Shown: in pieces, positions 1-64,000 of the stretch
Layout of the letters: each line of letters starts with the position of its first letter
Numbering within the stretch: position 1 is the first letter of the stretch
DNA from: a virus
Virus record (IMG/VR): IMGVR_UViG_3300042013_000056
Span: 96,001 to 160,000 of that record
Direction: 5' to 3' (one strand)
DNA length: 64,000 bases
Translations under genes and position numbers: made by a program
Notes under the pieces: generated by a model
Told to the model about the DNA's origin: nothing
The model's input: the letters and a program-made list of their open reading frames with translations, nothing else
Database searches by the model: none

Positions 1-870
1 TGCAAAGGTCATCAGGCGACCGCGCAGAGAACGTTTCGGGTTGTCGAACAATTTTACATCAATGATCGACTTGCGCAGCACCTTTTCAGGCACATGCAGT
101 TTTGTTTCTTCGAACAGTTCGCGAAGCGCACCGTCTTCTACAGTTTCATCTGTCTGGACGAACCCACCGGGGAGAGCCAATTGCCCTTTGCCGGGGATGT
201 TCTTACGACGGATCAACAGAATGTGGCTCTTGCACAACACAACAGCATCGGCAGTCACATCGTTGATTGGATACTTCTTGCGACGGTTTTCCGGGTACGC
301 TTTGTGAAAACGATACTCGGCCATGATCCCACGGAACAGTTCTGTACCAATGTATTTCTCATTGATATAGTTCCAAACCGGATACGGCATCATGCAACCA
401 GCGTCATCAAAATCGCCTTCGAACATAAGTTCGCGAATCTTGGTGGCTGCCATTTCATCGTCGCCATGCATTTTTGCACCGGTTTCAATGAAATCCCACG
501 TTGGGAACAGGTCAAGATAGAAGCTTGTGGCATCTTTCTTGTGGCCGACAATGGCGATGTTGGTATTTGATGTAACGTGACGACCTGCAAGACGCATGAT
601 TTCAGCGGCCCACAGATCATTTGACGGCATGTCGTTCATGAGTTCGACTACAACCATAGGTTCGGTCAAACCGTTCGTTGCGTGATACACCATCAGTTCG
701 CGTTGGTCATTGGTGAATGGATTTCGTTCATCGCGTGGTGCGTTGGAACTACCCAGAACAACCAGAACTTTGTCTGCGATGCTGGCAGCGTGTTTGATGT
801 TTTCCAAATGGGCATCATGCAATGGTGCCATCCGGCCAATGAATACAGCGAGTTGATATTTCTTTGACAC
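1..870 (-). CDS. Bifunctional NMN adenylyltransferase / ADP-ribose pyrophosphatase (NadM-Nudix, NatV-like), runs off the window start
   Basis: Not in the ORF track. Manual translation from GTG at 870 gives MSKKYQLAVFIGRMAPLHDAH (HxxH nucleotidyltransferase motif), GSSNAPRDERNPF, VGHKKDATSFYL and the Nudix box GGFVQTDETVEDGALRELFEET. The frame is open to base 1. Confidence 0.9.
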   Translation of the reverse strand, partial: MSKKYQLAVFIGRMAPLHDAHLENIKHAASIADKVLVVLGSSNAPRDERNPFTNDQRELMVYHATNGLTEPMVVVELMNDMPSNDLWAAEIMRLAGRHVTSNTNIAIVGHKKDATSFYLDLFPTWDFIETGAKMHGDDEMAATKIRELMFEGDFDDAGCMMPYPVWNYINEKYIGTELFRGIMAEYRFHKAYPENRRKKYPINDVTADAVVLCKSHILLIRRKNIPGKGQLALPGGFVQTDETVEDGALRELFEETKLHVPEKVLRKSIIDVKLFDNPKRSLRGRLMTFA

Positions 871-945
871 CTCTTTGAACCCCTCAAAATTTGTGTCGAG
901 TATTAAAACAGAACCACCAACAGAATGCAAGTGGTTCTGTTCGTT

Positions 946-1431
946 TTATTCTGCCGCTCGAATCAACCAGCCTCTTATGAAGACTGCTTTCTTCGGATCG
1001 GCTGCAACCAGACTCTTATAATACTCTGCTTGGACGCTACGATAAACATTCAACAGAACAGAATTGTCCACTGAGTTGATTGCTGCAAGCGTACCGGGGC
1101 CGAACACACCGTCTACCACAAGGGATTTGCCCATCTGGTTCAGTGCTTGTTGGATGAATTTCACCCCACGTTTGGTGCCGGTGTTGACAGATGTATCAAA
1201 CAGCTTGGTCGCCATTGCATCATCTACGATTTCTTCGTAACGATACGGTTTCCAGAAATCATCAAAATAAATCTGTTTCGCTTTCGCGATGGTCAGATTC
1301 TTTATGTCCACATGTGGGTATGAACGTTTGCTGATTCCATATTTTGTTTCACCGCCCGGATCATTAGGGTTATTGACATAACCACCTTCATGTGCCAGAA
1401 CGATGGATACTGCTTTTTCAAAATTCGACAT
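946..1431 (-). CDS. Endolysin, glycoside hydrolase family 108 plus peptidoglycan-binding domain
   Basis: EGGYVNNPNDPGGETKYGIS motif; C-terminal DGVFGPGTLAA and FIRGWLIR. Confidence 0.9.
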   Translation of the reverse strand: MSNFEKAVSIVLAHEGGYVNNPNDPGGETKYGISKRSYPHVDIKNLTIAKAKQIYFDDFWKPYRYEEIVDDAMATKLFDTSVNTGTKRGVKFIQQALNQMGKSLVVDGVFGPGTLAAINSVDNSVLLNVYRSVQAEYYKSLVAADPKKAVFIRGWLIRAAE

Positions 1432-1468
1432 TTGTTGTGTCCTCCATCCCTATTTACGGGGCAAAGGA

Positions 1469-1705
1469 TCACTTACAAAACAGATCAAACAATGCAGGTT
1501 GTATCAAAGCCTTTTCGTGATGCTCGAACCATCCAGTGAATGGTTTATCACCATAAATGAGCAAACAGAACGGCAGATCATCAGGCGTCCAATAAGTCAT
1601 GGCGTAACCATGGTATCCGAAGCCAATGCCTGAATATCTGGTCACATCCATGAGATATTTCGAAACAAATGATCCCCGACGTTCTTCGACGGGGGTATAA
1701 ATCAT
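1469..1705 (-). CDS. Hypothetical protein
   Basis: 78 aa ORF, start overlaps the stop of the upstream gene. Confidence 0.5.
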   Translation of the reverse strand: MIYTPVEERRGSFVSKYLMDVTRYSGIGFGYHGYAMTYWTPDDLPFCLLIYGDKPFTGWFEHHEKALIQPALFDLFCK

Positions 1706-2763
1706 TCCGCAGTCGAATCAATCAGATTCAACCACTGACCACGAATGGTCAACGCGGTATGGGCACCAACACGTTTCGACAGCAACGACCAGCTTTCGTC
1801 ATCAGACAGTTTGTAGCCTTCGTCTTTCTCGAAGTCTTCCAGAGCATCGCGGGTCAGATCGCCTTGCAGACGACCGAAATCCTTCTGCGTAACAACACCG
1901 ATCTTTGATACAACCGAGTTCAGACGGTTCACGTTGATGTACGAACAGATTTTATCCAACTTGGCTTGGGTGTCTTCGTCCAGAGTCGCAGCCGACTTGA
2001 TCTTGACTTCTTTTTCTTTCTCGTTGAACAGCTTGTTTTTCTGTTTCAAGATCACACGATCACCGTTATCCGTGCGGTAATCTTCTGTGTAACCACGAAT
2101 CACAAAGCCTTCGCCGTAGTCTGCATCGGTTCGAGGATGATTTTGATCAATCCCGTAGGCCGCTGGAACCTTGGTGTAAAACAATGGATCGATTTTGATC
2201 AGTTCTTCGAGGGTATCAACCGCGATTACTGGCACAGTTTTCAGGTGCTTCATGGAATCTGGTTCCATGAAATTCGCGTCTTCCAACAGTTCTTGGATAG
2301 CAACGAACGGGATGTAACGAGATACGCCGGTTTCGAATTCCAGTCGAATATCAAACACCATGAATTCGTTGTCTGGGTGGTAGTTCATACCAGCCTGAAC
2401 CTGCTTGGCACCGGTATTGGTCACGCCTTGGTAACGACCACCGAAGATTTCACCGTAAACCGTCATCTGGTTCAAGGTTGGGAATTCGGCCTTGATCAGT
2501 TCATAGACGGTTTTGATGATTGACGAATACTTGCCGTAGAAACGGGTGTGCCCGTAGAACGTCGAAATATCATCGATCAGACCAGAACGTTTTGCAACGC
2601 GCATGTCACCGTTGGCAACCACGAACGAAAAGTTCGCACCATGGATTTTTTCCAGTGCAACCATGGTATTGCTACCAACAGCAAACGCGCATTTGTCCAA
2701 CCATGCTTGACGGTACGAGTTTTCGATGGAATTGTATTTGGTAAAGACGAGTTTGTTGCTCAC
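1702..2763 (-). CDS. rnlB: RNA ligase 2 (Rnl2 family)
   Basis: Motif I EKIHGANFS, then YGEIFGG, FMVFDI, EGFVIR and KQKNKLFNE. Confidence 0.9.
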   Translation of the reverse strand: MSNKLVFTKYNSIENSYRQAWLDKCAFAVGSNTMVALEKIHGANFSFVVANGDMRVAKRSGLIDDISTFYGHTRFYGKYSSIIKTVYELIKAEFPTLNQMTVYGEIFGGRYQGVTNTGAKQVQAGMNYHPDNEFMVFDIRLEFETGVSRYIPFVAIQELLEDANFMEPDSMKHLKTVPVIAVDTLEELIKIDPLFYTKVPAAYGIDQNHPRTDADYGEGFVIRGYTEDYRTDNGDRVILKQKNKLFNEKEKEVKIKSAATLDEDTQAKLDKICSYINVNRLNSVVSKIGVVTQKDFGRLQGDLTRDALEDFEKDEGYKLSDDESWSLLSKRVGAHTALTIRGQWLNLIDSTAE

Positions 2764-2766
2764 GAA

Positions 2767-3138
2767 TTATTCCTCAGTTTCGGTATCACCGTTCGAGTTC
2801 ATTCCCCGAGCGGCATTTTTAATTGATTTCACTTTGTCTATCAGAATCGATATTTGAAGTTTCGTCATAGGGATTGTCCCATCACCTTGCATCAATGTTG
2901 TATCAATCATCCCTTTCAAACGAAATTCAGCGCGTTTGCTGGCACGTTCGCCATTTATAAACACCTTGATATCGATGAATGTTATTTCCAGACGGTGTTG
3001 CCACAACAACTTCAAGTAATCTTGAATGATGTCAAAGTTGACTGTGATTTCGTCACGGTAATATCTGGTAGTTTCAGCACGGACGAAAACTGAATGAACT
3101 AATCGAACCGTGCTGAAAACACATCTAATTTCTCTCAA
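2767..3138 (-). CDS. Hypothetical protein
   Basis: 123 aa ORF packed in the operon. Confidence 0.55.
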   Translation of the reverse strand: MREIRCVFSTVRLVHSVFVRAETTRYYRDEITVNFDIIQDYLKLLWQHRLEITFIDIKVFINGERASKRAEFRLKGMIDTTLMQGDGTIPMTKLQISILIDKVKSIKNAARGMNSNGDTETEE

Positions 3139-3422
3139 TCGATATCTGGTTCAAGTTTGTCGTACAGGTCATCATCGTAAGACATCTGAATTTCGGTCTT
3201 GATTTTATCCAAGAAGAAATTCGATGCGAACATATCCATGTTCGTGATGAAGTCAGGCAAACCGTCATCGTCGATAGTAATCATGATGTGACGTTTGTTG
3301 TCCATGACACGACTAATCAGTTCGTCTCGATGCTCGACGTATTGCTCTGTTACCGAAGGCAATGTCGTGACATTAATCTTCGGCACCAGAGAAAACACAT
3401 TATTCTTTTTGTCATCAGACAT
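3135..3422 (-). CDS. Hypothetical protein
   Basis: 95 aa ORF with coupled start/stop overlaps. Confidence 0.6.
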   Translation of the reverse strand: MSDDKKNNVFSLVPKINVTTLPSVTEQYVEHRDELISRVMDNKRHIMITIDDDGLPDFITNMDMFASNFFLDKIKTEIQMSYDDDLYDKLEPDID

Positions 3423-4291
3423 TAGAAGTTACCCAGTTGAACTTGGTAGCAACGCAGACCCATCGCACGCCACATGGCAACTACTTGGTTGCGATCATCG
3501 AATACACCACGCACGTTGTAGAACGGTGCGATGTCGCGGTGATAGATATCGTGCTTGATGATCGAATCACGTACCTGAGAGCCCGCAGGGCGCATCAGAA
3601 GCTGATCGCAGATAACATCGTTATCATCCAGCCACTGTTGAGTTTCTTCGCGGCATACACCATCACGGCCACTCACAACGATGATTTCATGACCAGTCTC
3701 GCAAAGATCGCGGGTCATTTGAATTACATCTTCATATGGGGCATCTTTACCGACTTTCTTCCAATCGAACGGTCCACGAACACCTTCCATGTTGGCAAGA
3801 GTTCCATCGATATCGAAAACAAATGCCTTCGGCACACTCGCATTGCTATAATCAGCTTTCTGCAACGGGAACTGTTCACGGTATTCGGTATAAAACCGGG
3901 TAACCACCTTGTCGTCTACAACTTTGGATTGATCATCACGATTGCGGTTGCGTTCGATCAAATCATCCAAGAGCAAATGACCGCCAACATGAATAACATC
4001 AACTTCCGAACCCATAGACGAACAGAAATGAATCCATTTGTTACGTGTTTCCGGGTTGATGCAAGTGTCAGAGATAACAATGCTTTTACCGGCAAGTAAT
4101 GCCCTACGTGCGCGTTCAACTTGAACTGCCGTAACTTTGTTTTCATCAATCCCGCCGCCGTACCACACCCCGTAGAGTTCCATCCGAATAAGGTCACGTT
4201 CAAGTTGCACATAACCTTTATCCACGAATTGACGGGCGACGGTCGATTTACCTGAACCGGGAACGCCCACCAAAATTTTAGTTTTCCGCAC
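3422..4291 (-). CDS. pseT: Polynucleotide 5'-kinase / 3'-phosphatase
   Basis: P-loop GVPGSGKST; HAD motif DIDGTLA; VSGRD; FDDRNQVV. Confidence 0.93.
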   Translation of the reverse strand: MRKTKILVGVPGSGKSTVARQFVDKGYVQLERDLIRMELYGVWYGGGIDENKVTAVQVERARRALLAGKSIVISDTCINPETRNKWIHFCSSMGSEVDVIHVGGHLLLDDLIERNRNRDDQSKVVDDKVVTRFYTEYREQFPLQKADYSNASVPKAFVFDIDGTLANMEGVRGPFDWKKVGKDAPYEDVIQMTRDLCETGHEIIVVSGRDGVCREETQQWLDDNDVICDQLLMRPAGSQVRDSIIKHDIYHRDIAPFYNVRGVFDDRNQVVAMWRAMGLRCYQVQLGNF

Positions 4292-5426
4292 TATCTCTTT
4301 CGAACTCCTTCAAAATATAATCACTGGCATTGCGAATCATCAGTTGTTTAACCTGACTTTCAAAGTCTTTGCCTTGCATGATGCTCATCTGCGCATGGAA
4401 ACCCCATGGTTCAGATGTTGTGTCCCAATATTCTTTGGCTGCAATTGCGTAGGTCTTTCGATCTTCGCCTTGGTGACCGATATGGAACAATTCTACATGG
4501 GTAACAACCCGATTATAAACATTCGAAACAGAAATCTCATATGCATTGATTTTGTCAATAACCAACTGATCACCGGTGAACATGGATTTCAGGTCATCGA
4601 CCTTTTCCATCAGGACCAATTCAATCAAAGCCTTGCTGTTTGATACAGAGTCTTTGTTGCGATGCAAACTCAGATACCAGTCGCCCTTGAGCTTGAAGGG
4701 TACATTGTTTGATGTAATCCCTACACAGCCTTCGGAGCCAACCAGATTCTTGACCGCTTCGACCAGATCACCTTCATATTCGAACTGTTCAACCCAGCAC
4801 CCGAGCAAATCCCACAGTTCCAAGTCTTCGACGATATCAGACCCGTACATAATCCCGGTGTCATTGTCGATCACCGAGAACGCAACCAGAGCTGGTTTTT
4901 CATAACCAACAACGATTCGGTTCCATGGTGCAGTCCATTCGAGATTGACTGTGAAATCCCGTGCTGCAAGGCGTCTCAGATCAGCCAGCAGAGCCGGTTG
5001 GGTCTTGAGCCATGCCATTGCATCATTCGCTTGTTCCGAGCCTGTAGAGCCCTTAGATTTCAAGCGGAGTTCACCATTGGTGTGGATGTAGGTAGACATC
5101 AACGAACCATCTTCCTTGACCATGCACGAATACAAGTCGGTCAAGTCCAAATCCATGGTCATTGGGTTTTCGTTCAGGTTGAAGAATTTCTTCTGTGGTC
5201 GGCAAACCAAATCCACATACGAACCATCACGGCCTACCAGAAACATTGTTCCTCGGCATTCCAATGCACCCGGCAACAGAAAATCTGAGTAAGATGCCAA
5301 CCGATAGTTGAAAATCCTGTACATGGTGTGTTGTTCGTCTGCTGGAAAGTCCTTGAAAAAGAACGCATCCGATTCAGTCAATGCCATAAGGTTTTGATAC
5401 AATTGTTCTGGGGCCACGTTGTTCAT
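4278..5426 (-). CDS. rnlA: RNA ligase 1
   Basis: ECRG, KFFNLNEN, adenylation motif KEDGSL, EGCV, KLKGDWY. Confidence 0.92.
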   Translation of the reverse strand: MNNVAPEQLYQNLMALTESDAFFFKDFPADEQHTMYRIFNYRLASYSDFLLPGALECRGTMFLVGRDGSYVDLVCRPQKKFFNLNENPMTMDLDLTDLYSCMVKEDGSLMSTYIHTNGELRLKSKGSTGSEQANDAMAWLKTQPALLADLRRLAARDFTVNLEWTAPWNRIVVGYEKPALVAFSVIDNDTGIMYGSDIVEDLELWDLLGCWVEQFEYEGDLVEAVKNLVGSEGCVGITSNNVPFKLKGDWYLSLHRNKDSVSNSKALIELVLMEKVDDLKSMFTGDQLVIDKINAYEISVSNVYNRVVTHVELFHIGHQGEDRKTYAIAAKEYWDTTSEPWGFHAQMSIMQGKDFESQVKQLMIRNASDYILKEFERDSAEN

Positions 5427-5755
5427 TAAATTTCCTCAATCCATATATTCGTGGGGTTATCTTTGGAAAATAGCTGTTCGAATCCGGCTACGGTAAGTAT
5501 CCCGATCAGTTCATCCATTTGTCTTGCAACGAAGTAACGCACTTCGGTTCCATTAAATTCCACACGAACGGTATCCACAAATTCACCCGGAATTAGTGGG
5601 ACATTAACGTCTAGAACTGTAATGTAAGAGTTTTGTGATTCATCCCAGACGCAACATTTTGGAATGTGGCTCCACAGGAATGAATCGTTTGCAACTAAAC
5701 GATACTTTGTTTTGGTATCGAAGGCCGGACCAACCCGGCCTATCAGTGGATTCAG
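5426..5755 (-). CDS. Possible hypothetical protein with non-canonical start
   Basis: Stop-free 110-codon frame fills the gap exactly and its TAA overlaps the rnlA ATG. No ATG in frame; CTG overlaps the upstream TGA. Confidence 0.45.
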   Translation of the reverse strand: MNPLIGRVGPAFDTKTKYRLVANDSFLWSHIPKCCVWDESQNSYITVLDVNVPLIPGEFVDTVRVEFNGTEVRYFVARQMDELIGILTVAGFEQLFSKDNPTNIWIEEI

Positions 5756-6135
5756 GCAGCACCCGCCAACCAGCGACCGATGTGATTCATCGAACTCGCG
5801 GTTTCCGTCAGTACATCATTGATAGAATTCAACATCTTTTCCATCAAAGGTGCTTGGAGATTTGGTGTCTTTTTCAAGAACACAACTTCTTCACCTTTCC
5901 CACGCAGGTAATCTTGAACCGTGAAATACGGTTTCTTACCCTGATGGAATTCGTACTTGTACACCACACCATGTTTCTGGTCTGGTTTCTCAAAGATACG
6001 AATCTTATAGTCAGGCAGAATGATCCATTGAATGTAGCCTTCATCATCCATTTTGAATTTCGCCACGGAAGCGCATTCAAGCAGGTCACGGTTTTGGATC
6101 AAACTAGTAATTAACAAAACGGCTTTATGTGTCAA
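5752..6135 (-). CDS. Hypothetical protein
   Basis: 127 aa ORF. Confidence 0.55.
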   Translation of the reverse strand: MTHKAVLLITSLIQNRDLLECASVAKFKMDDEGYIQWIILPDYKIRIFEKPDQKHGVVYKYEFHQGKKPYFTVQDYLRGKGEEVVFLKKTPNLQAPLMEKMLNSINDVLTETASSMNHIGRWLAGAA

Positions 6136-6155
6136 TGTAAATTCCCCGTGATTGA

Positions 6156-6827
6156 TTAAATATCTTTGCTTGCGTAAAACGTGTGGTCACCGATTTTCAC
6201 GGTTTTGTTGAACGCGTAAACCCACGTTGGCAACGTTTTGACCTTTGATTTGTTCAAATAATGATCAGCACCTTTGGTTGTATCTTTCAAAATACCATTG
6301 GTTGCTTTCCATGCCACGTAGCCAGCTTTGTACCGCGATTCTTCGTCAGCCATTTTCCGGTTTTTCAACTGGCACATGTAACTGAACTGGCAAACCCAGC
6401 CATTTTTAGTCCACTTTTTCTGGTTCACGACACCCGCAACAGAATTCGGATACTTACCCGAGTTCACACGGTTCATGACCACATTCGCAACAGCTTTCAT
6501 ACCTTCAAGGTCACCGCCGCGATCTTCAAAGTAAACAGCTTCCGCCAGCTTCGCACACTCCCGAACCTTGAAACATTTCTTGGAATGTGACAGAAATTCT
6601 GGTTCTTTCTGTTGTTTGATATGATCCAATTCTTTATCGGCTGCAACCTGCTTGGATTGAATCATCAGAATACGTTCAACCGCATCACGGCCTACGGATT
6701 CGTTTGCATCAATCCTAGCTTCCTTTGTATCATTCAAACGCTCTTGCGTACTGTTCATGTTGTTGATCAGGGGCACAGTCATAATGCCAGCGAACACCAA
6801 CGCGCCTACTTCAAGATATTTGAGCAT
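6156..6827 (-). CDS. SleB-like cell wall hydrolase (Hydrolase_2) with N-terminal membrane anchor
   Basis: LAEAVYFEDRG, AVANVVMNRV, CQFS, GADHY, IGDHTFY. Confidence 0.88.
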   Translation of the reverse strand: MLKYLEVGALVFAGIMTVPLINNMNSTQERLNDTKEARIDANESVGRDAVERILMIQSKQVAADKELDHIKQQKEPEFLSHSKKCFKVRECAKLAEAVYFEDRGGDLEGMKAVANVVMNRVNSGKYPNSVAGVVNQKKWTKNGWVCQFSYMCQLKNRKMADEESRYKAGYVAWKATNGILKDTTKGADHYLNKSKVKTLPTWVYAFNKTVKIGDHTFYASKDI

Positions 6828-6837
6828 TATTTTTACC

Positions 6838-7131
6838 TTAGAAGGGTAACAAAACCGCTACAGGTTCATGAGAAATCTTCTCAATGAAACGACGGATCAT
6901 ACCTTGATCGGCACGTTCCATCATTTTGCGATAACCCATGTACGTCAGCGGTTTCCCATAAGTGCTGGTGAACCCCAACATGTTCAGAACTTCGACCAGC
7001 CACTTTTCGTTTTCGACTTCTTCTTCGAAGCCCATTTTGATCAAAAGTTGTACAGTTACAACGATTTCTTGCACGATTTCTTCGGTCTTGGCTTTCTTAC
7101 CAGAAACGATTTCATTTTCAATTGCAGTCAT
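6838..7131 (-). CDS. asiA: Anti-sigma70 protein AsiA
   Basis: EIVVTVQLLIKMGFEEEVEN...LNMLG...GKPLTYMGYRKMM aligns by eye to T4 AsiA EIITVASILIKFSREDIVEN...LNEIG...GRKLNQNSFRKIV. Confidence 0.75.
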   Translation of the reverse strand: MTAIENEIVSGKKAKTEEIVQEIVVTVQLLIKMGFEEEVENEKWLVEVLNMLGFTSTYGKPLTYMGYRKMMERADQGMIRRFIEKISHEPVAVLLPF

Positions 7132-7175
7132 TCTTATCTCACAATGGGCACATGGTTGATTTACTACGAACAGAA

Positions 7176-8474
7176 TTAAATCTGTTTCAAATCAGATTGG
7201 AACTGATCTTGTGGGGTAGCATCTTTCCAGAATTTCCGTTGAGTGTCAAGCTCTTTCGCCGCCGTAATCTGTTTCGTGATTTCATCCGTGGTTAACGAAT
7301 AGAAGTCCATCCCCAGAAGGCTTGGAATGAGTTCTGTTTCAAACGAAACAGAAAGCTCTTTGGTCAGTTCAGATTTGGATTTTCCCTTGAAAACCAATGT
7401 GTTGTCAAGAACAGATCGAATAAATTTGATCTTGGCTACGGCAACCCTCAGTTTCCATTCGGTTTCAGCCAGCCGCTTAGCAATTCGCTGGGTGTAGTAC
7501 GGCAACCGGAAGTCACAGAATTCCTTTACGATTTCGTGTGGACCATCGAATTTCCGCAGTTTACGACCGTCATCCAGAACTGTCAGGTTCTCGGTGAACG
7601 ATGATCGAAGCTTGAACAATTTGATCAAATCATCATTGGTCTTTGTATCAAACCCACGCTTCAAATCGACCTTGAAACAGAATCCGTTTTCACCACAGTC
7701 TTCGTCGTACCTGAGAATGATTCCTTTCTCTTTCAGTTCTTCCAGAACAGCGATGTACTTCACACGGTCGTACTTGAATGGAACTTCACTGATGATCGCG
7801 GTTGTCTTGCCTTTCAGCTCAACGATACCGATTTGATCAAACCCACCCTTGGAATTTGGTTCGATCCGACCTTTGAACCCATAGAACTTCGGGGCTACTT
7901 TGATTGTATCAATGTCCTTACCCTGTACATACTTCAAGCACAGGTTTTTGATATCATCCAACGCATACGGTGGGATGTCAGTTGCGTAGCCGGTTGCGAT
8001 CCCAGAGATACCGTTTACCAGAACCATTGGAATGATCGGCAAATAGAACTTCGGTGGGATGTGTTCCGGGTCTTCATGTGGTGGGCAAAGGTCGTTATCT
8101 TTGAAAATCTTATCCATCAAAGGGTGAACCTGTGCAAACACATAACGCGGGCTGGCAGCTTCTTTGATCAATCGATCACCGAAGTAACCATCACCCAGAA
8201 GGCACGGTTGGTTATTACACCAATCAGCCGCCATCAGACTTGCCGCTTCCTGTGCAGCCGCATCACCGTGGTGATAACCATACTCGGCAATAGCAGCCAA
8301 TGACGATACTTTCAACCATCGGTTATGTGCATTCTTGAACGCAGAGTACATGATGAATCGTTGGGATGGTTTGAATCCATCCACCATGGAAGGAATCGCC
8401 CGGTTCTCGATTGTGTAAATCGAAAACTCACGCCAAGGCCCGTGGGCAAACTGGCTCAATGTAATTTCTGTCAT
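7176..8474 (-). CDS. gp52: DNA topoisomerase II medium subunit
   Basis: RAIPSMVDGFKPSQR, YHHGD, AASPRY, PMVLVNG. Confidence 0.95.
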   Translation of the reverse strand: MTEITLSQFAHGPWREFSIYTIENRAIPSMVDGFKPSQRFIMYSAFKNAHNRWLKVSSLAAIAEYGYHHGDAAAQEAASLMAADWCNNQPCLLGDGYFGDRLIKEAASPRYVFAQVHPLMDKIFKDNDLCPPHEDPEHIPPKFYLPIIPMVLVNGISGIATGYATDIPPYALDDIKNLCLKYVQGKDIDTIKVAPKFYGFKGRIEPNSKGGFDQIGIVELKGKTTAIISEVPFKYDRVKYIAVLEELKEKGIILRYDEDCGENGFCFKVDLKRGFDTKTNDDLIKLFKLRSSFTENLTVLDDGRKLRKFDGPHEIVKEFCDFRLPYYTQRIAKRLAETEWKLRVAVAKIKFIRSVLDNTLVFKGKSKSELTKELSVSFETELIPSLLGMDFYSLTTDEITKQITAAKELDTQRKFWKDATPQDQFQSDLKQI

Positions 8475-10297
8475 ACGTCACCAATCAGTTTCTTACGGGC
8501 GTCACCAAATTTGATGTAATCGCCATACATTGCATCAAACAAGCTTGGGTCATCAATCTTGACCGTCACCATGACAGGACTGGACAAAATGTCTTTGTAC
8601 TCGGCTTTACGCAGAGAACCAAGACCTTTGATATATCGAATTTCATACCCTTTGAGTTTTGATGAAACTGCATCGAACTCGGCTTTGTCATAGTAGTATT
8701 TTCGATCATCTTTCTTGGTTGCCACATACAGTGGTGTCTTAACGATCTTGACCCGATTCATTTGATACAACTCAGGCCACAACCAGAAGAAATTCAGCAA
8801 TAACCCTTGGATCGAGAATCCGTCAAGGTCTTGGTCGGTCATGATCGCAATCGTCCCGTAATTCGGGTTGACTACTTTTTGACCAATCTTCAAACCAAGG
8901 ATGTTGATCAGCTCGCCAAGCTCTTTTGTTCCAAGGATTTCCGACGTTTTCATGCCGGTCACGTTTGGAATCTTGCCTCGCAATGGATACCCACCGTAAA
9001 TCTTTTTCAGTTCCTCTGTACGGGCCGAAACGAATGGACCAATAGCAGAGTCACCTTCTGCGATGAACAACGTCTTCTCGTTCGAATAGCGGCCTGTAGC
9101 GGGGATATGCTTCGCTACGGTCTTGGCAGCAACAGCTTTTTCAGCCATGGTTGCAGCACGGGCATCAGCGGCCATCTGTTTTGCAAGCTGGGCTTGGATG
9201 ATCGGCATAATCAACGCATCATTTTTCAGAATGCTTGCAGCCAGCTTGTCGAACTTGACAGACTCGAAATAACCTGAGATTTCACCACGCGGGTTTGTGA
9301 TTCGTTCCTTGGTCTGGGAATCGAATTTCATGTTCTTCATACCACGGATCACAGAAATCAATTGCAAGTGGCTTTTGATTTGACCCGGTGTCACTTCGAG
9401 CTTGTGTTTCTTTTTGATGCCTTCACGCAGAACATCACACAACTGACCCATGATGTAATCAATGTGCGAACCACCGTTGATGATACTCAGACCATTCACC
9501 AGAGACAAGCAACGGAATTCTTCTGCTTCACTGTTCATGATCCCAATGATAACACCGTCGTCGCTGTGCAGAACGTGTTCTTCCGCAAACTTGGTCATCC
9601 AAGCCTTTGGGGTTCCCAGCTTGACAGTTTCGTCATTGAATTTGAACGTGATTGCAGGGTAACAAACAGCCAAGTTATTCAGGCGGTTGAGAATCAAACC
9701 CTTGAGCGTTTCGTCGATGTTTTTAACACCGAATCTTGAAAACTCTGGCTCAATATAAACCTCTGTAAACTTCTTCGTGCTTTTCTTGACATCAACATTG
9801 CGGATAGTGGCGTTATCGTCACATTCCACAACCAACTTAAACTTACCATCCGAGGTTGTACCGATGAATTTGGAACTGAAAATGTTAGCCAGTGCCGAAC
9901 CCACGCCGTTCATACCGATGGTGTCACGATCTGCATCCGAACCGAAGTTAGAACCTGCTTTGGTTTTACACCATGCAGCTACTGGCAAATAAATGTCTTC
10001 GCCGTCAAGGTCTTTGGTCAGAGTAACCGGGATACCACGGCCATTGTCTTTGATCCAAAACGATTTGTCGGTTACTTTGATATCGATTTGATTGGCATAT
10101 TCCCCACCGGTACGAATGAATTCGTCGATAGAGTTATCAATCAGCTCGTTGAGGATTTTGAACAAACCCGGCACGTATTGAAACGGTTGCCATTTGTAGT
10201 TCAAAAATTGATTGTGTAGCTCGCTAGTTACCGATCCGCAATACATGCCCGGACGTAACAGGATGTGGGCTTTATCATCCAGAATTTGGAACGACAT
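8471..10297 (-). CDS. gp39: DNA topoisomerase II large subunit (unsplit gp39+60)
   Basis: HILLRPGMY, ELIDNSIDE, DNGRGIP, EGDSA, PLRGK, MTDQDLDG, YIKGLGSL. Confidence 0.95.
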   Translation of the reverse strand: MSFQILDDKAHILLRPGMYCGSVTSELHNQFLNYKWQPFQYVPGLFKILNELIDNSIDEFIRTGGEYANQIDIKVTDKSFWIKDNGRGIPVTLTKDLDGEDIYLPVAAWCKTKAGSNFGSDADRDTIGMNGVGSALANIFSSKFIGTTSDGKFKLVVECDDNATIRNVDVKKSTKKFTEVYIEPEFSRFGVKNIDETLKGLILNRLNNLAVCYPAITFKFNDETVKLGTPKAWMTKFAEEHVLHSDDGVIIGIMNSEAEEFRCLSLVNGLSIINGGSHIDYIMGQLCDVLREGIKKKHKLEVTPGQIKSHLQLISVIRGMKNMKFDSQTKERITNPRGEISGYFESVKFDKLAASILKNDALIMPIIQAQLAKQMAADARAATMAEKAVAAKTVAKHIPATGRYSNEKTLFIAEGDSAIGPFVSARTEELKKIYGGYPLRGKIPNVTGMKTSEILGTKELGELINILGLKIGQKVVNPNYGTIAIMTDQDLDGFSIQGLLLNFFWLWPELYQMNRVKIVKTPLYVATKKDDRKYYYDKAEFDAVSSKLKGYEIRYIKGLGSLRKAEYKDILSSPVMVTVKIDDPSLFDAMYGDYIKFGDARKKLIGDV

Positions 10298-10314
10298 TGA
10301 ATCTCCTAAAACAG

Positions 10315-10342
10315 AAAAGGGATTCTATCACGAATCCCCTTC
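10315..10342 (-). terminator. Intrinsic terminator after dexA
   Basis: ggggattc-tatcac-gaatcccc hairpin with an A-run giving a U-tail on -. Confidence 0.65.
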
Positions 10343-10352
10343 CAGTTAAACA

Positions 10353-10997
10353 TTACAGGTCTTCGGTCGTAATCTCGCCGGTAACCAGTCGAACCACGTT
10401 CTGCATTTCAACAACAGCTTTCGCAATGTCGTGACGCGCATCGTGGATACGGAAGCCCGGAATAGTTTTGTATTCGCGGTCATCCTTGTAGATGGTGGTC
10501 ATGGTGAAATCCAGTGTTGCCGCCGCAATGAAAGTACGGATGTCACGGGAGTTCCAGAAAGCACCCGGCAGGGTTTCCCCAACCATTTCCATCAAACTAC
10601 CAAGAATCGGGATATCGAAATCCTGACCACGGCAGAAACGAATGGTGTTCTTTTCCACGTTCTTATCAATACCTTTGGACGCAAGGTATTCTTTGATTTG
10701 TTTCGTACCTTCAGCCATGGTTACATCATTTGCAGATGGCATCAGCTCACGACGAACAACGTCGTCCTGTTTCTTCCACCATTCCAGAGTATCAGGGTCG
10801 ATCTTGCGGCCAGCTTTCTTCTGTTCGGCAATGCTGAACTTCACGTAGAAAGCATCTTTCACGTATTCTTCAAAGCTTTTGCGTTCGTTGAAGTCGAACA
10901 CCAAGAATGCAGCAGAAACAACAACTGCATCAGACTTAGTTCCAAGGGTTTCAATATCGAACCCGTAGAACTTAGTCCCTTTACGCATGGTCAGCAT
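10353..10997 (-). CDS. dexA: DexA-like 3'-5' exonuclease
   Basis: FDIETLG, RGQDFDIPIL, WNSRDIRT, HDARHDIAK. Confidence 0.85.
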   Translation of the reverse strand: MLTMRKGTKFYGFDIETLGTKSDAVVVSAAFLVFDFNERKSFEEYVKDAFYVKFSIAEQKKAGRKIDPDTLEWWKKQDDVVRRELMPSANDVTMAEGTKQIKEYLASKGIDKNVEKNTIRFCRGQDFDIPILGSLMEMVGETLPGAFWNSRDIRTFIAAATLDFTMTTIYKDDREYKTIPGFRIHDARHDIAKAVVEMQNVVRLVTGEITTEDL

Positions 10998-11560
10998 TAA
11001 GAAGCAACACCGTAAGCAGCCAAATCAGCTTCTTTGATGAACGCACCGTCGATCATACGGCCTTTACGGTCTTTGATCACGTTGTACGACTTGTCCAAGT
11101 TTTCTTCGATGGTTGTATCAAAGCGGTAGCTGATGCTTTCGATGATACGGAACGCAGTACCAATGCCTTGCTGTGCCTTGGTCAAATCTTTCTTGGAAAT
11201 ACCGGTAGCCAGTCGGCCAACAGCATTGAACAACGAATGAAGCAAACCGGATACACCCTGTGCTTTACACAGAAGACCACCACGGGCATTTGCATCTTCA
11301 AGTTGATCATCGAAAGTTGCAATACAGGTTTCGATATCAGTACCCAGTTGAGCGGCAACAATGGTCAGAACAACCACAGAGTCACCAAGACCGTCGATGA
11401 TTTCGAATTCATCACCGTCATCAATACCTTGTGTGAACTCACTGATTTCTTCAATCAGTTTGGTAAATTGAGCTTGTGGAGTTGCACCGGCAATCAGATT
11501 GCGAGCTTCGCCCCATTCACGGACCAGTTGGAAGTTTTCAGTAATTTCTTTAATGCTCAT
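10997..11560 (-). CDS. MazG-like nucleotide pyrophosphohydrolase
   Basis: WGEARNL, QFTKLIEEISE, DGLGDSVVVL, YNVIKDRKGRMIDGAFIKE. Confidence 0.8.
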   Translation of the reverse strand: MSIKEITENFQLVREWGEARNLIAGATPQAQFTKLIEEISEFTQGIDDGDEFEIIDGLGDSVVVLTIVAAQLGTDIETCIATFDDQLEDANARGGLLCKAQGVSGLLHSLFNAVGRLATGISKKDLTKAQQGIGTAFRIIESISYRFDTTIEENLDKSYNVIKDRKGRMIDGAFIKEADLAAYGVAS

Positions 11561-12612
11561 AGGGGAATCTTACACCATTTATCAAATTGAAGTTGTGCGG
11601 CTAAACCGCTCACAGTATTGCGTTCGAAATATTGTTGAATCTCTTGTGGACTGACACCGTTTTGAACGCAGAGGTTGATGTCTTTCCACTTGTATTTCCA
11701 GTTCATCCACGATACGAACTTCGCACCGCGTTTAATCAGAGTTTGATACCGGCGACATACCGATTGGTTTCTCGGTTCGTTATCGAGTACAAACACCCAG
11801 TCAAAATCAGGATCAAGTAAGTCTGGGTTGGCAGAACCACCTAAGATGGCCGCTGTGTTGTCTAGGAACATTGCATCAAACGCACCTTCAAGCAGGAACA
11901 CCGGTTTAGTGTCCTTAACCTTGTCCATGCCCCAAATCTTGAGTTCTTCTTTGACCAATACAGTCAAATACTTCTTTTCATCACAATTTGGGTCTAAGCT
12001 TCGGCCTTGAAAGCAAATCAATTCACCGGCTTTGTTATACGCCGGAATTACAATACGGGGTTCATCTTTGAAGATTTTGTCGTATGTTTGTTCAAACTGG
12101 TTTGTTAACAGTTTCCATTTATCTGTAAAGTAAATCTTATTCCACAGATGAATTGGAATCAGTCGATCAGCAATGTACTTGCGTGCAAAATGATCGGACG
12201 GTAATGATGCAATGGTTGGCAACTCATGGAGAAATGCAGGATCACCCGATTTCTTTGGAGCAACTTCATCAATATCATCAAACACCGAACTAGTTGTTGA
12301 ACTTGCTCGTTTGTTCGCCTGCCCGTATTCTTTAAACTTGTCTAAGCGGTATTCACCGGCAAGAGACTTATCCACTCGGAACAGGAAGTATGAGAGATTC
12401 GAACCACAAGTTTCGTCGTTGAAACAGTGAAACTTCGCTTCACCATCTTTATCAAACAACCAACCACGGGCTTTATTCTTATCTTTTGCAGAGTCACCAC
12501 AAATGGGACATCTGAAATTGAATCGACCGCGTTGCCGTTCCTTGAATCTCTCAAGTCTTATGGAAACGCGGTTGATATACGCTGCGTCAATCCAATCCAA
12601 AATCATCACCAA
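11557..12612 (-). CDS. gp61: DNA primase
   Basis: FRCPICGDS Zn finger, EGAFDAMF, DNEPRN, KDIN. Confidence 0.95.
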   Translation of the reverse strand: MVMILDWIDAAYINRVSIRLERFKERQRGRFNFRCPICGDSAKDKNKARGWLFDKDGEAKFHCFNDETCGSNLSYFLFRVDKSLAGEYRLDKFKEYGQANKRASSTTSSVFDDIDEVAPKKSGDPAFLHELPTIASLPSDHFARKYIADRLIPIHLWNKIYFTDKWKLLTNQFEQTYDKIFKDEPRIVIPAYNKAGELICFQGRSLDPNCDEKKYLTVLVKEELKIWGMDKVKDTKPVFLLEGAFDAMFLDNTAAILGGSANPDLLDPDFDWVFVLDNEPRNQSVCRRYQTLIKRGAKFVSWMNWKYKWKDINLCVQNGVSPQEIQQYFERNTVSGLAAQLQFDKWCKIPL

Positions 12613-12628
12613 TCAAAAACGTACTATA

Positions 12629-13042
12629 TCACAGTTTGATGTAATCATTAAACTTTGGAATGATATATTCCTCAGTCACGAAATTCATCGAGTCGATCCA
12701 TGTAGTTGTATCAAACGATTCAAGCAAAGCTTCATCGTCTGTATCCTCTTTGTAGAGGGCATACGCGGCCACCAGCTTACCGATTTTGGACTTACCACCC
12801 GGAACAGTTTCTATCAATCTCTTGAGGTTCGCTGCAAGCCGGTGAAAATACGTCCATGCGGTAGTTTCAGCCGATGTTACGGCTGGTTTTATCTGGTTAC
12901 CGGTTTTATCAATTATGCCTTTCTTGAAGGCGTCCCACTGTGTCCAATCTTGGTACAGCAAAGCAGCCATTCTGGCGGCATAAATGTTGTCTATCAGTTT
13001 AGGCATATTACCATCAGTTTTAAGTATTCGTGGGGAATCCAC
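12629..13042 (-). CDS. Conserved T4-like hypothetical protein (gp61.1-like)
   Basis: WDAFKKGIIDKTGN and YFHRLAANLKRLI recall the conserved primase-adjacent protein. Confidence 0.6.
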   Translation of the reverse strand: MDSPRILKTDGNMPKLIDNIYAARMAALLYQDWTQWDAFKKGIIDKTGNQIKPAVTSAETTAWTYFHRLAANLKRLIETVPGGKSKIGKLVAAYALYKEDTDDEALLESFDTTTWIDSMNFVTEEYIIPKFNDYIKL

Positions 13043-13061
13043 TGATTATTTACCAGAATAC

Positions 13062-13328
13062 TTACACGTCGAAGAAGGGGTTGGCTAATTCTATCAAAAC
13101 GTCACCATGACAGGCGAGTGGTTTGCAGAAGCAGACCAAATCACACCCTTGAAGTTCATGGATGTCTTTGATCAGGCCGGATGTGTACAAGTAGTCCTTG
13201 TACATTTGAATTACAACGGAACGTGGACCATCAACACCGGCCTTGAACGGGTTTCCCCATTTACCGGGCCGGCTGATGTGTACTGCGTTTTGCGGAAACG
13301 GTTTGTTCCGGTTCCAGACTTTAGGCAT
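13062..13328 (-). CDS. DUF4326 family protein
   Basis: ISRPGKWGNPF, LVCFCKPLACHGDVL; probable start MPKV at 13328. Confidence 0.85.
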   Translation of the reverse strand: MPKVWNRNKPFPQNAVHISRPGKWGNPFKAGVDGPRSVVIQMYKDYLYTSGLIKDIHELQGCDLVCFCKPLACHGDVLIELANPFFDV

Positions 13329-13704
13329 CAACTCGTTCAACGAACTCAATATCAGTTCGAGCGTAGCGGGTTGATTGACCATAGCGTCTGGATGTTTGCA
13401 CCAGCACGGTTTTCAATGTGATATCCAGAATTTCCATTTCGACCAACGAAACAGCACCCGGAAGCTTCACAAACCAAACTTCACCTTTCTGTTGTTCAAA
13501 CAGACTGACCGGACCAACAGCTTGTGGACCACCAACAGATTTCATCGGCTCAAGCTTGTAATCACCCCATTGTTCTGGCAGTGTTGTTACAACCGTGGTC
13601 AGTGTTGGCTGATTCTGTTCTTTCCAGTGCCGTGATAACATAGACCCCATTGAGTCTGGGTACGGCTCTGGTTGGAATCCAGCATCATTATCACCCAGTT
13701 TCAT
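13321..13704 (-). CDS. Hypothetical protein
   Basis: 127 aa ORF. Confidence 0.55.
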   Translation of the reverse strand: MKLGDNDAGFQPEPYPDSMGSMLSRHWKEQNQPTLTTVVTTLPEQWGDYKLEPMKSVGGPQAVGPVSLFEQQKGEVWFVKLPGAVSLVEMEILDITLKTVLVQTSRRYGQSTRYARTDIEFVERVDA

Positions 13705-14003
13705 TACACAGCCTTTGGTGTAAGCAGTGCAGTGATGTTGTCGATTGCAGCATTTGCACCGACGATTTCAGCACCAGCGGCTTCATGTTTGGCTTGCAGT
13801 GCTTTGATTTCAGCATCATGCGCAGCTTGTTGTTCCTTGTGATGGGTGACGGCGGTTTTCAGCTCATCAACAATCGAATGGAACGTACCGAGGATTTCAT
13901 TGACAGCACGAACTTTCTTACCGCCGCCGAACAGATTCGACAGAAAGCCTTGGGATTGTTCATTGGTCGATGCGCCTACAGTTGGTTCAGTACGAGTAGT
14001 CAT
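13704..14003 (-). CDS. Hypothetical coiled-coil protein
   Basis: 99 aa ORF just downstream of the promoter at 14043-14075. Confidence 0.6.
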   Translation of the reverse strand: MTTRTEPTVGASTNEQSQGFLSNLFGGGKKVRAVNEILGTFHSIVDELKTAVTHHKEQQAAHDAEIKALQAKHEAAGAEIVGANAAIDNITALLTPKAV

Positions 14004-14042
14004 TTTGTTGCCCTGTGTTGGGTTGTTCTTGAATGTGTGGCT

Positions 14043-14075
14043 ATCTTACGACAGGTTCTGTTCGAAATAAACATT
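14043..14075 (-). promoter_or_regulatory. Phage promoter AATGTTTA-N19-TAnnnT
   Basis: AATGTTTA...TAAGAT. Confidence 0.75.
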
Positions 14076-14115
14076 GGACGCAACAAAATCGCTTCTGCTG
14101 CGTCCTACGCTTAAA

Positions 14116-15534
14116 TCAGGCCCACTCTACCCCTTCACCGTTTGCGATTGCTACGGTCGTGCCTGAGCCTGTTACAGCGGCCTTAACTGTGACGGCTGGT
14201 GGCATGGTCTGATCATCCGGGAACGTGTTGTTTTCAAGCTGTGTCCAGCGTTGAAGACCTTTATCCACGGCAAGGAAGAACCTACTCCACTTGGATTTGT
14301 CACCGTAACGCGATTTCACCTGTTTGAACATCTGCTGACCCTGTTGGGCCAATGCTTCTGTTTCAACAATACCCAGAATAAAGTCAGCGGTATGGACCAA
14401 GCCAGCGGATTCCGCCGTATCGCCCATATCGATGTCGCTTTTCTCCCACGAACTACGGGTGGTTTGTGCCGCAGTCCACACACAGGTATTTGTCTCAATC
14501 GCCAGACCACGGATTTCTTCCGCAATGGCTTTGACGTAACCGTATGAGTTTTCACCACCATAACCGATACGCTGGCTCGCACAGATACCAAGGTAGTCGA
14601 TAATGATAATTTGTGGTACGAAATTCTGTTTCGTTCTGAGTTCTTGCAGCAAGGTGCGGAAATGCCCAACGTGGGCTGCACCGGTAGGGAACTGTTTGAA
14701 GAACAGATTACCCACAACCTTTTCACGCAGCTTAGCGATTTTCTTACCGAACATCGCCTTTGGAATCGCTTCAAGGTCATCCATCGTCACGTTCAGAAGG
14801 TTTGCATCAATCCGCTTACCGATTGCTTCCTCAGACATTTCCATCGAAATATAGAGGACGTTCATACCTTGGTTCAGGTAACCGGCTGCTAAGTGACACA
14901 ACCCCAACGACTTACCAGCGTTCGAGCCTGCAAGCAAGATGTTCAGGGTTTTATATTCAGCACCACCTTTCGTTACACGATTGAGAATGTCGATGTCAAA
15001 CGGAATTTTCGCCGCTTTGTCGTGGTACGAATTGTACCGGGTTTCCCAGTCGGTAATGTAGTTGTGACCAACGGATGTATCAAAGCACACGCCTAGGGCA
15101 TCCCGCATCATTTCCGGGATCGATCCCACGTCTAGAAGCTTCTTGTTTCGCTTCTCTGGTGGTAAGTCGGCGTTTGATTTGATTTCCAAGGCTTTGGACA
15201 ACGCATTGTACAGAGCTTGTTGTTTGCAGAACCCTTCCGTTTCTTCAACAATAAAAGCTGTCTGGCCGAGGTCTGGTCGTTTTGTGTCCAGTACATCGAT
15301 TTGAGCTTCAAGTGCTACGTGGGTACTATCAGTCAGGTTGTTGTCTTTTTCAAGCAGAATTTTCAGAACAGATGCATCAGGACGTTTGTTGTACTTGTCA
15401 CCAAAGAATTTGATGTAATTAAACAAACGTTCATCAGCCGAATCAATAAAGTATTCGCGTTTAAGATGTGGCAGAACCGAGCGAAAGTATTCCTCGTTGT
15501 GCATCAGGTTTAGAAAAATACTTTCTACGATCAT
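14116..15534 (-). CDS. gp41: Replicative helicase
   Basis: Walker A AGSNAGKS, SMEMSE, IIIDYLGI, AAQTTR, AESAGL. Confidence 0.95.
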   Translation of the reverse strand: MIVESIFLNLMHNEEYFRSVLPHLKREYFIDSADERLFNYIKFFGDKYNKRPDASVLKILLEKDNNLTDSTHVALEAQIDVLDTKRPDLGQTAFIVEETEGFCKQQALYNALSKALEIKSNADLPPEKRNKKLLDVGSIPEMMRDALGVCFDTSVGHNYITDWETRYNSYHDKAAKIPFDIDILNRVTKGGAEYKTLNILLAGSNAGKSLGLCHLAAGYLNQGMNVLYISMEMSEEAIGKRIDANLLNVTMDDLEAIPKAMFGKKIAKLREKVVGNLFFKQFPTGAAHVGHFRTLLQELRTKQNFVPQIIIIDYLGICASQRIGYGGENSYGYVKAIAEEIRGLAIETNTCVWTAAQTTRSSWEKSDIDMGDTAESAGLVHTADFILGIVETEALAQQGQQMFKQVKSRYGDKSKWSRFFLAVDKGLQRWTQLENNTFPDDQTMPPAVTVKAAVTGSGTTVAIANGEGVEWA

Positions 15535-15831
15535 TTACCAAAGCTCTTTGATTTTGTTTAAAAGGGTTCGCCATATCGGCAAGTTAAGGTCGGGTTCTGG
15601 TTCTGGAATTTCGTCATCATCTGGCGTCTTTTCGATGTTCTCTAACAAGAACTTGAATGCCTGAGCCAACATTTTATCGGTTACATCATCAGACCAAAGA
15701 CGTTCACCGAGAATGACCCAATCGGTTTTAAATCTACCATCTTGGGTCACTTCAAAGTTGGTCACCGCTACCTGTTGCCCGCTCAAGTCGAACAACAGGT
15801 ATTGGCTAGGGGCCGCAGTCGGCTCGATCAA
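15535..15831 (-). CDS. Hypothetical protein (gp40 position)
   Basis: Lies between uvsX and gp41, as T4 gp40 does; sequence support weak. Confidence 0.5.
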   Translation of the reverse strand: MIEPTAAPSQYLLFDLSGQQVAVTNFEVTQDGRFKTDWVILGERLWSDDVTDKMLAQAFKFLLENIEKTPDDDEIPEPEPDLNLPIWRTLLNKIKELW

Positions 15832-16913
15832 TCCTCAACACCTTTAAGGAAGGTATCAAACTCGGCTTCGTGGTTTGTATCCATTTCGGTTGCTTTCAAC
15901 ATGTACGTGTTTTCAACGTAGTCACGGAACGACTTGCGTTTCATGATTTCCATCAAGTAGTTGTTGGTCGCTTCCAGCTCTGCTCTACGGAACTTCTTAC
16001 CGTCGTACAGGATTTCGCCGGTATCCGGGTTGATCATTTGATAGAACCCTTTGGTTGGGCTAATCAACGAACCTTCTTCCAGTGCCAGTTCAAAGATGCC
16101 AGACATTGCCTGAACACCACCCTCAAACGAAACGTGAATCGGGAACTTGGACTTTTCAACCACGAATCGCGATTTCTCGATGATCAGTGTGAACTTGAAG
16201 CCGGTCAGCTCTTGGCCGTCTTTGTCCTGTGCCTTGGAAATAAACAGTACGGTGTTCGAAGACAACATACCACCCTGACCACCACCCATGATTTGTTTCG
16301 GGAACATGCCTTGTTCGTTGTATGTGTGGTTAATCACAATGCAAGGAATGTTCTTTGCTTGGAAGTGCGGGGTGATGATACGGAACATTGATTTCAGTTG
16401 CTTCGCACGGGTCATGTCCGCAGCACTGTTTTCATTCAATGCGTCATCAACTTCTTTCTTCGAAGCCAAGTTACCGATGGAATCCACCAAGAAAACAACT
16501 TTTTCGTTACGCTTGATTTGTTCAAGCAAGTTCGCGAATTCGAATTTCAGTTGTTCAATGTTGTAAATCGGAATGTGCATCAAACGGGATGGATCAATAC
16601 CGAACGACTTCAAGTATTCCGGGGTAATACCAAATTCGGAGTCAAGCAATACGCACATGGCGTCTTTGTGCTTCCGAAGATATGCAGCGACCAACAGCAA
16701 TGCGAAGTTGGTTTTAAAGTGCTTCGACTCTGCCGCGATGGACAGAATACCCGATGGAAGACCACCGTTGATTTTACCACTCAATGCCACGTTCAGGATC
16801 GGGACGGATGTTGGGGCAAAATCTTTTTCGTTAAACAGTGTCGAGTCGGACAACACCGCAACATCATCACGGGTTGTCGCTTTCAACAGTCTTTGCATCA
16901 AAGCTGGATTCAT
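15828..16913 (-). CDS. uvsX: RecA-like recombinase UvsX
   Basis: AAESKHFKTNF, DSEFG, DSIGNLAS, ADMTRAK, GGQGGM; probable start MNPAL at 16913. Confidence 0.95.
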   Translation of the reverse strand: MNPALMQRLLKATTRDDVAVLSDSTLFNEKDFAPTSVPILNVALSGKINGGLPSGILSIAAESKHFKTNFALLLVAAYLRKHKDAMCVLLDSEFGITPEYLKSFGIDPSRLMHIPIYNIEQLKFEFANLLEQIKRNEKVVFLVDSIGNLASKKEVDDALNENSAADMTRAKQLKSMFRIITPHFQAKNIPCIVINHTYNEQGMFPKQIMGGGQGGMLSSNTVLFISKAQDKDGQELTGFKFTLIIEKSRFVVEKSKFPIHVSFEGGVQAMSGIFELALEEGSLISPTKGFYQMINPDTGEILYDGKKFRRAELEATNNYLMEIMKRKSFRDYVENTYMLKATEMDTNHEAEFDTFLKGVED

Positions 16914-16929
16914 CTTTTTCTCAGTTCTC

Positions 16930-19476
16930 TTACATAAAATCGTCAAGTGAGATTTCGTCTTTGTACTTCCAACCAATTGCATCGCAAATAGTTGCCAAAG
17001 GCTTGATGAATGATTTATCAAACATCGTCTCACGGTCCATAAACCGCAGAATATTATCTGGGTCCATTTCGTCTGGAATTCGCATACCAGATTTGAACGC
17101 AAATCGCTCACAGCCGTAACTATTCGGCTCTCTCAAAAGGATACTGGCAATCTTCTCGCCTTCTTTGATCATGTCCACGCCGTCGATCTTTCGAGCCACA
17201 CGGTTGAACGCCAAAACACCTTTGATATGACCCGGACATCTGAACCCCGGCTGCATGTCACCCATGGTGTACTTGGCTAAGTTGTTCGCGGAAGACACAC
17301 CGGCAATTTCCCGGTAGTCGATCACACCATAACGCTTGTGTACGTCATCGATCAGGGTCAGAAGCTGTGCTTGTTGTCCGTCAAGGATCAAATCAATCGC
17401 CTCTTTCAGACCATCCCGCGCAAGTTGTGGTGTACTCGCTCGCTGGGTTTCAATACCCATGATCTTTGTTTCTGGTTCTTTGTAGCGGTAACCTTCCATG
17501 TCCCACACTGCCAACGCATAACGTTTCTTGGCAATGAAGAATCCAGTTGAAGAAATCGCTTCTCGTTTCATGTACATCACAGACGCGTAATGGTTCATGT
17601 ACGTTGCAAGTTCTGCATACCACTTGTTCAACATCGGTTGAATCTTTTCTTCGGCAAACCGATCCAGCATGGTTACCGTTGCATCTGTACCTTTGTTTGC
17701 ATAGAACTTATCAACAAAGTCTTCGAAACATACATAACAAGAGTCAGTATCAATTGCCACAACACGATCTTTAGGCTTGCCACCGATAGCCTTGTTCAAC
17801 ATTTCATTGAAGTGTTTAGCCGACCATTTGATAATCACTTGACCCGTGAGAGTTACAGCTTCTGCGTTTCGAATGTCGTAGTATCGGAAATACGCGTTAC
17901 CCAATGCACCATAAGCCGAGTTGATCGCGATCTTAGCCGCTTTCTGCAACAGGTCGTACTTACGAACATCATCGTCATTGCCAGCATGCTTGGCATCTTT
18001 CATCAGGTTCTTGAAAATTTTACGCTGATTAAAGACATGCTCAACTACGGTTGGGATCACACCACGGATATCTTTGCGGTATCTTGTACCGTTAGCACCG
18101 ATGGAATAAGTTTCACCATTCATGTTGACTTTGCCAGCAACGTAATCATCAACATCAGCGTTGTAAAGCTTATCAACCAGTGTCTCTGGGCTGATATTTA
18201 GCTGACGGATAATACCCGGATACAGCGATTCCAAGTCGAATGACATAATCCAGCGGAAGTATCCAACCAATGGGTCTTTTACAAACGCACCTTCAAATGG
18301 CACAGCTTGGCTATTCCGTTTCATCGGAACAACAACTTTTTGCTTCTTCAAGTGATTGAAGATGATTGAATCCCACTGTTTGATTGGTGAATATCCATCC
18401 TCGAACGTCATTCCTGCGTCATAGGTCATGTACATCATCAGATCAATCAATAGCAACTTCTCATTGATTCGTTTAACCAAATCAACGTCGTAGATGTTGT
18501 AATCCACGTATTTCTGTGGGTCGTTGATTGCCAGATCAACCAGCGAACCTTCAAAGTCCAACTTGTCGTCTTGAATCTCGACTTTCGCGATGTAGCCCAA
18601 GCGGAAGTTTGATCGAGGCTCCAATACGAACTTTTTGTACAACTCAATGTAGTCAAGTTGTGCAATACCAACCAATTTGACGAACTGTCTTTGACCGTTC
18701 TGGTTATCCTGCATGGTTTTGATATCAGTACGACCATACGGACTCAATGAGTCAGCAGCGGCTTCACCCAGAACCATCGTAATGCGTTTGTGCATGTACG
18801 GGATGTCAAAGCTGTTCGAATACCAACCAGTAACGATGTCCGGGAAGCATTCACGCCAGTCTTGAATAAATTCAACCAACATGTTCTTTTCAGTTGCGAA
18901 ATACTTGTAACGAACACGTTTCAGAAGCGATTCTTTGAGTGTCGATTCTTCTTTGGTCCACTTCCGAGTTGAATACACGGTGTAGATATCGTCAATGTTG
19001 TCGTACAGGGTAATCGCGTCAACTTCCCACTTCGCAATCTCAGGCGATGGGAATCCATCAGGTCTTGCAGTGGTTGGGTCGTTTGGGTCGGTGTAAGTCG
19101 CGGCGTGAACTTCGATGTCGAGGTTCTTGATCCGAACAAGCTTGGTGTTTGGTGTCTGCTTGCCGAACTGATCAGCAATGAACGCCAAAGTGAAGTTGTC
19201 CATACCATTTACAACACCGTTGGAAACGGCCTTGGTGTCGCGTATAAACGCCGATGCGTCATACATGTTGTCGAAGTGCATGGGCATCTGGGAAACGCCG
19301 TAGATGTCCTTGTAGCCTGTTTCTTTGCTGGTTGGGACAAATAGCGTAGGGGAATAAGTGTGTTTCTCTCTGAAAGGCTGTCCGTTTTCATCATATCCAC
19401 GAACCAGCATGTGTTGGCCTAATCGGTCAACAGCGGTGAAAAATTTCTTTGACAATGAGTTTCCTAAAGCAAGCAT
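16930..19476 (-). CDS. gp43: Family B DNA polymerase
   Basis: DIEV, FDLESLYP, KIAINSAYGALG, DTDS, KKRYAL; true start may be TTG at ~19455. Confidence 0.97.
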   Translation of the reverse strand: MLALGNSLSKKFFTAVDRLGQHMLVRGYDENGQPFREKHTYSPTLFVPTSKETGYKDIYGVSQMPMHFDNMYDASAFIRDTKAVSNGVVNGMDNFTLAFIADQFGKQTPNTKLVRIKNLDIEVHAATYTDPNDPTTARPDGFPSPEIAKWEVDAITLYDNIDDIYTVYSTRKWTKEESTLKESLLKRVRYKYFATEKNMLVEFIQDWRECFPDIVTGWYSNSFDIPYMHKRITMVLGEAAADSLSPYGRTDIKTMQDNQNGQRQFVKLVGIAQLDYIELYKKFVLEPRSNFRLGYIAKVEIQDDKLDFEGSLVDLAINDPQKYVDYNIYDVDLVKRINEKLLLIDLMMYMTYDAGMTFEDGYSPIKQWDSIIFNHLKKQKVVVPMKRNSQAVPFEGAFVKDPLVGYFRWIMSFDLESLYPGIIRQLNISPETLVDKLYNADVDDYVAGKVNMNGETYSIGANGTRYRKDIRGVIPTVVEHVFNQRKIFKNLMKDAKHAGNDDDVRKYDLLQKAAKIAINSAYGALGNAYFRYYDIRNAEAVTLTGQVIIKWSAKHFNEMLNKAIGGKPKDRVVAIDTDSCYVCFEDFVDKFYANKGTDATVTMLDRFAEEKIQPMLNKWYAELATYMNHYASVMYMKREAISSTGFFIAKKRYALAVWDMEGYRYKEPETKIMGIETQRASTPQLARDGLKEAIDLILDGQQAQLLTLIDDVHKRYGVIDYREIAGVSSANNLAKYTMGDMQPGFRCPGHIKGVLAFNRVARKIDGVDMIKEGEKIASILLREPNSYGCERFAFKSGMRIPDEMDPDNILRFMDRETMFDKSFIKPLATICDAIGWKYKDEISLDDFM

Positions 19477-19544
19477 TAAGGCGATGCAGACCTATATTGT
19501 AAATGAAAAGGGTCGTGAACTAAACATTCAACGACCCTTGTGTA

Positions 19545-19916
19545 TTACTTCTGACCGATGTTGTACTTGTAGACTTTCTGCCATCCATCGTTTGCATCTG
19601 CAAATGAAATGATTCTGAACAAATTACGTCGTTCGGAAACAGCTTGGCTGTGGTCAACGATACGGCACAGGTTCCAGTCTTCAAGAAGCTTGGCAATGTC
19701 GTTTCGTCTTTCAGTATCTTCATCAGTCATTTTTGCATCACGCCCATCAAGCTCTAACAGCTCTTTGAAATGCACGATGTATACCTTGCCACGTTTGTTT
19801 AGAATGTGGCATGACTGGTAAATGGTTTTGGTTTTGTTGTTGGCTATACCAACTCTGGTCAGTGTTTCCCGGATTTTCGGAAAACTATCTTGACTGGTTA
19901 ATTCAATCTCAATCAT
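19545..19916 (-). CDS. regA: Translational repressor RegA
   Basis: FPKIRETLTRVGIA, QSCHILNKRG, HFKELL. Confidence 0.95.
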   Translation of the reverse strand: MIEIELTSQDSFPKIRETLTRVGIANNKTKTIYQSCHILNKRGKVYIVHFKELLELDGRDAKMTDEDTERRNDIAKLLEDWNLCRIVDHSQAVSERRNLFRIISFADANDGWQKVYKYNIGQK

Positions 19917-19932
19917 CAGTGAAATACTCCTA

Positions 19933-20337
19933 TCACGGTGTATTTACTGATGGCCGCAAGCCACCAAAATTGGTCATCTTTCCGCGAAGTGCTTTCAATT
20001 GATCTTCTGTAAGTCGCTCAATCATGCCAATGGCTTTTCGTTGACTGACTTCGAAGTATTTCATCACATCTTCGAGGTATTCATGTTTCTCAAGTTTGTT
20101 CCACTTACCAAACCGTTTCATCTTACGCAACCCGTAATACAGGTAGTCGTATTGCATCTTGTTTGGCAGATGTGGGTGCATATTCAAAAAATGAACATAC
20201 GGCACGGCATCAATAAAGTTGCTTAAAGCCCGATTGATCACGAACGGTACATAAGCCCGTTCTGCTTCTGGCCCGAATGGAACGTATTTCTTATCGTTGA
20301 TTGACCCAATCAGATCGAATGGGCTTAACTTGCTCAT
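19933..20337 (-). CDS. gp62: Clamp loader small subunit
   Basis: YVPFVINRALS, QYDYLYYGL, KRFGKW; probable start MSKLSPF. Confidence 0.9.
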   Translation of the reverse strand: MSKLSPFDLIGSINDKKYVPFGPEAERAYVPFVINRALSNFIDAVPYVHFLNMHPHLPNKMQYDYLYYGLRKMKRFGKWNKLEKHEYLEDVMKYFEVSQRKAIGMIERLTEDQLKALRGKMTNFGGLRPSVNTP

Positions 20338-21290
20338 TACTTGAAGTCCATGTTCATCATCAACTGAACACACAGGCATTCCATGTGAATTTCGATGTCT
20401 GGTACAGTGTTGTAGAACTTCTGGTTTTCACCGATGTATTCGATCATTGCAGGGATGTGGCTTGGTTTCACAGCAGAGAACATCGCGTCATACAAAGCCC
20501 GAATAAACGTCGGATAATCAGACGCATATTTTGGGATCAACGCACGAATTTCTTTGAACTGTTTCGCCTTCAAGTGCCCGACCATGACATCAACTTCGGA
20601 CGCGGATGTAACTTGACCAAGAATACCTTCATCGATCACACCTTTCATAGCGTATGATTGCAGATCAACCAACATGGACCGGTTGTCTGGGAAGTGCTTC
20701 TTGACCAGTTCCATAACTACTTGCTTGTTATCAACTTGAACGTTTTCGAGCTTCAAGATTTCCAACAGGCGAATAACCTGACCTTTGATCATCTGGTTCT
20801 TTTCATCGGCTGGAATCACGAACTCTTTAACGTTCATCCGGCTTCTGATTGGCTCAATGATTCGGTTCAGTTGGTTGCATGTCAGAATGAATCGGCAGTT
20901 GCACGAAAATTCTTCAATGATTCCACGGAACGCTTTCTGTGCCGGTTCAGACAAGTTGTCTGCTTCGTCGAGGATCACAACTTTACCAGACCCCATCATA
21001 GATACGGTCGATGCAAACTTGGTGATGTCGGTACGGAATACGTCGATACCAGCTTCGGACGATGCGTTGATGAACAACAAATCCATGTCCATTTCTTCAA
21101 CCATCGCTCTTGCCATGGTTGTTTTGCCAGTACCCGGATTACTCGAACACAAAATCATGTTCTGCAATTCACCAGCCGCAACCAGTTCTTTGAAGTATTC
21201 TTTCAAACTGACAGGCAGGATACTTTCATCAATGGACTTTGGGCGATACTTCAATTCCCAAAGCCATTCGTTAGGGGTTACACTGATCAT
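20337..21290 (-). CDS. gp44: Clamp loader large subunit
   Basis: WELKYRP, PGTGKTT, ILDEAD, IIEPIRSR. Confidence 0.95.
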   Translation of the reverse strand: MISVTPNEWLWELKYRPKSIDESILPVSLKEYFKELVAAGELQNMILCSSNPGTGKTTMARAMVEEMDMDLLFINASSEAGIDVFRTDITKFASTVSMMGSGKVVILDEADNLSEPAQKAFRGIIEEFSCNCRFILTCNQLNRIIEPIRSRMNVKEFVIPADEKNQMIKGQVIRLLEILKLENVQVDNKQVVMELVKKHFPDNRSMLVDLQSYAMKGVIDEGILGQVTSASEVDVMVGHLKAKQFKEIRALIPKYASDYPTFIRALYDAMFSAVKPSHIPAMIEYIGENQKFYNTVPDIEIHMECLCVQLMMNMDFK

Positions 21291-21300
21291 CTTTCACCAA

Positions 21301-21987
21301 TTAAGAAGCGATTTCGATTTTAGTTCCGCTGAACTCACTAGACTTTTCAGCCGCGACAAAGTATTCGATGTCAGATGCAGAGAACCGGCACAGGCAACGA
21401 CTAGAAATCGAAACCTTGTAATCAGCTCGTACCATCTTCAACAGATCGGTTTGAATCTGGAAGTTGTACGTGTTATCCGACAGGTCTTGACCAACGACCA
21501 CACTGAATGCGTTAGCATTAGGGTTCTTCGGGTCAATCGCTTTGAGTACGATATTGTTCTTTTCATCTTTGGTCACAGCCAACATCGGCAGACCCAAAGT
21601 CGAACTTGCTTTCATGATCCGATCAAATGTATCTTTCGGAAGATCAAATTCAACTTCGCCACCGGGGAACTTAACGCGGTTCTTCGGTGAAATGATTACT
21701 TGTTCTTCTGCGTACCCGTAAGAACACTTCGATGCACCACCAGTGATGGTCATGTAATTGGTGTTGAATTCTACATCGGCTTCTTCGAACAGATTGACTG
21801 TAGCAATGAAGTTGTTCAGGTCATAGATACCAAACTGCACCGGGAAATCTTCTGGAACTTTTGCAAATGCTACAACAGTCTTTGCGATGTTCACGGTGCT
21901 GATTTCGTTACCCGGTTTAACGATGATCGACGTGTTGATACCACTAAAATTCTTCAACAGATCGAGGGTGTTTTTGCTAATTTTCAT
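21301..21987 (-). CDS. gp45: Sliding clamp
   Basis: MKISKNTLDLLKNFSGINTS, FGIYDLNNF, synteny. Confidence 0.93.
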   Translation of the reverse strand: MKISKNTLDLLKNFSGINTSIIVKPGNEISTVNIAKTVVAFAKVPEDFPVQFGIYDLNNFIATVNLFEEADVEFNTNYMTITGGASKCSYGYAEEQVIISPKNRVKFPGGEVEFDLPKDTFDRIMKASSTLGLPMLAVTKDEKNNIVLKAIDPKNPNANAFSVVVGQDLSDNTYNFQIQTDLLKMVRADYKVSISSRCLCRFSASDIEYFVAAEKSSEFSGTKIEIAS

Positions 21988-21993
21988 GTTCTA

Positions 21994-22308
21994 TTAGTTA
22001 CTCACAATGTAGCCAGATTCAGTCAAAACGTCGTGGGTGACGCTTTCAAGGACCAGATCAAGCGGTTGTTGATTCGTGGATTGACGCAGTGGACCAAAAC
22101 CTTTCAGTTGAATTACAACAAGGTTTTTATTCAGTTCGCGGAGGGTTTCGAGGTATCGGGTTTTGATTTTTGCATCAATGTCTTGATACAGGGCCAGTCG
22201 GGCCGGTTGTGCGATCAAACTAAATTTCTTCGCTACATCAGCGTCAATCAGGGAAACCCAAGCATTACGCACGTTTACATCATGTTCAACAAGATCACTA
22301 CGATTCAT
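21994..22308 (-). CDS. rpbA: RNA polymerase-binding protein RpbA
   Basis: VRNAWV...PARLALYQDID resembles T4 IRRAWV...PARHAYYEAID; same position beside gp45. Confidence 0.7.
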   Translation of the reverse strand: MNRSDLVEHDVNVRNAWVSLIDADVAKKFSLIAQPARLALYQDIDAKIKTRYLETLRELNKNLVVIQLKGFGPLRQSTNQQPLDLVLESVTHDVLTESGYIVSN

Positions 22309-22347
22309 TACTATATTCTCACAAGGTGGCAGGGGTTTGATGGGATT

Positions 22348-22380
22348 ACTATACCAGCTAAACCCCTGTTTCTAAACATT
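22348..22380 (-). promoter_or_regulatory. Phage promoter AATGTTTA-N19-TAnnnT (rpbA-gp45 operon)
   Basis: AATGTTTA...TATAGT. Confidence 0.78.
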
Positions 22381-24088
22381 AAACAGAAATTTCGATTTCG
22401 GAAAATTTACCGGTCATTCGAACGTCAATGGTTCTATCAAACTCCATAGACTCGATCTTTTCACTGTGACTGATCACATAGATTGAGTCATTGATTTGAT
22501 CCAGAATCTCAACCAAGGCTTCGATTCCGTCTGTGTCGCTTGAGCCGTCCATGACTTCATCCAGTACCAGCACGTTCACGCTACCACCAGAAATCAGTTT
22601 CACCAGATCACGCCATGCGAACAGAATCGCGATGTCAATCCGGTACTTCTGACCTTCGGAAAAACTGTTGTACGTGAAGTTTTCCATACCACGGGTCTTG
22701 ACACTCTCACTGAATTCTGCATCCAGCTCGAACGTGTACATCGCACCCATCTTGGTCAGGTACTCATTGATCAGTTTGTTGATCACAGGAATGTACTGAC
22801 CGATGATCACGGTTTTAACACCAGAATCCTTGAGAATGGCATTGATTGCCGCATAGCAATATTTGTCATTCATCAGTTCCAACCGATGTTCACTGACCTT
22901 GTTCAGCATTTGTTCCAGTTTAATCAGTTGTTGGCTCACGTCTTTGAACTCTTTCTGCTCAAGGGCAGCAATCGAATTCTGTGTCATTTGAATTGCGGAT
23001 TCATAATGACGAACGCTTGATTCATCAACGGCTTTCTGACTCTGGACTTCTTGAATCTTGGTCTTGATTTTCTGATCGCGTGTGCGGTCTACTTCTTTGG
23101 CGTTGATCCCGGTGACCTTTTCATCCAGTCGCAGCCCAACTTCGTCGATACTCATATCCAGTTCGAAGGTTTTCTTCGATTTGAAGGTTGTATCAATCTT
23201 CTGGGTACACACCGGACAGTTATCGTTGTTGGTCAGGAAGTGCAACATCTTTTTGTGTTCTTCGATCTTGGCTTGCAGTTGACCACGTTCCGCATACAAG
23301 GCCGGTAAGGCTGTCTGGTATGAACCATCGCTCAACATAGGTGCTAGCTTACCCAAGACATTAGTGCCCGCCAGAACGTCTGCTAGAGCGCGATCCAGCT
23401 TATGTGCAAGGTCATCCAGCTTGACTTTTTCAGCCTTGATCAATTCGTCAACTTTACCCTTGTCATCAGCCTGTTGTTTTTGCAACATCGACTGTTTTTG
23501 GGTCAGCAGTTGAATGTTATGTTCTGCTTGAACAATATCGCTCTGACAGATTGCATGTCGTTCTTTGTTCTTTGCAGCCATGATGCTAAGCAGTTGGATA
23601 TCCAACAGGTCTTCGATCACTTCACGGCGTTTCGGTGCTGTCAACTGCATGAACGGTGTAAACCCGGCTGTACCAAGAACCACAATTTGCTTGAATGATT
23701 TCAAACTCATTTGGAGAATCTTGTTCTCAAGGTAGTCTTGGTAATCACCGGTACTGGCATCTTCTTCGATCAGTTCAGAATCCTTGCGGATTTCAAATAC
23801 TTTCGGGCCGATGCCGCGTGTTACTTCATATGGAACACCATCGACTTCAAACTCAAGCTTGACCACCATACCCTTTTTGTTAGTGGTGTTCACCAACTGG
23901 GGCATGTTGATGCTTCGATATGGTTTACCGAACATCGCGTAAGTCAAGGCTTCAATCAGGATCGTTGATTTACCTGTACCATTCTTGCCGGTAATCAGGT
24001 TCTTTTTATGTGTGTCAAGCTCAATGATGATTGGAACATTACCAACGCTCATTAGATTCTTGATCGTAATCTTTTTCAGATTGATCAC
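22379..24088 (-). CDS. gp46: Recombination endonuclease, SMC-like subunit
   Basis: GKNGTGKS, CPVC hook, FSEGQK, VLDEVMD. Confidence 0.95.
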   Translation of the reverse strand: MINLKKITIKNLMSVGNVPIIIELDTHKKNLITGKNGTGKSTILIEALTYAMFGKPYRSINMPQLVNTTNKKGMVVKLEFEVDGVPYEVTRGIGPKVFEIRKDSELIEEDASTGDYQDYLENKILQMSLKSFKQIVVLGTAGFTPFMQLTAPKRREVIEDLLDIQLLSIMAAKNKERHAICQSDIVQAEHNIQLLTQKQSMLQKQQADDKGKVDELIKAEKVKLDDLAHKLDRALADVLAGTNVLGKLAPMLSDGSYQTALPALYAERGQLQAKIEEHKKMLHFLTNNDNCPVCTQKIDTTFKSKKTFELDMSIDEVGLRLDEKVTGINAKEVDRTRDQKIKTKIQEVQSQKAVDESSVRHYESAIQMTQNSIAALEQKEFKDVSQQLIKLEQMLNKVSEHRLELMNDKYCYAAINAILKDSGVKTVIIGQYIPVINKLINEYLTKMGAMYTFELDAEFSESVKTRGMENFTYNSFSEGQKYRIDIAILFAWRDLVKLISGGSVNVLVLDEVMDGSSDTDGIEALVEILDQINDSIYVISHSEKIESMEFDRTIDVRMTGKFSEIEISV

Positions 24089-25122
24089 TGTGTTTCAGCC
24101 TCGCGGTATAAGTCCAGAATGAATCGTTTGATTTTCTTCCGATCTTCATCGGTTTCTTCCAAGGTATCAACGTATTCATCAATGATGTCAGCCGTGGTCA
24201 ACATGTTATTGAGTGACACAGTTGCAGCCACACCATTACCGGAATCCAACACATCTTTTACTTTGACTTCTTTGGCAATAAGAATCAGCTTATCAATCAG
24301 CTTATCGAATTTCTTGGTGTCGCCTCGGGATTTGACTTGAATGTTCAAGTTCATTCCTTTGTATCGATCCAAGTTCTTTTCATCAAATGTTTCATGATCG
24401 TAGTAGATGCGCGAAAATCGCGGCATGTTGTTGTTATGGAACTCGAACTTACCGTCATCTGTATCATAAACCCAGACACCACGATCATCATCCGCATCAC
24501 CAAACGTCAATTGGTATGGAGTACCAACGTACAGGATATGGTTTGCTTTTGAGATTGTATGGAAGTGACCCGACCAAACTTGACTGTAATTTGCCAAGAA
24601 GTGTGCGTCTTCGCCCTGTGATGCCATACCACGGTAATACTGGAACCCAGCCAACTCAAAGTGACCAACTGCAATGTTCCGGTCGCTGTTAGCGATGAAC
24701 TCAAGGACTTGTTTGCGGTTGTCCCGGCAAATCCACGGAATCATGTCGATTCGAATTCCATCAATCTCAAGGACGCCCGGTTCGTTGTAGATCGTGAAGT
24801 TGTCGTACCCTGCCAGCAACTCGTTACACGAATTGGGGAAGATCGATTCTTTCAAGTGCATATCGTGGTTACCCACCAGCACATGCCATTCTTGACCCTT
24901 GGTCTTGGGGATCAGTTTTTCCCGTACAAGTTCCATGGTGTCATGTCGAATAGCTTTGCGAGCATCAAAGAAGTCGCCGGTTTGAATAACGTGTTTGATT
25001 CCGAGTTTGGACATCAACGGGAAAATGAATTCATCAAAAACCCGTATTTGATATTCGGCGGTTTCTCGGTCGCCACTTCGGTGACCCAAATGTTGGTCAC
25101 CGATAACCATCAGTTTTGCCAT
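24085..25122 (-). CDS. gp47: Recombination endonuclease, nuclease subunit
   Basis: GDQHLG, GDFFD, GNHD, GHFH, GTPYQLT. Confidence 0.95.
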   Translation of the reverse strand: MAKLMVIGDQHLGHRSGDRETAEYQIRVFDEFIFPLMSKLGIKHVIQTGDFFDARKAIRHDTMELVREKLIPKTKGQEWHVLVGNHDMHLKESIFPNSCNELLAGYDNFTIYNEPGVLEIDGIRIDMIPWICRDNRKQVLEFIANSDRNIAVGHFELAGFQYYRGMASQGEDAHFLANYSQVWSGHFHTISKANHILYVGTPYQLTFGDADDDRGVWVYDTDDGKFEFHNNNMPRFSRIYYDHETFDEKNLDRYKGMNLNIQVKSRGDTKKFDKLIDKLILIAKEVKVKDVLDSGNGVAATVSLNNMLTTADIIDEYVDTLEETDEDRKKIKRFILDLYREAETQ

Positions 25123-25619
25123 TAATCAATAAATTCCGCTAAACCACCTTCCTCTACAGGTTCAAGTGGCACAATTTTTTTACCCGGTGCTTCTTTCAAC
25201 TTTTCACCGATATCTTTAAAGAACGAATAATCAATCTGGATGGCGTTTCCGTCATCGTCGAATTCTTCAAGGTCGGGGATAGCTTGCAGGTAGTATTTGT
25301 ACTTGATACGGGTTTGCTTGTTTTCTTTCTTTAAACGGTTTACACAAGCCCGTTCACATATCCGAGTGATATATGCATGGACGTTAGTGTATTGGGTGTT
25401 GTATTTGTGAAGATATCTGGCACAGACTTCAATCGCGTCCAACGCCATTTCATCACGCCATGTGTAGTTCTGGAAGTTCCAGCGCTTGACGAGATTATTA
25501 GCAATCAGGATTACCGACTTTGCGGTGTAATCGCCCATCTTTGCGACGGGGTTTGTTTCACGACGTTTATGCCATTCGACAATATCTTCGTACAACAGTT
25601 TATTGTCAACGTACATCAT
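25122..25619 (-). CDS. gp55: Late-transcription sigma factor
   Basis: YVDNKLLY, IANNL..RWNFQNYTWRDEM, AYITRIC, RLKKE. Confidence 0.9.
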   Translation of the reverse strand: MMYVDNKLLYEDIVEWHKRRETNPVAKMGDYTAKSVILIANNLVKRWNFQNYTWRDEMALDAIEVCARYLHKYNTQYTNVHAYITRICERACVNRLKKENKQTRIKYKYYLQAIPDLEEFDDDGNAIQIDYSFFKDIGEKLKEAPGKKIVPLEPVEEGGLAEFID

Positions 25620-25638
25620 TTCTCCTACTGGTCAGACT

Positions 25639-25671
25639 ATTCTACCAGTGTTTGTATCAAATATAAACATT
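25639..25671 (-). promoter_or_regulatory. Phage promoter AATGTTTA-N19-TAnnnT (gp55 operon)
   Basis: AATGTTTA...TAGAAT. Confidence 0.78.
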
Positions 25672-25683
25672 CCCCAGAAATGC

Positions 25684-25720
25684 AAAAGGCCACTCATCGA
25701 TTAAAATGAGTGGCCTTTTT
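25684..25720. terminator. Bidirectional intrinsic terminator
   Basis: aaaaggccactcat...atgagtggcctttt. Confidence 0.8.
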
Positions 25721-25726
25721 GGTGCG

Positions 25727-26002
25727 TCAAGCGCTACTGGATTTCTTGTAAATCTCAAAGTTCTTATAGAACTCGTCGATGATCATATCAAACGTACCAA
25801 AGAACTCTTTGGTTTTTGCATCAAAGGTTCTAAGCCGCATGTTCTGTGTCTCGATGGATAGCGTCAACACCTGAGCCAGCAATCGGTTTGATCCAACCAC
25901 TACACGCTCATAAGTGCCGTCATCCCGTTTGATATATTCCAAAACGTCTCTATCAAACTCGAACCAGTATGGAGAATCAATTCTCCCATTTGTATTAATC
26001 AT
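25727..26002 (-). CDS. Hypothetical protein
   Basis: 91 aa ORF followed by a terminator. Confidence 0.55.
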   Translation of the reverse strand: MINTNGRIDSPYWFEFDRDVLEYIKRDDGTYERVVVGSNRLLAQVLTLSIETQNMRLRTFDAKTKEFFGTFDMIIDEFYKNFEIYKKSSSA

Positions 26003-26432
26003 GCAACGTTACGATCTTACCAGCCCTGATATCAACTCTACCGTCACCGACAACCACCATTTGATAGCGTGAGTCCGGTAGTTCCCTCAGTTCTTTCCAA
26101 CAGGAACCCCAAGGCCCGGTGATAAGCAGGGTACGGCATCCGTCACTTTTGGTGATACGATGATACTCATTCTTTGGAATGTATATCAAACGGCGTCTGT
26201 TTCGATCAAGTCGGACGACCTTACCACCATCCTGCACGATTTCTTCAACATAATTGCCCTTGAGCAAAACGCTGATCGCACCAAATGCATGGGTATGGTA
26301 TCGGTCTTGACACCCGGTTGATTTATGGAAATGGAACAGTTTGATACTGAACAGTTTCTTCCATTCCAACAGCGTGATTTCAGTTATTGGTTGATCACCT
26401 TGATTGATTAGTTTCTTCTTGAGAAATATCAT
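25995..26432 (-). CDS. Cupin-like hypothetical protein
   Basis: HTH...GNYVEE...HRI pattern; true start MIFLK at 26432 (the longer ORF overlaps two tRNAs). Confidence 0.6.
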   Translation of the reverse strand: MIFLKKKLINQGDQPITEITLLEWKKLFSIKLFHFHKSTGCQDRYHTHAFGAISVLLKGNYVEEIVQDGGKVVRLDRNRRRLIYIPKNEYHRITKSDGCRTLLITGPWGSCWKELRELPDSRYQMVVVGDGRVDIRAGKIVTLHD

Positions 26433-26446
26433 TTGGTAACCATAAT

Positions 26447-26532
26447 TGGTGCCGATGGTGGGATTCGAACCCACGATCCCTTCCGGGCGCCACTTTTTGA
26501 GAATGGTGTGTATGCCACTCCACCACATCGGC
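26447..26532 (-). tRNA. tRNA-Leu(CAA)
   Basis: Cloverleaf, loop CTCAAAA, long variable arm, CCA. Confidence 0.92.
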
Positions 26533-26539
26533 TTGAAAT

Positions 26540-26617
26540 TGGAAGGACGGGTCGGATTTGAACCGACGGGTTTACGGATTTGCAATCCGGTGCATTGGGC
26601 CTCTCTGCCACCGCCCC
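26540..26617 (-). tRNA. tRNA-Cys(GCA)
   Basis: Loop TTGCAAA, U73, CCA. Confidence 0.9.
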
Positions 26618-26625
26618 TTTGTTAT

Positions 26626-27009
26626 TTAGTGTGAGTTGACAAGAATCTTCAACACATCACGCGCTTTTTTGTATTCACCCAGCTTGATCAAACGGGCTGC
26701 TGTTCGTTCAAGTTCAACGATTGCAGCATCCCTTGGGGTTTCCACCGGCTCGATATTCGCAATCAGTGTCGGTGTACCCAGCTTGATCATGACGTTGCTA
26801 GTGAGGAAACGAAATTTAATATCCGACTGAGAATCAAGCACCAAGTATGACGCTCGACGACCGTTCAGTTCGTAGGTCAGCCAATCGGCTACATCTTTTG
26901 ATTCTTTCAGACTACATCCGGTTTGTTCCCGGAAATCTTTGATCCAATTGATTTTACGATCCGCTACGAACAAGCCGGTTGGGCCGAATGTGGAAACCTT
27001 AAATTTCAT
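26626..27009 (-). CDS. Protein with ribosomal bL12 (L7/L12) C-terminal-like motif
   Basis: KINWIKDFREQTGCSLKESKD matches the bL12 CTD pattern [21 protein letters not shown]. Confidence 0.6.
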   Translation of the reverse strand: MKFKVSTFGPTGLFVADRKINWIKDFREQTGCSLKESKDVADWLTYELNGRRASYLVLDSQSDIKFRFLTSNVMIKLGTPTLIANIEPVETPRDAAIVELERTAARLIKLGEYKKARDVLKILVNSH

Positions 27010-27016
27010 CTAATTC

Positions 27017-27409
27017 TCACTTGTTAGTTAGTACCGCATAAGCTCGAACCACACCAAACAACACATACTTGATAACAGGGTTCACTTTGGAAACACCCAT
27101 TGCTTCAAGGAAGATGTAATCACCTTCTTTACGTGTACAAGTTCTGGTCGAACCATCTTTCAATGTAATGGTTTTGTAGTCGCACAGATAGTCGTGAACA
27201 ACAGCAGCTTTACCATAAGTTCCTGTTGGTGGAAATAACCACTTGAACCCTTTGGTTGTTGCAAAATCGGTCACAAATCCTTTTGGAACAATAACGCGGT
27301 CATCGCCTTCCAATTCTCCAATCACATACGTGAATTGTTTGTTGAGAATCCAAAGAGTCATTGCATCATTGAACGGCGAAACTTCTAGTACATCTGTATA
27401 GCTGCTCAT
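27017..27409 (-). CDS. DUF1353 family protein
   Basis: VPKGFVTDFA, YGKAAVVHDYL, GDYIFLEAM. Confidence 0.85.
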   Translation of the reverse strand: MSSYTDVLEVSPFNDAMTLWILNKQFTYVIGELEGDDRVIVPKGFVTDFATTKGFKWLFPPTGTYGKAAVVHDYLCDYKTITLKDGSTRTCTRKEGDYIFLEAMGVSKVNPVIKYVLFGVVRAYAVLTNK

Positions 27410-27420
27410 CTGTTTTGTCC

Positions 27421-27753
27421 TTATAGACGTTCGAGGAAAATTTCTTCCTGATGCCTATGCAGACCATCCGTGTATAAATCAGCAAGCTCCTTTCTCAATG
27501 CGACTCGCAGCACGATATCTTTCGACGTGCCAACAATTGCATATGCAGCCCGCGACTTTTGATCAGCGGTCAGCTTGTTACCACGAATGAATTGCAGTTT
27601 GATACATTCCATATTCGGAAAGTATTTTTCAACGATCCATTCCATCAAACTTCGACTGAATGAAACGCGATGCAATTTGTTGGTTGCTGGGTCAAAGACA
27701 CCATAAACCAGATCGGAGGATTTGCAGTTACAACTAATGTTCTACACTTTCAT
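27421..27753 (-). CDS. Hypothetical late protein with in-frame TAG at codon 4 (readthrough candidate or pseudogene)
   Basis: CTAAATA-AGG-N7-ATG AAA GTG TAG AAC... continues in frame into the tracked 27421..27675 ORF. Confidence 0.6.
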
Positions 27754-27771
27754 CGGTATTACCTTATTTAG

Positions 27772-28029
27772 TTACCATCTTGAATATGCAAGTTCACATG
27801 ATTGCGACCCTGCAACTAAGCGTTGATTTTTAATCAACACACAAATATCGGCTCTGGTGAACTTGTACGGCAAGATAGGTGATGACATATGGTCAGGTCG
27901 GTGGACCCACATTTCAACCATGTCAGAATCAACCGTATGCCACGACAGTTCACGCACACTACCATTGATAAGAAACATACCATTACAACGTCGCAACAGT
28001 ATGTCTATCAGTTCATTCATCGGGATCAT
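27772..28029 (-). CDS. Hypothetical protein
   Basis: ATGA overlap with the Seg gene stop gives start MIPMNE. Confidence 0.55.
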   Translation of the reverse strand: MIPMNELIDILLRRCNGMFLINGSVRELSWHTVDSDMVEMWVHRPDHMSSPILPYKFTRADICVLIKNQRLVAGSQSCELAYSRW

Positions 28030-28694
28030 TGAATTACCATCTTTCGCCCAAGTACCCACCCAGACGGCTCATATTCACCGAGTGTTGCTTTCGGTATCTT
28101 TTTATTGCCTAGGGTTGGGTGTGTTATCCAACAAGTTCCATATTGACTATTATCGGATGGCTTAGTATGTCTCGCACGCGCTTTTTCAGAAATCAACCGT
28201 TTGGTTTCTTCACGATGTGTTTTACCAGTCCAGTCATAGTCAATCTTCTGCGTATCACCAACATGGCGGAGTTTCTTTGCTTCTCGGAATCTTTCTTTAT
28301 TTGCGTCCGTGCTAGACCTAGCTCTGATCACTTTGGTCACAGCACCCCGATACTCAGGGTTTTCCCAATTCCGTTTAGCAATCTCCGATGACTGCCCACC
28401 TTCACCACCAAGCTTTAAATTCAAGCATTGTGGATCGGTTAACGTTTCTGGGTTGACTAGCTCTGATTCTCTCAAAGCCAATTCATCCCTTGATTCATGA
28501 TATTCCAAAATCTCAACACTATGGTTTTCCAGCCCATGTTTTCGAATCGAATATCGCAATCGTTTACCAGACCCAACATAACCATCGTTTAAATCGTCGG
28601 TTGAGTGCATACCGATGTAATATCGGTTTGATACAAGACATGTGGTCTTGTAGATGTAGTGAAATTTTCGTTTCTCTACTCGAACGTAAGTCAT
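28026..28694 (-). mobile_element. Seg-like GIY-YIG homing endonuclease
   Basis: YIYKTTCLVSNRYYIGMH...GYVGSG; NUMOD3-like GKTHREETKRLIS; perfect TATAAATA upstream. Confidence 0.88.
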
Positions 28695-28728
28695 TTTTGC
28701 ATACCTGTATTTTGTTCATGAACACAGG

Positions 28729-28736
28729 TATTTATA
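28729..28736 (-). promoter_or_regulatory. T4-type late promoter TATAAATA
   Basis: Exact consensus upstream of the Seg endonuclease. Confidence 0.75.
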
Positions 28737-28761
28737 TCAATTGATATGCAAAAATGGTCAA

Positions 28762-28837
28762 TGGTGCAGCCAACGGGACTCGAACCCGTGCTTGGAGAAT
28801 TTAGAGTTCCCTGCCTTGCCAACTTGGCTATGGCTGC
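28762..28837 (-). tRNA. Amber suppressor tRNA (CTA)
   Basis: Canonical cloverleaf, GGGAA-CTCTAAA-TTCTC, TTCGAGT T-loop, CCA. Confidence 0.9.
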
Positions 28838-28844
28838 TTTAATT

Positions 28845-28921
28845 TGGTGTGGCTGGTGGGAGTCGAACCCAACATCACCGGTGTCACAAACCAGTATTCT
28901 AACCATTAAACTACAACCACC
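28845..28921 (-). tRNA. tRNA-His(GTG)
   Basis: Loop TTGTGAC, G-1 available, CCA. Confidence 0.88.
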
Positions 28922-28964
28922 ATCAAGCGTTGTTTGTGCTGCGTTGTTGCTGTGACGTGAAACA

Positions 28965-28997
28965 ATATTAGCACCAGTTCTGTTCGAAATAAACATT
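28965..28997 (-). promoter_or_regulatory. Phage promoter (His/amber tRNAs)
   Basis: AATGTTTA...TAATAT. Confidence 0.75.
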
Positions 28998-29197
28998 CAT
29001 TCGTACAATTTTAGTGCTTCCTGCAATTCTCTTACCAGAGCCTCGGCTTTGTTAGCCCGCAAAGCCCACTGATGTCTGCTTAGAACCGTGCATGGAAGGC
29101 ATTCTGTAGGGCACCCCACTTCAAGCATTCTACCCGGCACACCAGCTTCTGGGTGAGGGTTCACCGACATCGGGAACCCGCATTTGTAACAGATCAA
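28997..29197 (-). CDS. Hypothetical Cys-rich protein
   Basis: 66 aa ORF. Confidence 0.5.
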   Translation of the reverse strand: MICYKCGFPMSVNPHPEAGVPGRMLEVGCPTECLPCTVLSRHQWALRANKAEALVRELQEALKLYE

Positions 29198-29352
29198 TCT
29201 AGGATGCTGCCTACAAGGTCACCCACGCCGTCTAAGATCGACCACCATACAAACGCATCAACTGCATCACCGGCAACCTGTGCGGCGTTCACGTTGGACG
29301 TGGTAGGCTTCTGTTTGACCTTCGGTTCTTCTTTCTTTTCAGGTTCTGTCAT
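29194..29352 (-). CDS. Small hypothetical protein (52 aa)
   Basis: Manual translation MTEPEKKEEPKVKQKP...GSILD*, with overlaps at both ends. Confidence 0.5.
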   Translation of the reverse strand: MTEPEKKEEPKVKQKPTTSNVNAAQVAGDAVDAFVWWSILDGVGDLVGSILD

Positions 29353-29855
29353 TTGCCTGTCCACGATGGGTCAATGTCATCGCCGTATTCTTCAACGATC
29401 ACGATCTTTCTGTCTGATATAAAGGACGTTGGCCCAAGCTCGATTTTCATATCACCGATGTCATACGACAGGGTGATGTGTGGAATGAAGCTAGGATGAT
29501 CCCACGTACCGCCGTGTTCTTTCATCAACTCACTATGACGGTTTGATAGAAAGCTACTTTCATATGCCAGTACCAATGCGTTCTTCCCGGATGCCGTCTT
29601 GAACACCTTTAAATCAAACTGATTTGTGTCTGAGGTTGGTGTGGTCAGGTACATCCCGAATGGAACATAATTTGGTAGGGGTTTACGACTATACAGCAAT
29701 GTGCTATGGAATTTTGCCGGATCAAGTCGATTCGGAAGATTCAGCATGTCTTGCATGATCATCAAATCACGCACCGTTAATGGATCAAAACGCACCCCGG
29801 CGTATGTTCCATGAATCCCTTCCATCAGGAAGGGAAGCATATCTCTAAAATTCAA
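29349..29855 (-). CDS. acb1: gp57B / Acb1 2H phosphoesterase (anti-CBASS nuclease family)
   Basis: FHSTLLYSR and PHITLSY (two HxT motifs); aligns by eye to T4 gp57B IHSTICYSR / PHITLSY. Confidence 0.85.
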   Translation of the reverse strand: MNFRDMLPFLMEGIHGTYAGVRFDPLTVRDLMIMQDMLNLPNRLDPAKFHSTLLYSRKPLPNYVPFGMYLTTPTSDTNQFDLKVFKTASGKNALVLAYESSFLSNRHSELMKEHGGTWDHPSFIPHITLSYDIGDMKIELGPTSFISDRKIVIVEEYGDDIDPSWTGK

Positions 29856-30731
29856 TTATTTCTTCCTGCCGACCCAACGACCTTCGGAATCCATAACAAG
29901 CGGTTCAAGTACAGGCATCGAATCGATGATTAAAGCTGTACCGATGATTGGGCGTTTGATGTTTACGTTGTTGTAGTTGAAAGCCAATGCATCGTCATCG
30001 ACCAGACAACCGGTCTGTAAGCCCCAGTACAAGCCTGTAGGATTACGCCAGTAGCTAACCTTAAAGGTTTCGTGATAGTGGCCCTGAACAGCGTTCATGC
30101 CCATCTGCTGGCTAAGTTGAATGACATCGCTCGACTTACCGTGATGGAAGTAGCAATTCTGACCATTTGGCAGTTTGATAGTAAGTTCAAATGACCATTT
30201 CCAGTTCGGACCCACACCAAGAACTTCGTTGTACGATTTGATGTAGTGTTTTGGAATTCCGTTGGTTTTTGCTTTACGCCATACCAGTGAGCCGTGGTTT
30301 GATTCAATGATGTCCATTTTCGGGAACATTTGATACAATTCAGCGATCACTGCTTGGCTTTGACGCAATTCATCACCGGCACTTGGCAGATCAGGGTCAT
30401 GGTCGTGGAAGCTCAACGCGTGTTTGTCAAGTTCATCGCCCATTGAGATAATTCGAGTCGGCTTGTATTTCTTTTTCAGATAAGCCAGAAACTCCAACAG
30501 GTCAGGGTGATGATACGGAATGTGCATATCACTGATGACTAAAATTCGATCATTGTTTTCCGTCGCTGCATCCAGCTTGCGGATGGCGAATTTTGTTCCA
30601 ACGGGTTTACCGAACTCTTTGCGTAGAAAGTCCGAGACTGTTGACTTTGGTTGCCCTACAGTTTCAGAAATACTGCGCCACGATAAGTTCTGTTTGGCTA
30701 ATTCAACAGCCTTCGATTTCCATTCTTGCAT
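29856..30731 (-). CDS. Metallophosphoesterase with N-terminal HTH
   Basis: ISDMHIPY, MGDELD, SNH, FHHG, QGHYH. Confidence 0.85.
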   Translation of the reverse strand: MQEWKSKAVELAKQNLSWRSISETVGQPKSTVSDFLRKEFGKPVGTKFAIRKLDAATENNDRILVISDMHIPYHHPDLLEFLAYLKKKYKPTRIISMGDELDKHALSFHDHDPDLPSAGDELRQSQAVIAELYQMFPKMDIIESNHGSLVWRKAKTNGIPKHYIKSYNEVLGVGPNWKWSFELTIKLPNGQNCYFHHGKSSDVIQLSQQMGMNAVQGHYHETFKVSYWRNPTGLYWGLQTGCLVDDDALAFNYNNVNIKRPIIGTALIIDSMPVLEPLVMDSEGRWVGRKK

Positions 30732-30784
30732 TAGTTATCTCGTTGAGAGGTTGGCCCGGTGGGCATCACACTTATTTACGGGCG

Positions 30785-30810
30785 TAAAAAAAGGGCCATT
30801 CGGCCCTTTC
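30785..30810 (-). terminator. Intrinsic terminator
   Basis: aaaaaagggcc-attc-ggccctttc. Confidence 0.75.
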
Positions 30811-30823
30811 ATATGATTTTGCA

Positions 30824-31219
30824 TCAGCTACGTGCGATGGTTGAAGCCAGACTTTTATCAAACTGACCAGCGTAGTTGCCGTTGAGGTATTGCATTACCG
30901 CTGGGACACCGACCAAACCATTAGCTGTAATCAAATCACGGATTTGAGATTCACTAAGTTGTTTCGGCAAAAGTCCAGCGAGAACTTGGTTTTCGGTTTC
31001 AAGCTTTGGATTGGCACGGTGTTTCAGACTTTCATCGTTGGACTTGATCAGTTTCTTGACCGCATCAACAACTTGAGCTTCTGTGTAAACCTTGCCAGTA
31101 CGCTTTTCAACTGTTTCGATTTCACCCAAAAGCAGGTTGAGAATCGCAACTTCAATTGCGCGGGATGGGTCACGTCGGGCATCCAGTTTCTGGGCACCGA
31201 TTGTTTCAATCAAACTCAT
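30824..31219 (-). CDS. GatB/YqeY domain protein
   Basis: LLLGEI, VKKLIKS, LLPKQLSESQI, GQFDKSLAS. Confidence 0.75.
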   Translation of the reverse strand: MSLIETIGAQKLDARRDPSRAIEVAILNLLLGEIETVEKRTGKVYTEAQVVDAVKKLIKSNDESLKHRANPKLETENQVLAGLLPKQLSESQIRDLITANGLVGVPAVMQYLNGNYAGQFDKSLASTIARS

Positions 31220-31240
31220 TATGTAATACTCACTAATTAA

Positions 31241-31954
31241 TCAAAGTTCGTGTGAGATTTCCAACTTGTGGAATACAGCACGACTACCCTCATCGGGTGT
31301 GGTTGTGTCGGTTGGGTCTTCTTGGTTGTAAACACCAGCTTTCATGTACAGTTCACGAACACCCCAGCTAGGTTCGAACGCCAAGTCTAGTTTTCCATCA
31401 CGTCGTAGACCGGTTTTATCGGTGTAACTCGCATTGAAAATAACCTTCCCAGATTTGGTTACGTGGATAACGAATGTGAATCGAGCCCCAAGAGGGATAT
31501 CTTTCAACAAAGCGTAATCTACAGGATTCGTCTGATCGAATGCCTTACGGAATCCAACAGTCAGTTGACCAATACCGTCTGCTGCTTTATCAAAAGACAG
31601 TTTGACAGGTGGTCTAGTTGAATCTTTAACATGAATCTGACCAATAACAGTTTCGCCACCCTTTGGAACTTGATTAACAGTCATTGCTACACGCAGCCAA
31701 TGGTCACTGAAATCAGCGAACTTCCAATTATACGTGGCACCTTGAGCGGTTACTTCACGCAGTTCTGTGCGGGTACGACTTGTTGACTTGGATGATGCGC
31801 CCTTGGTAGGTGCCCATAGACGGATATCACCATTCGATTCAACTGAAAAGTATTCGTTCTGTGGGAAAGTACCCGGTGCATATGTAATACATTCATCACT
31901 ACCGGGGAACTTTGGTTCTGGGGTAGTGAGGTTAAGCAGATTTAACAGAATCAT
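31241..31954 (-). CDS. Polysaccharide lyase family 7 (alginate lyase)
   Basis: All three PL7 signatures: RTELRE, QIH, YMKAGVYNQ. Confidence 0.88.
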   Translation of the reverse strand: MILLNLLNLTTPEPKFPGSDECITYAPGTFPQNEYFSVESNGDIRLWAPTKGASSKSTSRTRTELREVTAQGATYNWKFADFSDHWLRVAMTVNQVPKGGETVIGQIHVKDSTRPPVKLSFDKAADGIGQLTVGFRKAFDQTNPVDYALLKDIPLGARFTFVIHVTKSGKVIFNASYTDKTGLRRDGKLDLAFEPSWGVRELYMKAGVYNQEDPTDTTTPDEGSRAVFHKLEISHEL

Positions 31955-32003
31955 GAAAACACCTTTAAATTTTAGAAATTACAATCAAGGTATATTCATC
32001 AAT

Positions 32004-32080
32004 TGGTGCCAACACTGAGCATCGAACTCAAGTCTCATCCTTACCAAAGATGTATTCTAACCAATCTGAACTATGTCGGC
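32004..32080 (-). tRNA. tRNA-Thr(GGT)
   Basis: Loop TTGGTAA, CCA. Confidence 0.9.
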
Positions 32081-32185
32081 TTGATGCCCATTCAAGGGCT
32101 TGCTGTATGCGGTATTAGCCGCGTCGCGAAGGGACGTTACAGCTACGACCACTCCACCGGCACATGGCAACCCATGGCGCTAAGT

Positions 32186-32260
32186 TGGTGTTCCCGGTCG
32201 GTAACGATCCGACTACCCGTTGCGTGTAAGGCAACCGCTCTCCCTTTGAGCTACAGGAAC
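32186..32260 (-). tRNA. tRNA-Val(TAC)
   Basis: GTTGC-CTTACAC-GCAAC, CCA. Confidence 0.88.
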
Positions 32261-32266
32261 TTTTAA

Positions 32267-32322
32267 CAGGTTACAGTTTTGGTTTTCATATGCGAGAAAG
32301 TTTGGACTGCTGTTTGTAACCT
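32267..32322 (-). ncRNA. AACAGCA-motif RNA, copy 1
   Basis: AGGTTAC-A-AACAGCAG...GTAACCT-G. Confidence 0.7.
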
Positions 32323-32326
32323 AAAT

Positions 32327-32400
32327 TGGCAGGGGTAGTAGGAATCGAACCTACGACAACGATGTCAAAGACCGTTGTGATACCATTTCACCATACCCCA
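32327..32400 (-). tRNA. tRNA-Gln(TTG)
   Basis: Loop CTTTGAC, CCA. Confidence 0.92.
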
Positions 32401-32550
32401 ATCTAACATGGTCAGCCGCTGCCTGACCGTAATACTACTTGTTCTTTACGAACTGGCTGTATCTGCGCTACGCGGGTCTGTTACCGTCATATTTCAACGG
32501 CTTGGTGTTTAACGTGCTTGAGACTCATACTCACACGATGCTTGCGCATT

Positions 32551-32640
32551 TGGCGGATACAGTAGGTATCGAACCCAAGCCGTATTAACAGCCCAACTGG
32601 TTAGCAACCAGCGCTACCAAACCTTGGCAGATCAGTATCC
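32551..32640 (-). tRNA. tRNA-Ser(GCT)
   Basis: Loop TTGCTAA, long variable arm, G73, CCA. Confidence 0.85.
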
Positions 32641-32873
32641 AAATCTTCTACAACAGTGCGGGATTCGAGGTAATCAATGTTTCTCTGATTACACACCAAC
32701 ACAACTCCGTACTTTTCACGTAATTCTTTGCTTGCTGCGATAGCCGCATCCAAACGTTCTTTCATTTTAGCGCGCTGTTCAGCCCTTTCATCCGGTGACT
32801 GTTGCTCATGATAACGCTTGAGCAATTCAGGGCACAGATGGAAGCCTGTATAACCGCAATGATCACATTTCAA
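32601..32873 (-). CDS. Hypothetical protein, 3' end overlaps tRNA-Ser(GCT)
   Basis: 90 aa ORF. Confidence 0.5.
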   Translation of the reverse strand: MKCDHCGYTGFHLCPELLKRYHEQQSPDERAEQRAKMKERLDAAIAASKELREKYGVVLVCNQRNIDYLESRTVVEDLDTDLPRFGSAGC

Positions 32874-33085
32874 GCCGAAACTACCGGTGCGAGTACCGCT
32901 TCGATGAAAAACTTACCATCATCAACAATACCAGCGACCTGATGGCCTTCAACCATGATACCAACACGGCGCATATCGAATTCTTCTGAAGTGTTCCCGA
33001 ACTTCGAATAGTCTGGAATGTAGCCAAGAGATTCAACACCCAAATCAACTTCAACAGGAACTTCTTTCAACGGCAGATTCAACAT
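32870..33085 (-). CDS. Hypothetical protein
   Basis: 71 aa ORF with TGTGAG upstream. Confidence 0.55.
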   Translation of the reverse strand: MLNLPLKEVPVEVDLGVESLGYIPDYSKFGNTSEEFDMRRVGIMVEGHQVAGIVDDGKFFIEAVLAPVVSA

Positions 33086-33110
33086 TTGATTCTCACATGG
33101 TTATAACAGT

Positions 33111-33201
33111 TGGCAGCGTTAAGAGGTATCGAACCCCAACCGGGATTAGCCGGTCGAACTACTTTCCAAGTAGACCCCATCACCATCAAGGATTTAACGC
33201 T
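33111..33201 (-). tRNA. tRNA-Ser(GGA)
   Basis: Loop TTGGAAA, long variable arm, G73, CCA. Confidence 0.85.
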
Positions 33202-33206
33202 ATATT

Positions 33207-33312
33207 TGGTGCAATGTCGCGGAGTCGAACCACGTTGTATCTCACTGACTGGGCCAATTTATCCCAGCGTTTAGGAAGCTATCCGTTGGCAACTAAATCA
33301 GGTCAACAATAC
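33207..33312 (-). ncRNA. Atypical tRNA-like RNA (Arg CCT-like loop, enlarged extra arm)
   Basis: Acceptor GTATTGT/ACATTGC, T-arm CGTGG-TTCGACT-CCGCG, TTCCTAA loop with weak stem, CCA. Confidence 0.55.
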
Positions 33313-33334
33313 AAGACCATTCACAAAGCATATT

Positions 33335-33410
33335 TGGTGCGGGCAACAGGACTTGAACCTGCAACTTCCTGCTTGGCAAGCAGGTACTCTACCAATTGAG
33401 CTATGCACGC
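33335..33410 (-). tRNA. tRNA-Gly(GCC)
   Basis: CCTGC-TTGCCAA-GCAGG, CCA. Confidence 0.93.
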
Positions 33411-33426
33411 ATTTTGAAACTTAATT

Positions 33427-33503
33427 TGGTGCCCATAGCGAGAATCGAACTCGCTTTTTACGGTTGAAAGCCGTATGTCCTAGACCGTGTAGACGATATG
33501 GGC
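33427..33503 (-). tRNA. tRNA-Glu(TTC)
   Basis: TACGG-CTTTCAA-CCGTA, CCA. Confidence 0.92.
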
Positions 33504-33507
33504 AAAG

Positions 33508-33622
33508 CTGGCTGCATTAACTGTAGTCGCCAGACCAGAGTTAGGATTCTCTGCCGGGAAATCGAATCCCGGTAATTTTCGTCAAAAGGAAAGTTTAGTT
33601 AATTGGTTGCTGTTAGCAGCCG
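33508..33622 (-). ncRNA. AACAGCA-motif RNA, copy 2
   Basis: GGCTGC-T-AACAGCAA...GCAGCC; internal T-arm-like CCGGGA-TTCGATT-TCCCGG. Confidence 0.7.
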
Positions 33623-33740
33623 TTCCTGTTTTTGGTTTGATACATCCCTAGTTGCACTTCCTGAGAAGGAATTTACGCAATTGCAGCAACTTATTGGGAT
33701 TCGATCAGTTGTCTCGGTTACTCTGACCTTGTATCAAATT

Positions 33741-33824
33741 TGGTACGGAATGAGGGATTCGAACCCTCAAGGGCACGGCTTCTAAGGCCGTTAGCTGTGC
33801 CAGATTTGCATTAGCCAATTCCGC
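33741..33824 (-). tRNA. tRNA-Leu(TAG), short variable loop and enlarged D-loop
   Basis: ACGGC-CTTAGAA-GCCGT, CCA. Confidence 0.8.
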
Positions 33825-33856
33825 ATTGTTTCGTTTTTCTGTTGCTTATACGTTAC

Positions 33857-33889
33857 ATTCTATATCAAATGTCACACAGAATAAACATT
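33857..33889 (-). promoter_or_regulatory. Phage promoter (tRNA block)
   Basis: AATGTTTA...TAGAAT. Confidence 0.78.
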
Positions 33890-33902
33890 AGAATCAATTA
33901 TT

Positions 33903-33977
33903 TGGTGGACCGCAAGGGGATCGAACCCTTACCCCCGACGTGCAAGGCCGGTGTGCTCCCATTATCACTAGCAGCCC
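33903..33977 (-). tRNA. tRNA-Ala(TGC)
   Basis: Loop CTTGCAC, G3:U70, CCA. Confidence 0.92.
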
Positions 33978-33987
33978 ATATTGTTAT

Positions 33988-34209
33988 TTAGGCGTACCCA
34001 ACGAACACATCGTTGATATACATCTTTAATTTCTTTTGTGGTAGCGCCCACTGTGCAGCATATTGAATGGCTTCACGGTACGATTTAAACGGCCCGCGAC
34101 AATCACCCTGCCCACGGCCTGTTCCTACGAACCATTCGCCGTTATCGAGCTTACAGACGCCACACAAGCCGCGTGCAGCCCGTTGTTTCAGGACTTGCAA
34201 TCTGGACAT
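33988..34209 (-). CDS. Hypothetical protein
   Basis: 73 aa ORF with TGTGAG upstream. Confidence 0.55.
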   Translation of the reverse strand: MSRLQVLKQRAARGLCGVCKLDNGEWFVGTGRGQGDCRGPFKSYREAIQYAAQWALPQKKLKMYINDVFVGYA

Positions 34210-34278
34210 ATCATTCTCACAATAGAAGGCTGCAACGTAACAAAGAACCAGTCTAAGCCAGTGGATGCAGCTCGTTTT

Positions 34279-34353
34279 TGGTAGTTCCGACCGGGAACGA
34301 TCCGGTGATTTGTCCTTATGAGGGACTTGGTTTACCGATTAGCCTACGGAACT
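34279..34353 (-). tRNA. tRNA(CAT), elongator Met or Ile2
   Basis: Loop CTCATAA, CCA. Confidence 0.85.
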
Positions 34354-34437
34354 ATATTTTTGACCTCTTGAGTGGCTTCTCCCCGAAGGTTTCCGCTTAT
34401 ATTGCCACTGGGAGTCACCCCAACGCCCGAAGGTGAT

Positions 34438-34516
34438 TGGTTGCGGGTGCTGGATTCGAACCAGCGAGCTTTGGCGTATGAAACCAATGAGATAGGCCAG
34501 ACTTCTCTAACCCGCA
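34438..34516 (-). tRNA. tRNA-fMet-like (CAT)
   Basis: TGCGGGT acceptor, loop TTCATAC, ACCCGCAACCA end. Confidence 0.8.
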
Positions 34517-34517
34517 A

Positions 34518-34868
34518 TTATTCTAATCTTAACCGCACATGTTCTTCACGATGGCAGTTGGCACATAGCATCAAACACTTATCTAACTCCGCCTGTATGA
34601 CTACCCAAGCTTTGTTATGTGTGTTGGCACCTATGCCGAAGTCTTTCTGTGTTGGGTCTTTGTGATGGAACTCAAGGGCTTCTACACACTTGTTGTAGCC
34701 GCACGTTTCACATCTACCACCCTTGTATGCAATAGCCATCATTTTGACTTTAGCACGCCGACGTTTTACAGCGTCGTACATACACTTGCGACAGCGCTCA
34801 TGGTATTTCTGCACCGAATGGACTGTTTCACCATGCTTGGCACAGACCTTGATTACTGTATCTACCAC
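34518..34868 (-). mobile_element. HNH endonuclease between tRNAs
   Basis: CETCGY...LEFHH...LCANCHREEH. Confidence 0.88.
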
Positions 34869-34883
34869 ATCAGACCTTATATT

Positions 34884-34958
34884 TGGTGCTACTAGCAGGA
34901 CTCGAACCTACGCCGATCGATTATCGGTCGATTGCACTACCAACTGTGCTATAGTAGC
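34884..34958 (-). tRNA. tRNA-Ile(GAT)
   Basis: ATCGA-CCGATAA-TCGAT, CCA. Confidence 0.9.
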
Positions 34959-34974
34959 TTTGTATCATTGAATT

Positions 34975-35051
34975 TGGTCACCCTACACAGATTCGAACTG
35001 TGTCTTCATCGTCCCAAACGATGTGTGCTAGCCGTTGAACACTATAGGGAG
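34975..35051 (-). tRNA. tRNA-Pro(TGG), copy 1
   Basis: CATCG-TTTGGGA-CGATG, CCA. Confidence 0.9.
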
Positions 35052-35053
35052 AT

Positions 35054-35135
35054 TGGTGGGTTATTGGTGGAATCGAACCACCGACCGTATCATACGTCCT
35101 GTACAAGACAGAATGAACAGCCAAACATGTAACCC
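35054..35135 (-). tRNA. tRNA-Tyr(GTA), divergent
   Basis: TTGTACA loop, variable arm CGTATGATACG, weak D-arm, CCA. Confidence 0.65.
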
Positions 35136-35149
35136 ATGAAACTTTAAAT

Positions 35150-35225
35150 TGGTCACCCCGAACAGATTTGAACTGTTTCTTCATCGTCCCAAACGACGTG
35201 TGCTACCGTTGAACACTACGGGGAG
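35150..35225 (-). tRNA. tRNA-Pro(TGG), copy 2
   Basis: Near-duplicate of 34975..35051. Confidence 0.9.
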
Positions 35226-35232
35226 TTAATAG

Positions 35233-35436
35233 CAGGTTGGCACCCTTTAACTATTGTGTCTGAGGATAATTTCCGACACGCACACAGTTATATCCCACTG
35301 TTCGGTTGCTACTTATTCTCTGTAGCCGATATCCAAGCGAACTTGGCGGTTTGATTGGTGTATTGTTGTTTGAACGAGTTCGGCAACAATAGTCCTATCT
35401 CTCTAGTATTTTTAGAGGTTTGCTGTATTCCAACCT
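35233..35436 (-). ncRNA. AACAGCA-motif RNA, copy 3 (long)
   Basis: AGGTTGG-A-ATACAGCAA...CCAACCT-G with several internal hairpins. Confidence 0.7.
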
Positions 35437-35488
35437 AATTGTGTAGGGTTAGATAGCCCTACGACCGTGCGGGGAGCAACAGTGTTCT

Positions 35489-35770
35489 TTACTTGTGCAT
35501 GACATCTAACAGATACTGGAAATCACTATCAGCGGCCTTGTAGGCAGCTTGGCGACGTTCTTCCAATAACTCTGGTGTCATCACTTTAAGGTCGGCCAAT
35601 AAAATACTGACACGAACCTTGGAATTTTTGATTACTACGCCTGCTTCGGACATAATCCGTTTACATCTGGCATCGGATTTACCGGTATACTCAACGACCT
35701 TGAACCAGCCGCGTTTGTCTTGGTAAAAACCTTTGTTGGAAAATACCAACGAACCCACTTGGACTGTCAT
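35489..35770 (-). CDS. Hypothetical protein
   Basis: Probable start MTVQV at 35770. Confidence 0.55.
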   Translation of the reverse strand: MTVQVGSLVFSNKGFYQDKRGWFKVVEYTGKSDARCKRIMSEAGVVIKNSKVRVSILLADLKVMTPELLEERRQAAYKAADSDFQYLLDVMHK

Positions 35771-35774
35771 GTAT

Positions 35775-36110
35775 TTAGCGACCCCGATTTGCGAGCAAAT
35801 GGTTACGAACTGCCTCGGCATGTGCGATTGCATCTTCATACATTTTCTCGACTTGCTGAACGCTGATTTTCGTTACCCAAGCAACTTCAATCGGTTTACC
35901 CGGCTTTGGGTTGCTGGTGATGTATTCATTGTTGTCAACCAGACGTTTTGCCTTTACATGCAAAATACCTTGGATTTCCAATACTTCTGAAACAACACCA
36001 ATACCATCACGACCTTTGTTGCCGACACGGATTTTGATCAAATCACCAAACTGAATGTCTTTCGCAAGATCGTCTTGCATTCGCTTTTGCAAATGTGTCA
36101 TCTGGTTCAA
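35775..36110 (-). CDS. Hypothetical protein
   Basis: 111 aa ORF. Confidence 0.55.
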   Translation of the reverse strand: MNQMTHLQKRMQDDLAKDIQFGDLIKIRVGNKGRDGIGVVSEVLEIQGILHVKAKRLVDNNEYITSNPKPGKPIEVAWVTKISVQQVEKMYEDAIAHAEAVRNHLLANRGR

Positions 36111-36136
36111 TATATAATTCTCACAATGAATTGTAT

Positions 36137-36234
36137 CTGAATCACCGGGTCAGTTACGCAACACCCTTTCGGGCACCCAATCTTTCAGGGCTTTACCGGC
36201 TAGCTGATTTTAGGGCTTTCGCCTACGATTCAAA
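36137..36234 (-). ncRNA. Structured RNA with GAAA tetraloops
   Basis: TGAATC/GATTCA closing stem; GGC-GAAA-GCC and CCC-GAAA-GGG hairpins. Confidence 0.5.
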
Positions 36235-36236
36235 TT

Positions 36237-36340
36237 TGGTTTGAACAGTTGGGTACGCAATGATTACGTCATTTCACCCTCTCCACTTCGAGGCGACTGA
36301 CCTAAGCCAGTTGTAATCACCCACAGATGTGTTGTTCAAA
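36237..36340 (-). ncRNA. CCA-terminated non-cloverleaf RNA
   Basis: TTTGAACA...TGTTCAAA-CCA terminal stem; inner GGGT/ACCC and GATTAC/GTAATC. Confidence 0.55.
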
Positions 36341-36342
36341 TT

Positions 36343-36418
36343 TGGTGCCGCAGAAAGGACTCGAACCCTCAACCTTCTCATTACAAGTGAGCTGCACTAC
36401 CAGTTGTGCTACAGCGGC
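36343..36418 (-). tRNA. tRNA-Thr(TGT)
   Basis: Loop CTTGTAA, CCA. Confidence 0.92.
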
Positions 36419-36591
36419 TTTTTGTATTCCTGTCTCATAACAAAACGATTCATCAAAGCATTAGCCAATGGATCATTGAGTAAATTTTTAATCAAATCCG
36501 GGGCCATCGGTTGAACCGATAGAAGTTCTCTTGCGAGTTGTTCCGGGTCAAACTTTGTAGCCCATTCACTCAACTGTTCTTTGGTCAGCAT
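36409..36591 (-). CDS. Hypothetical protein
   Basis: 60 aa ORF; its TAG stop lies in the 5' end of tRNA-Thr(TGT). Confidence 0.45.
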   Translation of the reverse strand: MLTKEQLSEWATKFDPEQLARELLSVQPMAPDLIKNLLNDPLANALMNRFVMRQEYKKPL

Positions 36592-36830
36592 GGTTCAGTC
36601 CGAAGAAGTGGATACTTCTCTTTGAAGCTTTCATGTTGACCACACCCGGAACACACATGAATGTATTTCGGTGGGTAAGTCAGGTAAGCTTCACCGGTTG
36701 CTACGAACTGCCCAACACAATTATTATGATCGGCGTGTACCTGATACGTTCGAACTTCAACCTTGCGTTCTGTTAACAGTGCAGCTCTATTACGCTGAAA
36801 CCGTTCAATCGCTTCTTCTCGGTTCATCAT
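36585..36830 (-). CDS. Hypothetical Zn-ribbon protein
   Basis: HVCSGCG; probable start MMNREE. Confidence 0.5.
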   Translation of the reverse strand: MMNREEAIERFQRNRAALLTERKVEVRTYQVHADHNNCVGQFVATGEAYLTYPPKYIHVCSGCGQHESFKEKYPLLRTEPC

Positions 36831-37243
36831 TTCCCACGTTTCTCCACAAGAGACTTTGCAAAATTGCAAGGCGAACACATGGTGGTTGTATTGCTGACAT
36901 TATCAGCACCACCCGCACTTCTCGCTAACGTATGATCATGAGTAAACAGAATCTCATTGCCCTTTTTATCTTTGCCCCAGAGGTTCAGATGATATGGAAA
37001 ATCATCAGTCTCTCTGACAGGACGTTCCACCGCATAGTAAGACGCGTGCAGCCCACATGCAGAACATTTGGTGCTACGATAAAACGTTCTTAACCGGGTT
37101 CCGCGACTGAACAGCTTGACTTGTTTACCAAACAGTTCAGTTCTGGGTTGATCCTTTGGGGAAGCTCCGACGACAGTTTTCTGTCTAGCCCGAATTTCCT
37201 TGATGTCAACAACACCTATACGATGATAATCTTGCGGCTTCAT
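36827..37243 (-). CDS. HNH-domain protein
   Basis: CSACG...THDHTLARSAGGADNVSN...MCSPCNFAK. Confidence 0.8.
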   Translation of the reverse strand: MKPQDYHRIGVVDIKEIRARQKTVVGASPKDQPRTELFGKQVKLFSRGTRLRTFYRSTKCSACGLHASYYAVERPVRETDDFPYHLNLWGKDKKGNEILFTHDHTLARSAGGADNVSNTTTMCSPCNFAKSLVEKRGK

Positions 37244-37273
37244 TGTATCAATCTCTTGCTTGGTTATGAATCA

Positions 37274-37306
37274 AGCATACCAGCATTGGAACAGAATGTA
37301 AACATT
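37274..37306 (-). promoter_or_regulatory. Phage promoter
   Basis: AATGTTTA...TATGCT. Confidence 0.72.
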
Positions 37307-37317
37307 TGAATCGAATT

Positions 37318-37514
37318 TGGTCGTGGGGGCCGGACTCGAACCAACGACCTTCGGCTTAGTTGCCGATGCTCTTAAAAACCGATAACCGCCAATGTGTCAT
37401 CCGGAAAGCAACGCCCATATCCACAAAACACTTCTACTGGCATCTAGCGTCTACTATATCGGTCGCGCACCGATGTTCAACATTCGAAATTTAATCCAAC
37501 TGAGCTACCCCACG
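37318..37514 (-). ncRNA. tRNA-like RNA with ~120 nt insertion in the D-loop
   Basis: Acceptor CGTGGGG/CCCCACG-A-CCA, D-stem GCTC/GAGC, TCGGC-AACTAA-GCCGA, TTCGAGT T-loop. Confidence 0.75.
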
Positions 37515-37623
37515 TTGCGCCATGGTTTTAGATTCAGACCCATGAACTGAATATTGCCTTGCGGCTACCTGATACTAAAGTCGGGGTTCCCATTAAAGGG
37601 GTATCCAACAATTGCATCAAATT

Positions 37624-37700
37624 TGGCTGGATATCTTGGAATCGAACCAAGCTCAAGTGATTAACAGTCACCCCGCAGCCGCCATGGCGCGTCATATCCA
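37624..37700 (-). tRNA. tRNA-Asn(GTT), copy 1
   Basis: GGTGA-CTGTTAA-TCACT, G73, CCA. Confidence 0.85.
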
Positions 37701-37708
37701 ATTTAATT

Positions 37709-37784
37709 TGGTGGGGTTCTTTGGATTCGCACCAACAACTGCGAAGTCGATGCCACGCCGCTTTCCTAATTAAGCTACAACCCC
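37709..37784 (-). ncRNA. tRNA-like RNA, degenerate anticodon arm, TGC T-loop
   Basis: GGGGTT/AACCCC-A-CCA, D-arm GCTT-AATTAGGA-AAGC, T-loop TGCGAAT. Confidence 0.65.
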
Positions 37785-37853
37785 TTCGTCACCCGATTCT
37801 TTCACTTCGGGTCTAGCGAGTGTTCGTTACCTTAGACATCGGGGTATCGAATT

Positions 37854-37930
37854 TGGCTCCGGTAGTAGGACTCGAACCTACGACCTGACGGTTAACAGCC
37901 GCCTGCTCTACCAACTGAGCTATACACGGA
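37854..37930 (-). tRNA. tRNA-Asn(GTT), copy 2
   Basis: GGCGG-CTGTTAA-CCGTC, one-base bulge in the acceptor, CCA. Confidence 0.88.
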
Positions 37931-37940
37931 ATTGAAATTT

Positions 37941-38031
37941 TGGTGGGGAACAGAAGACTTGCACTTCCAACCTTGGCTACTGGCCGACTATACCGGCGCT
38001 CGCCATGCTCTGCTAATTGAGCTAATTCCCC
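37941..38031 (-). ncRNA. tRNA-like RNA with expanded anticodon arm, TGC T-loop
   Basis: GGGGAAT/GTTCCCC-A-CCA, GCTC-AATTAGCA-GAGC, TGGC...GCCA enclosing a hairpin, T-loop TGCAAGT. Confidence 0.7.
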
Positions 38032-38192
38032 AGTACCGAATGCAATGATTGGAGTGGCGTGTACTTAGCCAGCCTCACATTGCATTCTGCTCTGTTGTGG
38101 ATATCCCATTCCCATTGCACGTTCATAACGTCGGTGGAGGCATCGAACCCCGGATAAGACAACAGCATTCTTTTTGATCGTTAGATCGAATT

Positions 38193-38271
38193 TGGTGGGA
38201 AAGGATGGAATTCAACCATCGTATTGCAGTGTCCAATGTTAACTGCTGCTCTTACATTCAGCCACTTTCCC
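38193..38271 (-). ncRNA. tRNA-like RNA with 11-nt anticodon loop
   Basis: GGGAAAG/CTTTCCC-A-CCA; GCAGT-TAACATTGGAC-ACTGC; GATGG-TTGAATT-CCATC. Confidence 0.7.
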
Positions 38272-38427
38272 TTTGGTCACCATCTTATAAACCGCTGATG
38301 AACGCGGTACAAGCTGCCACCGGTTGTTGCTACACCGATTAGACCTGTTGTCCCGAGAAGCCGCTAAGCTTCAATTGGAACCATCATACGTGGCCTTACT
38401 ACGTCTAGTTAGCACTACAGCATTGTT

Positions 38428-38511
38428 TGGTGGATCAGGTAGGGATCGAACCTACTTCGCCAGCGGCATGGGGTTACAGCCCACTAGGACTACCTGTGTC
38501 CCGTCTGATCC
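38428..38511 (-). tRNA. tRNA-Tyr(GTA)
   Basis: Loop CTGTAAC, variable arm, A73, CCA. Confidence 0.85.
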
Positions 38512-38834
38512 ATGTTCTATTTAGATCGGAGCAAATGGCTCAACAATCTGGAATTAGTAGCACCCGGTAAAAGGTCACATCATTGATCAATGATGCTAAC
38601 GTGCAATAGTTAGACACTTTGTCAGTCAAACAGGATTCTTTAACGAATTCCCCCATTATATCTCGGCTGATTGTTTCAAGAACATCCAGCAAATCTTCTA
38701 CCGATTAACGTCCGGTTGTATCCCGACATGGTTATGTTGTGAACCAGTACACACCAACCTGTTAACGAACAGCAGGGACAACCGCATGCATTTTACCCAG
38801 TGCATGATGGGATGTGCCGTTTACCCGGCAAATT

Positions 38835-38910
38835 TGGTGGGAAAGGATGGACTTGCACCACCCCACACCCGCTGTTAGCAGGCAGCTCTAGCTATCTGAG
38901 CTACTTTCCC
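38835..38910 (-). ncRNA. tRNA-like RNA (CTAACAG loop), TGC T-loop
   Basis: GGGAAAG/CTTTCCC-A-CCA, GCTC-AGATAGCTA-GAGC, T-loop TGCAAGT. Confidence 0.7.
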
Positions 38911-39046
38911 ATGGTGACGATTGAGTTCTATTGGTGATCGTCAAACCGCAAAACCCCTGAACTTTTGGGGATCAACGCTTATCCCCTTGGGCGTTGACAG
39001 AAACCAGTCGATACCCGAAGGCGTTAGAACTGAGGGAGTTTCCATT

Positions 39047-39123
39047 TGGTGGGTCGTCTGGGATTCGAACCCAGAACCTTCCGGTTAAAAGCCGGATATT
39101 CTAAACCGTTGAATTAACGACCC
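39047..39123 (-). tRNA. tRNA-Lys(TTT)
   Basis: TCCGG-CTTTTAA-CCGGA, CCA. Confidence 0.93.
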
Positions 39124-39138
39124 GGTGAAACTTGAATT

Positions 39139-39214
39139 TGGCGCCCATGAACGGACTCGAACCGTCAACTTACCGCTAGACAGGCGGTTACTCTACCAAT
39201 TGAGTTACATGAGC
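39139..39214 (-). tRNA. tRNA-Asp(GTC)
   Basis: ACCGC-CTGTCTA-GCGGT, G73, CCA. Confidence 0.9.
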
Positions 39215-39220
39215 TTTTAA

Positions 39221-39286
39221 CTGGATACCATTGGTCTTTTCAAAGATTAAAGGTTTGAATGATTTATGGTTTGCTGTTGGTATCCA
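39221..39286 (-). ncRNA. AACAGCA-motif RNA, copy 4
   Basis: TGGATAC-C-AACAGCAA...GTATCCA-G. Confidence 0.72.
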
Positions 39287-39291
39287 AAACT

Positions 39292-39361
39292 TGGTGCAGT
39301 AGCTGGATTTGACACCGGCATCAGTCGCTTTAGAGGCGTTGACTTCTTTAGTCGATACTGC
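39292..39361 (-). ncRNA. 70-nt compact tRNA-like RNA with CTA anticodon loop
   Basis: GCAGTA/TACTGC-A-CCA, GACT-AAAGA-AGTC, CGC-CTCTAAA-GCG. Confidence 0.7.
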
Positions 39362-39417
39362 AAATGGGGCCGATCATTCGGTTAAATTCCCCGGTAATTC
39401 TGTTTGCTTATACGGTA

Positions 39418-39450
39418 ATTGTATCACAACACAACCACCAAATAAACATT
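39418..39450 (-). promoter_or_regulatory. Phage promoter (compact CTA RNA and tRNA-like block)
   Basis: AATGTTTA...TACAAT. Confidence 0.78.
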
Positions 39451-39459
39451 GAAACTTAA

Positions 39460-39518
39460 CTAGTTGCACTTTTGCTTTCAAGCCAATATGAAATTTAAGT
39501 GTTTGCTGTTGGCAACTA
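39460..39518 (-). ncRNA. AACAGCA-motif RNA, copy 5
   Basis: TAGTTGC-C-AACAGCAA...GCAACTA-G. Confidence 0.72.
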
Positions 39519-39522
39519 AAAC

Positions 39523-39597
39523 TGGTACATCCGGTTGGACTCGAACCAACATAAGTCGGCTTAGAAGGCCGATGCACTTCCGTTATACCACGGATGT
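39523..39597 (-). tRNA. tRNA-Arg(TCT)
   Basis: TCGGC-CTTCTAA-GCCGA, CCA. Confidence 0.92.
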
Positions 39598-39605
39598 ATT
39601 GAAAC

Positions 39606-39684
39606 TGGTGGGCCAAAGCGGGATTCGAACCCTACCCTCATCCACTCTCTGGGATGCGCTCTATCCGCTAAGCTACTCGGACCC
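39606..39684 (-). ncRNA. tRNA-like RNA with 8-nt anticodon loop
   Basis: CATCC-CAGAGAGT-GGATG, D-arm GCTT/GAGC, TTCGAAT T-loop, CCA. Confidence 0.65.
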
Positions 39685-39697
39685 ATTTGATGTAATC

Positions 39698-39730
39698 AAT
39701 ATATCATATCAATCACACAAATTAAACATT
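39698..39730 (-). promoter_or_regulatory. Phage promoter
   Basis: AATGTTTA...TATATT. Confidence 0.72.
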
Positions 39731-39744
39731 GAAACTAAATTATT

Positions 39745-39832
39745 TGGCGGGCCACTGAGGTATCGATCCCCAATCGCGAAACGATCCACTAGTTTTCAAG
39801 ACTAGGCTACCAGCCATGGCAGTTAATGACCC
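39745..39832 (-). tRNA. tRNA-Ser(TGA)
   Basis: CTAGT-CTTGAAA-ACTAG, long variable arm, G73, CCA. Confidence 0.88.
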
Positions 39833-39833
39833 A

Positions 39834-40025
39834 TTAAATCTGTTTGAACACTGGCAGGTTGTAGGTATGCATTCTTACGAATTCACGACAATCCAATTTA
39901 ATTGGATTGCCTACAGTGTGTGGTGTACGTTCAGTGAACAATCCACCGTCGTCTTGCTCTACAAGGTACAACAACATGCAATTGCCGGTTGTGCCTTCCA
40001 GTTGTCCTTTAAAATACCGATCCAT
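39834..40025 (-). CDS. Hypothetical protein
   Basis: 63 aa ORF. Confidence 0.45.
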   Translation of the reverse strand: MDRYFKGQLEGTTGNCMLLYLVEQDDGGLFTERTPHTVGNPIKLDCREFVRMHTYNLPVFKQI

Positions 40026-40238
40026 TCAAAGCCCCATTACACTGACCAGAAGGCCATATTCTTGGATCATCTGATAGTTACGACCAGCATAGAAGAATTT
40101 GATGATACTAGACCCTTCAAACTCGATGCTTGGTTGAAACGAAACCAAATCCATGTGTTCATCTAATACGCCAATCACTTCATGGAAGTCGCTTGGGTTC
40201 AGATTTGTCTGAATGCTTTTCAAGTCTTTTGGAAACAT
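40026..40238 (-). CDS. Hypothetical protein
   Basis: 70 aa ORF. Confidence 0.5.
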   Translation of the reverse strand: MFPKDLKSIQTNLNPSDFHEVIGVLDEHMDLVSFQPSIEFEGSSIIKFFYAGRNYQMIQEYGLLVSVMGL

Positions 40239-40421
40239 TAAGCTGGTTCCTTTGGTATCATAAACGCGGGAGTCGGAGTGAATCGTTTCGGATTCCGTCC
40301 AGACCCTACGATGGTTAGCACCGGCTTTTGACGCTTAACCGGCTGTGAACCAAGTGTCCAGAAGCTGTTCAAGCCCCAGAAATTACCACGTTGTTTCATA
40401 ATATAAGTCTCACAATGAAAT

Positions 40422-40497
40422 TGGAGCGGACGACGAGACTTGAACTCGCAACAGCCTGCTTGGAAGGCAGGAACTCTACCAATTGAGTTACGTCCGC
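40422..40497 (-). tRNA. tRNA-Gly(TCC)
   Basis: CCTGC-CTTCCAA-GCAGG, U73, CCA. Confidence 0.93.
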
Positions 40498-40617
40498 AAA
40501 TGGAAAGCACTGTCTCACGACGTTCTCGCCACCGAATACCCAAGGCGCGGGTAATTCGTTTGTCAAGCACCGGTTAACTTGAAGCTTTTGTTCCGGCTGT
40601 GCCTGACTTGTGAATCT

Positions 40618-40650
40618 ACTATAACAGGGTTCTGTTCAATTCTAAACATT
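40618..40650 (-). promoter_or_regulatory. Phage promoter
   Basis: AATGTTTA...TATAGT. Confidence 0.75.
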
Positions 40651-40665
40651 GAAACAGAAATAATT

Positions 40666-40743
40666 TGGTGTGGATGATCGGACTCGAACCGACTCCTACC
40701 GGGTTTCAGGCCCGGTCGCTTCGTCCCTGTTAGCTTCATCTAC
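40666..40743 (-). ncRNA. Class-I tRNA body with TGA (Ser) anticodon, identity unclear
   Basis: CCGGG-CCTGAAA-CCCGG, short variable loop, A73, CCA. Confidence 0.7.
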
Positions 40744-40748
40744 AGATT

Positions 40749-40824
40749 TGGTGGGTTCAAACGGTAACGATCCGTTATCTATGGCTTTTCAGACCATCGC
40801 TTGTACCATATAAGCTATGAACCC
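40749..40824 (-). tRNA. tRNA-Phe(GAA)
   Basis: Loop CTGAAAA, CCA. Confidence 0.9.
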
Positions 40825-40828
40825 ATAA

Positions 40829-40949
40829 CAGAATGCATTTATCTATCGGCACGATTCGAACGTGCTTCTCCCTATGCCAAGGGTGGTTTACCTACATAAC
40901 CTACGCTGCAAAGATTGGTTGCATGAGATTGGTTGCTGTTAGCATTCTA
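40829..40949 (-). ncRNA. AACAGCA-motif RNA, copy 6 (encloses degenerate tRNA)
   Basis: AGAATGC-T-AACAGCAA...GCATTCT-G; internal GCACG-TTCGAAT-CGTGC T-arm. Confidence 0.72.
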
Positions 40950-40956
40950 AGGCATT

Positions 40957-41040
40957 TGGTGCGTTAGGTAGGGATCGAACCCACTGTGCCATCGGCGCCG
41001 CTTTACAGGCGGTTGGGACTACCCTTGTCCCGTCTAACGC
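40957..41040 (-). tRNA. tRNA-Tyr(GTA)
   Basis: Loop CTGTAAA, variable arm, A73, CCA. Confidence 0.88.
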
Positions 41041-41055
41041 ATTGAAACTAAAATT

Positions 41056-41131
41056 TGGTGCCCGTAGAGGGATTCGAACCCCCAACCCCTCGGTTCGTAG
41101 CCGAGGATTCATCCAGTTGAACTTTACGGGC
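41056..41131 (-). tRNA. tRNA-Arg(ACG)
   Basis: CTCGG-CTACGAA-CCGAG, CCA. Confidence 0.93.
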
Positions 41132-41134
41132 AAT

Positions 41135-41161
41135 AAAAAGGGAGCCAATGGCTCCCTTTAA
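41135..41161 (-). terminator. Intrinsic terminator
   Basis: aaaaagggagcc-aat-ggctcccttt. Confidence 0.75.
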
Positions 41162-41396
41162 GAAAATCGATGCAACAACCGAATCAAATATCCGGGCGTT
41201 CGTCTTCTTGGGAACCAATTGTAACGGTTTTGCCGAAATTAAAGGCAAAGCGATCCTGTACCGGATATCCAGCATTTTTCAGAGAGCGATTTGTGATAGT
41301 CATTGACGACATGGCTTTAATTCCAATTTGTAAAACAGTTGATGTACTTGTATTTAGCGTTGTGTTTTTGAAAAATCATCGGTTTTCGAAAATAAT

Positions 41397-41669
41397 TCAA
41401 AAATAATTTTCACCGGTTGTTTGATACCGTGTCCAATCCATGATCATGTATTCCAGCCTAGACCGGAACGACCACAGGAAACCATACTCTGCAAAGTCCT
41501 CAGACTTCGCTACAGCCATTTGTTGAGTCAGTGTGCGGATTTCCCCGAACACTGACATCACAGTCGTCATACCGGCTTGTAGACGGTCTACGATCATTTG
41601 TTGCAACCATGCTTCACCCTTGGAACCGTAGTGGTTCGCATAGGCCAGCACAAACTCATCAAATGTCAT
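41397..41669 (-). CDS. Hypothetical protein
   Basis: 90 aa ORF directly after the DUF2828 gene. Confidence 0.55.
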   Translation of the reverse strand: MTFDEFVLAYANHYGSKGEAWLQQMIVDRLQAGMTTVMSVFGEIRTLTQQMAVAKSEDFAEYGFLWSFRSRLEYMIMDWTRYQTTGENYF

Positions 41670-41682
41670 AGACCACCTTTCC

Positions 41683-43080
41683 TTACCAGTCGTAACGCGG
41701 AACGTTCAGAGTGTCCAACATCATAGACAGTGGGGTCACTTCTGGAACATCAGTTGCCGCCAGAATCGATTTCATGATTGCTGGACTGAATCCAGTAACC
41801 ATCGCAGTACCACCAACACCGAAGCTAACTGGCACGTTACCGAAACTGGAGTTCATGTTCCAGAAAATGATGTCCGGGCGTTTGTAGCCAGCGGCTGCAT
41901 ACATACGGTCAATCATTTCGAACGCTGAATCATTTTGGAAACCACGGTCCACGCTATTGAACTGCATGTCAGACCACAACAGAATCTTGGTCGGCATGTC
42001 TTCAACCGGAACTTTGTGTTTCACCGCCGATTTCAGAATCAGTTCGAACGACTTTTGCAGGTTGGTAGAACCACCCCACGGTGCAGATTTTGTCTTGCGA
42101 ACACGTTCGGTCAGTGTCTTGCAGTCCGACAGGTCCACCCATGTAGGGTTACTATCAAACGTGATGAACTGATCCTTGAAGATGCCCTTGGAACGCTCTG
42201 CAACGTAGATACCCAGAGATACCGCCACATCCATACAGGTCAGGCCCGGAGACGCGTTGTAGTTGCTCATAGAGCCCGACACATCGACGATACCAATCAG
42301 GTTCTCTTTCGAGTCTGCAAGGTAATCTGGCAATGCTTTCCACTGCGCATCAGCAACACCCTGAACACCATTCAAACCGCGAATGACATCGTAAGGGAAG
42401 ATCGCACCGGCATTGATGGTGGTTTTGCCTGTAGCAAGACCGTCAACCCATTCTTGGTACGCTTCTGGTGCATTACGCTTGAATGCCTTCTGGTAGTTCT
42501 TCGACGCAACCGATGGAAGCTTGCTGAAATCGATTTCGTTCCACTGCTGGGCACACATCTTCTGTTCAACAGTGTTGGACAGCTTGACGATCATTTTGCG
42601 GTAGTTGCGTTCGGTCAATTCGAACTGATTCATGAAGAACCGAGAATACTTCTTGCCTTCACGCGGCATCCACTTCGCACACAGACCGTTATTGTCAAGC
42701 AGAGCCTGAGCAACGATTTCAGTGATAACGAAGTCCAGTTGCTCACTGATACCGATCAGTTGCCACAGGTCATCCCAACGACCAACTTCCGGGATTTTTG
42801 CGATGATACGCGCTGTGGTGTGAATGTGTTGTTCACGGGCGATTTGCCCCATCAACGAACGGAAAGTCTGACGTTCACCAGCACCACCGCGAATATCACG
42901 AACCCACAACAGTTGACGAACTGCCAAATCGGCATCTTCGTTGTACGCAGCACGGAACTGGCTCGACAGGTCAAGACCACGGGCCGAACCGATCTTGGCG
43001 AACAGATCGACGTTTGCATTGAAGCTGGTTTTCTGTGCAGCCATACCGTTGGTGGTACGAGTCATGTTAGTTTGATTCAT
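41683..43080 (-). CDS. DUF2828-type (TROVE/Ro-related) protein with C-terminal vWA domain
   Basis: TTNG, RDIRGGAGERQTF, GRWDDL, AKWMPRE, MIDAS DVSGSM, WGGSTNLQK, SDMQF, FWNM; start MNQTN at 43080 behind its own promoter. Confidence 0.85.
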   Translation of the reverse strand: MNQTNMTRTTNGMAAQKTSFNANVDLFAKIGSARGLDLSSQFRAAYNEDADLAVRQLLWVRDIRGGAGERQTFRSLMGQIAREQHIHTTARIIAKIPEVGRWDDLWQLIGISEQLDFVITEIVAQALLDNNGLCAKWMPREGKKYSRFFMNQFELTERNYRKMIVKLSNTVEQKMCAQQWNEIDFSKLPSVASKNYQKAFKRNAPEAYQEWVDGLATGKTTINAGAIFPYDVIRGLNGVQGVADAQWKALPDYLADSKENLIGIVDVSGSMSNYNASPGLTCMDVAVSLGIYVAERSKGIFKDQFITFDSNPTWVDLSDCKTLTERVRKTKSAPWGGSTNLQKSFELILKSAVKHKVPVEDMPTKILLWSDMQFNSVDRGFQNDSAFEMIDRMYAAAGYKRPDIIFWNMNSSFGNVPVSFGVGGTAMVTGFSPAIMKSILAATDVPEVTPLSMMLDTLNVPRYDW

Positions 43081-43118
43081 TATGTATTCTCTCACAAGTT
43101 GTTCTGATTTATGTGCCC

Positions 43119-43151
43119 ATCGTAGCATGGTTTGATTCTGTTTTAAACATT
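43119..43151 (-). promoter_or_regulatory. Phage promoter (DUF2828-vWA gene)
   Basis: AATGTTTA...TACGAT. Confidence 0.75.
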
Positions 43152-43184
43152 GGAACAGAATTATTTTCACAAATGTTTAGGCGT

Positions 43185-43212
43185 AAAAAAGCCCCGGCGA
43201 ACCGAGGCTTTA
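43185..43212 (-). terminator. Intrinsic terminator after tRNA-Trp
   Basis: aaaaaagcccc-ggcgaacc-gaggcttt. Confidence 0.65.
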
Positions 43213-43217
43213 GAATG

Positions 43218-43292
43218 TGGCAGGCTACTACGGACTCGAACCGCAAATGAGGGATTTGGAATCCCTAGTGTTGCCAATTACACCAGTAACCC
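43218..43292 (-). tRNA. tRNA-Trp(CCA)
   Basis: AGGGA-TTCCAAA-TCCCT, G73, CCA. Confidence 0.92.
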
Positions 43293-43488
43293 ATAAACCG
43301 GCCCTCACACACAAGAGAATGTCTTTACAGACTAGGCCGGGGTCGAAGCGTGGATTAAATCCTGCTTCTGTACTTCTATTTAGTGCTTTGATTTTCAAAA
43401 ATGGTCGTATTTGCAAAAATAATTCACAAACACCCACTTCGGCAGTCATCCTGTTGCCTTCGTAGAGCTTCCCGCCCAATGAGTATTC

Positions 43489-43521
43489 ATTAAAACACAC
43501 AATTGGGCGGAAATAAACATT
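43489..43521 (-). promoter_or_regulatory. Phage promoter, weak -10
   Basis: AATGTTTA...TTTAAT. Confidence 0.5.
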
Positions 43522-43524
43522 GAA

Positions 43525-43905
43525 TCAGTACCAATCCCACATGCGTTCAGCTTCGTTCACACGGGGTGACAGGATTACATCATAATCCTCGGTACGGCTG
43601 GCACGGTACATTTCGATCTTGTGCTTACGCTTCTGTCTCATGGTGTCTTCACGGTGGTACATGCCGGGGCACTTATTCCATCGTCTGTAGTCCATGTGAT
43701 ATTCACGGATGTTGAATTCTGCGTATGCATCATATTCTTTGAAATCGTCATCCATCCAATATGGTTGGTCGAGGATTTCGTTATGCCATCCACCCGGATA
43801 CGAAATGCACAGATGCGTGCGTTCATTTTCACAGCGCAGAAGACCAAGACCGATGTACTTGTGGAAGTTCCGGTTAGGGTTACCGCGACGAATTGTTCTT
43901 GACAT
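43525..43905 (-). CDS. Hypothetical protein
   Basis: 126 aa ORF. Confidence 0.6.
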   Translation of the reverse strand: MSRTIRRGNPNRNFHKYIGLGLLRCENERTHLCISYPGGWHNEILDQPYWMDDDFKEYDAYAEFNIREYHMDYRRWNKCPGMYHREDTMRQKRKHKIEMYRASRTEDYDVILSPRVNEAERMWDWY

Positions 43906-44099
43906 TTTCTTCCCTCATTGAGAAGCCCGGTATTGAGCTTCAATGACGCGAAGATTTGTCCCAGATGTATTTGATCATTCGTGTGATTTCCCACAACGTA
44001 GACATTTGGTGAAATAGAGATAACGAACCGATGGATTGTACCCAAACGGGTATCGTTCTTTGTAAACCAGTTTGCACCCGAAGATTTTACATATCAGGC

Positions 44100-44375
44100 T
44101 CATTGAGGCATCCAGTATGGTGCATCAGCCAACCCATATCGAACCATAGCCAGTTTGAATGCATCAATCCGGCGTTCCTTGTAGAAGCCATTTGGATCAA
44201 ATGGTCGAACCACTACATCATTCACATCAGCGAATGTGGTTGCATCAACTACAACATGACCAGCCTTGCTACCATCGGCAGCAAGATAAATCTGTCCGTT
44301 GGTAATACCGTAGCTTGGTTCAACAACTGGTTTTGGTTGGCGTTTCTGTACAACGATTGTTGGTTTCGGTTTCAT
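44100..44375 (-). CDS. Hypothetical protein
   Basis: Probable start MKPKP; the longer ORF overlaps tRNA-Leu. Confidence 0.5.
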   Translation of the reverse strand: MKPKPTIVVQKRQPKPVVEPSYGITNGQIYLAADGSKAGHVVVDATTFADVNDVVVRPFDPNGFYKERRIDAFKLAMVRYGLADAPYWMPQ

Positions 44376-44389
44376 GTCATTCTCACATT

Positions 44390-44475
44390 TGGTGCCCGTG
44401 GTGGGATTCGAACCCACATGATCTTTCGACCGTCGCATTTTAAGTGCGGTGTGTATACCGTTCCACCACACGGGC
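44390..44475 (-). tRNA. tRNA-Leu(TAA)
   Basis: Loop CTTAAAA, long variable arm, CCA. Confidence 0.92.
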
Positions 44476-44482
44476 GTTTGTA

Positions 44483-44698
44483 TCAAATAAGCAGCGTAAG
44501 TTCGCTGTAGCCTTGTTCCTGAACTTCGTTGTAGGTCAACGGGTTCGCTTCAATCAGGTTTGGTGGCGAATAAATCACTTGAAGCGATTTGTTGTAGTTC
44601 GCATATTCAGCCAGTGACTTGAAATGAATATTGCCGATGTAGTTACCGGCGCGTGTGTGCATCAGCACTTCATAGACTAGATTCATCGACACTCTCAA
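44483..44698 (-). CDS. Hypothetical protein
   Basis: 71 aa ORF. Confidence 0.45.
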   Translation of the reverse strand: MRVSMNLVYEVLMHTRAGNYIGNIHFKSLAEYANYNKSLQVIYSPPNLIEANPLTYNEVQEQGYSELTLLI

Positions 44699-44903
44699 AA
44701 AGGACGGTGTTAAAAGACTTGGTTGGGAATTCTTGCAGGGTTACATAAGACATCCAGCCACCAACTTCGGTGTGGGATACTGTGTAGATAGCGTTCAGTT
44801 CCAGAACTTCGCGAGCGGCTTTGTTTTGTGTTTCATAGCCGCTTCCACCCGGTGTAAAGCGTACTTTCGTACCTGCACGGGCGTAGATATCCATACTACT
44901 CAT
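44670..44903 (-). CDS. Hypothetical protein
   Basis: Probable start MSSMD; the longer ORF overlaps a tRNA. Confidence 0.55.
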   Translation of the reverse strand: MSSMDIYARAGTKVRFTPGGSGYETQNKAAREVLELNAIYTVSHTEVGGWMSYVTLQEFPTKSFNTVLFESVDESSL

Positions 44904-44934
44904 TACGAATTTTTCATTTCTCTTGTTTATAATT

Positions 44935-45012
44935 TGGTGGGCCTTGTCGGACTCGAACCGATCTATCCTTCGCTTATGAGGCGAACGCATTTACCAATTA
45001 TGCTAAAGGCCC
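44935..45012 (-). tRNA. tRNA(CAT), Ile2-like
   Basis: GGGCCT acceptor, TTCGC-CTCATAA-GCGAA, CCA. Confidence 0.88.
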
Positions 45013-45018
45013 GAATGT

Positions 45019-45544
45019 GGTTTGATGGTGTGCTATTACGCCAAAAGAGAGTTATGCCTTACCGTTTCCGGGGTGCCATCCTACTGCCAGTATTGGGTTC
45101 GTCTAACCTGCTTCTGATTGCCGTGACCGGTCAACCCGACATAGTACGAATGATCCAATACCTTGCTCTACTCATTATAAGGTGGCTGCTTCTAAGCCAA
45201 CTTCCCATCAAACCTACGGGTGTTGCGGGTTAATCGCTGGTGTGTTATGACACCAAATGCTCTACGGGTCTTGCATGGCGTTAATGGAACGGTATCTGTA
45301 CTTGCCAGCCTTTTCAGCCCTTATCCGTTTCGGACTGCCATTTTAAGTCGAGGCTTCGCCCTCTAACATAAGACCCAGATCATCTGCATGCACGGATGTC
45401 TATTAGTCTATTACCATACAAATTGCACTTGTTCTTCCCCGGTGGATATACGGATTCAGCTAGGATCGCCTACACACGTTTAAACTTCTGACGGTTCCAC
45501 TCGCAACTCATTAAAGATGGCTACCTTTAAGCCAACTTCCAGCG
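45019..45544 (-). ncRNA. Large structured ncRNA with two 23S rRNA H43/H44 (uL11-binding) mimics
   Basis: GTTGGCTTAGAAGCAGCCACC...GCGTAATAGC and GTTGGCTTAAAGGTAGCCATC...GTGTCATAAC, each closed by a helix; no ORF. Confidence 0.8.
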
Positions 45545-45548
45545 TTTG

Positions 45549-45701
45549 TTACTCTGCCAAATCTGACAGTTTAATAGTCGAAGCGTACTTTATAACGATT
45601 TCAATTTCGTTAAGTTCCAATTCTTCTTCGAGCATTTCCATTGACACAAAACCCGTAGCGTAACCACGGGCAAGTGATTTCAATTCTTCGTTGCTGATCA
45701 A
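45549..45701 (-). CDS. Small acidic hypothetical protein (50 aa)
   Basis: TTG start overlapping the upstream stop; MISNEELKSLARGY...DLAE*. Confidence 0.45.
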   Translation of the reverse strand: MISNEELKSLARGYATGFVSMEMLEEELELNEIEIVIKYASTIKLSDLAE

Positions 45702-46153
45702 CTCTCAACCTCTTGACTTCCCCACACCAATGCGTGGTTATCCCAAAAATGTTTCGCCTGCATGTATTCATCTGGTGTACGAATCGATTTATCAAACAGT
45801 TCTTTTTCGGCAACTTTGCCAATGAAACTAGTCAACAGTTTGAACCGACGACCAACACGCTTCATGATCACTGTTACATGACTTGAAGGTTGTTGTGTTC
45901 GGTTCAGAACAAATCGAGTCTTACCCGGACGACCCGGACGCTTGGCATACACAATGTCGTCGTAGGCTGTAGTTTCCACGCAATCAGTTACTCCAATGAT
46001 CCGGCCCATGTCAATTGCCGTTTTAACAAAAACCTGATCTTCAAGGACCATAGTTGGAATAATCTGTTTCAGGAAAGGCATGACCGATTCATGCATTTTC
46101 ATGTGTTCACGGTCAATGTCTACTACGATGCCATCGGCGGTCTTGATATGCAT
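45698..46153 (-). CDS. Hypothetical protein
   Basis: 151 aa ORF. Confidence 0.65.
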   Translation of the reverse strand: MHIKTADGIVVDIDREHMKMHESVMPFLKQIIPTMVLEDQVFVKTAIDMGRIIGVTDCVETTAYDDIVYAKRPGRPGKTRFVLNRTQQPSSHVTVIMKRVGRRFKLLTSFIGKVAEKELFDKSIRTPDEYMQAKHFWDNHALVWGSQEVES

Positions 46154-46196
46154 AAATCACCATGTGTTCTGTTTGATGGAACACATGGTAATGTAT

Positions 46197-46694
46197 TTAG
46201 GCGTTTGCTGCAAGACGTTTGTGAACACCCTTACGGGCTTTCAATGTGTCCCGGTCTGCAACCGTTGAACCACACCACGCATCTGGTTTCAGCTTCGGTT
46301 TGAAACCGAATGTACCCAGAACATAACCAACCGCTTCCTTGACGGCGACGTTTGATTTGTGCTGTGGGTCTGGGTTCAAATCCAAATGAATTTCGAATGG
46401 TCTGCCTTCAAGGTGTTCAACGATTTTGTACGCAACATCAATTGCTTTGTACACTTCGTTCATCAGACGACCTTTGATATTTCCATACCAAGGTTCGATA
46501 CTGATTTCCTTGTAGATTTTCCCACCCTTATTTCCATCATAGTGCAAGACAATAACAGTAACATAAACCACTTTGCCTTTGACTCGTTTGGAATCTGCAC
46601 CGACATAAACCTTGGTGGTCATAGACGATTCTTGAATCGCCTTGATCACATCAGGGATGTCCATTGCCTGTACGACTGTGCTTACGTTACTCAT
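46197..46694 (-). CDS. RNase H-like (YkuK/DUF458-type) protein
   Basis: VYVGADS, RLMNEV, EIHLDLN, PDAWCGSTVADR. Confidence 0.8.
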   Translation of the reverse strand: MSNVSTVVQAMDIPDVIKAIQESSMTTKVYVGADSKRVKGKVVYVTVIVLHYDGNKGGKIYKEISIEPWYGNIKGRLMNEVYKAIDVAYKIVEHLEGRPFEIHLDLNPDPQHKSNVAVKEAVGYVLGTFGFKPKLKPDAWCGSTVADRDTLKARKGVHKRLAANA

Positions 46695-46863
46695 TACTTT
46701 TTCCTTAACCTAGATGGTTTCTACGCTATTCGGCTTCATTTTTGTTGCTCCGATTGATAAATTAGTCGGAACGGTCCTTTTATTATGGTGCCTCACGTTC
46801 CAATCGGCACCCGGCCAAAGCCTACTGCCATCATCAAATCCGGTGCAGTCGCCGCTTAGGGGT

Positions 46864-47034
46864 TTAAACCCCTAAAGAAATCCACCCGAGTTGAGCTGCT
46901 GCATAGATCGCAACAAAACAACCAGAGAAGAAAGGGAATGCTTTCAGCATCAATTTGTCGATTAAACCATTTGTATCAACGGTGAATGCCACAATAACCC
47001 ACAAAACGCCAACAATAAACATTGCCATCAACAT
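46864..47034 (-). CDS. Small membrane protein (56 aa)
   Basis: Manual translation MLMAMFIVGVLWVIVAF...LGWISLGV*, two hydrophobic segments. Confidence 0.5.
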   Translation of the reverse strand: MLMAMFIVGVLWVIVAFTVDTNGLIDKLMLKAFPFFSGCFVAIYAAAQLGWISLGV

Positions 47035-47684
47035 TAGATATCAACCTGTTCCAGAACAGAATCGAGCTTATGGAAGAATTCCAGCAGCGTTCCGTTGTTT
47101 TCAACGACGAAATCCCCGTTTTCAACGGGTAAACCTTGTTCTGTTATATGGTCGTCAGTCAAGCCGGTTTCCCGAAGAATATGGATGACGGAACCACCAC
47201 GTTCACGAACAAATTCGATTTCATGTGTTTGTCTGCAATCGACCATGACAACGGTATCATAGACTTCTTCGAGACTAAACATTGCTTTCTCAAATTCTTT
47301 GAGCCAGATATTTGTATCAATCTGATTGACGCCTACGTCAGTGCCTACAACCTGCATGATTCTGCGAATGGTCCAACCGTTATTGTCGTCTACAACCGAC
47401 CAATCGATATCCAATTCATCCATACGGTAACCGAAGTCTTCGTAGATGCTTTCAACCCGTTCAATGAAGTCTGAACGTTCGATATAAATCATGAAACTGT
47501 TGCGATCAACACCATAGCCGAACACATCGTCTCTGGTCAGGAAATCGGAAAAATGTGTTGCGATTGATTCTTTGAAGCATGCAGCCAGTGCATACGAGGT
47601 TGAACCGGATAGTTTATCCAAGATATATTGTGCGGCTGTATCTTTGCCACATCTGGCTTTAGCTGATAATGTAATAATATTCAT
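47034..47684 (-). CDS. gp1: Deoxynucleoside monophosphate kinase
   Basis: AKARCGKDTAA, RRIMQVVGTD, DCRQTHE, HITEQGL. Confidence 0.9.
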   Translation of the reverse strand: MNIITLSAKARCGKDTAAQYILDKLSGSTSYALAACFKESIATHFSDFLTRDDVFGYGVDRNSFMIYIERSDFIERVESIYEDFGYRMDELDIDWSVVDDNNGWTIRRIMQVVGTDVGVNQIDTNIWLKEFEKAMFSLEEVYDTVVMVDCRQTHEIEFVRERGGSVIHILRETGLTDDHITEQGLPVENGDFVVENNGTLLEFFHKLDSVLEQVDI

Positions 47685-47709
47685 ATTGCTTTGTAACTCC
47701 TATTGGTCC

Positions 47710-47742
47710 AGTATAACAGTCCAACAGGTTTGATTAAACATT
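47710..47742 (-). promoter_or_regulatory. Phage promoter (gp1 operon)
   Basis: AATGTTTA...TATACT. Confidence 0.78.
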
Positions 47743-48426
47743 GGATCAAACTCAGACCAGATAGCGAAGCTGCTTTGAACGCAGTGAAAAGCCCAATCAT
47801 GATTTTAGAATCATTTAAAAGCTTTTAGTCGGTTCTAATCATCAACTCACTTCGTTCGTTGATTCGCTTCGCTCAAATCTTTATTGATTTTTTATCGTTC
47901 TTCTAAAAGGTTTAGATAGAATTCACCCATTAAAGGCAAATTCCAGAAACAGTTTTACAAAAATAGTTTCAATTGAAATACGCTAGTCGCACCTGCAAGG
48001 TGGGTGAGGGTCATACTGTTCACACTTTAAACGACTGTTCTTTGGCGGAAGGAAAATGTACCCAGCGTATCGAGCGTTCAAAATCCTTGGTGTTGGTTCT
48101 GTTTCATTCCAGCGGCACCATCCTATCATATTCATTTGTATCATTCCCTAGAGTGCCGATAGAGGTTGCCCGATTCATTTGGTTATGACTTACCCTAGAA
48201 CCGTTTGATGCAACAATATCGGATAGCATGGACGCCACTCAGTGAAGGTGGGGATTTTGCTATTCGGCTTGTAATAAAACGCAGGCGAACGAACGCCTTG
48301 ACCTTACGGCCCAAAATTATTTTTGATTTTAATTAGAATGGTATCGAGAATTGGTCTGGTACGAGCATTGGGGCCGCCACGCCCCACGTCGCCTACCGGT
48401 CAGGTAGGTAATAGAATTTATCAATC

Positions 48427-48459
48427 AATGTAGCACGGGATGGCTACGGAATAAACATT
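48427..48459 (-). promoter_or_regulatory. Phage promoter firing into a non-coding region
   Basis: AATGTTTA...TACATT. Confidence 0.7.
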
Positions 48460-48463
48460 TGGA

Positions 48464-48985
48464 TCAAATCGTCACACCGGCCCCAATTTCAAGGTCGTAT
48501 GTGTCATACACAAAGGTCACGTCACATGACAAAACCTGTGGGCCAGACACGGTGGTATCGAACTGAATACCCCCTAATCTTACAGGATACAGCCTACGGA
48601 AAGTAAACACTTTCCCCATGCTTGAGTGATTATTTGTCAAAATGTGGATCGATGCGGTGCTTTCAGCTTGGCCGTATAGATTGGTTGGCTGCGGCTTGTA
48701 GCCGTCTACCAGTTCCTTGATCCACACATAAATTTCTTGCCAAGCTTCGATGTTTTCATCCATCAAGAACCGAACCGTCAGTTTTTCAAAGATCAATGCG
48801 GTTCCGGGTAGTTCCCATGACCCGATCTTTGGTGACGATGTTGCCTTGGCTGTACTTATACTTATGTCAGGTAAATCGAAGATTTGGCAGTTCCAGTTGA
48901 AAATTTTGGTATCAGGTTTATGCAGCACGAACTTATGGTTCGTGCTTGACATAGTGTTCTGAATCATGTTGGGTCTTTCGTCCAC
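48464..48985 (-). CDS. gp3: Tail completion / sheath stabilizer
   Basis: LPGTALIFEKLTVRFLMDEN...WQEIYVW, tube-like fold motifs. Confidence 0.8.
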   Translation of the reverse strand: MDERPNMIQNTMSSTNHKFVLHKPDTKIFNWNCQIFDLPDISISTAKATSSPKIGSWELPGTALIFEKLTVRFLMDENIEAWQEIYVWIKELVDGYKPQPTNLYGQAESTASIHILTNNHSSMGKVFTFRRLYPVRLGGIQFDTTVSGPQVLSCDVTFVYDTYDLEIGAGVTI

Positions 48986-48986
48986 A

Positions 48987-50747
48987 TCAATCTCCTAGAT
49001 TACGTGATTTGCTCACACCACCGGCAGGATCAGCCGATAACGGTTGTGGCACAACGGTTTGATTATTGTTGTTGACTTGCGAGTTTTGTTGAATGGCTGC
49101 TTGTCGTGTTGCTTTCTTGGCTTCTGCTTCGGCTTTCGCATCTTCCAACCCGGCTGATGCTGGAATCAAATCTTGCCCCGGCAATGCTGGTTGTGCTTGA
49201 TCCAATTGCCAGTTCTGCATCAGTTGCGCCATTTCTTCTTTCGATTTGGCTCCAACAGAAGTGCCGAACATGCCACCAGTTAAACCACGGTTTGCAAATA
49301 CAGAAGGGTCCATTCCCGGAAGGGTGTGGTTCTTACGCACATGATCTTCTGTTGCTGGGTCCAATTGTCCTAGGCCAGATTGTTGTGCCAGTTCCTGTGC
49401 GTAATTAACATACGCTTCGTCGTCTCTGGTTTTAACTCTAGCAATTGCATCAGGATCGCCCATCTTCGCCAATACGTTATCGAATACATCGAATATTTTG
49501 AACATGAAGTTTTCGAAAGTTTTGTTACCTTCAAGGTACTTGTTCAGTTCTTCACCAATCGCTTGGCCAATTTCAAATGCACCATAAGCCGCTGCACCAA
49601 CTAAACCACCCTTGACCATCTTCCCACCCATGGCACCAGCCAAACCACCAGCCGCACCGCCGAGCATCTTACCAAAGCCACCCATCAGGTTTGTAAGCAA
49701 CCCCAGAATACCAATGAACTTGGTTTCTTCTTGGGACTCATATTGTTTCTTCTGAACTTTCAACTGTTCTTTTTCGATATCAATTTCTTTCAATCGATCA
49801 CCAGCCGCTTTTTTCAGCAAAGCCTCAATACGACCAGCCGAGCCATTAGCTCTAGCCATATGCCATTTGATGTTTGCAACGTCTTTGAACAATATATCAA
49901 AGTCCGGCATCTTACCGATACCGTTATCCGCCAATAGCTTTTCAATACGACCAGCCGAGCCATTAGCTCTAGCCATATGCCATTTGATGTTGCCGATGTC
50001 TTTACCAACAGTTTTGCCGGATGACGCCTGAATTTTTTCTACTGTAGCTGCGGTTTCTTGTGAAAAGAACTCGATTGCGTGTAGATACTCAAGTGCTTGT
50101 TCGTCGCGGATTCTATTCGGCCCTTGTTCACCCAATTTTTCAACTACGTCGTTAATCTTTACAACGATTTCATCAAACGTCTGGATAGCCGGTGTCAACG
50201 AGATTGCAGCCGCTTCAAGTTTCTCTGCTGCGTTTGATAGTTTGATTACAGCCGCACTGGATGCACCAGAACCACCGACACCGCGTGTGCGACTACCCGG
50301 TTTAGGGTTGGCTGCATCGATTTCCGATTGTTCTTTTTTCTTACGGGCTTCTTCGTACTGTTCCATCAGCTTGTGTTCAACTTTACGCTGACGGGTCAAT
50401 TCTCTTTGGTAGTTCTTCTTGTCTTTCAGCGTAGCTGCGGCTTCTTGACCAATTGCACGGAAGATGGCACCAACAATTGGGATACCCCCAATCGCGTTGC
50501 CGATCCCGCCCATAACAGCCCCTCCGGCCCGCTTGGCGACACGCCCGGAAAACCCACCCGGACGTTTCATCATTGCCTTACGATTGGCTTTAGAATCGCG
50601 GATAATCAACTTATCCGCTTTTGTTGCTAACTTGTTCGACAGAGTTCTTTGTTTCTCTGACTTTGTAAATTCTTCCAATAGTTTTTGATTTGGCTCACGA
50701 ATTCGAGTCGCCAAATCTTCTAGGAAGTCATAATCATTATTGGGCAT
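48987..50747 (-). CDS. Probable tape measure / gp29-like protein
   Basis: 586 aa, helical and Gly/Ala-rich, internal repeat, directly downstream of a frameshift-type chaperone pair. Confidence 0.6.
   Translation of the reverse strand: MPNNDYDFLEDLATRIREPNQKLLEEFTKSEKQRTLSNKLATKADKLIIRDSKANRKAMMKRPGGFSGRVAKRAGGAVMGGIGNAIGGIPIVGAIFRAIGQEAAATLKDKKNYQRELTRQRKVEHKLMEQYEEARKKKEQSEIDAANPKPGSRTRGVGGSGASSAAVIKLSNAAEKLEAAAISLTPAIQTFDEIVVKINDVVEKLGEQGPNRIRDEQALEYLHAIEFFSQETAATVEKIQASSGKTVGKDIGNIKWHMARANGSAGRIEKLLADNGIGKMPDFDILFKDVANIKWHMARANGSAGRIEALLKKAAGDRLKEIDIEKEQLKVQKKQYESQEETKFIGILGLLTNLMGGFGKMLGGAAGGLAGAMGGKMVKGGLVGAAAYGAFEIGQAIGEELNKYLEGNKTFENFMFKIFDVFDNVLAKMGDPDAIARVKTRDDEAYVNYAQELAQQSGLGQLDPATEDHVRKNHTLPGMDPSVFANRGLTGGMFGTSVGAKSKEEMAQLMQNWQLDQAQPALPGQDLIPASAGLEDAKAEAEAKKATRQAAIQQNSQVNNNNQTVVPQPLSADPAGGVSKSRNLGD
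49825..49991. repeat. Perfect 50-bp direct repeat (117-bp period) in the putative tape measure gene
   Basis: tcaatacgaccagccgagccattagctctagccatatgccatttgatgtt at 49825 and 49942. Confidence 0.9.
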
Positions 50748-50925
50748 TTCTTCTATCCTGCTTATGCTTTTCTTCCTGCAACCAATTCATCAGCAACGCC
50801 AATTCAATTTTGCGTTCCCATGGATACATGAGTTCAAGTTCAGTTATGGAATATTGGTGATATTTGTGCAGACCGAAGTTTGTCTTCATGTAATTTGCAA
50901 GAGTCTCATCGGCCTGCGTGATTAG
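50737..50925 (-). CDS. gp51-like segment, probably reached by -1 frameshift from gp26
   Basis: Frame reads LANYMKTNFGLHKYHQYSITELELMYPWERKIELALL; no SD before the internal ATG. Confidence 0.6.
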   Translation of the reverse strand, partial: LITQADETLANYMKTNFGLHKYHQYSITELELMYPWERKIELALLMNWLQEEKHKQDRRNAQ

Positions 50926-51719
50926 AAAAAATCTTCTAACCCACGCAGTTTAAGTTCAGCCTCGTTGCCACAGGTCTTGCATTTAAATTCAACATTCGCG
51001 GTAATGGTTGGTGCTTCGTTGAAGAACTCAGTGATTTTCTCAAACACTTCGCCCGACATGTATTCCAAGAACTCAACTGCATCATCAACGTCATAATCTT
51101 CACCGGCTGCAAGCATGGTGCCGTTTTTCTTGTAGATCGCTTGCAAACACTTGGCGTAGATTTGAAACGCTGCATCAATGTTGTCACTTGCCAAAGATGA
51201 TTCAATTTTGGTCATTTGATCAAACGATGGGTATGTAAAAATCATCTTGTCGATGGTTTCACTGTTAACTGTAATCACACCATCTTTGATATCAGCAACT
51301 GGAATTTTCGCAGTTGACAGATCGATCTTGACTTTGTTGATATCGTTACATAGAACTGGGTTACCATGTTCATCGATAATGTCTTGACCGGTTTCATCTT
51401 TCTTATGGGCTTTACATTGGTAATGCGCAAATGATGATTTAGACGCAGACGAGTTCATGAACAGTTGTACGAACATGTATTCAACGTCAAAACTTGGTAG
51501 AGTTGAGATATCGAGGTCGTCTTTTACACAGTTTTGAATCAGTTGTGTTACTGCGTTGATAATAGCTTCACCCGAATCATTCTCGGCTTCTTTTGCCATC
51601 AGCAACAGTTTTTGTTCCTTGACCAAGAAAGACCGTACTTTGACGGTCTTCCCTTTGCTTGGAATCAGACATTTGAATTGTGGTGCGGAGCTAACCGCTA
51701 ATTCCTGCAACTTACCCAT
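50922..51719 (-). CDS. gp26: gp26-like baseplate hub / tail assembly chaperone
   Basis: VRSFLVKEQKLLLMAKE, FDVEYMF, CKTCG...LRGLEDFF*; probable start MGKLQ. Confidence 0.8.
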   Translation of the reverse strand: MGKLQELAVSSAPQFKCLIPSKGKTVKVRSFLVKEQKLLLMAKEAENDSGEAIINAVTQLIQNCVKDDLDISTLPSFDVEYMFVQLFMNSSASKSSFAHYQCKAHKKDETGQDIIDEHGNPVLCNDINKVKIDLSTAKIPVADIKDGVITVNSETIDKMIFTYPSFDQMTKIESSLASDNIDAAFQIYAKCLQAIYKKNGTMLAAGEDYDVDDAVEFLEYMSGEVFEKITEFFNEAPTITANVEFKCKTCGNEAELKLRGLEDFF

Positions 51720-51732
51720 TAATATAATCTCA

Positions 51733-52518
51733 TTAGTTACGTGCGGTACTGATAAGTCGTTTGCCAACTTCGTACCAGTGTTTAGCTTCTGTGAACACGT
51801 TGTTATCGCTGCTATCATCGTCAGTCGATTCTTTGGTCACAGCTCTCTTGAATTTGAATGTTACGTCAAAAGTTGCAAGTTCATTGTTTGTATCATAACT
51901 CAACACCAACTCCGAAACTTTAATCGGGAAGGCTTCTGCGATTTCACAGATGCTGGTTTGATTACCCTGACGGTTGTAGTACCTGACAAGAATGTTTGCA
52001 ACATAGCTGTCATAGAACCCAAATTTGTTGTTGTCCATATTGTTGGCTTTGTTCATCCAGTCCAAGAAGAACTGACGTTCCTTTTGTGAAGGTGTCATGA
52101 TGAACGTACAAACGAATGGTTCGAACTCACTACCGGTTACGATAGCGTGAGACACTTGGTCTTGAACGGTATCTGTGGTTTGTAATGTACGTCCGGGAAC
52201 GCCTACAGCTTTAACATACATACCCAAATCGTATGGATACTGTAGGTATTTATCAAGCATACTCCCCAGCCCAACAGCCCGAAGAATTTCCGGGGAGAAA
52301 AAGCCCGTCAAATGACGCGCCGGTTCTACGCGGGACAAAACTTCTTTCGTCACCGCGTCGGTTACTGATCTAAAGAGACTTGACCCAAAAAGCCCACCGG
52401 ATTTGGAACCTGTATTTGATGTGCCGATCTTCTGTGGGAATTCGACCTTGAACAAGTTTGTTCGCCCAAGGTCTTCTTTCAACACAGCCGCTCGAAACTT
52501 GTCGATGTCGATTGTCAT
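51733..52518 (-). CDS. gp54: Baseplate tail tube initiator
   Basis: DLGRTNLFKVEF, AFPIKVSEL.LSY, FDVTF; probable start MTIDID. Confidence 0.8.
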   Translation of the reverse strand: MTIDIDKFRAAVLKEDLGRTNLFKVEFPQKIGTSNTGSKSGGLFGSSLFRSVTDAVTKEVLSRVEPARHLTGFFSPEILRAVGLGSMLDKYLQYPYDLGMYVKAVGVPGRTLQTTDTVQDQVSHAIVTGSEFEPFVCTFIMTPSQKERQFFLDWMNKANNMDNNKFGFYDSYVANILVRYYNRQGNQTSICEIAEAFPIKVSELVLSYDTNNELATFDVTFKFKRAVTKESTDDDSSDNNVFTEAKHWYEVGKRLISTARN

Positions 52519-53120
52519 TAGTGTGTTTTTCCATCTGCCCAGACTTTTCGAGCGGAGTAACGCTTGCCTTCTTTGTCGAGGAATTGTTGTGTTGGTAGAT
52601 AAATTGTGTTCGCCCATTGTGTCGGACTGATTTCGATCATCTTCCCTTTTACACGGGATCGAATGTACAACTTGATCATCTTGTCTGCACCCGGATATTT
52701 CTTAACCGCTGCCCAGTTGATTTTAAACTTGGCTCTAGGGCCAATAGTCTTCTGGTTCAACAGGCTTGGATTAGCCGCTAGAAGCTTCTCCAAGAACATC
52801 TGGCGCATTTTTGGTGCGATGTAGTGTAGGTTTAAACCTAATTGGTATTCAGCGTTCACATCGAGGATCACGACCAATGGGAACTTGTCCCAATATGGCA
52901 GAGTCTTTTTGTATTTCGCATCATACACATAGGTATACATTTTCCCGACTTCTGGTTTAGCACCAACTTTCATCAGGGGGATATTTCTCACGGTCGCGTC
53001 AAACCATTTAACGCTCTTGTTGTTCTTTTGAGCGTTTGGCATTGGTGCCATTGCGGTCATTTGAGCCCGGAATTGTTCCACCAATGTTGGTTCTTTGCGT
53101 ATTCTTTGCTTAACGGGCAT
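52518..53120 (-). CDS. gp2: DNA end protector protein
   Basis: YDAKYKKTLPYWDKFPLV, GLNLHY, IYLPTQQF. Confidence 0.9.
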   Translation of the reverse strand: MPVKQRIRKEPTLVEQFRAQMTAMAPMPNAQKNNKSVKWFDATVRNIPLMKVGAKPEVGKMYTYVYDAKYKKTLPYWDKFPLVVILDVNAEYQLGLNLHYIAPKMRQMFLEKLLAANPSLLNQKTIGPRAKFKINWAAVKKYPGADKMIKLYIRSRVKGKMIEISPTQWANTIYLPTQQFLDKEGKRYSARKVWADGKTH

Positions 53121-53571
53121 GGATCATTCCGTATTTGACTAACGCTTTTTCGGTAAGGACTTTGAAAATCCAGCCACGTTCTTTGGCGAACTTGTCAGCG
53201 GCATCCCATTTAGCCCGGTTCTTTTGGTAAGTGAACATTGCTTCTCTGAACCGAACTTTTGTTGCTGGAGTTAGACGTTTCGGTTCTTTTGGAAGTTGTG
53301 TTTCATCGTAGGGTTTAATTTCCCACAGATATGTAATTCCATTTTCAAGTTCGACATAGAAGTCAATGAAGTATCGGTGTGTTCTTTGGTCATTTGGATC
53401 GCGATATGGAACAACAATTTCTTCGGAACTCCATTTCTTGACATTTGGTGTGTAGTCGCAATATTTCATTACGGCTAATTCCCAAGAACTGCGATAGGTG
53501 ATTTTCTCTACGTTCCCCTTGTACTTGTGCTTATTGTGAGGCACGTAACCACCTCTATATGTTCCTGCCAT
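53110..53571 (-). CDS. gp4: Head completion nuclease
   Basis: KYKGN..KITYRSSWE, WSSEE, HRYFIDF, EIKP, KW.AA. Confidence 0.93.
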   Translation of the reverse strand: MAGTYRGGYVPHNKHKYKGNVEKITYRSSWELAVMKYCDYTPNVKKWSSEEIVVPYRDPNDQRTHRYFIDFYVELENGITYLWEIKPYDETQLPKEPKRLTPATKVRFREAMFTYQKNRAKWDAADKFAKERGWIFKVLTEKALVKYGMIHAR

Positions 53572-53582
53572 ATATCAACCTC

Positions 53583-53621
53583 ATAAATACATCATATCAC
53601 TTATTTACTAAGGTATTTATT
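53583..53621. promoter_or_regulatory. Divergent late-type promoters (TAAATA on both strands) between gp4 and gp48
   Basis: ATAAATA on + at 53583; TAAATA on - at ~53602 and ~53615. Confidence 0.65.
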
Positions 53622-53622
53622 C

Positions 53623-54528
53623 ATGTCTGTAATCAGCAATCTACTCGACAAGGGTAAAAACTTTGTCACAAGTACAGGGTCCGATATCGCAAATGGCGCA
53701 TCATCCCTGAACAAAAAATTTAACGCATATGCTGGTAGTGGCAATACCGGTGGTACTACCCGTGGTAACTGGAAATATCCACTGACCCTGCAAGCATCAC
53801 AGCACACATCCCGACTAGCATTTACCGCAACAAACGCAATTTCCGGTGATGAACCTGATGCTGGCCGCTCTAAAGCGTTCGGTGAATTCAAACGAATGAT
53901 GTTCCGTGATGTCGGCTCTGTGTTCCTGTATATGCCAAAACTCCAACAATCCTACACACAGAACTATTCTGATGACGGAAGGGGGCTAATATGGCAGATG
54001 GTTAACGCGTTCCAAGCCGCTGGGGGTGTCGATAAGTTTGGTGATGCCAGTGCCGCTGCTTTGAAAACTGGTGTGGCTCAAGTTGCCAACACAGCAGCAC
54101 CCGGATTGGTCCGTGACTTCTCTCAAGTGGTTAAGAACCAACACATGTCGTCCCACTTCACCGGCACGCAATTGCGCAGACAGAAGTTTGATTTTGAATT
54201 GCGTCCGCGCAATGAAGATGAATTGATTCAGATCGCCGGGATTATCCAGTTCTTTGCTGCGAACTCTGCTACTAACTTGAGTTCCGGTGACACCATGGGT
54301 ACTCCATGCCGTTGGATCATTGAAGAAATCACAACCGATAGTGCCAACCGCCATATCAAACCTTTTAGATTTGGTCCAGCGTTCTTGGCTGATGTATCGA
54401 TTGATAAAACGCCTGATGGTTCGTGGAAAACATTCGAGTCCGGTGACCCAATTGGGATTAACCTGACACTTGAATTCGTTGAAATCACCATTGTTACGAA
54501 ACAAGATATCGAGGATTTGGGTCTGTGA
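53623..54528 (+). CDS. gp48: Baseplate tail tube cap
   Basis: RRQKFDFELRPRN, FGPAFL..VSIDKTPDG, LTLEFVEI. Confidence 0.85.
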   Translation: MSVISNLLDKGKNFVTSTGSDIANGASSLNKKFNAYAGSGNTGGTTRGNWKYPLTLQASQHTSRLAFTATNAISGDEPDAGRSKAFGEFKRMMFRDVGSVFLYMPKLQQSYTQNYSDDGRGLIWQMVNAFQAAGGVDKFGDASAAALKTGVAQVANTAAPGLVRDFSQVVKNQHMSSHFTGTQLRRQKFDFELRPRNEDELIQIAGIIQFFAANSATNLSSGDTMGTPCRWIIEEITTDSANRHIKPFRFGPAFLADVSIDKTPDGSWKTFESGDPIGINLTLEFVEITIVTKQDIEDLGL

Positions 54529-55082
54529 TTCTAAATAGATTCCCTTCGATCACTTATGACGGTTACAAAATCCCAAACTTGATGATAAATTTGGGGTTGA
54601 CCTACGATTTGATCAAGGCACAGTTTACACACCGTAGTTTTACAATCATCGGGGCACCACGCCCGGAACAACTATCATACGGCATCTATGGATCACCCGA
54701 TTATGAATGGGTTCTGTTGTTGATCAACGGGGTTATCGATCCATGGTATGGTTGGATCAAAGAAGATGACGTTGTTCGGGAATATGCGGAAAAGAAGTAT
54801 GAAAAGTTTGGTGGTGCGGATGGTGTACATCACTATTACGATCCAATTACCGAAGAAGAATACTTTAACGTTGTGCGACCCGATCCATTGATTAACAAAT
54901 GGTACAACACATTGGACATCGACAAACTGGCATTACAGTTTGAGGGTCAGTTGATTCCTGTAACAAACGTTGAATATGAAATTAACGAAAATGAGACACT
55001 TCGCAAAATTTCTATCATACCCCCAAATGAAATTCGTGCGTTTGTAGATACATTTGAGAGAGTACAGAATGGGCGTAGTTAA
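54525..55082 (+). CDS. gp53: Baseplate wedge protein
   Basis: RPEQLSYGIYGSPDYEWVLLLIN, EYEINENE..RKISII. Confidence 0.9.
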   Translation: MILNRFPSITYDGYKIPNLMINLGLTYDLIKAQFTHRSFTIIGAPRPEQLSYGIYGSPDYEWVLLLINGVIDPWYGWIKEDDVVREYAEKKYEKFGGADGVHHYYDPITEEEYFNVVRPDPLINKWYNTLDIDKLALQFEGQLIPVTNVEYEINENETLRKISIIPPNEIRAFVDTFERVQNGRS

Positions 55083-56292
55083 TTCGATTCAAACACCATC
55101 GAATAGCCATATCATCAACTACATGACTCTGATCAACTACAATGGTCAGAAGTATGATGTAACGCAGATTATGCAGAAGTTGATTATCTATGAAGATTTG
55201 ATTAGCAAGGGTTACCAGCATGGATCGATTTCTATGCTGGATGACAACGCATTACATTTAAACCTTCCAATCATTGGACAAGAATTTTTGGAAGTGTCGT
55301 TCAAAACCCGTACAAACGGTGGTTATGTTGGCCAAACTGAATACGTCAAGAAGTACAAGATTGTTTCCGTGGAAGATTTATCAAAACAGAAAGATTCTGG
55401 CAACCAAGTTCTAGTTTTAAACTTTGTGTCGGAAGGATACTGGCTATCGGAAACGCATTTGTTCTCCAAGTCGTACAAAAGTACACTGACATCGGATTTG
55501 GTATTGGATTTGATGCAAACCGCATTGGGTCTAACAGTTCAGGTTGAACCGACATTGTACCCGCGTGATTGGGTAATCCCAAACATTCAGGCATTTGACT
55601 TCATCTATCGTTTGACGAACGAATCGACCAGCAAAGAAAACCTGTCTTCCGATTATAGATTCTTTGAAAACATTGATGGTTTCCACTTCAAATCGTTGTA
55701 TACCTTATCCCAAGCCGATTTCAAACAACGGTTGACTGCTGGTCCTGCTAACGTGGTTGAATATGACCGCATGCAAATCAGCGATCAAAAGAAAGATGTT
55801 CATTTTGATATAGAACGTCAATCACGCGGTGGTATCCAAGTAACGATTGATGAACTTGATACAATTCAGAAACGAACCATCCGATCACAATTAGATTACA
55901 AGGGATACCGTACCGCATATACCGGTATGAATCCATCCCCGCTATATCTGGGTAACCTAGATTACCCAACTGATATGTACTACCGCATTAGTTCTGGTAA
56001 CCAAGCCTATCAATCCAACCGCGAAACTGACATCAACCAACGTGTAAAGCGTGTGATGAACAGAACTCTACTGGATTCTTCACAACATACATTGAAGATT
56101 CCCGGAAGCATTGACTTGAAACTTGGTGAAACCATTTGGCTTGACTTTGAATACAACGGCCAGCTTGACCAAACTACTACTGGTAAGTATTTGATATGCA
56201 AAATCAAACATGAAATTGCACAAAATGAATATACGATGACTATGAATATCCGCAAGGATTCTAATGTCCAAGGTGATAAAGTTGAAAGCTGA
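55069..56292 (+). CDS. Baseplate hub (gp27-like)
   Basis: IYEDL, LPIIGQE, FFEN..GFHFKS, G.YLI..IKH; lies between gp53 and gp5. Confidence 0.75.
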   Translation: MGVVNSIQTPSNSHIINYMTLINYNGQKYDVTQIMQKLIIYEDLISKGYQHGSISMLDDNALHLNLPIIGQEFLEVSFKTRTNGGYVGQTEYVKKYKIVSVEDLSKQKDSGNQVLVLNFVSEGYWLSETHLFSKSYKSTLTSDLVLDLMQTALGLTVQVEPTLYPRDWVIPNIQAFDFIYRLTNESTSKENLSSDYRFFENIDGFHFKSLYTLSQADFKQRLTAGPANVVEYDRMQISDQKKDVHFDIERQSRGGIQVTIDELDTIQKRTIRSQLDYKGYRTAYTGMNPSPLYLGNLDYPTDMYYRISSGNQAYQSNRETDINQRVKRVMNRTLLDSSQHTLKIPGSIDLKLGETIWLDFEYNGQLDQTTTGKYLICKIKHEIAQNEYTMTMNIRKDSNVQGDKVES

Positions 56293-57544
56293 TAATATTT
56301 TTGATTTGTTTTGGTTTTTTGGTAAGGTTGAAGACCGTAATGACCCGATGGAACTTGGCAGACTCCGAGTTCGTGTGTATGGCATCCATACCCCGGATAA
56401 GGTAAAGGACCAGTTCAAAGGTATTCCAACAGATGAACTTCTGTGGTCGCAGCCGGTAATGGGTATTCGGTCTGCTGCAATGAACGGTATTGGTGACTCT
56501 CCAAGCGGCGCTGTTGAGGGTACGATGGTTTTCGGGTTCTTCCTTGATGGTCGTCTGGCTCAAGACCCATTCGTCCTAGGCACGCTTGCAGGGATTCCTG
56601 TAGATGGTGCCGACCCAACCCAAGGGTTCAACGATCCAAAGGGTGTGTACCCAAAGTACCTGAATGAATCTGATGTTAGCCGTCTGGCTCGAACTGCGTA
56701 TATGACGCATCCGGGTTTATCCGCCAAGTTCAACAACATGGTCAAAGACATTCCATCGGGTGCAGATGAAATTGCAAACACTGGTGTTCCCGGAAGTTCG
56801 GATACACCCGGAACTAAATGGAGTGAGCCAGCACCAGCCAATTCCCCACGATATCCATACAACAAAGTTCGTGAAACAGAAGCTGGTCATATCGAAGAAT
56901 ACGATGATTCACCGGGTGCAGAGCGTATGCACTGGATGCATGGACCATCTGGAACTTATGAAGAATGGCGACCAGACGGTTCGAAGTCGGCAAAGACCAA
57001 CGGTGATGAAGTTTATATCATTATCGGTAACAAGAAACATATGGTCAGTGGCGATTCTCAAATTACAATCGTAGGCAATGCGAAAATTCTGGTTCAAGGC
57101 AACTTAAATGAACAAGTAAATGGAAACGTACAGCGGTTTGTGAAGGGTAACGTAGTTGAAAAGATCGAGGGTAACTTCTCCCGTGATGTTTTGGGTGAAA
57201 GCTTTACCAACGTTCAGGGCAACGTGGTTCAACGTGATGGTTCTAACAGAACCAACTTTACAGCCATCAACAAAACAACAACTGTCGGTGCAAACAACAG
57301 CGAAACTATCAACGGTAAAAACGCAGTGCAATGTTTGGGCGACTGGACTGTAACATCTGCGGCCAAGTTCACACACATTACCGGTGGTAATCACGCACAA
57401 CTGATTAGCGGTAACTACAGCATCAACGTAGCTTCGGCATACGGTTTGGCTACTGCTCAATTTAGTGTCGGTGTTGCTGGTTCTGCAACTATTGATGCAA
57501 CTGGCCCAGCGACCATTATGGGTTCGCGGGTTGATCTTAACTAA
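56264..57544 (+). CDS. gp5: Baseplate spike gp5 without a lysozyme domain
   Basis: WFFGKVEDRNDPMELGRLRVR OB-fold, YPYNKV.ETEAGHI.EYDD, Val/Gly/Asn beta-helix repeats. Confidence 0.9.
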   Translation: MSKVIKLKADNIFDLFWFFGKVEDRNDPMELGRLRVRVYGIHTPDKVKDQFKGIPTDELLWSQPVMGIRSAAMNGIGDSPSGAVEGTMVFGFFLDGRLAQDPFVLGTLAGIPVDGADPTQGFNDPKGVYPKYLNESDVSRLARTAYMTHPGLSAKFNNMVKDIPSGADEIANTGVPGSSDTPGTKWSEPAPANSPRYPYNKVRETEAGHIEEYDDSPGAERMHWMHGPSGTYEEWRPDGSKSAKTNGDEVYIIIGNKKHMVSGDSQITIVGNAKILVQGNLNEQVNGNVQRFVKGNVVEKIEGNFSRDVLGESFTNVQGNVVQRDGSNRTNFTAINKTTTVGANNSETINGKNAVQCLGDWTVTSAAKFTHITGGNHAQLISGNYSINVASAYGLATAQFSVGVAGSATIDATGPATIMGSRVDLN

Positions 57545-57552
57545 GGTGATGT

Positions 57553-58227
57553 ATGCCCGATCTACCAGAACTGCCTAATTGGCAGGATATGGAATCCGCA
57601 TGTCCCGGTTTGGGGGAATTGGTCGATAAGGTCACTTCCGCCGCGAACCGGGCGGTTGATTCCATTGTAAGTACCATTACAGACAGCCCAACCGCTGGTA
57701 CAGCCGGTGGTATTGCTGCAAAAATCAGTGCTGCTGTTTCTGCTGTAACCGCCGAAGCCGAAGAACTGATGGAAACTGCGAAAGGTGCAGTTGCCGAAAT
57801 CGAACAGACGCTACAAGACTTTGCCATGGAAGTTCAAGGGAAAATCGAAGAATTCCAAGCCCAGATTGAGGGGTGGATGGTTGAACTAGAAACTGCTGTA
57901 GGTGAAGCCCGTGAAGAACTGTTGCGTAAGATTGCAGAAGCCGAAGGGTTTATACAAGACCAAATTGCAGAACTCCAAGCGGCATTGCCCGCGTGGTTGC
58001 AGAAGTCTCCACAAGAACTATTGGATGATGTAATCAATGGTATTTGTGACCCCGATGTAAGCGAGCTAGGGAAGCCTGTAGAGGGCACCGCGAAGAAAGT
58101 CGTACCATCGGAAGCCCCAACGGCTAACCCGGCTGCAACAGAAGTAGAGGTCTTTGTACCACCAGCAAAACCACCACTTCAAACCAATCCAATACAAGTT
58201 GATCCAGAAACAGGCGTAACCCCTTAA
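57553..58227 (+). CDS. Hypothetical baseplate-region protein
   Basis: 224 aa, coiled-coil centre, Pro-rich tail. Confidence 0.65.
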   Translation: MPDLPELPNWQDMESACPGLGELVDKVTSAANRAVDSIVSTITDSPTAGTAGGIAAKISAAVSAVTAEAEELMETAKGAVAEIEQTLQDFAMEVQGKIEEFQAQIEGWMVELETAVGEAREELLRKIAEAEGFIQDQIAELQAALPAWLQKSPQELLDDVINGICDPDVSELGKPVEGTAKKVVPSEAPTANPAATEVEVFVPPAKPPLQTNPIQVDPETGVTP

Positions 58228-59232
58228 ATGACAAACGTAACCAGAGTAGGTGATACCTGCGTACCCGGTCCAAGTGGTGGTATTTCAACAAATGCCGCTA
58301 CTGGGTCACCAAACGTGTTTGCAAACCACCTACCAGTACACCGGGTCACCGACTCATGGGTACTGCCAAATGCTGCACACAAGACGGTAACCGGTTCACC
58401 AGATGTTTTTATCAATAACTTACAGGTTGCTAGAGTCTTTGATACAACTAACACAGGGTCGATTATCAACGTCGGTTCACCGAATGTGTTTGCGAATGAA
58501 TCATTCATGACTGTTGCGGGTGTAACCATCCCATCAAATCAGAATTCATTCAAAAACGCAGAGCCATTGATTGATAACGTTGGACATTCTGGGATTGATG
58601 ATGAATTTGAAGTGAATTCCGGGTCGGGTGTTTACCCACCGTTGCCTCAAACAACACCACCAACACCGATTCCACCGAAAGAAATTGAACATGAAGACGA
58701 TGTGCCACCACCAGAACCACCGGCCCCACCAGTTTCCGACTGTTCGATGATCACACTTCCGATTAATTATGACTTCCAGCTAAGCCCAAACTTCAAACTT
58801 CGCAACTTTTCGATCAATTGTATCTTTCCTCACACGATTAAAGCGCAAAACGGTCTAACCGAAGCTGAAATTGTTTGTAATTTGAAAGCACTTGCGGCCA
58901 ACGTGGTTGAACCAATGCGTGCGCAGTTCGGTACGTTCCGTATCAACTCTGGTTTCAGAACAAGACAGAATGGTCGAAGTCAACATGAAAAAGGTCAGGC
59001 GTGTGACATTCAGTTCCCAAACATGAGTTACAACCAGATGTTCGCGGTTGCTCAATGGGTAAAGGATAATATCAATTACGATCAACTCCTATGGGAACAT
59101 GGTAACCGACCATGGATACATGTGTCATTCAATCGTGCGGGTAACCGTCCAAAGAGTGCATCTAATTCGGTGATGACAATGTATCAAAACCACTTTTCAC
59201 CGGGTTTGAAAAAAATCGCTGGATATAGTTGA
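58228..59232 (+). CDS. PAAR-like spike tip fused to peptidase M15 domain
   Basis: N-terminal RVGD...GSPNVFAN...GSPDVFIN..VARV.D; C-terminal LSPNF, INSGFR, SQHEKGQACDI, WIHVS. Confidence 0.8.
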   Translation: MTNVTRVGDTCVPGPSGGISTNAATGSPNVFANHLPVHRVTDSWVLPNAAHKTVTGSPDVFINNLQVARVFDTTNTGSIINVGSPNVFANESFMTVAGVTIPSNQNSFKNAEPLIDNVGHSGIDDEFEVNSGSGVYPPLPQTTPPTPIPPKEIEHEDDVPPPEPPAPPVSDCSMITLPINYDFQLSPNFKLRNFSINCIFPHTIKAQNGLTEAEIVCNLKALAANVVEPMRAQFGTFRINSGFRTRQNGRSQHEKGQACDIQFPNMSYNQMFAVAQWVKDNINYDQLLWEHGNRPWIHVSFNRAGNRPKSASNSVMTMYQNHFSPGLKKIAGYS

Positions 59233-59238
59233 TAAATA
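59231..59238 (+). promoter_or_regulatory. Late-type promoter GATAAATA upstream of gp25
   Basis: TAAATA core ~17 nt before the ATG. Confidence 0.6.
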
Positions 59239-59254
59239 ATAAAACAGAGGAACC

Positions 59255-59656
59255 ATGATGACTACCGCCATCTATGCAGACATTAGAAAAAACATGTTGA
59301 TGGATTCACTGACATCCGACGTATCGGTTGCAGTGAATGATCAAGCTATTAAAGATTCGGTAATGAACTTAGTCATGACCACCCGTGGTGAAAGGTTATA
59401 TCAACCCGAAATCGGGGGTGATATTTCGACTTTGCTATTCGAATTGATGTCACCGGAAACAACATATCTGCTGCAAAGAGCTATTCAGGAAGTGATTACC
59501 AACTGGGAGCCTAGAGCGGTATTGGATCGAGTTGATATCATACCTGATTATGATAACAACCATTACTCAATCACGATCCGTTTCTACACTAAATATAACC
59601 TTGAGGTTTCACAATCCGTGAATTTGAACCTTACATCTAAGGCACAAGCTACATGA
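59255..59656 (+). CDS. gp25: Baseplate wedge subunit
   Basis: AIKDSVMNLV.T..GER, I.NWEPR. Confidence 0.9.
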   Translation: MMTTAIYADIRKNMLMDSLTSDVSVAVNDQAIKDSVMNLVMTTRGERLYQPEIGGDISTLLFELMSPETTYLLQRAIQEVITNWEPRAVLDRVDIIPDYDNNHYSITIRFYTKYNLEVSQSVNLNLTSKAQAT

Positions 59657-61500
59657 TCAACACAGACTTCTCAGCTCTAACTTTCCAAGAAGTTAAAGCA
59701 CGCATCATTAACCACTTTAAGAACAGTGATGCTTTCAAGGATTATGATTTCGTTGGGTCGCGACTGAACACATTGATCGACGGTCTGGCCTACGCGGCAT
59801 TGTATCAAGGTACATTTGCAAACGCGGCATTGTTTGAAAGCTTCCTTCAATCCGCCAGAACACGCGGTGCTGTTGTATTGGCGGCACAGAATTTGGGTTA
59901 TCTGCCAGCTTCTATGCGCGGTTCGACGGTGAATCTTCCTATCACAATGACATACAACCAACCGGGCACCAAACCATTGTCGGTTAAACTCCCTTTCGGG
60001 TTTAAATTCTTCGGTACAATTGGTGATTCGAAATATGAATTTGTAACATTCAAAGAAAACATTTTACCACGTAACAGTGCGGGTACATACACAGGCGTTA
60101 TTGTTCCGGTTCAGGGTAAGCTAGTTCGACAACAATACACATGGTCAAGCGATTTGCGCATTTTTATTCGCGACCAGACAATTGATCGTCGTTATATCCG
60201 CGTTCTAGTGAACGGTGTAGAGTATACAAAAGCCGGTAACGCCGCTCGCGTTTCGTCTCTTGACCCGGTTTACTACTTCCGTGAAACACTTGAAGGTTAC
60301 ACCGAACTGTACTTTGGTGCAGGTGAACTTGAAGTGATTGAAGGTCAACCAGATTTGGAAGCGTATGTTGGTGGATTAAAACCATCCGTAGGCCAACCGA
60401 TTGTCGTTGAGTACCTTTCCGTGAAGGGTGCCGAAGCAAACGGCGTTAAGACATTTAAATCTGTTGACTCAGTTCCAAATTTTGATGTTGCTATTACATT
60501 GCCAGCCGATGAACAATCAACTGGTGGTGGGGATAAAGAAGACATCGACCGTATCCGTATCGTAGCCCCAAAGGTCTATGAGGCACAAGGTCGTTGCGTA
60601 ACCGCCCAAGACTACGAAGCATTCGTTCTGCGTGAGTTTGGATCAATCGTTGATGCAATTCGCTGTTGGGGTGACAACACTAAGCCGGGTTATGCGTTTA
60701 TCGCAATCAAACCTGTTGGTGCGTTGGCTATGAGCAAAGCCCAGAAAGATGCGATTGAAGAATCATTGAAACAATACAACATTGTGACTATCAGTCCGAA
60801 GGTTGTAACGCCGGATTATCTGTTCATTGAACATACGATTGATGTTGACTACAAAGTAACCGAGTTGAACGTTTCAGAAGATGAACTGTTCAATGCGATT
60901 CTGGGTCAGGTTGCATCGTACTACAATACAAATATCACTGCATTTGCGTCCAGTTTCCACGTTTCTAAATTGTTGGCTTACATCGACAATACAAATTCTG
61001 CGATTCTAGGTTCTGCGTGTGGCATTCGTATGGTTAAGGAAGTTGAAGACAACTATCTTACACCAGCATCTGGGGTTAACTTCCTGAACGTCATTACTAC
61101 CAGAGAGTTTGAAAGCTCTGATATTTCGTTCAAAAAAGACCCAGCCAATGTCTACAACGTGAAATTGAAAGGTACTGATTCTGGTAAAGTTGTAATCGGT
61201 CCATTTAAAAACACATCCGGTATTGCGATTGATCCATATATCGGTACTGATTTTAATAGACTTGGTACAGCACCAGACGATAAATATTTCGAGGTTGGTA
61301 CTATCAACTATGTTACCGGGAATGTTTATTACAACCTAGCAGCGTTGGGTCAAAGTCGTGACTATTTCAACGTATCGATCCTTCGATTGTACGCAACCCC
61401 AAACGAAAGCGATATTTACACCAAAAATGGTTCGTTGATTGTATATGAACCACTGTTAAGACCAGATTATATTGCTTTGAATATTAACCCAATTCTGTAA
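59653..61500 (+). CDS. gp6: Baseplate wedge subunit
   Basis: FKDYDFVGS, ESFLQSARTR, QGRCVTAQDYE. Confidence 0.93.
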   Translation: MINTDFSALTFQEVKARIINHFKNSDAFKDYDFVGSRLNTLIDGLAYAALYQGTFANAALFESFLQSARTRGAVVLAAQNLGYLPASMRGSTVNLPITMTYNQPGTKPLSVKLPFGFKFFGTIGDSKYEFVTFKENILPRNSAGTYTGVIVPVQGKLVRQQYTWSSDLRIFIRDQTIDRRYIRVLVNGVEYTKAGNAARVSSLDPVYYFRETLEGYTELYFGAGELEVIEGQPDLEAYVGGLKPSVGQPIVVEYLSVKGAEANGVKTFKSVDSVPNFDVAITLPADEQSTGGGDKEDIDRIRIVAPKVYEAQGRCVTAQDYEAFVLREFGSIVDAIRCWGDNTKPGYAFIAIKPVGALAMSKAQKDAIEESLKQYNIVTISPKVVTPDYLFIEHTIDVDYKVTELNVSEDELFNAILGQVASYYNTNITAFASSFHVSKLLAYIDNTNSAILGSACGIRMVKEVEDNYLTPASGVNFLNVITTREFESSDISFKKDPANVYNVKLKGTDSGKVVIGPFKNTSGIAIDPYIGTDFNRLGTAPDDKYFEVGTINYVTGNVYYNLAALGQSRDYFNVSILRLYATPNESDIYTKNGSLIVYEPLLRPDYIALNINPIL

Positions 61501-61510
61501 TGAGATATAC

Positions 61511-64000
61511 ATGTCACAGTCACCATCAGTAGAACAGATTCGAATCAAAAATGTTGCCGGTACATATGTCCAATTGGAATGGGATGATATCGGTGGATTG
61601 TTTACATATGAGATTCAAAAATCGGCCAATGGGGGTGCATTCATCCCCGCCGATTTTTCCACCAAACCATCCTATTTTGATCAAAATGCAACCATAAGCA
61701 CGGTTTATATTTACCGCGTTCGTTCTGTGTCAACTGAATACACACCAAGTGAGTGGGCATACACAGAACAGTTCACAACATTTGAAACCAACTCATATGC
61801 GGTTGTGTCTCAAAGTTCGGTAAATATTTACAAAAATTTCATTGACCAAAAACTAACATACGCTGATGACTTCATTAATTTCAATCGTGATGACATCGAA
61901 GCTGTATTGATCCGTGAGGGTTACAAATACAGCAGCGTGGATAAAAATCTTTCCGATATAGACCAATATGTTCTATTTGAAGAAGAATCCCTGAAAATTT
62001 ACGGGGATGTTTCGGCTGCGTGTGATAAACCAGTAAATTTGATCCCTGCATTTTTCAACGATACGTTGTTTATGTTTGAAAGGTTTCAACAAATTGTACG
62101 ATACTCAACAAACGGTGCGCAATCTTGGAAGACACATCACGGCGTACAAGGTCGTGTGGGTGCCCCTGTTGGTAACCAAGTAGCCGTATGTTCAGATTCA
62201 TCAATGTATATCCTAGGTTATGATGGCATCTACGCGATGACATACAACACTGATGTTCGTTGGTCGTCTAACACTGATAGATTCAGTGCAAATGCGTCTT
62301 CTTTTACATCTGGTAAAGTTGGTGAATTTAGATTTATCAAACTTATTGATTTACCGTCTGGTGTTGCATATGGTTCGCTGGAAGCAATTGGCATTTCGGA
62401 AGATCATTCCAAACTGTTTGTTGCCGCGTTTGATACACTGTATACACTGAAACTCACTGACGCTACTATTGATGTTGATGGGCATCGTCTATGGGAATCA
62501 AATTCGGTTAGAATCACCGGTAATGCAAATGCTAAAGTCAAAAACCTAGTCGGTTATAAAGATAGCGTTTATGCATATGTATACGGTTTGTTAGATACTC
62601 GAATTTCAATTAACCCGGAACTGGTTGTAGTTGATGGCCTTTTAGGTCTAGAATCAATCAACTCCGAAATCATTGTTATTGATCCTGCAAGTGGCCTTAC
62701 AGTCGAACGCACTACATTGGATGGGGTTTACAAAGTTCCTAACGATGTTAGTTCTGTTTCAAGAGTATATGGCAACACAGTTACAGAGCGTGCGTTGTTG
62801 GACCCAAAAATCTCCAACCTGTCTCGTTCGTCAACCAGTTTGATCATTGATACAATAAACATCCACTACATGGTAACTGATGATATCGATAGTGTTGAGC
62901 CACCTACACCGGGTTACGGTGACAACGATGTTGACCCAGAACGTGTTGATATCGCATCGATGTATGTAATCGATCCATTGATTGTTACAAATATCAGATC
63001 GTTCCGTCGTCCATTGAAATCTATCGATGGTTTGGTTTGGTTCAGCCAAGAAGAAAACTACCACTACGAATCACAATACCAGTGGTTTGCAGGTAACCGA
63101 GTTTGGGTGAACTACCACAACAAAATCTGTGTGATCGGTAAACGCAAAGACTTTGAACATCAACTAACCAATACATCAGAAGTTTTGGTGGATGGTAAAT
63201 TTACATTCTACGCTGATAACTTTGTAATCAAAGATTATCCGGGTTATGCAATTGGTGTTGTGTTCTACCGTAAAGATACCAAAGATTTGATTGGGTACTT
63301 TGCATTGGGGTACAGAACCAGAGATATTGCAACATTCACATGGATTCCTGATCGCACTGTTCTGACTGCAATTTTGGCGTCAAACGAAGTTGATATCGTA
63401 GTACCAGAACCAGAACCGGATAGTGAGTTTGATATTATCCCACCACTGGAACCACTGGCGTATCAATTCTTGCCGTCGCACTTCATTCAGACAGAGCCGC
63501 TGTATGTTGATTTTGTCAGTGAATACTTGAAGTTTCTATCAAGTGATGTCGATTCCGACTATGGGCAGTTGCATAGTCTGTTGAGAAACCACGACGTGAA
63601 CGAAACTGCGTATTTGGATATGTTTAAAAACGACTTGTCCAAGCGTAATGTGTATTTGGATAAATCCAAGTGGGTTGAATTGTTGAAATTGACGAACAAC
63701 CGTTCGTTCGATATTTACTCAATCAAAGGTATTAAAGACGCCTACACATTCTTGTTTAAGCTGCTTTACAATGAGGAAGTAATTGTTTCCACCGAAGCCG
63801 ATTCTAAGTATGAATTCGATATCATTATGGATTCTTCGACATTGACATCAGATTTGGTTGGTAACAGAATCAGAACTGCGAATAATTCTGGTCAAGCGGA
63901 TGTTGTTTATTATGAGCGATACTTCGATAGTGCTGGTAAAGCCTATTGGCAGGTTACTCTAAATAACATCATAGGTGAATTCGTTGTTGGTGATGTGTTG
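61511..64000 (+). CDS. gp7: Baseplate wedge initiator, runs off the window end
   Basis: Manual translation of the start, MSQSPSVEQIRIK...LEWDDIG...SEWAYTEQFTTFETNSY, matches T4 gp7. Absence from the ORF track implies no stop before 64000. Confidence 0.88.
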   Translation, partial: MSQSPSVEQIRIKNVAGTYVQLEWDDIGGLFTYEIQKSANGGAFIPADFSTKPSYFDQNATISTVYIYRVRSVSTEYTPSEWAYTEQFTTFETNSYAVVSQSSVNIYKNFIDQKLTYADDFINFNRDDIEAVLIREGYKYSSVDKNLSDIDQYVLFEEESLKIYGDVSAACDKPVNLIPAFFNDTLFMFERFQQIVRYSTNGAQSWKTHHGVQGRVGAPVGNQVAVCSDSSMYILGYDGIYAMTYNTDVRWSSNTDRFSANASSFTSGKVGEFRFIKLIDLPSGVAYGSLEAIGISEDHSKLFVAAFDTLYTLKLTDATIDVDGHRLWESNSVRITGNANAKVKNLVGYKDSVYAYVYGLLDTRISINPELVVVDGLLGLESINSEIIVIDPASGLTVERTTLDGVYKVPNDVSSVSRVYGNTVTERALLDPKISNLSRSSTSLIIDTINIHYMVTDDIDSVEPPTPGYGDNDVDPERVDIASMYVIDPLIVTNIRSFRRPLKSIDGLVWFSQEENYHYESQYQWFAGNRVWVNYHNKICVIGKRKDFEHQLTNTSEVLVDGKFTFYADNFVIKDYPGYAIGVVFYRKDTKDLIGYFALGYRTRDIATFTWIPDRTVLTAILASNEVDIVVPEPEPDSEFDIIPPLEPLAYQFLPSHFIQTEPLYVDFVSEYLKFLSSDVDSDYGQLHSLLRNHDVNETAYLDMFKNDLSKRNVYLDKSKWVELLKLTNNRSFDIYSIKGIKDAYTFLFKLLYNEEVIVSTEADSKYEFDIIMDSSTLTSDLVGNRIRTANNSGQADVVYYERYFDSAGKAYWQVTLNNIIGEFVVGDVL

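What the first reader, a model, noticed from the sequence alone, without database searches (positions are those of the whole stretch)
27421..28837. Canonical amber-suppressor tRNA ~1 kb from a late-promoter gene with TAG at codon 4
Seen: the tRNA at 28762-28837 is a clean cloverleaf with a CTCTAAA loop. At 27753 a late-type CTAAATA and AAGG precede ATG AAA GTG TAG AAC ATT..., which continues stop-free for 106 more codons to 27421. The ORF track only catches it from an internal TTG. Among the probable genes I read, only one ends in TAG (36409); all others use TAA or TGA, so suppression would cost the phage little. Inference: suppression-gated expression that makes the gene dependent on the phage's own tRNA. 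A simple nonsense mutation or sequencing error remains possible.
Basis: partly seen in the sequence, partly recalled or inferred. Interest (0 to 1): 0.8.

Follow-up and report, generated by a model that had tools for sequence, protein, structure and literature searches.

The report
Phage gene gated by suppressor tRNA
A small phage gene carries a conserved stop codon right after its start and sits beside a phage tRNA that reads that stop; the same pairing recurs in many unrelated phages, with the stop type matching the tRNA, which gives "orphan" phage suppressor tRNAs a dedicated target gene for the first time.

Summary
The reading of a suppression-gated gene is supported, mainly by comparative evidence; nothing was measured.

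- **In the window:** tRNA(CUA) lies at 28762-28837(-). A gene starts with SD-ATG-AAA-GTG-TAG (TAG 27744-27742) and runs 106 more codons to TAA at 27421.
- **Not an error or pseudogene:** ATG, 0-5 sense codons, then a stop precedes the conserved Cys-x(1-5)-Cys N-terminus in about 40 homologous loci.
- **The stretch after the TAG is translated:** the 22-24 codons between the TAG and the first canonical start have pN/pS of about 0.1.
- **Stop type matches the nearby suppressor:** TAG with tRNA(CUA) in seven lineages, including cultured Pseudomonas, Klebsiella, Acinetobacter T4-like and Synechococcus phages. TGA with tRNA(UCA) in two single contigs.
- **Lineages without a suppressor:** two of them have a start codon just after the stop.
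- **Repeated origin:** on the family tree, gated members sit among ordinary-start members, needing at least 4-5 gains or losses.
- **Genome context:** this is the only gene in the 183-kb genome where coding crosses a stop. TAG ends only 4 of about 249 predicted genes.

The protein has no known family or fold, so its function is unknown. The "late promoter" is unverified. Exceptions exist, e.g. a complete 381-kb genome with ATG-TAG and no CUA tRNA. The scan flagged the same arrangement earlier in another genome (e1-5625801).

The parts
28762..28837 (-). Phage tRNA with anticodon CUA (amber suppressor): 76 nt, loop CUCUAAA, A73, encoded CCA
   Evidence: ARAGORN. In an alignment of 15 homologous or analogous tRNA(CUA) genes, 18 of 21 stem pairs show compensatory changes. 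U33, CUA and A37 are invariant.
27762..27765 (-). Shine-Dalgarno-like AAGG, 8 nt before ATG 27753
   Evidence: Sequence. An AGGA/AAGG/GAGG element 6-8 nt before the ATG that precedes the stop is seen in nearly all lineages.
27745..27753 (-). Start codon plus two sense codons (ATG AAA GTG) ahead of the stop
   Evidence: ATG-N-N is kept in all lineage-A relatives (AAA GTG, AAA GAA, AAC GAA, AAG ATG).
27742..27744 (-). In-frame amber codon (codon 4), followed by A
   Evidence: Conserved as TAG in every TAG-type locus; none of them has TAA or TGA there. The next base is always A.
27424..27741 (-). Body of the gated gene: 106 codons with an N-terminal Cys-x-Cys-Lys motif and a compact alpha/beta domain
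   Evidence: pN/pS is 0.12 for the 22 codons before the first canonical start, against 1.1-1.7 in the other frames. AF2 model has pLDDT 89. A profile search finds 224 cluster representatives. No Pfam, PHROG, NCBIfam or PDB match.
27421..27423 (-). Terminator TAA of the gated gene
27673..27675 (-). Internal TTG, the first canonical start after the TAG and the only start an ORF finder sees
   Evidence: No SD precedes it. Starting here would delete the conserved Cys motif and the first beta-strands.
27772..28029 (-). Small ORF (about 85 aa) between the tRNA and the gated gene, conserved in lineage A, function unknown
   Evidence: No Pfam or PHROG hit.
28026..28694 (-). GIY-YIG homing endonuclease inserted between the tRNA and the module; not part of the mechanism
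   Evidence: PHROG 314, E 8e-38. Absent in relatives, where the tRNA lies about 300 nt from the ATG.

Best explanation
The gene at 27753-27421(-) is a suppression-gated gene.

1. Ribosomes start at ATG 27753, which has an SD 8 nt upstream, and make Met-Lys-Val.
2. They then meet UAG. With host RF1 alone they release a tripeptide and no protein is made.
3. When the phage tRNA(CUA), encoded 1 kb upstream on the same strand, is present and charged, it decodes the UAG. The UAG-A context is known to favour suppression. The ribosome then completes a 110-residue protein.
4. Output therefore needs both the mRNA and the suppressor tRNA. This is a natural coherent feed-forward gate. It silences leaky expression, delays expression until phage tRNAs work, and makes protein level track the suppressor-to-RF1 balance.
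5. The stop sits in a disordered N-terminal tail, so the inserted residue hardly matters and failed attempts cost only a tripeptide.

The gene and tRNA form a module that recurs, and has evolved repeatedly, in many large phages with tRNA islands.

- Shown: the sequence anatomy, conservation, selection, linkage, stop-anticodon covariation and TAG avoidance.
- Inferred: read-through itself, its efficiency, the inserted amino acid and the purpose.
- Unknown: the protein's function. My guess is a role in the phage's takeover of translation.
For: - The TAG is conserved at the same codon in Pseudomonas phages Milchi and Astolliot (about 70% nt identity) and in IMG/VR and metagenome relatives. Wobble-type variation occurs right after it.
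- pN/pS is 0.12 in lineage A and 0.10 in lineage B for the segment between the TAG and the first canonical start. Off-frames give 1.1-4.3.
- All 12 database homologs from the first protein search were called N-terminally short, at 70-96 aa.
- TAG with tRNA(CUA) within 0-2.2 kb on the same strand occurs in seven lineages. These are the window group, Klebsiella Stephanstirmvirinae, Acinetobacter Hadassahvirus, Synechococcus phage BUCT-ZZ01, L026, L031 and L034.
- TGA with tRNA(UCA) occurs in L039 and L040. Their tRNAs score 73 and 70 bits against Rfam.
- Where no suppressor tRNA exists, a start codon follows the TAG at +1 (L014 group; 180-kb record with no tRNA) or at +6 (Slickus01).
- With a suppressor, the first canonical start lies 10 or more codons downstream, beyond or inside the conserved Cys motif. 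The exception is L039, where GTG directly follows the TGA.
- An SD is positioned for the ATG that precedes the stop.
- The base after TAG is A in every lineage.
- This is the only such gene in the genome.
- TAG ends 4 of 249 genes although it makes up 19% of stop trinucleotides (binomial 7e-18). Those four have T or C after the TAG and a back-up stop within 25 codons.
- The tRNAs show compensatory changes and an invariant anticodon.
- The tree needs at least 4 changes of the TAG+tRNA state on well-supported branches and 2 independent TGA cases.
Against: - No expression, proteomic or aminoacylation data exist. The tRNA's amino-acid identity is undetermined. It has A73. Leu sits at the equivalent position in P0017, the closest ordinary homolog of L026, but this is weak.
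- L037 has SD-ATG-TAG and no later start, yet its complete 381-kb genome has 16 tRNAs and none is CUA.
- L049 has TAA and no UUA tRNA among the 25 tRNAs seen, but the contig is a fragment.
- Mx1 has no in-frame start at all.
- The L014 group keeps ATG-ACC-TAG in front of a normal ATG. The tiny leader ORF might therefore have a role of its own.
- The TGA/UCA cases rest on single contigs. In L039 a GTG directly follows the TGA.
- "Ordinary" status of the database proteins rests on gene-caller starts that I could not inspect as DNA.
Confidence: 0.8

Rival explanations
1. Leader mini-ORF with reinitiation. Ribosomes translate ATG-AAA-GTG, terminate at TAG and resume at a nearby non-canonical codon such as ATT at codon 6. 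The neighbouring tRNA(CUA) would be coincidental or serve other purposes.
For: The L014, L021 and L022 loci keep SD-ATG-ACC-TAG directly followed by ATG with no tRNA around, an arrangement typical of termination-reinitiation. L037 has ATG-TAG without any CUA tRNA in a complete genome. The window has ATT, and Milchi ATC, two codons after the TAG.
Against: Codon 6 is GTA in L004 and GTT in L012. The Klebsiella, L026, L031, L037 and Acinetobacter versions have no near-cognate start at a consistent place. Reinitiation does not explain why the stop is TAG where a CUA tRNA is next door and TGA where a UCA tRNA is. It also does not explain the invariable A after TAG, or why TAG is nearly banned as a terminator in this genome.
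Confidence: 0.08
2. The real gene is the 84-aa ORF from the internal TTG 27675. The upstream sequence is conserved for another reason, such as an RNA element.
For: It is the only ORF found by standard rules. Annotators of relatives chose internal starts.
Against: There is no SD before the TTG. The position and type of the first internal start vary, from codon 6 to codon 69 after the stop, among relatives. The upstream 22 codons evolve as protein (pN/pS 0.12). They carry the family-wide Cys-x(1-5)-Cys motif and the first beta-strands of a confident fold.
Confidence: 0.04
3. Read-through does occur, but the stop is only a tolerated nonsense mutation in a dispensable N-terminal tail. It is permitted because the phage happens to carry a suppressor whose real job lies elsewhere, for example disturbing host termination. 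On this view there is no regulatory gate.
For: The stop lies in a poorly conserved, low-confidence tail. Suppressor-bearing genomes relax selection against such mutations. The function of the protein is unknown.
Against: Drift would scatter stops over many genes, yet this is the only one in 183 kb. The same family acquired an early stop at least 4-5 times, always within 0-5 codons of the ATG, always with a favourable A after TAG, and stays physically linked to the tRNA.
Confidence: 0.07
4. Sequencing error or a recent pseudogene.
For: A single in-frame stop in a small hypothetical gene is what an error or a dead gene looks like in one genome.
Against: The same stop is present in about 40 independent assemblies and isolates, with intact, selected downstream ORFs.
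Confidence: 0.01

Closest known systems
Stop-codon recoding in crAss-like, Lak and other gut phages (TAG or TGA reassigned, phage suppressor tRNAs; bioRxiv 10.1101/2021.08.26.457843; PMC7886860; PMC10879173)
   Same: A phage-encoded suppressor tRNA decodes a stop codon inside phage genes while the host uses the standard code. The reassigned codon is avoided as a terminator. A proposed role is timing of expression.
   Different: In those phages, hundreds of in-frame stops are spread through late or lytic gene blocks, amounting to a change of code. Here there is exactly one stop in one small gene, at codons 2-7. The rest of the genome uses the standard code. The target is a single conserved family linked to the tRNA.
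Streptomyces bldA: a tRNA-Leu(UAA) that gates the few genes containing the rare TTA codon (established knowledge)
   Same: A dedicated tRNA whose codon is almost absent from the genome controls translation of a few target genes. Gating occurs at the decoding step.
   Different: bldA reads a sense codon and is a cellular developmental switch. Here the codon is a terminator competing with RF1, there is one target, and the pair is a compact mobile phage module.
Synthetic suppressor-tRNA feed-forward 'leak dampener' (PMC7969014)
   Same: Same logic: a gene carrying silent nonsense codons is expressed only when a co-regulated suppressor tRNA is made. This gives very low leak and high fold-induction. 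It works with amber and opal codons.
   Different: That system is engineered. This appears to be a natural counterpart found in many phages. Co-transcription of the tRNA and the gene is inferred here, not shown.
prfB (RF2) autoregulation through an early in-frame UGA (established knowledge)
   Same: An early in-frame stop acts as a sensor of the balance between termination and an alternative decoding event.
   Different: prfB escapes by +1 frameshifting, and its product is the factor that reads the stop. Here the frame is unchanged, and whether the protein acts on termination or suppression is unknown.
Leaky termination for C-terminal extension (Q-beta A1 protein, MuLV gag-pol; established knowledge)
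   Same: Functional read-through of a stop codon in a virus.
   Different: Those stops end a complete protein and are read by host near-cognate tRNAs at a few percent. Here the product before the stop is a di- to hexapeptide, and a cognate virus-encoded tRNA is supplied.

Membership tests
tRNA (cloverleaf, Rfam RF00005 type) with a stop-reading anticodon | Canonical cloverleaf with 7-nt anticodon loop, U33, purine 37 and a T-loop | tested here: met
   ARAGORN call at 28762-28837, anticodon CUA. 18 of 21 pairs are kept by compensatory changes across 15 tRNA(CUA) genes. The Klebsiella-phage counterpart scores 60 bits on RF00005.
tRNA (cloverleaf, Rfam RF00005 type) with a stop-reading anticodon | Aminoacylated and active in suppression | not testable with these tools
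   Only indirect support: TAG avoidance as a terminator and the conserved target. Identity is unknown (A73).
Recoded (alternative-code) phages | Phage-encoded suppressor tRNA for the reassigned stop | tested here: met
Recoded (alternative-code) phages | Many in-frame copies of that stop across (late) genes, so that ORFs lengthen markedly when the stop is read as sense | tested here: not met
   Only one gene in 182,859 bp. ORFs in the relatives' contigs do not lengthen when TAG is read as sense.
Recoded (alternative-code) phages | Reassigned codon rare as a true terminator | tested here: met
   TAG ends 4 of 249 genes against 19% expected.
Programmed read-through giving a C-terminal extension (Q-beta A1 type) | The stop ends a complete functional ORF, and both short and long products are functional | tested here: not met
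   The stop is codon 4. The pre-stop product is a tripeptide.
prfB-type autoregulatory recoding | Bypass of the early stop by +1 frameshift | tested here: not met
   The conserved frame continues in phase with the ATG and TAG. Off-frames are not under selection.
prfB-type autoregulatory recoding | The gene product acts on decoding of its own stop | not testable with these tools
   The protein has no recognisable family or fold relative.
tRNA-gated expression (bldA-like logic) | The codon is rare in the genome, confined to very few targets, and read by a dedicated tRNA gene | tested here: met
   One in-frame TAG, four small TAG-terminated ORFs, one tRNA(CUA).
tRNA-gated expression (bldA-like logic) | Temporal or conditional control of the tRNA | not testable with these tools
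   No transcript data. No terminator-like site lies between the tRNA and the gene on the minus strand.
Any curated protein family for the gated protein | Significant match to Pfam, PHROGs, NCBIfam or PDB | tested here: inconclusive
   No hit in Pfam, NCBIfam or PDB sequences. PHROG 29342 scores E 0.086. Best structural Z is 3.3. BFVD returns only uncharacterised phage proteins.

The most novel reading that the evidence does not exclude
The protein family is itself part of the control of stop-codon decoding. It would be a sensor-effector that measures suppressor activity through its own early stop and feeds back on the suppressor tRNA, release factors or the phage tRNA island, in a prfB-like loop built from a tRNA. 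This would explain why this one family, which almost always lies in tRNA islands, has recruited amber and opal (and possibly ochre) gating again and again. In some phages it lies next to genes annotated as RF-1-domain or peptidyl-tRNA-hydrolase proteins.
Probability: 0.25. Interest if true: 0.9.

Novelty: new variant of a known kind. Interest (0 to 1): 0.8.

Why it matters
Many phages that use the standard code carry a lone suppressor tRNA, and genome papers usually say no target is known (e.g. PMC9022506; PMC8386662 leaves the role open).

This finding offers a concrete and widespread target. It is a small conserved gene with a stop codon placed just after its start, physically linked to the tRNA, with the stop type tracking the anticodon.

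- **Testable system:** the module is present in cultured phages of Pseudomonas, Klebsiella, Acinetobacter (T4-like) and Synechococcus, so it can be studied in the laboratory.
- **Natural precedent:** it provides a natural example of suppressor-tRNA feed-forward gating, which has been used in synthetic biology.
- **Annotation:** it exposes a systematic error, since this gene is missing or truncated in all the records I looked at.
- **Evolution of recoding:** it may represent a minimal first step on the path to full stop-codon recoding.

Tried and rejected
DNA for most database homologs, including the "ordinary start" ones, could not be inspected.
- A non-canonical ATT/ATC start at codon 6 is rejected, because relatives have GTA or GTT there.
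- General TAG, TGA or TAA recoding of this or related contigs is rejected.
- A second candidate from the genome scan, a TAG at genome position 34246, is just a 5' UTR with its own SD-ATG.
- The in-frame ATG far upstream in L004, L007 and others is chance. The real upstream ORF is in another frame.
- Function by homology gave nothing usable:
  - Pfam, PHROGs, NCBIfam and PDB sequence profile searches.
  - Foldseek against PDB.
  - VIA-align wide search (best Z 3.3).
  - BFVD (only uncharacterised phage proteins).
  - ESM Atlas.
- tRNA identity could not be determined. The best paralog in the genome is only 70% identical (a Gly tRNA). blastn of the Klebsiella-phage tRNA against E. coli genomes gave no match.
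- blastn of the window's tRNA pair against phage records gave no match.
- The `genome contigs` scan found no relatives.
- Single-protein scans for L039, L040 and L049 returned essentially themselves, so the TGA and TAA cases could not be replicated in close relatives.
- The broad alignment A6 was too diverse for locus searching.
- An RF-1 domain gene is not present in the window's genome.
- Literature searches found no description of this module.
Full report
**1. The observation**

The window is bases 96001-160000 of a 182,859-bp phage genome with 44.9% GC. It holds an island of 32 tRNA genes, all on the minus strand.

One of these, at 28762-28837(-), has anticodon CUA in the loop CTCTAAA. It has a regular cloverleaf, A73 and an encoded CCA.

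Reading the minus strand, an upstream ORF ends at TAA 27774-27772. Next come CTAAATA (27771-27765) and AAGG (27765-27762). Eight bases later the sequence reads ATG (27753) AAA GTG TAG (27744-27742) AAC ATT. It stays open for 106 codons to TAA at 27423-27421. A standard ORF finder sees only an 84-aa ORF from TTG 27675.

**2. It is not an error**

The nearest cultured relatives are Pseudomonas phages Milchi and Astolliot, about 174 kb and about 70% nt identity at this locus. They have ATG AAC/AAA GAA TAG AAA/AAT ATC at the same place. They also carry a tRNA(CUA) one gene upstream, annotated "suppressor tRNA" in Milchi. Their annotators left the first 36 codons uncalled.

IMG/VR and metagenome relatives (L003, L004, L010, L012/13, L016-18) show the same pattern.

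The 22 codons between the TAG and the first canonical start evolve as protein. Pooled pN/pS is 0.12, against 1.1 and 1.7 in the other two frames.

All twelve homologs in the 5.8-billion-protein database were called N-terminally short.

Codon 6 is ATT or ATC in some relatives and GTA or GTT in others. A hidden non-canonical start there is therefore not conserved.

**3. The pattern extends far beyond close relatives**

The table lists the carriers of a matching stop and suppressor outside the window's own lineage.

| Carrier | Identity or group | Start and stop | Suppressor tRNA |
|---|---|---|---|
| Klebsiella phages KP13-26, phi1_175008, KP2025 and metagenomic kin | Stephanstirmvirinae, about 32% aa identity | SD-ATG TCA TAG ACT AAT TGT | tRNA(CUA) begins 12 nt before the gene's end |
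| L026 | metagenomic | TAG at codon 3 | tRNA(CUA) 0.4 kb upstream |
| L031 | metagenomic | TAG at codon 6 (3 from a second ATG) | tRNA(CUA) about 0.4 kb upstream |
| L034-36 | metagenomic | TAG at codon 5 (3 from a second ATG) | tRNA(CUA) 2.2 kb upstream |
| Acinetobacter phages AbTZA1, AB-Navy71 and about ten more records | T4-like Hadassahvirus | ATG AAA CAT TAG ATT TGT | annotated tRNA-Sup-CTA about 420 nt upstream |
| Synechococcus phage BUCT-ZZ01 | Kyanoviridae | TAG at codon 7 | tRNA(CUA) about 570 nt upstream |

In the Klebsiella phages pN/pS of the segment after the TAG is 0.10.

In every TAG case the next base is A. By established E. coli genetics (the context effects described by Bossi and by Miller and Albertini), this context favours amber suppression. 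In nearly every case a Shine-Dalgarno sequence is spaced for the ATG that precedes the stop, not for any later codon.

**4. The stop type follows the anticodon**

Two other branches of the family carry TGA instead. L039 reads SD-ATG ACT TGG TCG TGA GTG. L040 reads ATG TGA GTA TGT. Each has a tRNA with anticodon UCA in the flank, scoring 73 and 70 bits on Rfam's tRNA model. In L040 that tRNA lies 95 nt downstream of the gene.

Two lineages have a TAG but no suppressor tRNA, and both have a start codon right after the TAG and before the Cys motif:
- The L014, L021 and L022 group reads ATG ACC TAG ATG. The 180-kb record contains no tRNA at all.
- Alishewanella phage Slickus01 has TTG six codons after the TAG. 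Its complete genome has no canonical CUA tRNA.

Where a suppressor is present, the first canonical start lies 10 or more codons downstream, and starting there would remove or truncate the conserved Cys motif. L039 is the exception, because a GTG directly follows its TGA.

**5. The family and its history**

A profile search over 1.84 billion cluster representatives finds 224 members.

Many are full length, at 105-125 aa. They have an ordinary ATG and 2-10 residues before the same Cys-x(1-5)-Cys motif. Roughly half were called short.

On a maximum-likelihood tree the gated members are scattered among ordinary ones, with well-supported sister pairs:
- L026 (TAG) with P0017.
- L031 (TAG) with P0016.
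- L040 (TGA) with P0104.
- The Klebsiella clade with P0014.

The TAG+tRNA state needs at least four changes on starred branches, and the two TGA cases are independent. The early stop has therefore been gained or lost repeatedly in this one family.

The members whose DNA I could read almost all lie inside or beside tRNA arrays.

**6. The genome behaves as if the suppressor is active**

A codon-usage-based scan of all six frames finds no other place where coding potential crosses a TAG. A control scan for all three stops finds no other ORF that has both a coding-like start-less N-terminus and an ATG just before the stop.

In a crude set of 249 predicted genes covering 80% of the genome, terminators are TAA 156, TGA 89 and TAG 4. 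TAG makes up 19% of stop trinucleotides overall (binomial 7e-18). The four TAG-terminated ORFs are 41-90 aa, have T or C after the TAG, and have a back-up stop within 3-25 codons.

The tRNA(CUA) genes of the different lineages keep the cloverleaf through compensatory changes in 18 of 21 pairs. U33, CUA and A37 never vary.

**7. The protein**

AlphaFold2 on a 24-sequence alignment gives a confident compact alpha/beta domain with pLDDT 89 and pTM 0.77. Its order of elements is E-E-H-E-E-E-H-E. Only the first eight residues, which carry the Cys motif, have low confidence.

Nothing informative matches:
- Pfam, PHROGs, NCBIfam and PDB sequence profiles give no significant hit.
- Foldseek against PDB gives a best E of 0.23.
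- The wide VIA-align search gives a best Z of 3.3.
- BFVD returns only uncharacterised phage proteins, such as one from RaK2.
- The ESM Atlas returns nothing.

Invariant residues are three Arg, a Ser, a Tyr and a Gly. They hint at a phosphate or nucleic-acid ligand, but that is speculation. The protein's function is unknown.

**8. How it most likely works**

- **Initiation:** at the SD-positioned ATG (inferred from sequence).
- **At the UAG:** RF1 competes with the charged phage tRNA(CUA) (inferred).
- **Without the tRNA:** a tripeptide is released.
- **With the tRNA:** the 110-residue protein is made.

The tRNA and the gene lie on the same strand with no terminator-like site between them. The arrangement therefore has the logic of a coherent feed-forward AND gate. 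This design was built synthetically to remove leaky expression, with both amber and opal codons (PMC7969014).

Placing the stop in a disordered N-terminal tail makes the identity of the inserted residue unimportant and keeps failed attempts cheap.

I put 0.8 on tRNA-dependent read-through being the way this gene is expressed. I am much less sure about its purpose, which could be a timer, a leak dampener, or a sensor of suppressor activity with feedback.

**9. What does not fit**

- L037 has SD-ATG-TAG and no later start, in a complete 381-kb genome whose 16 tRNAs include no CUA. The contig is not recoded.
- L049 has TAA and no UUA tRNA among the 25 tRNAs seen, but the contig is about 9% complete.
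- In Myxococcus phage Mx1 the only nearby SD-ATG is out of frame.
- The TGA/UCA cases are single contigs.
- The L014 group keeps the tiny leader ORF although a normal ATG follows it. The leader could be a relic or could have a role of its own.

**10. The "late promoter"**

CTAAATA is not enriched genome-wide. There are 25 copies against about 34 expected.

However, [C/A]TAAATA often sits 16-60 nt upstream of gene starts, especially before the large plus-strand genes. This holds for 12 of 25 CTAAATA copies and 13 of 22 ATAAATA copies. That is compatible with a T4-type late promoter, and the relatives encode a gp55-like late sigma factor.

At this gene the motif ends only 11 nt before the ATG, overlaps the SD, and abuts the previous gene's stop. 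It is also missing in Milchi, L004 and L010. I regard late timing as unproven.

**11. Comparison with what is known**

Phage suppressor tRNAs are known from recoded phages, where whole gene blocks contain the stop (bioRxiv 10.1101/2021.08.26.457843; PMC7886860; PMC10879173). This genome fails that definition, because it has only one such gene.

The logic resembles bldA/TTA gating, and prfB's early in-frame stop. It differs from bldA in using a terminator and from prfB in using no frameshift.

Papers on standard-code phages with suppressor tRNAs state that targets are unknown (PMC9022506) or leave the role open (PMC8386662). My searches of the held library found no description of this gene-tRNA module.

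I class it as a new variant of a known kind. The scan's notebook shows the same arrangement was flagged independently in another genome (e1-5625801).

**12. Limits**

No expression data exist. My gene set is crude. The tRNA's amino-acid identity is open. It has A73. The closest ordinary homolog of L026 has Leu where L026 has the TAG.

Noticed in passing
window 28026-28694 (-): A GIY-YIG homing endonuclease (PHROG 314, E 8e-38) is inserted between the tRNA(CUA) and the module. Relatives lack it and have the tRNA only about 300 nt from the ATG. Its stop overlaps the next ORF's ATG (ATGA).
   Followed up: partly
window 28728-28735 (-): A perfect T4 late-promoter consensus, TATAAATA, lies just downstream of the tRNA(CUA) and upstream of the homing endonuclease. 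It is one of only six copies in the genome.
   Followed up: no
window 26626-27009 (-); L004:3343-3774: An ORF shows a weak match to the ribosomal protein bL12 C-terminal domain (PF00542, E 0.0026, below the cut-off). It is conserved directly downstream of the gated gene in the window's lineage. In the window a DUF1353 gene (27017-27409, PF07087 E 4e-17) is inserted between them.
   Followed up: partly
whole genome; e.g. window 53583, 59232, 66409, 70937/70947, 78498 (+): [C/A]TAAATA lies 16-60 nt upstream of many gene starts, several right after terminator hairpins. This is a likely phage-specific (late?) promoter.
   Followed up: partly
window 43383 and 41357 (-); genome 179392 (+): A repeated promoter-like element is present: an A/T-rich TTTT(N)GAAAA box about 20 nt upstream of CTAAATA, in the tRNA island.
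   Followed up: no
L006:3286-3360 with gene end at 3297; same in L007, L015, L023-L030: In the Klebsiella-phage lineage the tRNA(CUA) gene overlaps the last 12 nt of the gated gene. The gene's own terminator is a TAG inside the tRNA D-arm, followed by TGG TAA. 5' processing of the tRNA would cut the mRNA before its stop. The anticodon stem has conserved mismatches.
   Followed up: partly
L091:4377-4613 (Acinetobacter phage AbTZA1); L089:3726-3986 (Myxococcus phage Mx1): Small ORFs annotated "RF-1 domain peptide chain release factor" (no GGQ visible) and "peptidyl-tRNA hydrolase" lie next to the family member. The window's genome has no PF00472 hit.
   Followed up: partly
L008:18125-18203 (Alishewanella phage Slickus01): An odd tRNA-like element (27.6 bits, annotated tRNA-Ser) has TTCTAAG inside a 12-nt loop closed by GCGCC/GGTGC. 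It may be a decayed amber suppressor in a phage whose family member still has the TAG.
   Followed up: partly
L037:4995-5312 (IMGVR_UViG_3300011242_000001, 381 kb, complete): A bare start-stop, SD-ATG-TAG, precedes an intact family member. The genome has 16 tRNAs and none is a suppressor. How this copy is translated is unexplained.
   Followed up: partly
L089:3990-4336 (Myxococcus phage Mx1): The family member's conserved frame has no start before the Cys motif. The SD-ATG overlaps an in-frame TGA (ATGA) and is in another frame. Possible explanations are a frameshift requirement, an indel error or another gating variant.
   Followed up: no

What the first reader, a model, noticed from the sequence alone, without database searches (positions are those of the whole stretch)
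37318..37514. 197-nt tRNA with a ~120-nt insertion in the D-loop
Seen: complete acceptor (CGTGGGG/CCCCACG-A-CCA), D-stem (GCTC/GAGC), anticodon stem (TCGGC/GCCGA) and T-arm, with ~120 extra nt (about 37374-37494) inside the D-loop. The 3' end resembles fMet tRNA (CCGAAGGTC...CCGGCCCCC). The anticodon arm matches the phage Arg(TCT) tRNA except for a 6-nt AACTAA loop. Established: bacterial tRNA introns are self-splicing and sit in the anticodon loop, and tmRNA replaces the anticodon arm, so this topology fits neither. Inference: a tRNA scaffold displaying an extra RNA domain, or a non-canonical intron that the phage RNA ligases could join.
Basis: seen in the sequence. Interest (0 to 1): 0.75.

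Follow-up and report, generated by a model that had tools for sequence, protein, structure and literature searches.

The report
Phage tRNA look-alike with D-loop domain
A small group of T4-like Pseudomonas phages carries one conserved gene for a 197-base RNA that is a complete arginine-type tRNA cloverleaf with an extra folded domain of about 120 bases in its D-loop and a crippled anticodon loop. It is most likely a stable tRNA mimic rather than a decoder, an intron-bearing tRNA or a dead gene, and I found no description of it.

Summary
Window 37318-37514 (minus strand) encodes a 197-nt RNA with a 7-bp acceptor stem, A73 and encoded CCA. It also has a D stem, a 5-bp anticodon stem with a 6-nt loop, and a T arm, with about 122 nt (37373-37494) placed in the D-loop just after G18-G19-A20.

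ARAGORN and Rfam miss it. Six homologs have the same 197-198 nt architecture: four metagenomic phage contigs plus Pseudomonas phages Astolliot and Milchi. There is one copy per genome, always followed by an HNH endonuclease gene.

All 21 scaffold base pairs hold in all 7 sequences, and 8 pairs show compensatory double changes. The insert has conserved blocks and a long hairpin in which 9 pairs covary.

No self-splicing core, splicing endonuclease or RtcB was found. Removing the insert in silico leaves a 6-nt anticodon loop, or a 7-nt loop with C33 in the Astolliot clade. This argues against an intron.

All members keep the arginyl-tRNA synthetase identity nucleotides A20, C35, U36 or G36, and A73.

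My best reading is an unspliced tRNA-like RNA displaying an extra domain. Its function is unknown. The closest precedent is T4 species 1 RNA (rnaC), whose role is also unknown.

The scan's first-stage notes flagged the same architecture in another genome (e1-5625802).

The parts
37318..37514 (-). Whole 197-nt tRNA-like RNA gene (acceptor 5' end at 37514, encoded CCA at 37318-37320)
   Evidence: Sequence. Covariance model R1 scores it 211 bits. There is one copy in the 182,859-bp genome. Seven homologs keep the same architecture.
37495..37514 (-). Acceptor 5' strand (positions 1-7), U8 and A9, D-stem 5' strand (10-13), and D-loop start A14 to A20 including G18, G19 and A20
   Evidence: Invariant or compensated in 7 sequences. 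The D-loop start is identical to that of tRNA-Arg genes recovered by chance.
37373..37494 (-). The ~122-nt insert in the D-loop variable pocket (RNA positions 21-142)
   Evidence: Conserved blocks are 85-100% identical and variable stems 23-85%. No ORF is conserved on either strand. The insert is unique in the window and in the genome.
37458..37474 (-). Insert hairpin H1, whose loop always contains a 4-nt GC palindrome (GCGC or CGCG)
   Evidence: Stem variants are UCGG/CCGA, CCGG/CCGG, UCAG/CUGA and GGC/GCC, with 2 pairs changed on both sides.
37373..37446 (-). Long irregular hairpin of the insert. Its base is the UAGRNGCC motif paired with the U-rich 3' strand, its middle is variable and covarying, and its tip is a GGG-loop-CCC hairpin at about 37403-37416.
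   Evidence: 21 pairs, 9 with changes on both sides, 84% of cells paired. The UAGRNGCC motif is conserved in both clades.
37351..37372 (-). A21, D-stem 3' strand, A26 and the anticodon arm (5-bp stem, 6-nt loop AACUAA at 37356-37361)
   Evidence: The anticodon stem has 4 of 5 pairs with compensatory changes. The loop is 6 nt in all window-type copies and 7 nt (CCGCGAA) in Astolliot and Milchi.
37318..37350 (-). Variable loop, T arm, acceptor 3' strand, A73 and CCA
   Evidence: It is 85% identical to E. coli tRNA-Met genes present in four copies per genome.
37520..37565 (-). Conserved upstream leader: a GNRA hairpin (37556-37565) and an H-type pseudoknot (37520-37551) ending 5 nt before the RNA's 5' end
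   Evidence: Pseudoknot stem 2 is paired in 25 of 25 cells, with 2 positions changed on both sides (CAUGG, CCGGG, CGUGG). Slid controls pair 8-53%. It is present in 6 of 7 loci, unique in the window, and has no Rfam match.
36827..37243 (-). HNH endonuclease gene (138 aa) directly downstream, with its own promoter-like site
   Evidence: Pfam PF01844 HNH at 22.9 bits against a cut-off of 21.4. It is found downstream of the RNA in 7 of 7 loci. Promoter-like sites lie at 37302-37274 and 37270-37242.

Best explanation
This is a functional, unspliced tRNA-like non-coding RNA.

Inferred biogenesis: it is transcribed with the minus-strand tRNA cluster. The host tRNA machinery matures it, with RNase P cutting at C1 and 3' trimming to the encoded CCA.

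Inferred fold: it adopts a normal L-shape, because every tertiary-contact nucleotide is kept (U8, A14, G15-C48, G18, G19, the T-loop, A26). A two-hairpin domain of about 120 nt projects from the D-loop variable pocket just after A20.

It does not decode codons. Its anticodon loop has 6 nt, or 7 nt with C33 in the sister clade.

It keeps the arginyl-tRNA synthetase identity set (A20, C35, U36 or G36, A73). The most likely mode of action is therefore tRNA-Arg mimicry. It could bind, and possibly be charged by, ArgRS. Alternatively it could bind another protein that recognises tRNA-Arg, such as a host anticodon nuclease or another tRNA-directed defence factor. The extra domain would add a second binding surface.

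Shown here: the conserved architecture, the covariation, the single-copy synteny, and the absence of known splicing machinery.

Inferred only: maturation, stability, the L-shape, and the mimicry target.
For: - Scaffold: 21 pairs are 100% paired in 7 sequences, with 8 compensatory pairs.
- Insert: the long hairpin has 9 compensatory pairs, and conserved sequence blocks alternate with variable stems.
- Size: total length is fixed at 197-198 nt in two clades whose inserts are strongly diverged.
- Copy number and position: one copy per genome, in conserved synteny tRNA-Asn, RNA, HNH, tRNA-Thr.
- Natural variants: two further variants from public runs change the insert but keep the scaffold exactly.
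- Pairing-preserving changes: all three Astolliot/Milchi differences are transitions that keep G-C or G-U pairing in predicted insert helices.
- Arg identity: A20, C35, U/G36 and A73 are kept in every member. These are the arginine identity set according to PMC9976931.
- Size is no bar: a 183-nt engineered tRNA fusion can still be charged and used (PMC5397188).
- Precedent: T4 encodes rnaC in its tRNA cluster next to a homing endonuclease gene. In my reading of its fold it is tRNA-like. A Northern blot validated its late expression (PMC9697503).
Against: - There is no direct evidence of a transcript, its ends, or its stability. The RNA-library data are contigs only and could be DNA.
- The insert of the window copy folds no better than shuffled sequence (z = 0.04), and Astolliot's folds worse (z = +1.7). 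The domain's structure therefore rests on covariation in only five window-type sequences.
- The Astolliot-type insert could not be fitted confidently to the same helices.
- An engineered D-loop insertion at positions 16-18 made a tRNA undetectable in E. coli.
- A bulky insert next to A20 might block ArgRS rather than allow binding.
- Retention of C35 and U36 could be ancestry rather than selection.
Confidence: 0.55

Rival explanations
1. The insert is an intervening sequence that is cut out and the halves rejoined. The cut would be made by an unrecognised small ribozyme or a nuclease, and the sealing done by the phage's Pnkp with Rnl1 or Rnl2. The product would be a ~77-nt arginine-type tRNA.
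For: - The phage encodes Rnl1, Pnkp and Rnl2.
- In the Astolliot clade the insert-deleted sequence is called tRNA-Arg(GCG) by ARAGORN.
- A conserved, structured insert is also what a self-processing element would look like.
- Milchi's annotators' software called it 'tRNA-OTHER'.
Against: - At 122 nt it is too small for group I or II introns, and no ribozyme family matches even at E = 10.
- The genome has no EndA-type endonuclease and no RtcB.
- No joint skipping the insert appears in four runs, including RNA libraries. This is weak evidence because the data are contigs only.
- The spliced product in the window clade would have a 6-nt anticodon loop, and in the other clade C33 instead of U33. 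Splicing would therefore not yield a normal decoder.
- T4 Rnl1 is specialised for anticodon-loop breaks (my own knowledge).
Confidence: 0.12
2. The insert exists mainly at the DNA level. It interrupts the recognition site of the adjacent HNH homing endonuclease, so the phage's own copy is immune while insert-less alleles in co-infecting relatives are cut. This is collaborative homing, and the RNA itself has little or no function.
For: - The HNH gene lies directly downstream in 7 of 7 loci and has co-diverged with the RNA (48-68% protein identity).
- HNH relatives occur elsewhere in unrelated phages without the RNA, as expected for a mobile nuclease.
- T4 SegB sits in the same kind of place.
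Against: - Compensatory changes inside the insert, the fixed length and the conserved loop motifs indicate selection on the RNA, not just on disruption of a DNA site.
- No insert-less allele was found in viral, metagenomic or genome collections.
- The scaffold is maintained perfectly.
- This reading is not exclusive of the best explanation.
Confidence: 0.1
3. It is a decaying tRNA pseudogene disrupted by a random insertion.
For: It is not called by ARAGORN or Rfam. The anticodon loop is abnormal.
Against: - 100% pairing with 8 compensatory pairs across two diverged clades.
- Identical length and single-copy synteny.
- A covarying insert.
Confidence: 0.02

Closest known systems
Bacteriophage T4 species 1 RNA (rnaC, 139 nt) and species 2 RNA (rnaD)
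   Same: - A small stable RNA encoded inside the tRNA cluster of a T4-type phage, next to a homing endonuclease gene and a tRNA-Arg.
- rnaC has a canonical T arm, an acceptor-like stem, an anticodon-like stem with a 6-nt loop, and a large extra hairpin on the D-arm side.
- Its function has been unknown since the 1970s (PMC3014915 and PMC9697503).
   Different: - There is no detectable homology: model R1 does not hit rnaC.
- rnaC replaces the D arm with a hairpin, has mismatches in the acceptor stem and lacks G18-G19.
- The RNA here keeps a full D stem, G18, G19, A20 and a perfect acceptor stem with CCA, and adds the domain inside the D-loop.
- It is 197 nt rather than 139.
Canonical bacterial and phage tRNA-Arg (UCU and ICG types)
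   Same: - The D arm is GCUC, then AG(U/C)UGGAU(U)A, then GAGC.
- The anticodon stem is identical to the phage's own tRNA-Arg(TCT).
- A20, C35, U36 or G36, and A73 are present.
   Different: - About 120 extra nt in the D-loop.
- A 6-nt anticodon loop, or C33.
- A C1-G72 first pair.
- The T arm and acceptor half resemble initiator tRNA-Met.
- It falls below Rfam and ARAGORN thresholds.
Bacterial tRNA genes with group I introns; archaeal tRNAs with bulge-helix-bulge introns at non-canonical sites, including the D-loop
   Same: A tRNA gene interrupted by extra sequence. Archaeal introns can sit in the D-loop (PMC3241643, listed; title and abstract only).
   Different: - No group I core.
- The position is not the anticodon loop.
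- No EndA or RtcB is encoded.
- The exons would not make a normal decoder.
tmRNA and Y-RNA-like YrlA (tRNA-mimicking bacterial and phage RNAs)
   Same: tRNA mimicry combined with an extra functional domain.
   Different: - tmRNA lacks the anticodon arm and carries a tag ORF. ARAGORN finds none here.
- In YrlA the termini form the Ro-binding stem rather than an acceptor stem with CCA (my own knowledge).
- There are no Rfam matches.
Engineered aptamer-tRNA fusions (Spinach-tRNA, Masuda et al. 2017, PMC5397188)
   Same: A large folded RNA domain grafted into a tRNA loop, about 183 nt in total. The V-loop fusion was stable, charged and used in translation.
   Different: - It is artificial.
- The D-loop graft at positions 16-18 was not stably expressed.
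- The natural RNA inserts after position 20, sparing G18 and G19.

Membership tests
Canonical tRNA (Rfam RF00005 / ARAGORN) | Four-helix cloverleaf with conserved tertiary nucleotides | tested here: met
   21 of 21 pairs hold in 7 sequences. U8, A14, G18, G19, C48 and the T-loop are present. ARAGORN draws a cloverleaf once the insert is removed.
Canonical tRNA (Rfam RF00005 / ARAGORN) | 7-nt anticodon loop with U33 | tested here: not met
   The loop is 6 nt (AACUAA, AUCUAA or AUCUGA) in the window clade, and CCGCGAA with C33 in Astolliot and Milchi.
Canonical tRNA (Rfam RF00005 / ARAGORN) | D-loop of about 7-11 nt; detection above the curated score | tested here: not met
   130 nt lie between the D-stem strands. 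There is no RF00005 match at gathering score or at E = 10, and no ARAGORN call.
tRNA-Arg identity (substrate of bacterial ArgRS) | A20, C35, U36 or G36, and A or G at 73 | tested here: met
   All are present in all 7 sequences if the 6-nt loop is numbered from its 3' side. The identity set comes from PMC9976931. Actual charging cannot be tested with these tools.
Group I intron in a tRNA gene | Group I catalytic core; insertion in the anticodon loop | tested here: not met
   No Rfam intron or ribozyme match at E = 10. The insert is 122 nt and lies in the D-loop.
Protein-spliced (archaeal-type) tRNA intron | Splicing endonuclease (PF01974) and RtcB-type ligase available | tested here: not met
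   There is no match in the complete phage genome, and the control genomes respond as expected. The host genome was not examined.
T4 rnaC (species 1 RNA) | tRNA-like stable RNA in a T4-type phage tRNA cluster beside a homing endonuclease | tested here: met
   The phage is T4-like. The context is given.
T4 rnaC (species 1 RNA) | Sequence and structure homology to rnaC | tested here: not met
   R1 gives no match at rnaC (L037 1909-2047) at E = 1 or below. The D-arm design also differs.
tmRNA | tRNA-like domain without an anticodon arm, plus a tag reading frame | tested here: not met
   ARAGORN finds no tmRNA. The anticodon arm is present, and no ORF is conserved.

The most novel reading that the evidence does not exclude
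The RNA is a new class of effector tRNA. It would be recognised, and perhaps arginylated, by ArgRS, or captured by a host factor that targets tRNA-Arg. It would be excluded from the ribosome by its 6-nt anticodon loop. Its D-loop domain and upstream pseudoknot would give it a second activity. That activity could be sequestering an anticodon nuclease, delivering arginine outside translation, or dimerising through the palindromic GCGC loop.
Probability: 0.2. Interest if true: 0.85.

Novelty: new variant of a known kind. Interest (0 to 1): 0.62.

Why it matters
Phage tRNA clusters are now seen as weapons against host tRNA-cleaving defences. The non-tRNA RNAs inside them, however, have had no known function for fifty years, T4 RNA C and D being the classic cases.

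This family is a cleaner case than those. It is a perfect L-shaped arginine-type scaffold, deliberately non-decoding, with a conserved extra domain. It occurs in two culturable phages, Milchi on P. poae Z9_5 and Astolliot on P. syringae, so the question can be tested directly.

It also shows that nature tolerates a ~120-nt domain at D-loop position 20a/b. That is useful for RNA engineering and for tRNA gene finders, which miss or mislabel it.

Tried and rejected
- Motif scans. Scans of viral contigs with the upstream motif and with the D-loop junction motif returned only chance matches in coding DNA, apart from the already known contigs.
- Three-anchor pattern. In viral and metagenome contigs it mostly returned tandem tRNA genes, plus one new homolog, L027.
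- Clade-spanning and 3'-half patterns. They found nothing new in viral contigs and nothing in 185,579 prokaryote genomes.
- gp44-anchored retrieval. It gave only one already known contig.
- Unconstrained RNAalifold. It did not recover the D stem, so the scaffold had to be imposed.
- Thermodynamic stability. It is not informative: the whole RNA has z = -1.39 and the insert ranges from z = +1.7 to -2.8.
- Read laying. Only contigs were available. They gave no information on RNA ends, strand or level, and no insert-less joint. A metatranscriptome contig of 5.7 kb carrying a diverged full-length copy cannot be told apart from DNA.
- preQ1-like reading of the upstream pseudoknot. Rejected: no Rfam match, and the loop that would hold the ligand-pairing C is only 0-2 nt.
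- Mimic of the 23S GTPase-associated centre. Considered because of shared short words, but the order of the elements does not fit, so I dropped it.
- AGR 'codon' reading of UAGRNGCC. It cannot be separated from simple A-U/G-U pairing with the U-rich strand.
- Promoter-like site inside the insert (37480-37453). By my reading, its -10 hexamer is not conserved in the homolog sequences.
- Literature searches. They found no description of this RNA.

Full report
**What is there**

The window is part of a complete 182,859-bp virus record. It belongs to a T4-like phage. The window encodes family B DNA polymerase, the gp44 clamp loader, UvsX, topoisomerase II, T4-type baseplate and tail-tube proteins, and the T4 RNA repair set Rnl1, Pnkp and Rnl2.

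A cluster of 32 ARAGORN-called tRNA genes lies on the minus strand between 26.4 and 45 kb.

The candidate lies at 37318-37514 on that strand. It sits between tRNA-Asn (37624-37700) and an HNH endonuclease gene (36827-37243; Pfam HNH). ARAGORN does not call it. Rfam does not call it at gathering threshold, nor at E = 10 on the 451-nt region.

**Anatomy**

- The 197-nt RNA begins with a 7-bp acceptor stem (C1-G72 first pair) and ends in A73 plus an encoded CCA.
- After U8 and A9 comes the D stem (GCUC/GAGC), then a D-loop that starts normally with A14, G15, U, U, G18, G19, A20.
- About 122 nt follow (37373-37494) before A21 and the 3' strand of the D stem.
- The rest is standard: A26, a 5-bp anticodon stem, a 5-nt variable loop ending in C48, and a T arm with loop UUCGAGU.
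- The one abnormal feature outside the D-loop is the anticodon loop, which has six nucleotides (AACUAA).

**Homologs**

BLAST against phage genomes and protein-anchored retrieval through the HNH gene found the same gene in six other places:
- Pseudomonas phages Astolliot and Milchi. Milchi's record labels it 'tRNA-OTHER', 194 nt.
- Three IMG/VR contigs.
- One 182.6-kb metagenome contig.

All copies are 197 or 198 nt long. Each genome has exactly one copy.

Synteny is conserved: tRNA-Asn, RNA, HNH, tRNA-Thr, tRNA-Pro, tRNA-Ile, tRNA-Met. The HNH gene follows in 7 of 7 loci.

Pattern scans of IMG/VR, JGI metagenomes and 185,579 prokaryote genomes found no further members and no insert-less allele.

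Public runs from rhizosphere, plant and food metagenomes hold close variants. Two variants that I rebuilt from the listed differences keep the scaffold exactly while changing the insert.

**Is it real?**

On the 7-sequence alignment A2, the 21 scaffold pairs are standard pairs in all 147 cells. Eight pairs changed on both sides: three in the acceptor stem, four in the anticodon stem and one in the T stem. Slid controls pair only 31-50%. This rules out a pseudogene.

Covariance model R1 scores the true copies at 163-211 bits. Ordinary tRNAs, which match only by deleting the insert, score 74 bits or less.

**The insert**

It is not coding: the longest open frames differ in strand, frame and length among homologs. 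It alternates conserved blocks with variable stretches:
- the first 20 nt are 85-95% identical;
- the last 13 nt are 85-100% identical;
- the tip hairpin is 56-94% identical;
- the variable stretches are 23-85% identical.

In the five window-type sequences the variable stretches form a long hairpin of 21 pairs, 9 of which changed on both sides. A smaller hairpin, H1, has two compensated pairs.

H1's loop always contains a 4-nt GC palindrome. The motif UAGRNGCC at the base of the long hairpin is kept in both clades.

The three differences between Astolliot and Milchi are all transitions that keep pairing in predicted helices.

Several caveats apply:
- Only five or six independent sequences are available.
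- The Astolliot-type insert could not be fitted securely to the same helices.
- Folding energies are unremarkable.

**Upstream leader**

Five nucleotides before C1 ends a conserved element. It consists of a GNRA-capped hairpin and an H-type pseudoknot with an A-rich third loop.

The pseudoknot's second stem is paired in every cell, with three different sequence versions. It is present in 6 of 7 loci. In Milchi it stays next to the RNA even though tRNA-Asn is missing there. It matches no Rfam family.

**What the scaffold derives from**

- The D arm and anticodon stem are arginine-type. The stem is identical to the phage's own tRNA-Arg(TCT), and the D-loop start equals that of tRNA-Arg genes picked up by chance.
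- The T arm and acceptor half of the window clade resemble initiator tRNA-Met.
- With the insert removed in silico, ARAGORN draws a perfect cloverleaf. For the window copy it cannot name an amino acid because of the 6-nt loop. For Astolliot it calls tRNA-Arg(GCG), with C33.
- Every member keeps A20, C35, U36 or G36, and A73. These are the arginine identity set, of which A20 is the main determinant for E. coli ArgRS (PMC9976931).

**Intron or domain?**

Arguments against an intron:
- 122 nt is too small for group I or II introns, and nothing in Rfam matches.
- The complete phage genome encodes no splicing endonuclease and no RtcB.
- No contig in four runs skips the insert. This is weak evidence.
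- Splicing would leave a tRNA that cannot decode normally.

The phage's Rnl1, Pnkp and Rnl2 supply a ligation chemistry but no cutting step.

Arguments for a displayed domain:
- all nucleotides needed for the L-shape, including G18 and G19, are retained;
- the insert is placed in the solvent-exposed variable pocket after A20;
- the length is fixed;
- loop motifs are conserved.

Engineering work shows that a 183-nt tRNA fusion can be stable and active, although a graft at D-loop positions 16-18 was not (PMC5397188).

**Comparison with known systems**

The nearest described thing is T4 species 1 RNA (rnaC). It lies in the T4 tRNA cluster after segB and tRNA-Arg. It folds with a T arm, an acceptor-like stem, a 6-nt-loop anticodon-like stem and a long hairpin on the D side. 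Its function is still unknown.

Model R1 detects no homology to rnaC, and the design differs: rnaC replaces the D arm, whereas this RNA inserts into the D-loop. The RNA here is not a tmRNA, a Y-RNA-like RNA, or an intron-bearing tRNA by their defining features (see the membership table).

The paper describing Milchi only counts tRNAs. Five other literature searches found no description.

First-stage notes of this scan flagged the same architecture in another genome (e1-5625802). Follow-up notes describe other phage tRNAs with D-loop domains (e1-5632697, e1-3037527). These are unverified leads, not support.

**Verdict**

What the RNA does is not known.

I commit, at moderate confidence, to an unspliced, non-decoding tRNA-Arg mimic whose added domain provides a second interaction surface. 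The adjacent HNH gene probably explains how the cassette is kept or spread, rather than what the RNA does.

Noticed in passing
window 37941-38037 (-): Another non-canonical tRNA-like gene that ARAGORN and Rfam miss. It has a 7-bp acceptor stem plus ACCA, a GCUC/GAGC D stem with a D-loop lacking GG, a branched or extended anticodon arm, and an unusual T-loop (UGCAAGU).
   Followed up: partly
window 38193-38275 (-): A tRNA-like sequence whose 3' end is 90% identical over 30 nt to the 3' end of tRNA-Val(AAC) at 38835-38910. It has an odd anticodon region and is not called by ARAGORN or Rfam. It is possibly a diverged paralog.
   Followed up: no
window 37858-37929, 37712-37784, 33744-33824 (-): Rfam calls tRNAs here (58, 30 and 42 bits) that ARAGORN does not. 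By my reading, the first looks like a second tRNA-Asn(GUU) with a bulged U in its acceptor stem.
   Followed up: partly
window 28762-28837 (-): ARAGORN calls a tRNA with anticodon CUA, labelled Pyl. It is an amber-suppressor-type tRNA in the same cluster.
   Followed up: no
window 1702-5426 (-): Rnl2, Pnkp and Rnl1 genes are clustered together. This is the full T4-type tRNA repair kit, which suggests the host range includes strains with anticodon nucleases.
   Followed up: partly
window 28026-28694 (-): A weak SegE-type GIY-YIG match, below the Pfam cut-off. It may be a second homing endonuclease inside the tRNA region.
   Followed up: no
window 37517-37698, in read-laying runs X3 and X7: In related phages from food and plant metagenomes, the spacer and tRNA-Asn between the RNA and the next tRNA are replaced by unrelated sequence of 138-188 nt. 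This part of the cluster is a recombination hot spot.
   Followed up: no
G003 (contig of L008) 19624-19721 and 20016-20116: Two tRNA-like matches of 98 and 101 nt to model R1 (33-38 bits). They are unusually long for tRNAs and were not examined.
   Followed up: no

What the first reader, a model, noticed from the sequence alone, without database searches (positions are those of the whole stretch)
37709..38910. Family of tRNA-like RNAs with scrambled anticodon arms but a covarying A18/G55-type elbow
Seen: RNAs at 37709, 37941 and 38835 replace the D-loop TGG with TAG (AATTAGGA, AATTAGCA, AGATAGCTA). All three also replace the T-loop TTC with TGC (TGCGAAT, TGCAAGT, TGCAAGT). Acceptor stems and CCA are intact, while the anticodon arms are degenerate, expanded or odd. 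RNAs 38193 and 38835 share the acceptor and a 16-nt 3' end (CCATCCTTTCCCACCA). Their loops contain TAACA, and 38835 reads GCTAACAGC like the ACAGCA RNAs. A paired D/T change in three RNAs argues for a maintained L-shape rather than decay. Inference: non-decoding tRNA mimics acting as decoys for anticodon nucleases or uncharged-tRNA sensors, or YrlA-like RNP components.
Basis: partly seen in the sequence, partly recalled or inferred. Interest (0 to 1): 0.7.

Follow-up and report, generated by a model that had tools for sequence, protein, structure and literature searches.

The report
Phage tRNA look-alikes with alternative elbow
Four tRNA-shaped genes in a Pseudomonas-type phage's tRNA island are real: three use a rare but natural, co-varying version of the contact that holds the tRNA "elbow" together. 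Two have conserved arms that cannot read codons, so they look like selected tRNA mimics, but what they do is not shown.

Summary
E1 (37709-37784), E2 (37941-38031), E3 (38193-38271) and E4 (38835-38910), all on the minus strand, are cloverleaf genes with encoded CCA. All four pass Rfam's tRNA threshold.

E1, E2 and E4 pair a TAG D-loop with a TGC T-loop. This A18/G55 coupling is true covariation:
- four ortholog groups switch both sides together;
- in one fixed D-arm context, G18 goes with U55 in 69 of 71 sequences and A18 with G55 in 110 of 128.

The coupling is not a mark of mimics. It occurs in ordinary decoding tRNAs of phages and bacteria, including the only tRNA-Phe found in a Saccharibacteria genome.

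- E4 has a normal 7-nt loop (U33, anticodon AAC), so it may simply be a tRNA.
- E2 carries a conserved 33-nt two-helix arm: five compensatory pairs, none broken.
- E3 carries an 11-13-nt loop that is invariant across four phages.
- Both E2 and E3 are non-decoding and under selection.
- The window's E1 copy is partly degenerate.

A Ro60/TROVE-fold protein lies 3-4 kb upstream, but no feature of YrlA is met. The decoy and RNP roles remain untested, and no expression data could be obtained.

The scan noted this stretch before, from another window.

The parts
37709..37784 (-). E1: a tRNA-like gene with the A18/G55 elbow. Its family carries a 5-nt-loop hairpin in place of the anticodon arm. The window copy has mismatches at 7-66 and 49-65 and a poorly paired anticodon stem.
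   Evidence: Rfam tRNA 30.3 bits. Segments parsed. Orthologs L005:15239-15315 and L004:15714-15791 are perfect cloverleafs, with 2 compensatory D-stem pairs.
37941..38031 (-). E2: a 91-nt tRNA-like gene with the A18/G55 elbow. The anticodon arm is replaced by a 4-bp outer helix, a conserved asymmetric internal loop (4 nt / 5 nt, resembling a loop-E motif), a 5-bp inner helix and a 5-nt loop.
   Evidence: Rfam tRNA 39.2 bits with a 24-nt insertion at the anticodon loop. The minimum-free-energy fold gives this structure. Orthologs in Milchi and Astolliot: 25 pairs, 100% paired, 5 compensatory; slid controls give 40-56% paired.
38193..38271 (-). E3: a 79-nt tRNA-like gene with a 4-5-bp anticodon stem and an 11-13-nt loop that is invariant in four phages. 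In this copy the elbow has relaxed: the GG is lost and position 56 varies.
   Evidence: Rfam tRNA 45.2 bits. It is 93.7% identical to Milchi and Astolliot. Against L003 there are 6 compensatory pairs and 95.6% of cells are paired, while the loop stays identical.
38835..38910 (-). E4: a 76-nt cloverleaf with the A18/G55 elbow and a canonical 7-nt loop (U33, anticodon AAC, A37). It is a paralog of E3, sharing the acceptor stem and the 3' strand of the T stem.
   Evidence: ARAGORN calls it tRNA-Val(aac). Rfam tRNA 43.1 bits. GTT makes up 45% of Val codons in the window's long ORFs. No sequence ortholog was found.
38272..38346 (-). A conserved leader of about 75 nt directly upstream of E3. It may be a promoter or 5' leader cassette. 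The leader in front of E1 is the one that precedes the E3-like gene in L003.
   Evidence: Alignment of upstream regions and leader listing. No function is shown.
41686..43080 (-). Context only: a Ro60/TROVE + vWA-fold protein encoded on the same strand, 2.8-3.9 kb upstream of E1-E4 in the direction of transcription.
   Evidence: Pfam DUF2828 + DUF7788. PHROG 850 'RNA-binding protein'. AlphaFold model pLDDT 83.9. Foldseek top hits are all Ro60 or Rsr, including the Thermus phage phiLo Ro60, with E about 1e-8 and TM 0.5-0.67.

Best explanation
E1-E4 are tRNA-derived genes inside the 19-kb, single-strand tRNA island of a ~183-kb phage related to Pseudomonas phages Milchi and Astolliot.

All four keep the parts that tRNA-handling enzymes read: a 7-bp acceptor stem, A73, encoded CCA, D and T arms, and the same AAT-type 3' trailer as the canonical tRNAs.

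Three of them hold the elbow together with A18/G55 in place of G18/U55. This is a natural, co-varying alternative that also works in ordinary decoding tRNAs, so their L-shape is intact.

They differ in the anticodon arm:
- E4 has a normal loop and may decode GUU as a tRNA-Val(AAC).
- E2 has a conserved 33-nt two-helix arm with an invariant internal loop.
- E3 has a short stem with an invariant 11-13-nt loop.
- The E1 family has a 5-nt-loop hairpin.

None of E1, E2 or E3 can present an anticodon.

Inferred mechanism: E2 and E3, and E1 in relatives, are made and matured like tRNAs. They then act in trans as tRNA-shaped RNAs that dock on a tRNA-binding partner through acceptor and elbow, while the remodelled arm provides the specific contact.

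Shown: structure, conservation and covariation. Not shown: expression, maturation, charging and partner.
For: - Cloverleaf and tRNA-model scores.
- Shared 3' trailer with canonical tRNAs.
- E2: 25 of 25 pairs kept in three phages, 5 compensatory pairs, internal loop invariant.
- E3: the acceptor stem changed at 5 of 7 pairs with full compensation against L003, while the loop and flanking stem are identical. Its 93.7% identity to Milchi is above nearly all canonical tRNAs, which range 74-89%.
- E1 orthologs in L004 and L005 are perfect cloverleafs with 5-nt loops.
- Elbow covariation in the 82 related loci: x-G-C T-loops go with AG-only D-loops in 17 of 18 cases; x-T-C T-loops go with GG in 265 of 278.
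- Independent samples chosen on an A18 D-arm: G55 in 78 of 84 viral cloverleafs and 87 of 100 cellular cloverleafs.
- Same-context table: 69/0 against 18/110.
- Coupled switches between orthologs in the E1, E2 and E3 families, and between the initiator-type tRNA-Met copies of the window and L013, which I did not confirm as orthologs.
- The only tRNA-Phe seen in a Saccharibacteria genome has A18/G55.
Against: - There is no expression, processing or charging evidence.
- Orthologs are few (1-3 per family) and closely related, so the covariation counts rest on few events.
- E4 has no ortholog.
- The window's E1 carries two stem mismatches and an unpaired anticodon stem, as a decaying copy would.
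- The set turns over quickly between relatives: order differs, modules are swapped and members are missing. That also fits duplication and decay.
- No partner or target was identified. The E3 loop has no excess of matches on either strand in the window, so no complementary target stands out.
Confidence: 0.6

Rival explanations
1. Duplicated tRNA genes in decay. The island makes copies by duplication and homing-endonuclease traffic, and E1-E4 are relics on their way out, carried along without function.
For: - The window's E1 has G-G and G-A mismatches and a broken anticodon stem.
- E4 has no ortholog.
- Gene order and content differ among close relatives, and HNH or GIY-YIG endonuclease genes sit in the island.
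- There are no expression data.
Against: - E2 and E3 keep every helix through 5 and 6 compensatory changes.
- The E3 loop is invariant while its stems diverge.
- E3 is more conserved than most canonical tRNAs.
- The elbow switches on both sides together rather than on one side.
Confidence: 0.17
2. These RNAs soak up host tRNA-directed defence enzymes (anticodon nucleases such as PrrC, RloC, PARIS AriB or retron PtuAB) or uncharged-tRNA sensors.
For: - Phage tRNAs are known to counter tRNA-cleaving defences (PMC10264068; PMC11555353; PMC13056530, read).
- E1-E3 keep everything except the decoding loop.
- The set evolves fast, as conflict genes do.
Against: - Known escapes work by supplying cleavage-resistant decoding tRNAs, not decoys.
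- The loops of E1-E3 resemble no normal 7-nt anticodon loop, so they are poor competitive substrates for enzymes that read the anticodon.
- Strict conservation of the E3 loop and the E2 internal loop points to one specific partner rather than a generic sponge.
- Nothing was tested functionally.
Confidence: 0.15
3. Ro60-type RNP components. These RNAs would play the role that YrlA plays for bacterial Ro60, binding the island's TROVE-fold protein and tethering it to tRNA-binding factors or nucleases.
For: - A Ro60-fold protein is encoded on the same strand 2.8-3.9 kb away.
- Bacterial and phage Ro60 proteins use tRNA-like or Y-like RNAs (PMC4201824, PMC12135203).
- The extended arm of E2 sits where YrlA carries its Ro60-binding stem.
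Against: - There is no Rfam Y RNA or YrlA hit.
- The topology is opposite: here the ends form the acceptor stem.
- The near-match in E2 to the GNCGAA-type motif is on the wrong strand and is not kept in Milchi.
- The motif that tracks this protein family is ACAGCAA, piled up just upstream of the gene in about 60 loci.
- E1-E3 lack that motif, and E4's near-match is at chance level.
- The protein is far more widespread than E2 or E3.
Confidence: 0.1
4. All four are decoding tRNAs with unusual loops, acting as frameshift or other recoding suppressors. E4 would be a plain tRNA-Val(AAC).
For: - E4 has U33, A37, A35-C36, A73 and a regular stem, and GTT is the commonest Val codon.
- ARAGORN reports 6- and 8-nt-loop 'tRNAs' in relatives.
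- An amber suppressor tRNA lies in the same island.
Against: - A 5-nt loop, an 11-13-nt loop and a 33-nt two-helix arm cannot present an anticodon with a U-turn.
- From general knowledge, A34 is almost unknown in bacterial-type tRNAs outside tRNA-Arg(ACG).
- This reading fits E4 only. I give about 0.45 for E4 alone; the 0.05 below is for all four.
Confidence: 0.05

Closest known systems
Ordinary tRNAs (Rfam RF00005), including the A18/G55 subclass seen here in phage, giant-virus and Patescibacteria tRNAs
   Same: Cloverleaf, 7-bp acceptor stem, CCA, D and T arms. All four pass the family threshold. E1, E2 and E4 share the TAG/TGC elbow with many tRNAs that have normal anticodon loops.
   Different: E1-E3 have no 7-nt anticodon loop. 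E3 has also lost the 19-56 pair. E4 differs only in the elbow variant and A34.
YrlA-type bacterial Y RNAs, the tRNA-like partners of Ro60 (PMC4201824)
   Same: A tRNA-like module with D and T arms, encoded on the same strand as, and within a few kb of, a Ro60-fold protein. A non-tRNA helix sits in the anticodon-arm position (E2).
   Different: YrlA is circularly permuted: its ends lie in the Ro60-binding stem and its acceptor stem is closed by a loop. It also carries a GNCGAA-type motif. E1-E4 have open acceptor ends with CCA, no conserved motif of that kind and no Rfam hit.
Non-proteinogenic tRNA-Gly of Staphylococcus, diverted to cell-wall synthesis (PMC4574755)
   Same: tRNAs that have lost G18-G19 and U55-C56 yet are charged and used off the ribosome. 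This is a precedent for elbow variants marking a non-ribosomal role.
   Different: Those tRNAs keep a normal anticodon loop and use U18/U19 or C18/U19, not the coupled A18/G55. A18/G55 tRNAs appear to decode normally elsewhere.
Phage tRNAs that resist tRNA-cleaving defences (PMC10264068, PMC11555353)
   Same: They are encoded in phage tRNA clusters, and the variation concentrates in the anticodon arm.
   Different: Those are decoding tRNAs with point changes in a 7-nt loop. E1-E3 have replaced the loop altogether.
Stable RNAs 'species 1 and 2' of the phage T4 tRNA cluster (from memory, not checked here)
   Same: Small stable RNAs of unknown function, co-encoded and co-processed with phage tRNAs and with tRNA-like ends.
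   Different: Those are longer (about 140 nt) and not cloverleaf-shaped. No sequence relation was tested.

Membership tests
tRNA (RF00005) | Covariance-model score at or above the gathering score of 29 bits | tested here: met
   E1 30.3 and E3 45.2, E2 39.2, E4 43.1. E2 and E4 were lost to the speed filters in the larger scans.
tRNA (RF00005) | 5-bp anticodon stem with a 7-nt loop, U33 and a purine at 37 | tested here: not met
   Met by E4 only. E1 has a 5-nt loop in relatives and a broken stem here. E2 has a 24-nt insertion forming a second helix. E3 has an 11-13-nt loop.
tRNA (RF00005) | Elbow contacts 18-55 and 19-56 | tested here: met
   The contacts are kept in the alternative A18/G55 + G19/C56 form in E1, E2 and E4. 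The covariation is supported. E3 in the window keeps neither GG nor C56.
tRNA (RF00005) | Aminoacylation and use on the ribosome | not testable with these tools
   No RNA or charging data.
YrlA / bacterial Y RNA | Match to the Rfam Y RNA or YrlA models | tested here: not met
   No such hit at E up to 1 in 21.5 kb or up to 10 in 1.2 kb.
YrlA / bacterial Y RNA | 5' and 3' ends pair into the Ro60-binding stem, and the tRNA-like acceptor stem is closed by a loop | tested here: not met
   In E1-E4 the ends form the acceptor stem and carry CCA. The YrlA layout is from PMC4201824.
YrlA / bacterial Y RNA | Conserved GNCGAA(N)G motif | tested here: not met
   The window's E2 has a 7-of-8 match in the 5' strand of its arm, but Milchi and Astolliot do not keep it, and it lies on the opposite strand to YrlA's.
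YrlA / bacterial Y RNA | Encoded within about 4 kb of a Ro60 gene on the same strand | tested here: met
   E4 lies 2.8 kb and E1 3.9 kb from the Ro60-fold gene, on the same strand. This is weak evidence, because about 40 tRNA genes share that neighbourhood.
YrlA / bacterial Y RNA | Binding to the Ro60 protein | not testable with these tools
   The complex predictor takes proteins only.
Tymovirus-type tRNA-like structure (RF00233) | Model score at or above 40 bits | tested here: not met
   E4 scores 15.9 bits. The only resemblance is the TGCAA-type T-loop.
Anticodon-nuclease decoy (no curated family) | Mimics the anticodon stem-loop of the tRNA that the nuclease cuts | tested here: not met
   The loops of E1-E3 are 5, 5 (on a second helix) and 11-13 nt long and match no canonical loop. 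Protection itself is not testable here.

The most novel reading that the evidence does not exclude
Two linked claims.

(1) A18/G55 is an unrecognised, functionally equivalent alternative to the near-universal G18/U55 elbow contact. It is used by sole isoacceptors in Patescibacteria and by many viral tRNAs, and filter-based annotation systematically under-calls it.

(2) E2 and E3 are a new class of trans-acting phage tRNA mimics. They enter the tRNA maturation pathway, and perhaps the valine-charging pathway, since E3 and E4 share A73 and an A-A-C triplet in the loop. They use a remodelled anticodon arm to engage one specific tRNA-binding host or phage factor.
Probability: 0.25. Interest if true: 0.8.

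Novelty: new variant of a known kind. Interest (0 to 1): 0.55.

Why it matters
Phage tRNA clusters are now read mainly as codon supply or as spare parts against tRNA-cutting defences. Conserved tRNA-shaped RNAs that cannot decode would add a third role, and they are easy to test because Milchi and Astolliot are cultured phages.

Separately, the elbow contact G18-U55 is treated as almost invariant. A clean, recurrent two-sided switch to A18-G55 in decoding tRNAs of phages and small-genome bacteria bears on several things:
- tRNA folding;
- enzymes that read or modify positions 18, 54 and 55;
- ribosome and T-box elbow contacts;
- gene finders. Rfam's filters dropped two of these genes in normal-sized scans.

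Tried and rejected
- More E3 orthologs: an exact-pattern scan of IMG/VR found only the L003 contig. GenBank phages hold E2 and E3 only in Milchi and Astolliot.
- A pairing target for the E3 loop: matches on either strand of the window are no more than chance.
- Promoter and terminator scan of 36.3-41.2 kb: not above shuffles in a useful way.
- Sequence search of the TROVE-like protein against PDB chains gave only weak vWA hits. The fold search was needed.
- Kink-turn reading of the E2 internal loop: rejected by inspection, since no 3-nt bulge followed by G-A is present. The loop-E (AGUA/GAA-like) reading is only a resemblance, with G in place of the third A. L165 carries the exact motif at the same place.
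- My automatic 'canonical anticodon arm' classifier was too rigid and its table was discarded.
- The stem-closure test for ACAGCA units did not separate them from random positions.
- Literature: two searches for A18/G55 in tRNA found nothing relevant. That does not prove it is undescribed.

Full report
**Setting.**
The window is bases 96001-160000 of a 182,859-bp IMG/VR phage record. Between about 26.4 and 45 kb the minus strand carries a tRNA island. ARAGORN finds 32 tRNAs there, and Rfam adds several that ARAGORN misses. The nearest cultured relatives are Pseudomonas phages Milchi (L001) and Astolliot (L002, genus Otagovirus). Their islands are collinear in outline. Milchi's annotators already label the counterparts of E2 and E3 'tRNA-OTHER'. 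Eighty further related loci (L003-L082) were fetched from IMG/VR through a 465-aa protein encoded in the island.

**The observation.**
On the minus strand, E1 (37709-37784), E2 (37941-38031), E3 (38193-38271) and E4 (38835-38910) each have an acceptor stem, D arm, T arm, discriminator A and encoded CCA.
- All four reach Rfam's tRNA threshold of 29 bits: 30.3, 39.2, 45.2 and 43.1.
- E2 and E4 were invisible in the 21.5-kb and 1.2-kb scans. They appeared only when scanned alone, so the speed filters drop this elbow variant.
- The 3' trailers of all four begin with AAT or AAA, like most canonical tRNAs of the island. This fits shared processing but does not prove it.
- Two details need correcting. 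E4's anticodon arm is regular, with a 7-nt loop, U33, anticodon AAC and A37. E1's D-loop still contains GG.

**The elbow.**
A cloverleaf scanner of my own, run on the window and on L001-L082, gave 312 tRNA-like genes.
- T-loops with T at position 55 go with a GG-containing D-loop in 265 of 278 cases.
- T-loops with G at position 55 go with an AG-only D-loop in 17 of 18 cases. The one exception is the E1-type loop.
- The G55 genes include tRNAs with ordinary loops for Ile, Met, Glu, Phe, Asn and Tyr.

Two independent samples were drawn on one 18-nt D-arm that carries A18.
- In IMG/VR, 84 cloverleafs were recovered and 78 have G55.
- In the species-representative bacterial and archaeal genomes, 100 were recovered and 87 have G55. 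Most come from Saccharibacteria, Parcubacteria-type lineages, Omnitrophota and Planctomycetes.
- Within the same D-arm context and counting unique sequences, G18 pairs with U55 in 69 of 71 and never with G55. A18 pairs with G55 in 110 of 128. The Fisher p is about 1e-36, but the sequences are not phylogenetically independent.

Both sides also switch together between orthologs.
- E2 has TAG/TGC here and TGG/TTC in Milchi and Astolliot.
- The E3 family has TAG/TGC in L003.
- The E1 family has TGG/TTC in L004 and TAG/TGC in L005 and here.
- The initiator-type tRNA-Met is canonical here and TAG/TGC in L013. I did not confirm that these two copies are orthologs.

In one Saccharibacteria genome, the only tRNA-Phe among 41 of its 46 tRNAs is an A18/G55 tRNA. 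Its initiator-like tRNA-Met also has a TGC T-loop and no GG.

So the covariation is real and the elbow is maintained. It is a property of working tRNAs, not a signature of mimics.

**The anticodon arms.**
- E2: the normal arm is replaced by a 4-bp helix, an internal loop of 4 and 5 nt, a 5-bp helix and a 5-nt loop. RNAfold recovers this structure. Across the three orthologs all 25 pairs of the whole molecule stay paired. Five pairs change on both sides, three of them in the novel arm. Slid controls give 40-56% pairing and 0-1 such pairs. The internal loop is invariant while the terminal loop differs. It resembles a loop-E/bulged-G motif. An unrelated IMG/VR tRNA-like gene, L165, also TAG/TGC, has the exact consensus at the same place. 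That is a lead only.
- E3: a 4-5-bp stem closes an 11-13-nt loop that is identical in the window, Milchi, Astolliot and L003. The acceptor stem of L003 differs at five of seven pairs, all compensated, and the anticodon stem shows an A-U/G-C exchange. E3 is 93.7% identical to Milchi, whereas most canonical tRNAs of the island are 74-89%.
- E1: L004 and L005 have perfect cloverleafs with a 5-nt-loop hairpin. The window copy has two stem mismatches and a badly paired anticodon stem. I regard this copy as possibly decaying.
- E4: no ortholog was found. It shares its acceptor stem and T-stem strand with E3, so the two are paralogs or have exchanged sequence. Its anticodon would read GTT, which is 45% of Val codons in the window's long ORFs. 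A34 is unusual for bacterial-type tRNAs (general knowledge).

**Surroundings.**
The stretch between tRNA-Lys and tRNA-Asn holds a changing collection of odd tRNA-like genes in every close relative. These include 6- and 8-nt loops, a GCAA-capped arm with compensatory changes in L001, L002 and L005, and long inserts. Leaders move with, or independently of, the genes. The spacer in front of the window's E1 precedes the E3-like gene in L003.

The 465-aa protein at 41686-43080 matches Pfam DUF2828 and DUF7788. It folds as a Ro60/TROVE ring plus a vWA domain. Its twelve best structural matches are all Ro60-type (TROVE) chains, including the Thermus phage phiLo Ro60.

Bacterial Ro60 uses YrlA, a permuted tRNA-like RNA with a GNCGAA-type motif. 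The phiLo protein binds two Y-like RNAs encoded just upstream of its gene.
- E1-E4 do not fit that description: they have open acceptor ends, no model hit and no conserved motif.
- The sequence that does track this protein family is ACAGCAA. It occurs 517 times on the gene strand against 107 on the other strand.
- In its ACAGCA[AG] form, 149 copies lie in the 1 kb just upstream of the gene across the loci. One 394-kb contig has five tandem units there.
- That belongs to another first-stage note. E4's near-match to the motif is at chance level.

**Reading.**
The best-supported statement is structural and evolutionary.
- E2 and E3 are selected, tRNA-shaped RNAs that cannot decode.
- E4 may be a plain tRNA with the alternative elbow.
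- E1 is a member of a short-loop family and is in poor shape in this genome.

How E2 and E3 act is inferred, not shown. They keep what RNase P, the 3'-end enzymes, synthetases and EF-Tu read, and they each offer one invariant new surface. I therefore expect a specific tRNA-binding partner rather than a generic sponge.

A substrate-type decoy for anticodon nucleases is unlikely, because no anticodon loop is mimicked. A Ro60-type RNP role is possible but lacks any specific support. Decay cannot be excluded for E1 and E4.

**Novelty.**
The genes exist in GenBank as undetermined tRNAs. What is new is the evidence that E2 and E3 are conserved non-decoders, and the breadth of the A18/G55 switch. I found no paper on that switch in two searches, which is not proof that it is undescribed. 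The same stretch was also noted from another window of this scan.

Noticed in passing
window 32267-40949 (six copies noted by the first stage); L059:9034-9768; the 1 kb upstream of the Ro60-like gene in L003-L082: The motif ACAGCA[AG] is 4-fold enriched on the gene strand (761 vs 187 copies). It piles up in the 1 kb just upstream of the TROVE/Ro60-fold gene: 149 copies against 4-64 in each other 1-kb bin. It often occurs as tandem stem-closed units. These are likely the Y-RNA equivalents of this protein family.
   Followed up: partly
window 37941-38031 and 38835-38910: Rfam's speed filters drop tRNAs with the A18/G55 elbow. There was no hit in 21.5-kb or 1.2-kb scans, but 39 and 43 bits when each gene was scanned alone. 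Such tRNAs are probably under-annotated.
   Followed up: yes
L311, L319, L327 and other Saccharibacteria loci; L093, L122, L123 (IMG/VR): A second, stronger T-loop variant (G54 G55 C56 R57 G58, e.g. GGCAGAG) goes with the same A18 D-arm. It occurs in tRNA-Thr(UGU) of many Saccharibacteria and in viral tRNAs.
   Followed up: no
window 37318-37514 (-); L001:14366-14559: A tRNA with about 120 extra nt inside the D-loop and a 6-nt AACTAA loop. Milchi annotates the counterpart as a 194-nt tRNA-OTHER.
   Followed up: no
window 37854-37931 (-): A tRNA-Asn(GTT)-like gene that scores 58 bits in Rfam but is missed by ARAGORN, because its acceptor stem needs a deletion to pair. It is 100% identical to L003:16725.
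   Followed up: partly
window 32186-32260, 34279-34353, 40749-40824, 39745-39832 (-): Several tRNAs have T-loops beginning ATCGT, with A54 and T58 in place of T54 and A58. This looks like a second coupled T-loop switch, and 24 of 24 such genes in the related loci keep GG in the D-loop.
   Followed up: partly
L001:10107-10191, L002:10309-10394, L005:15007-15089: A tRNA-like family whose anticodon arm is a hairpin capped by a GCAA tetraloop, with compensatory stem changes between phages. It sits just before tRNA-Arg(TCT). At that position the window has the odd 8-nt-loop gene 39608-39686.
   Followed up: partly
window 33741-33824 (-); L045:17957-18039: A tRNA-Leu(TAG)-like gene with an aberrant, GG-less D region. 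It is conserved in a distant relative, scores 42 bits in Rfam and is missed by ARAGORN.
   Followed up: no
window 28762-28837 (-): A canonical amber-suppressor tRNA (anticodon CTA), which ARAGORN calls tRNA-Pyl.
   Followed up: no
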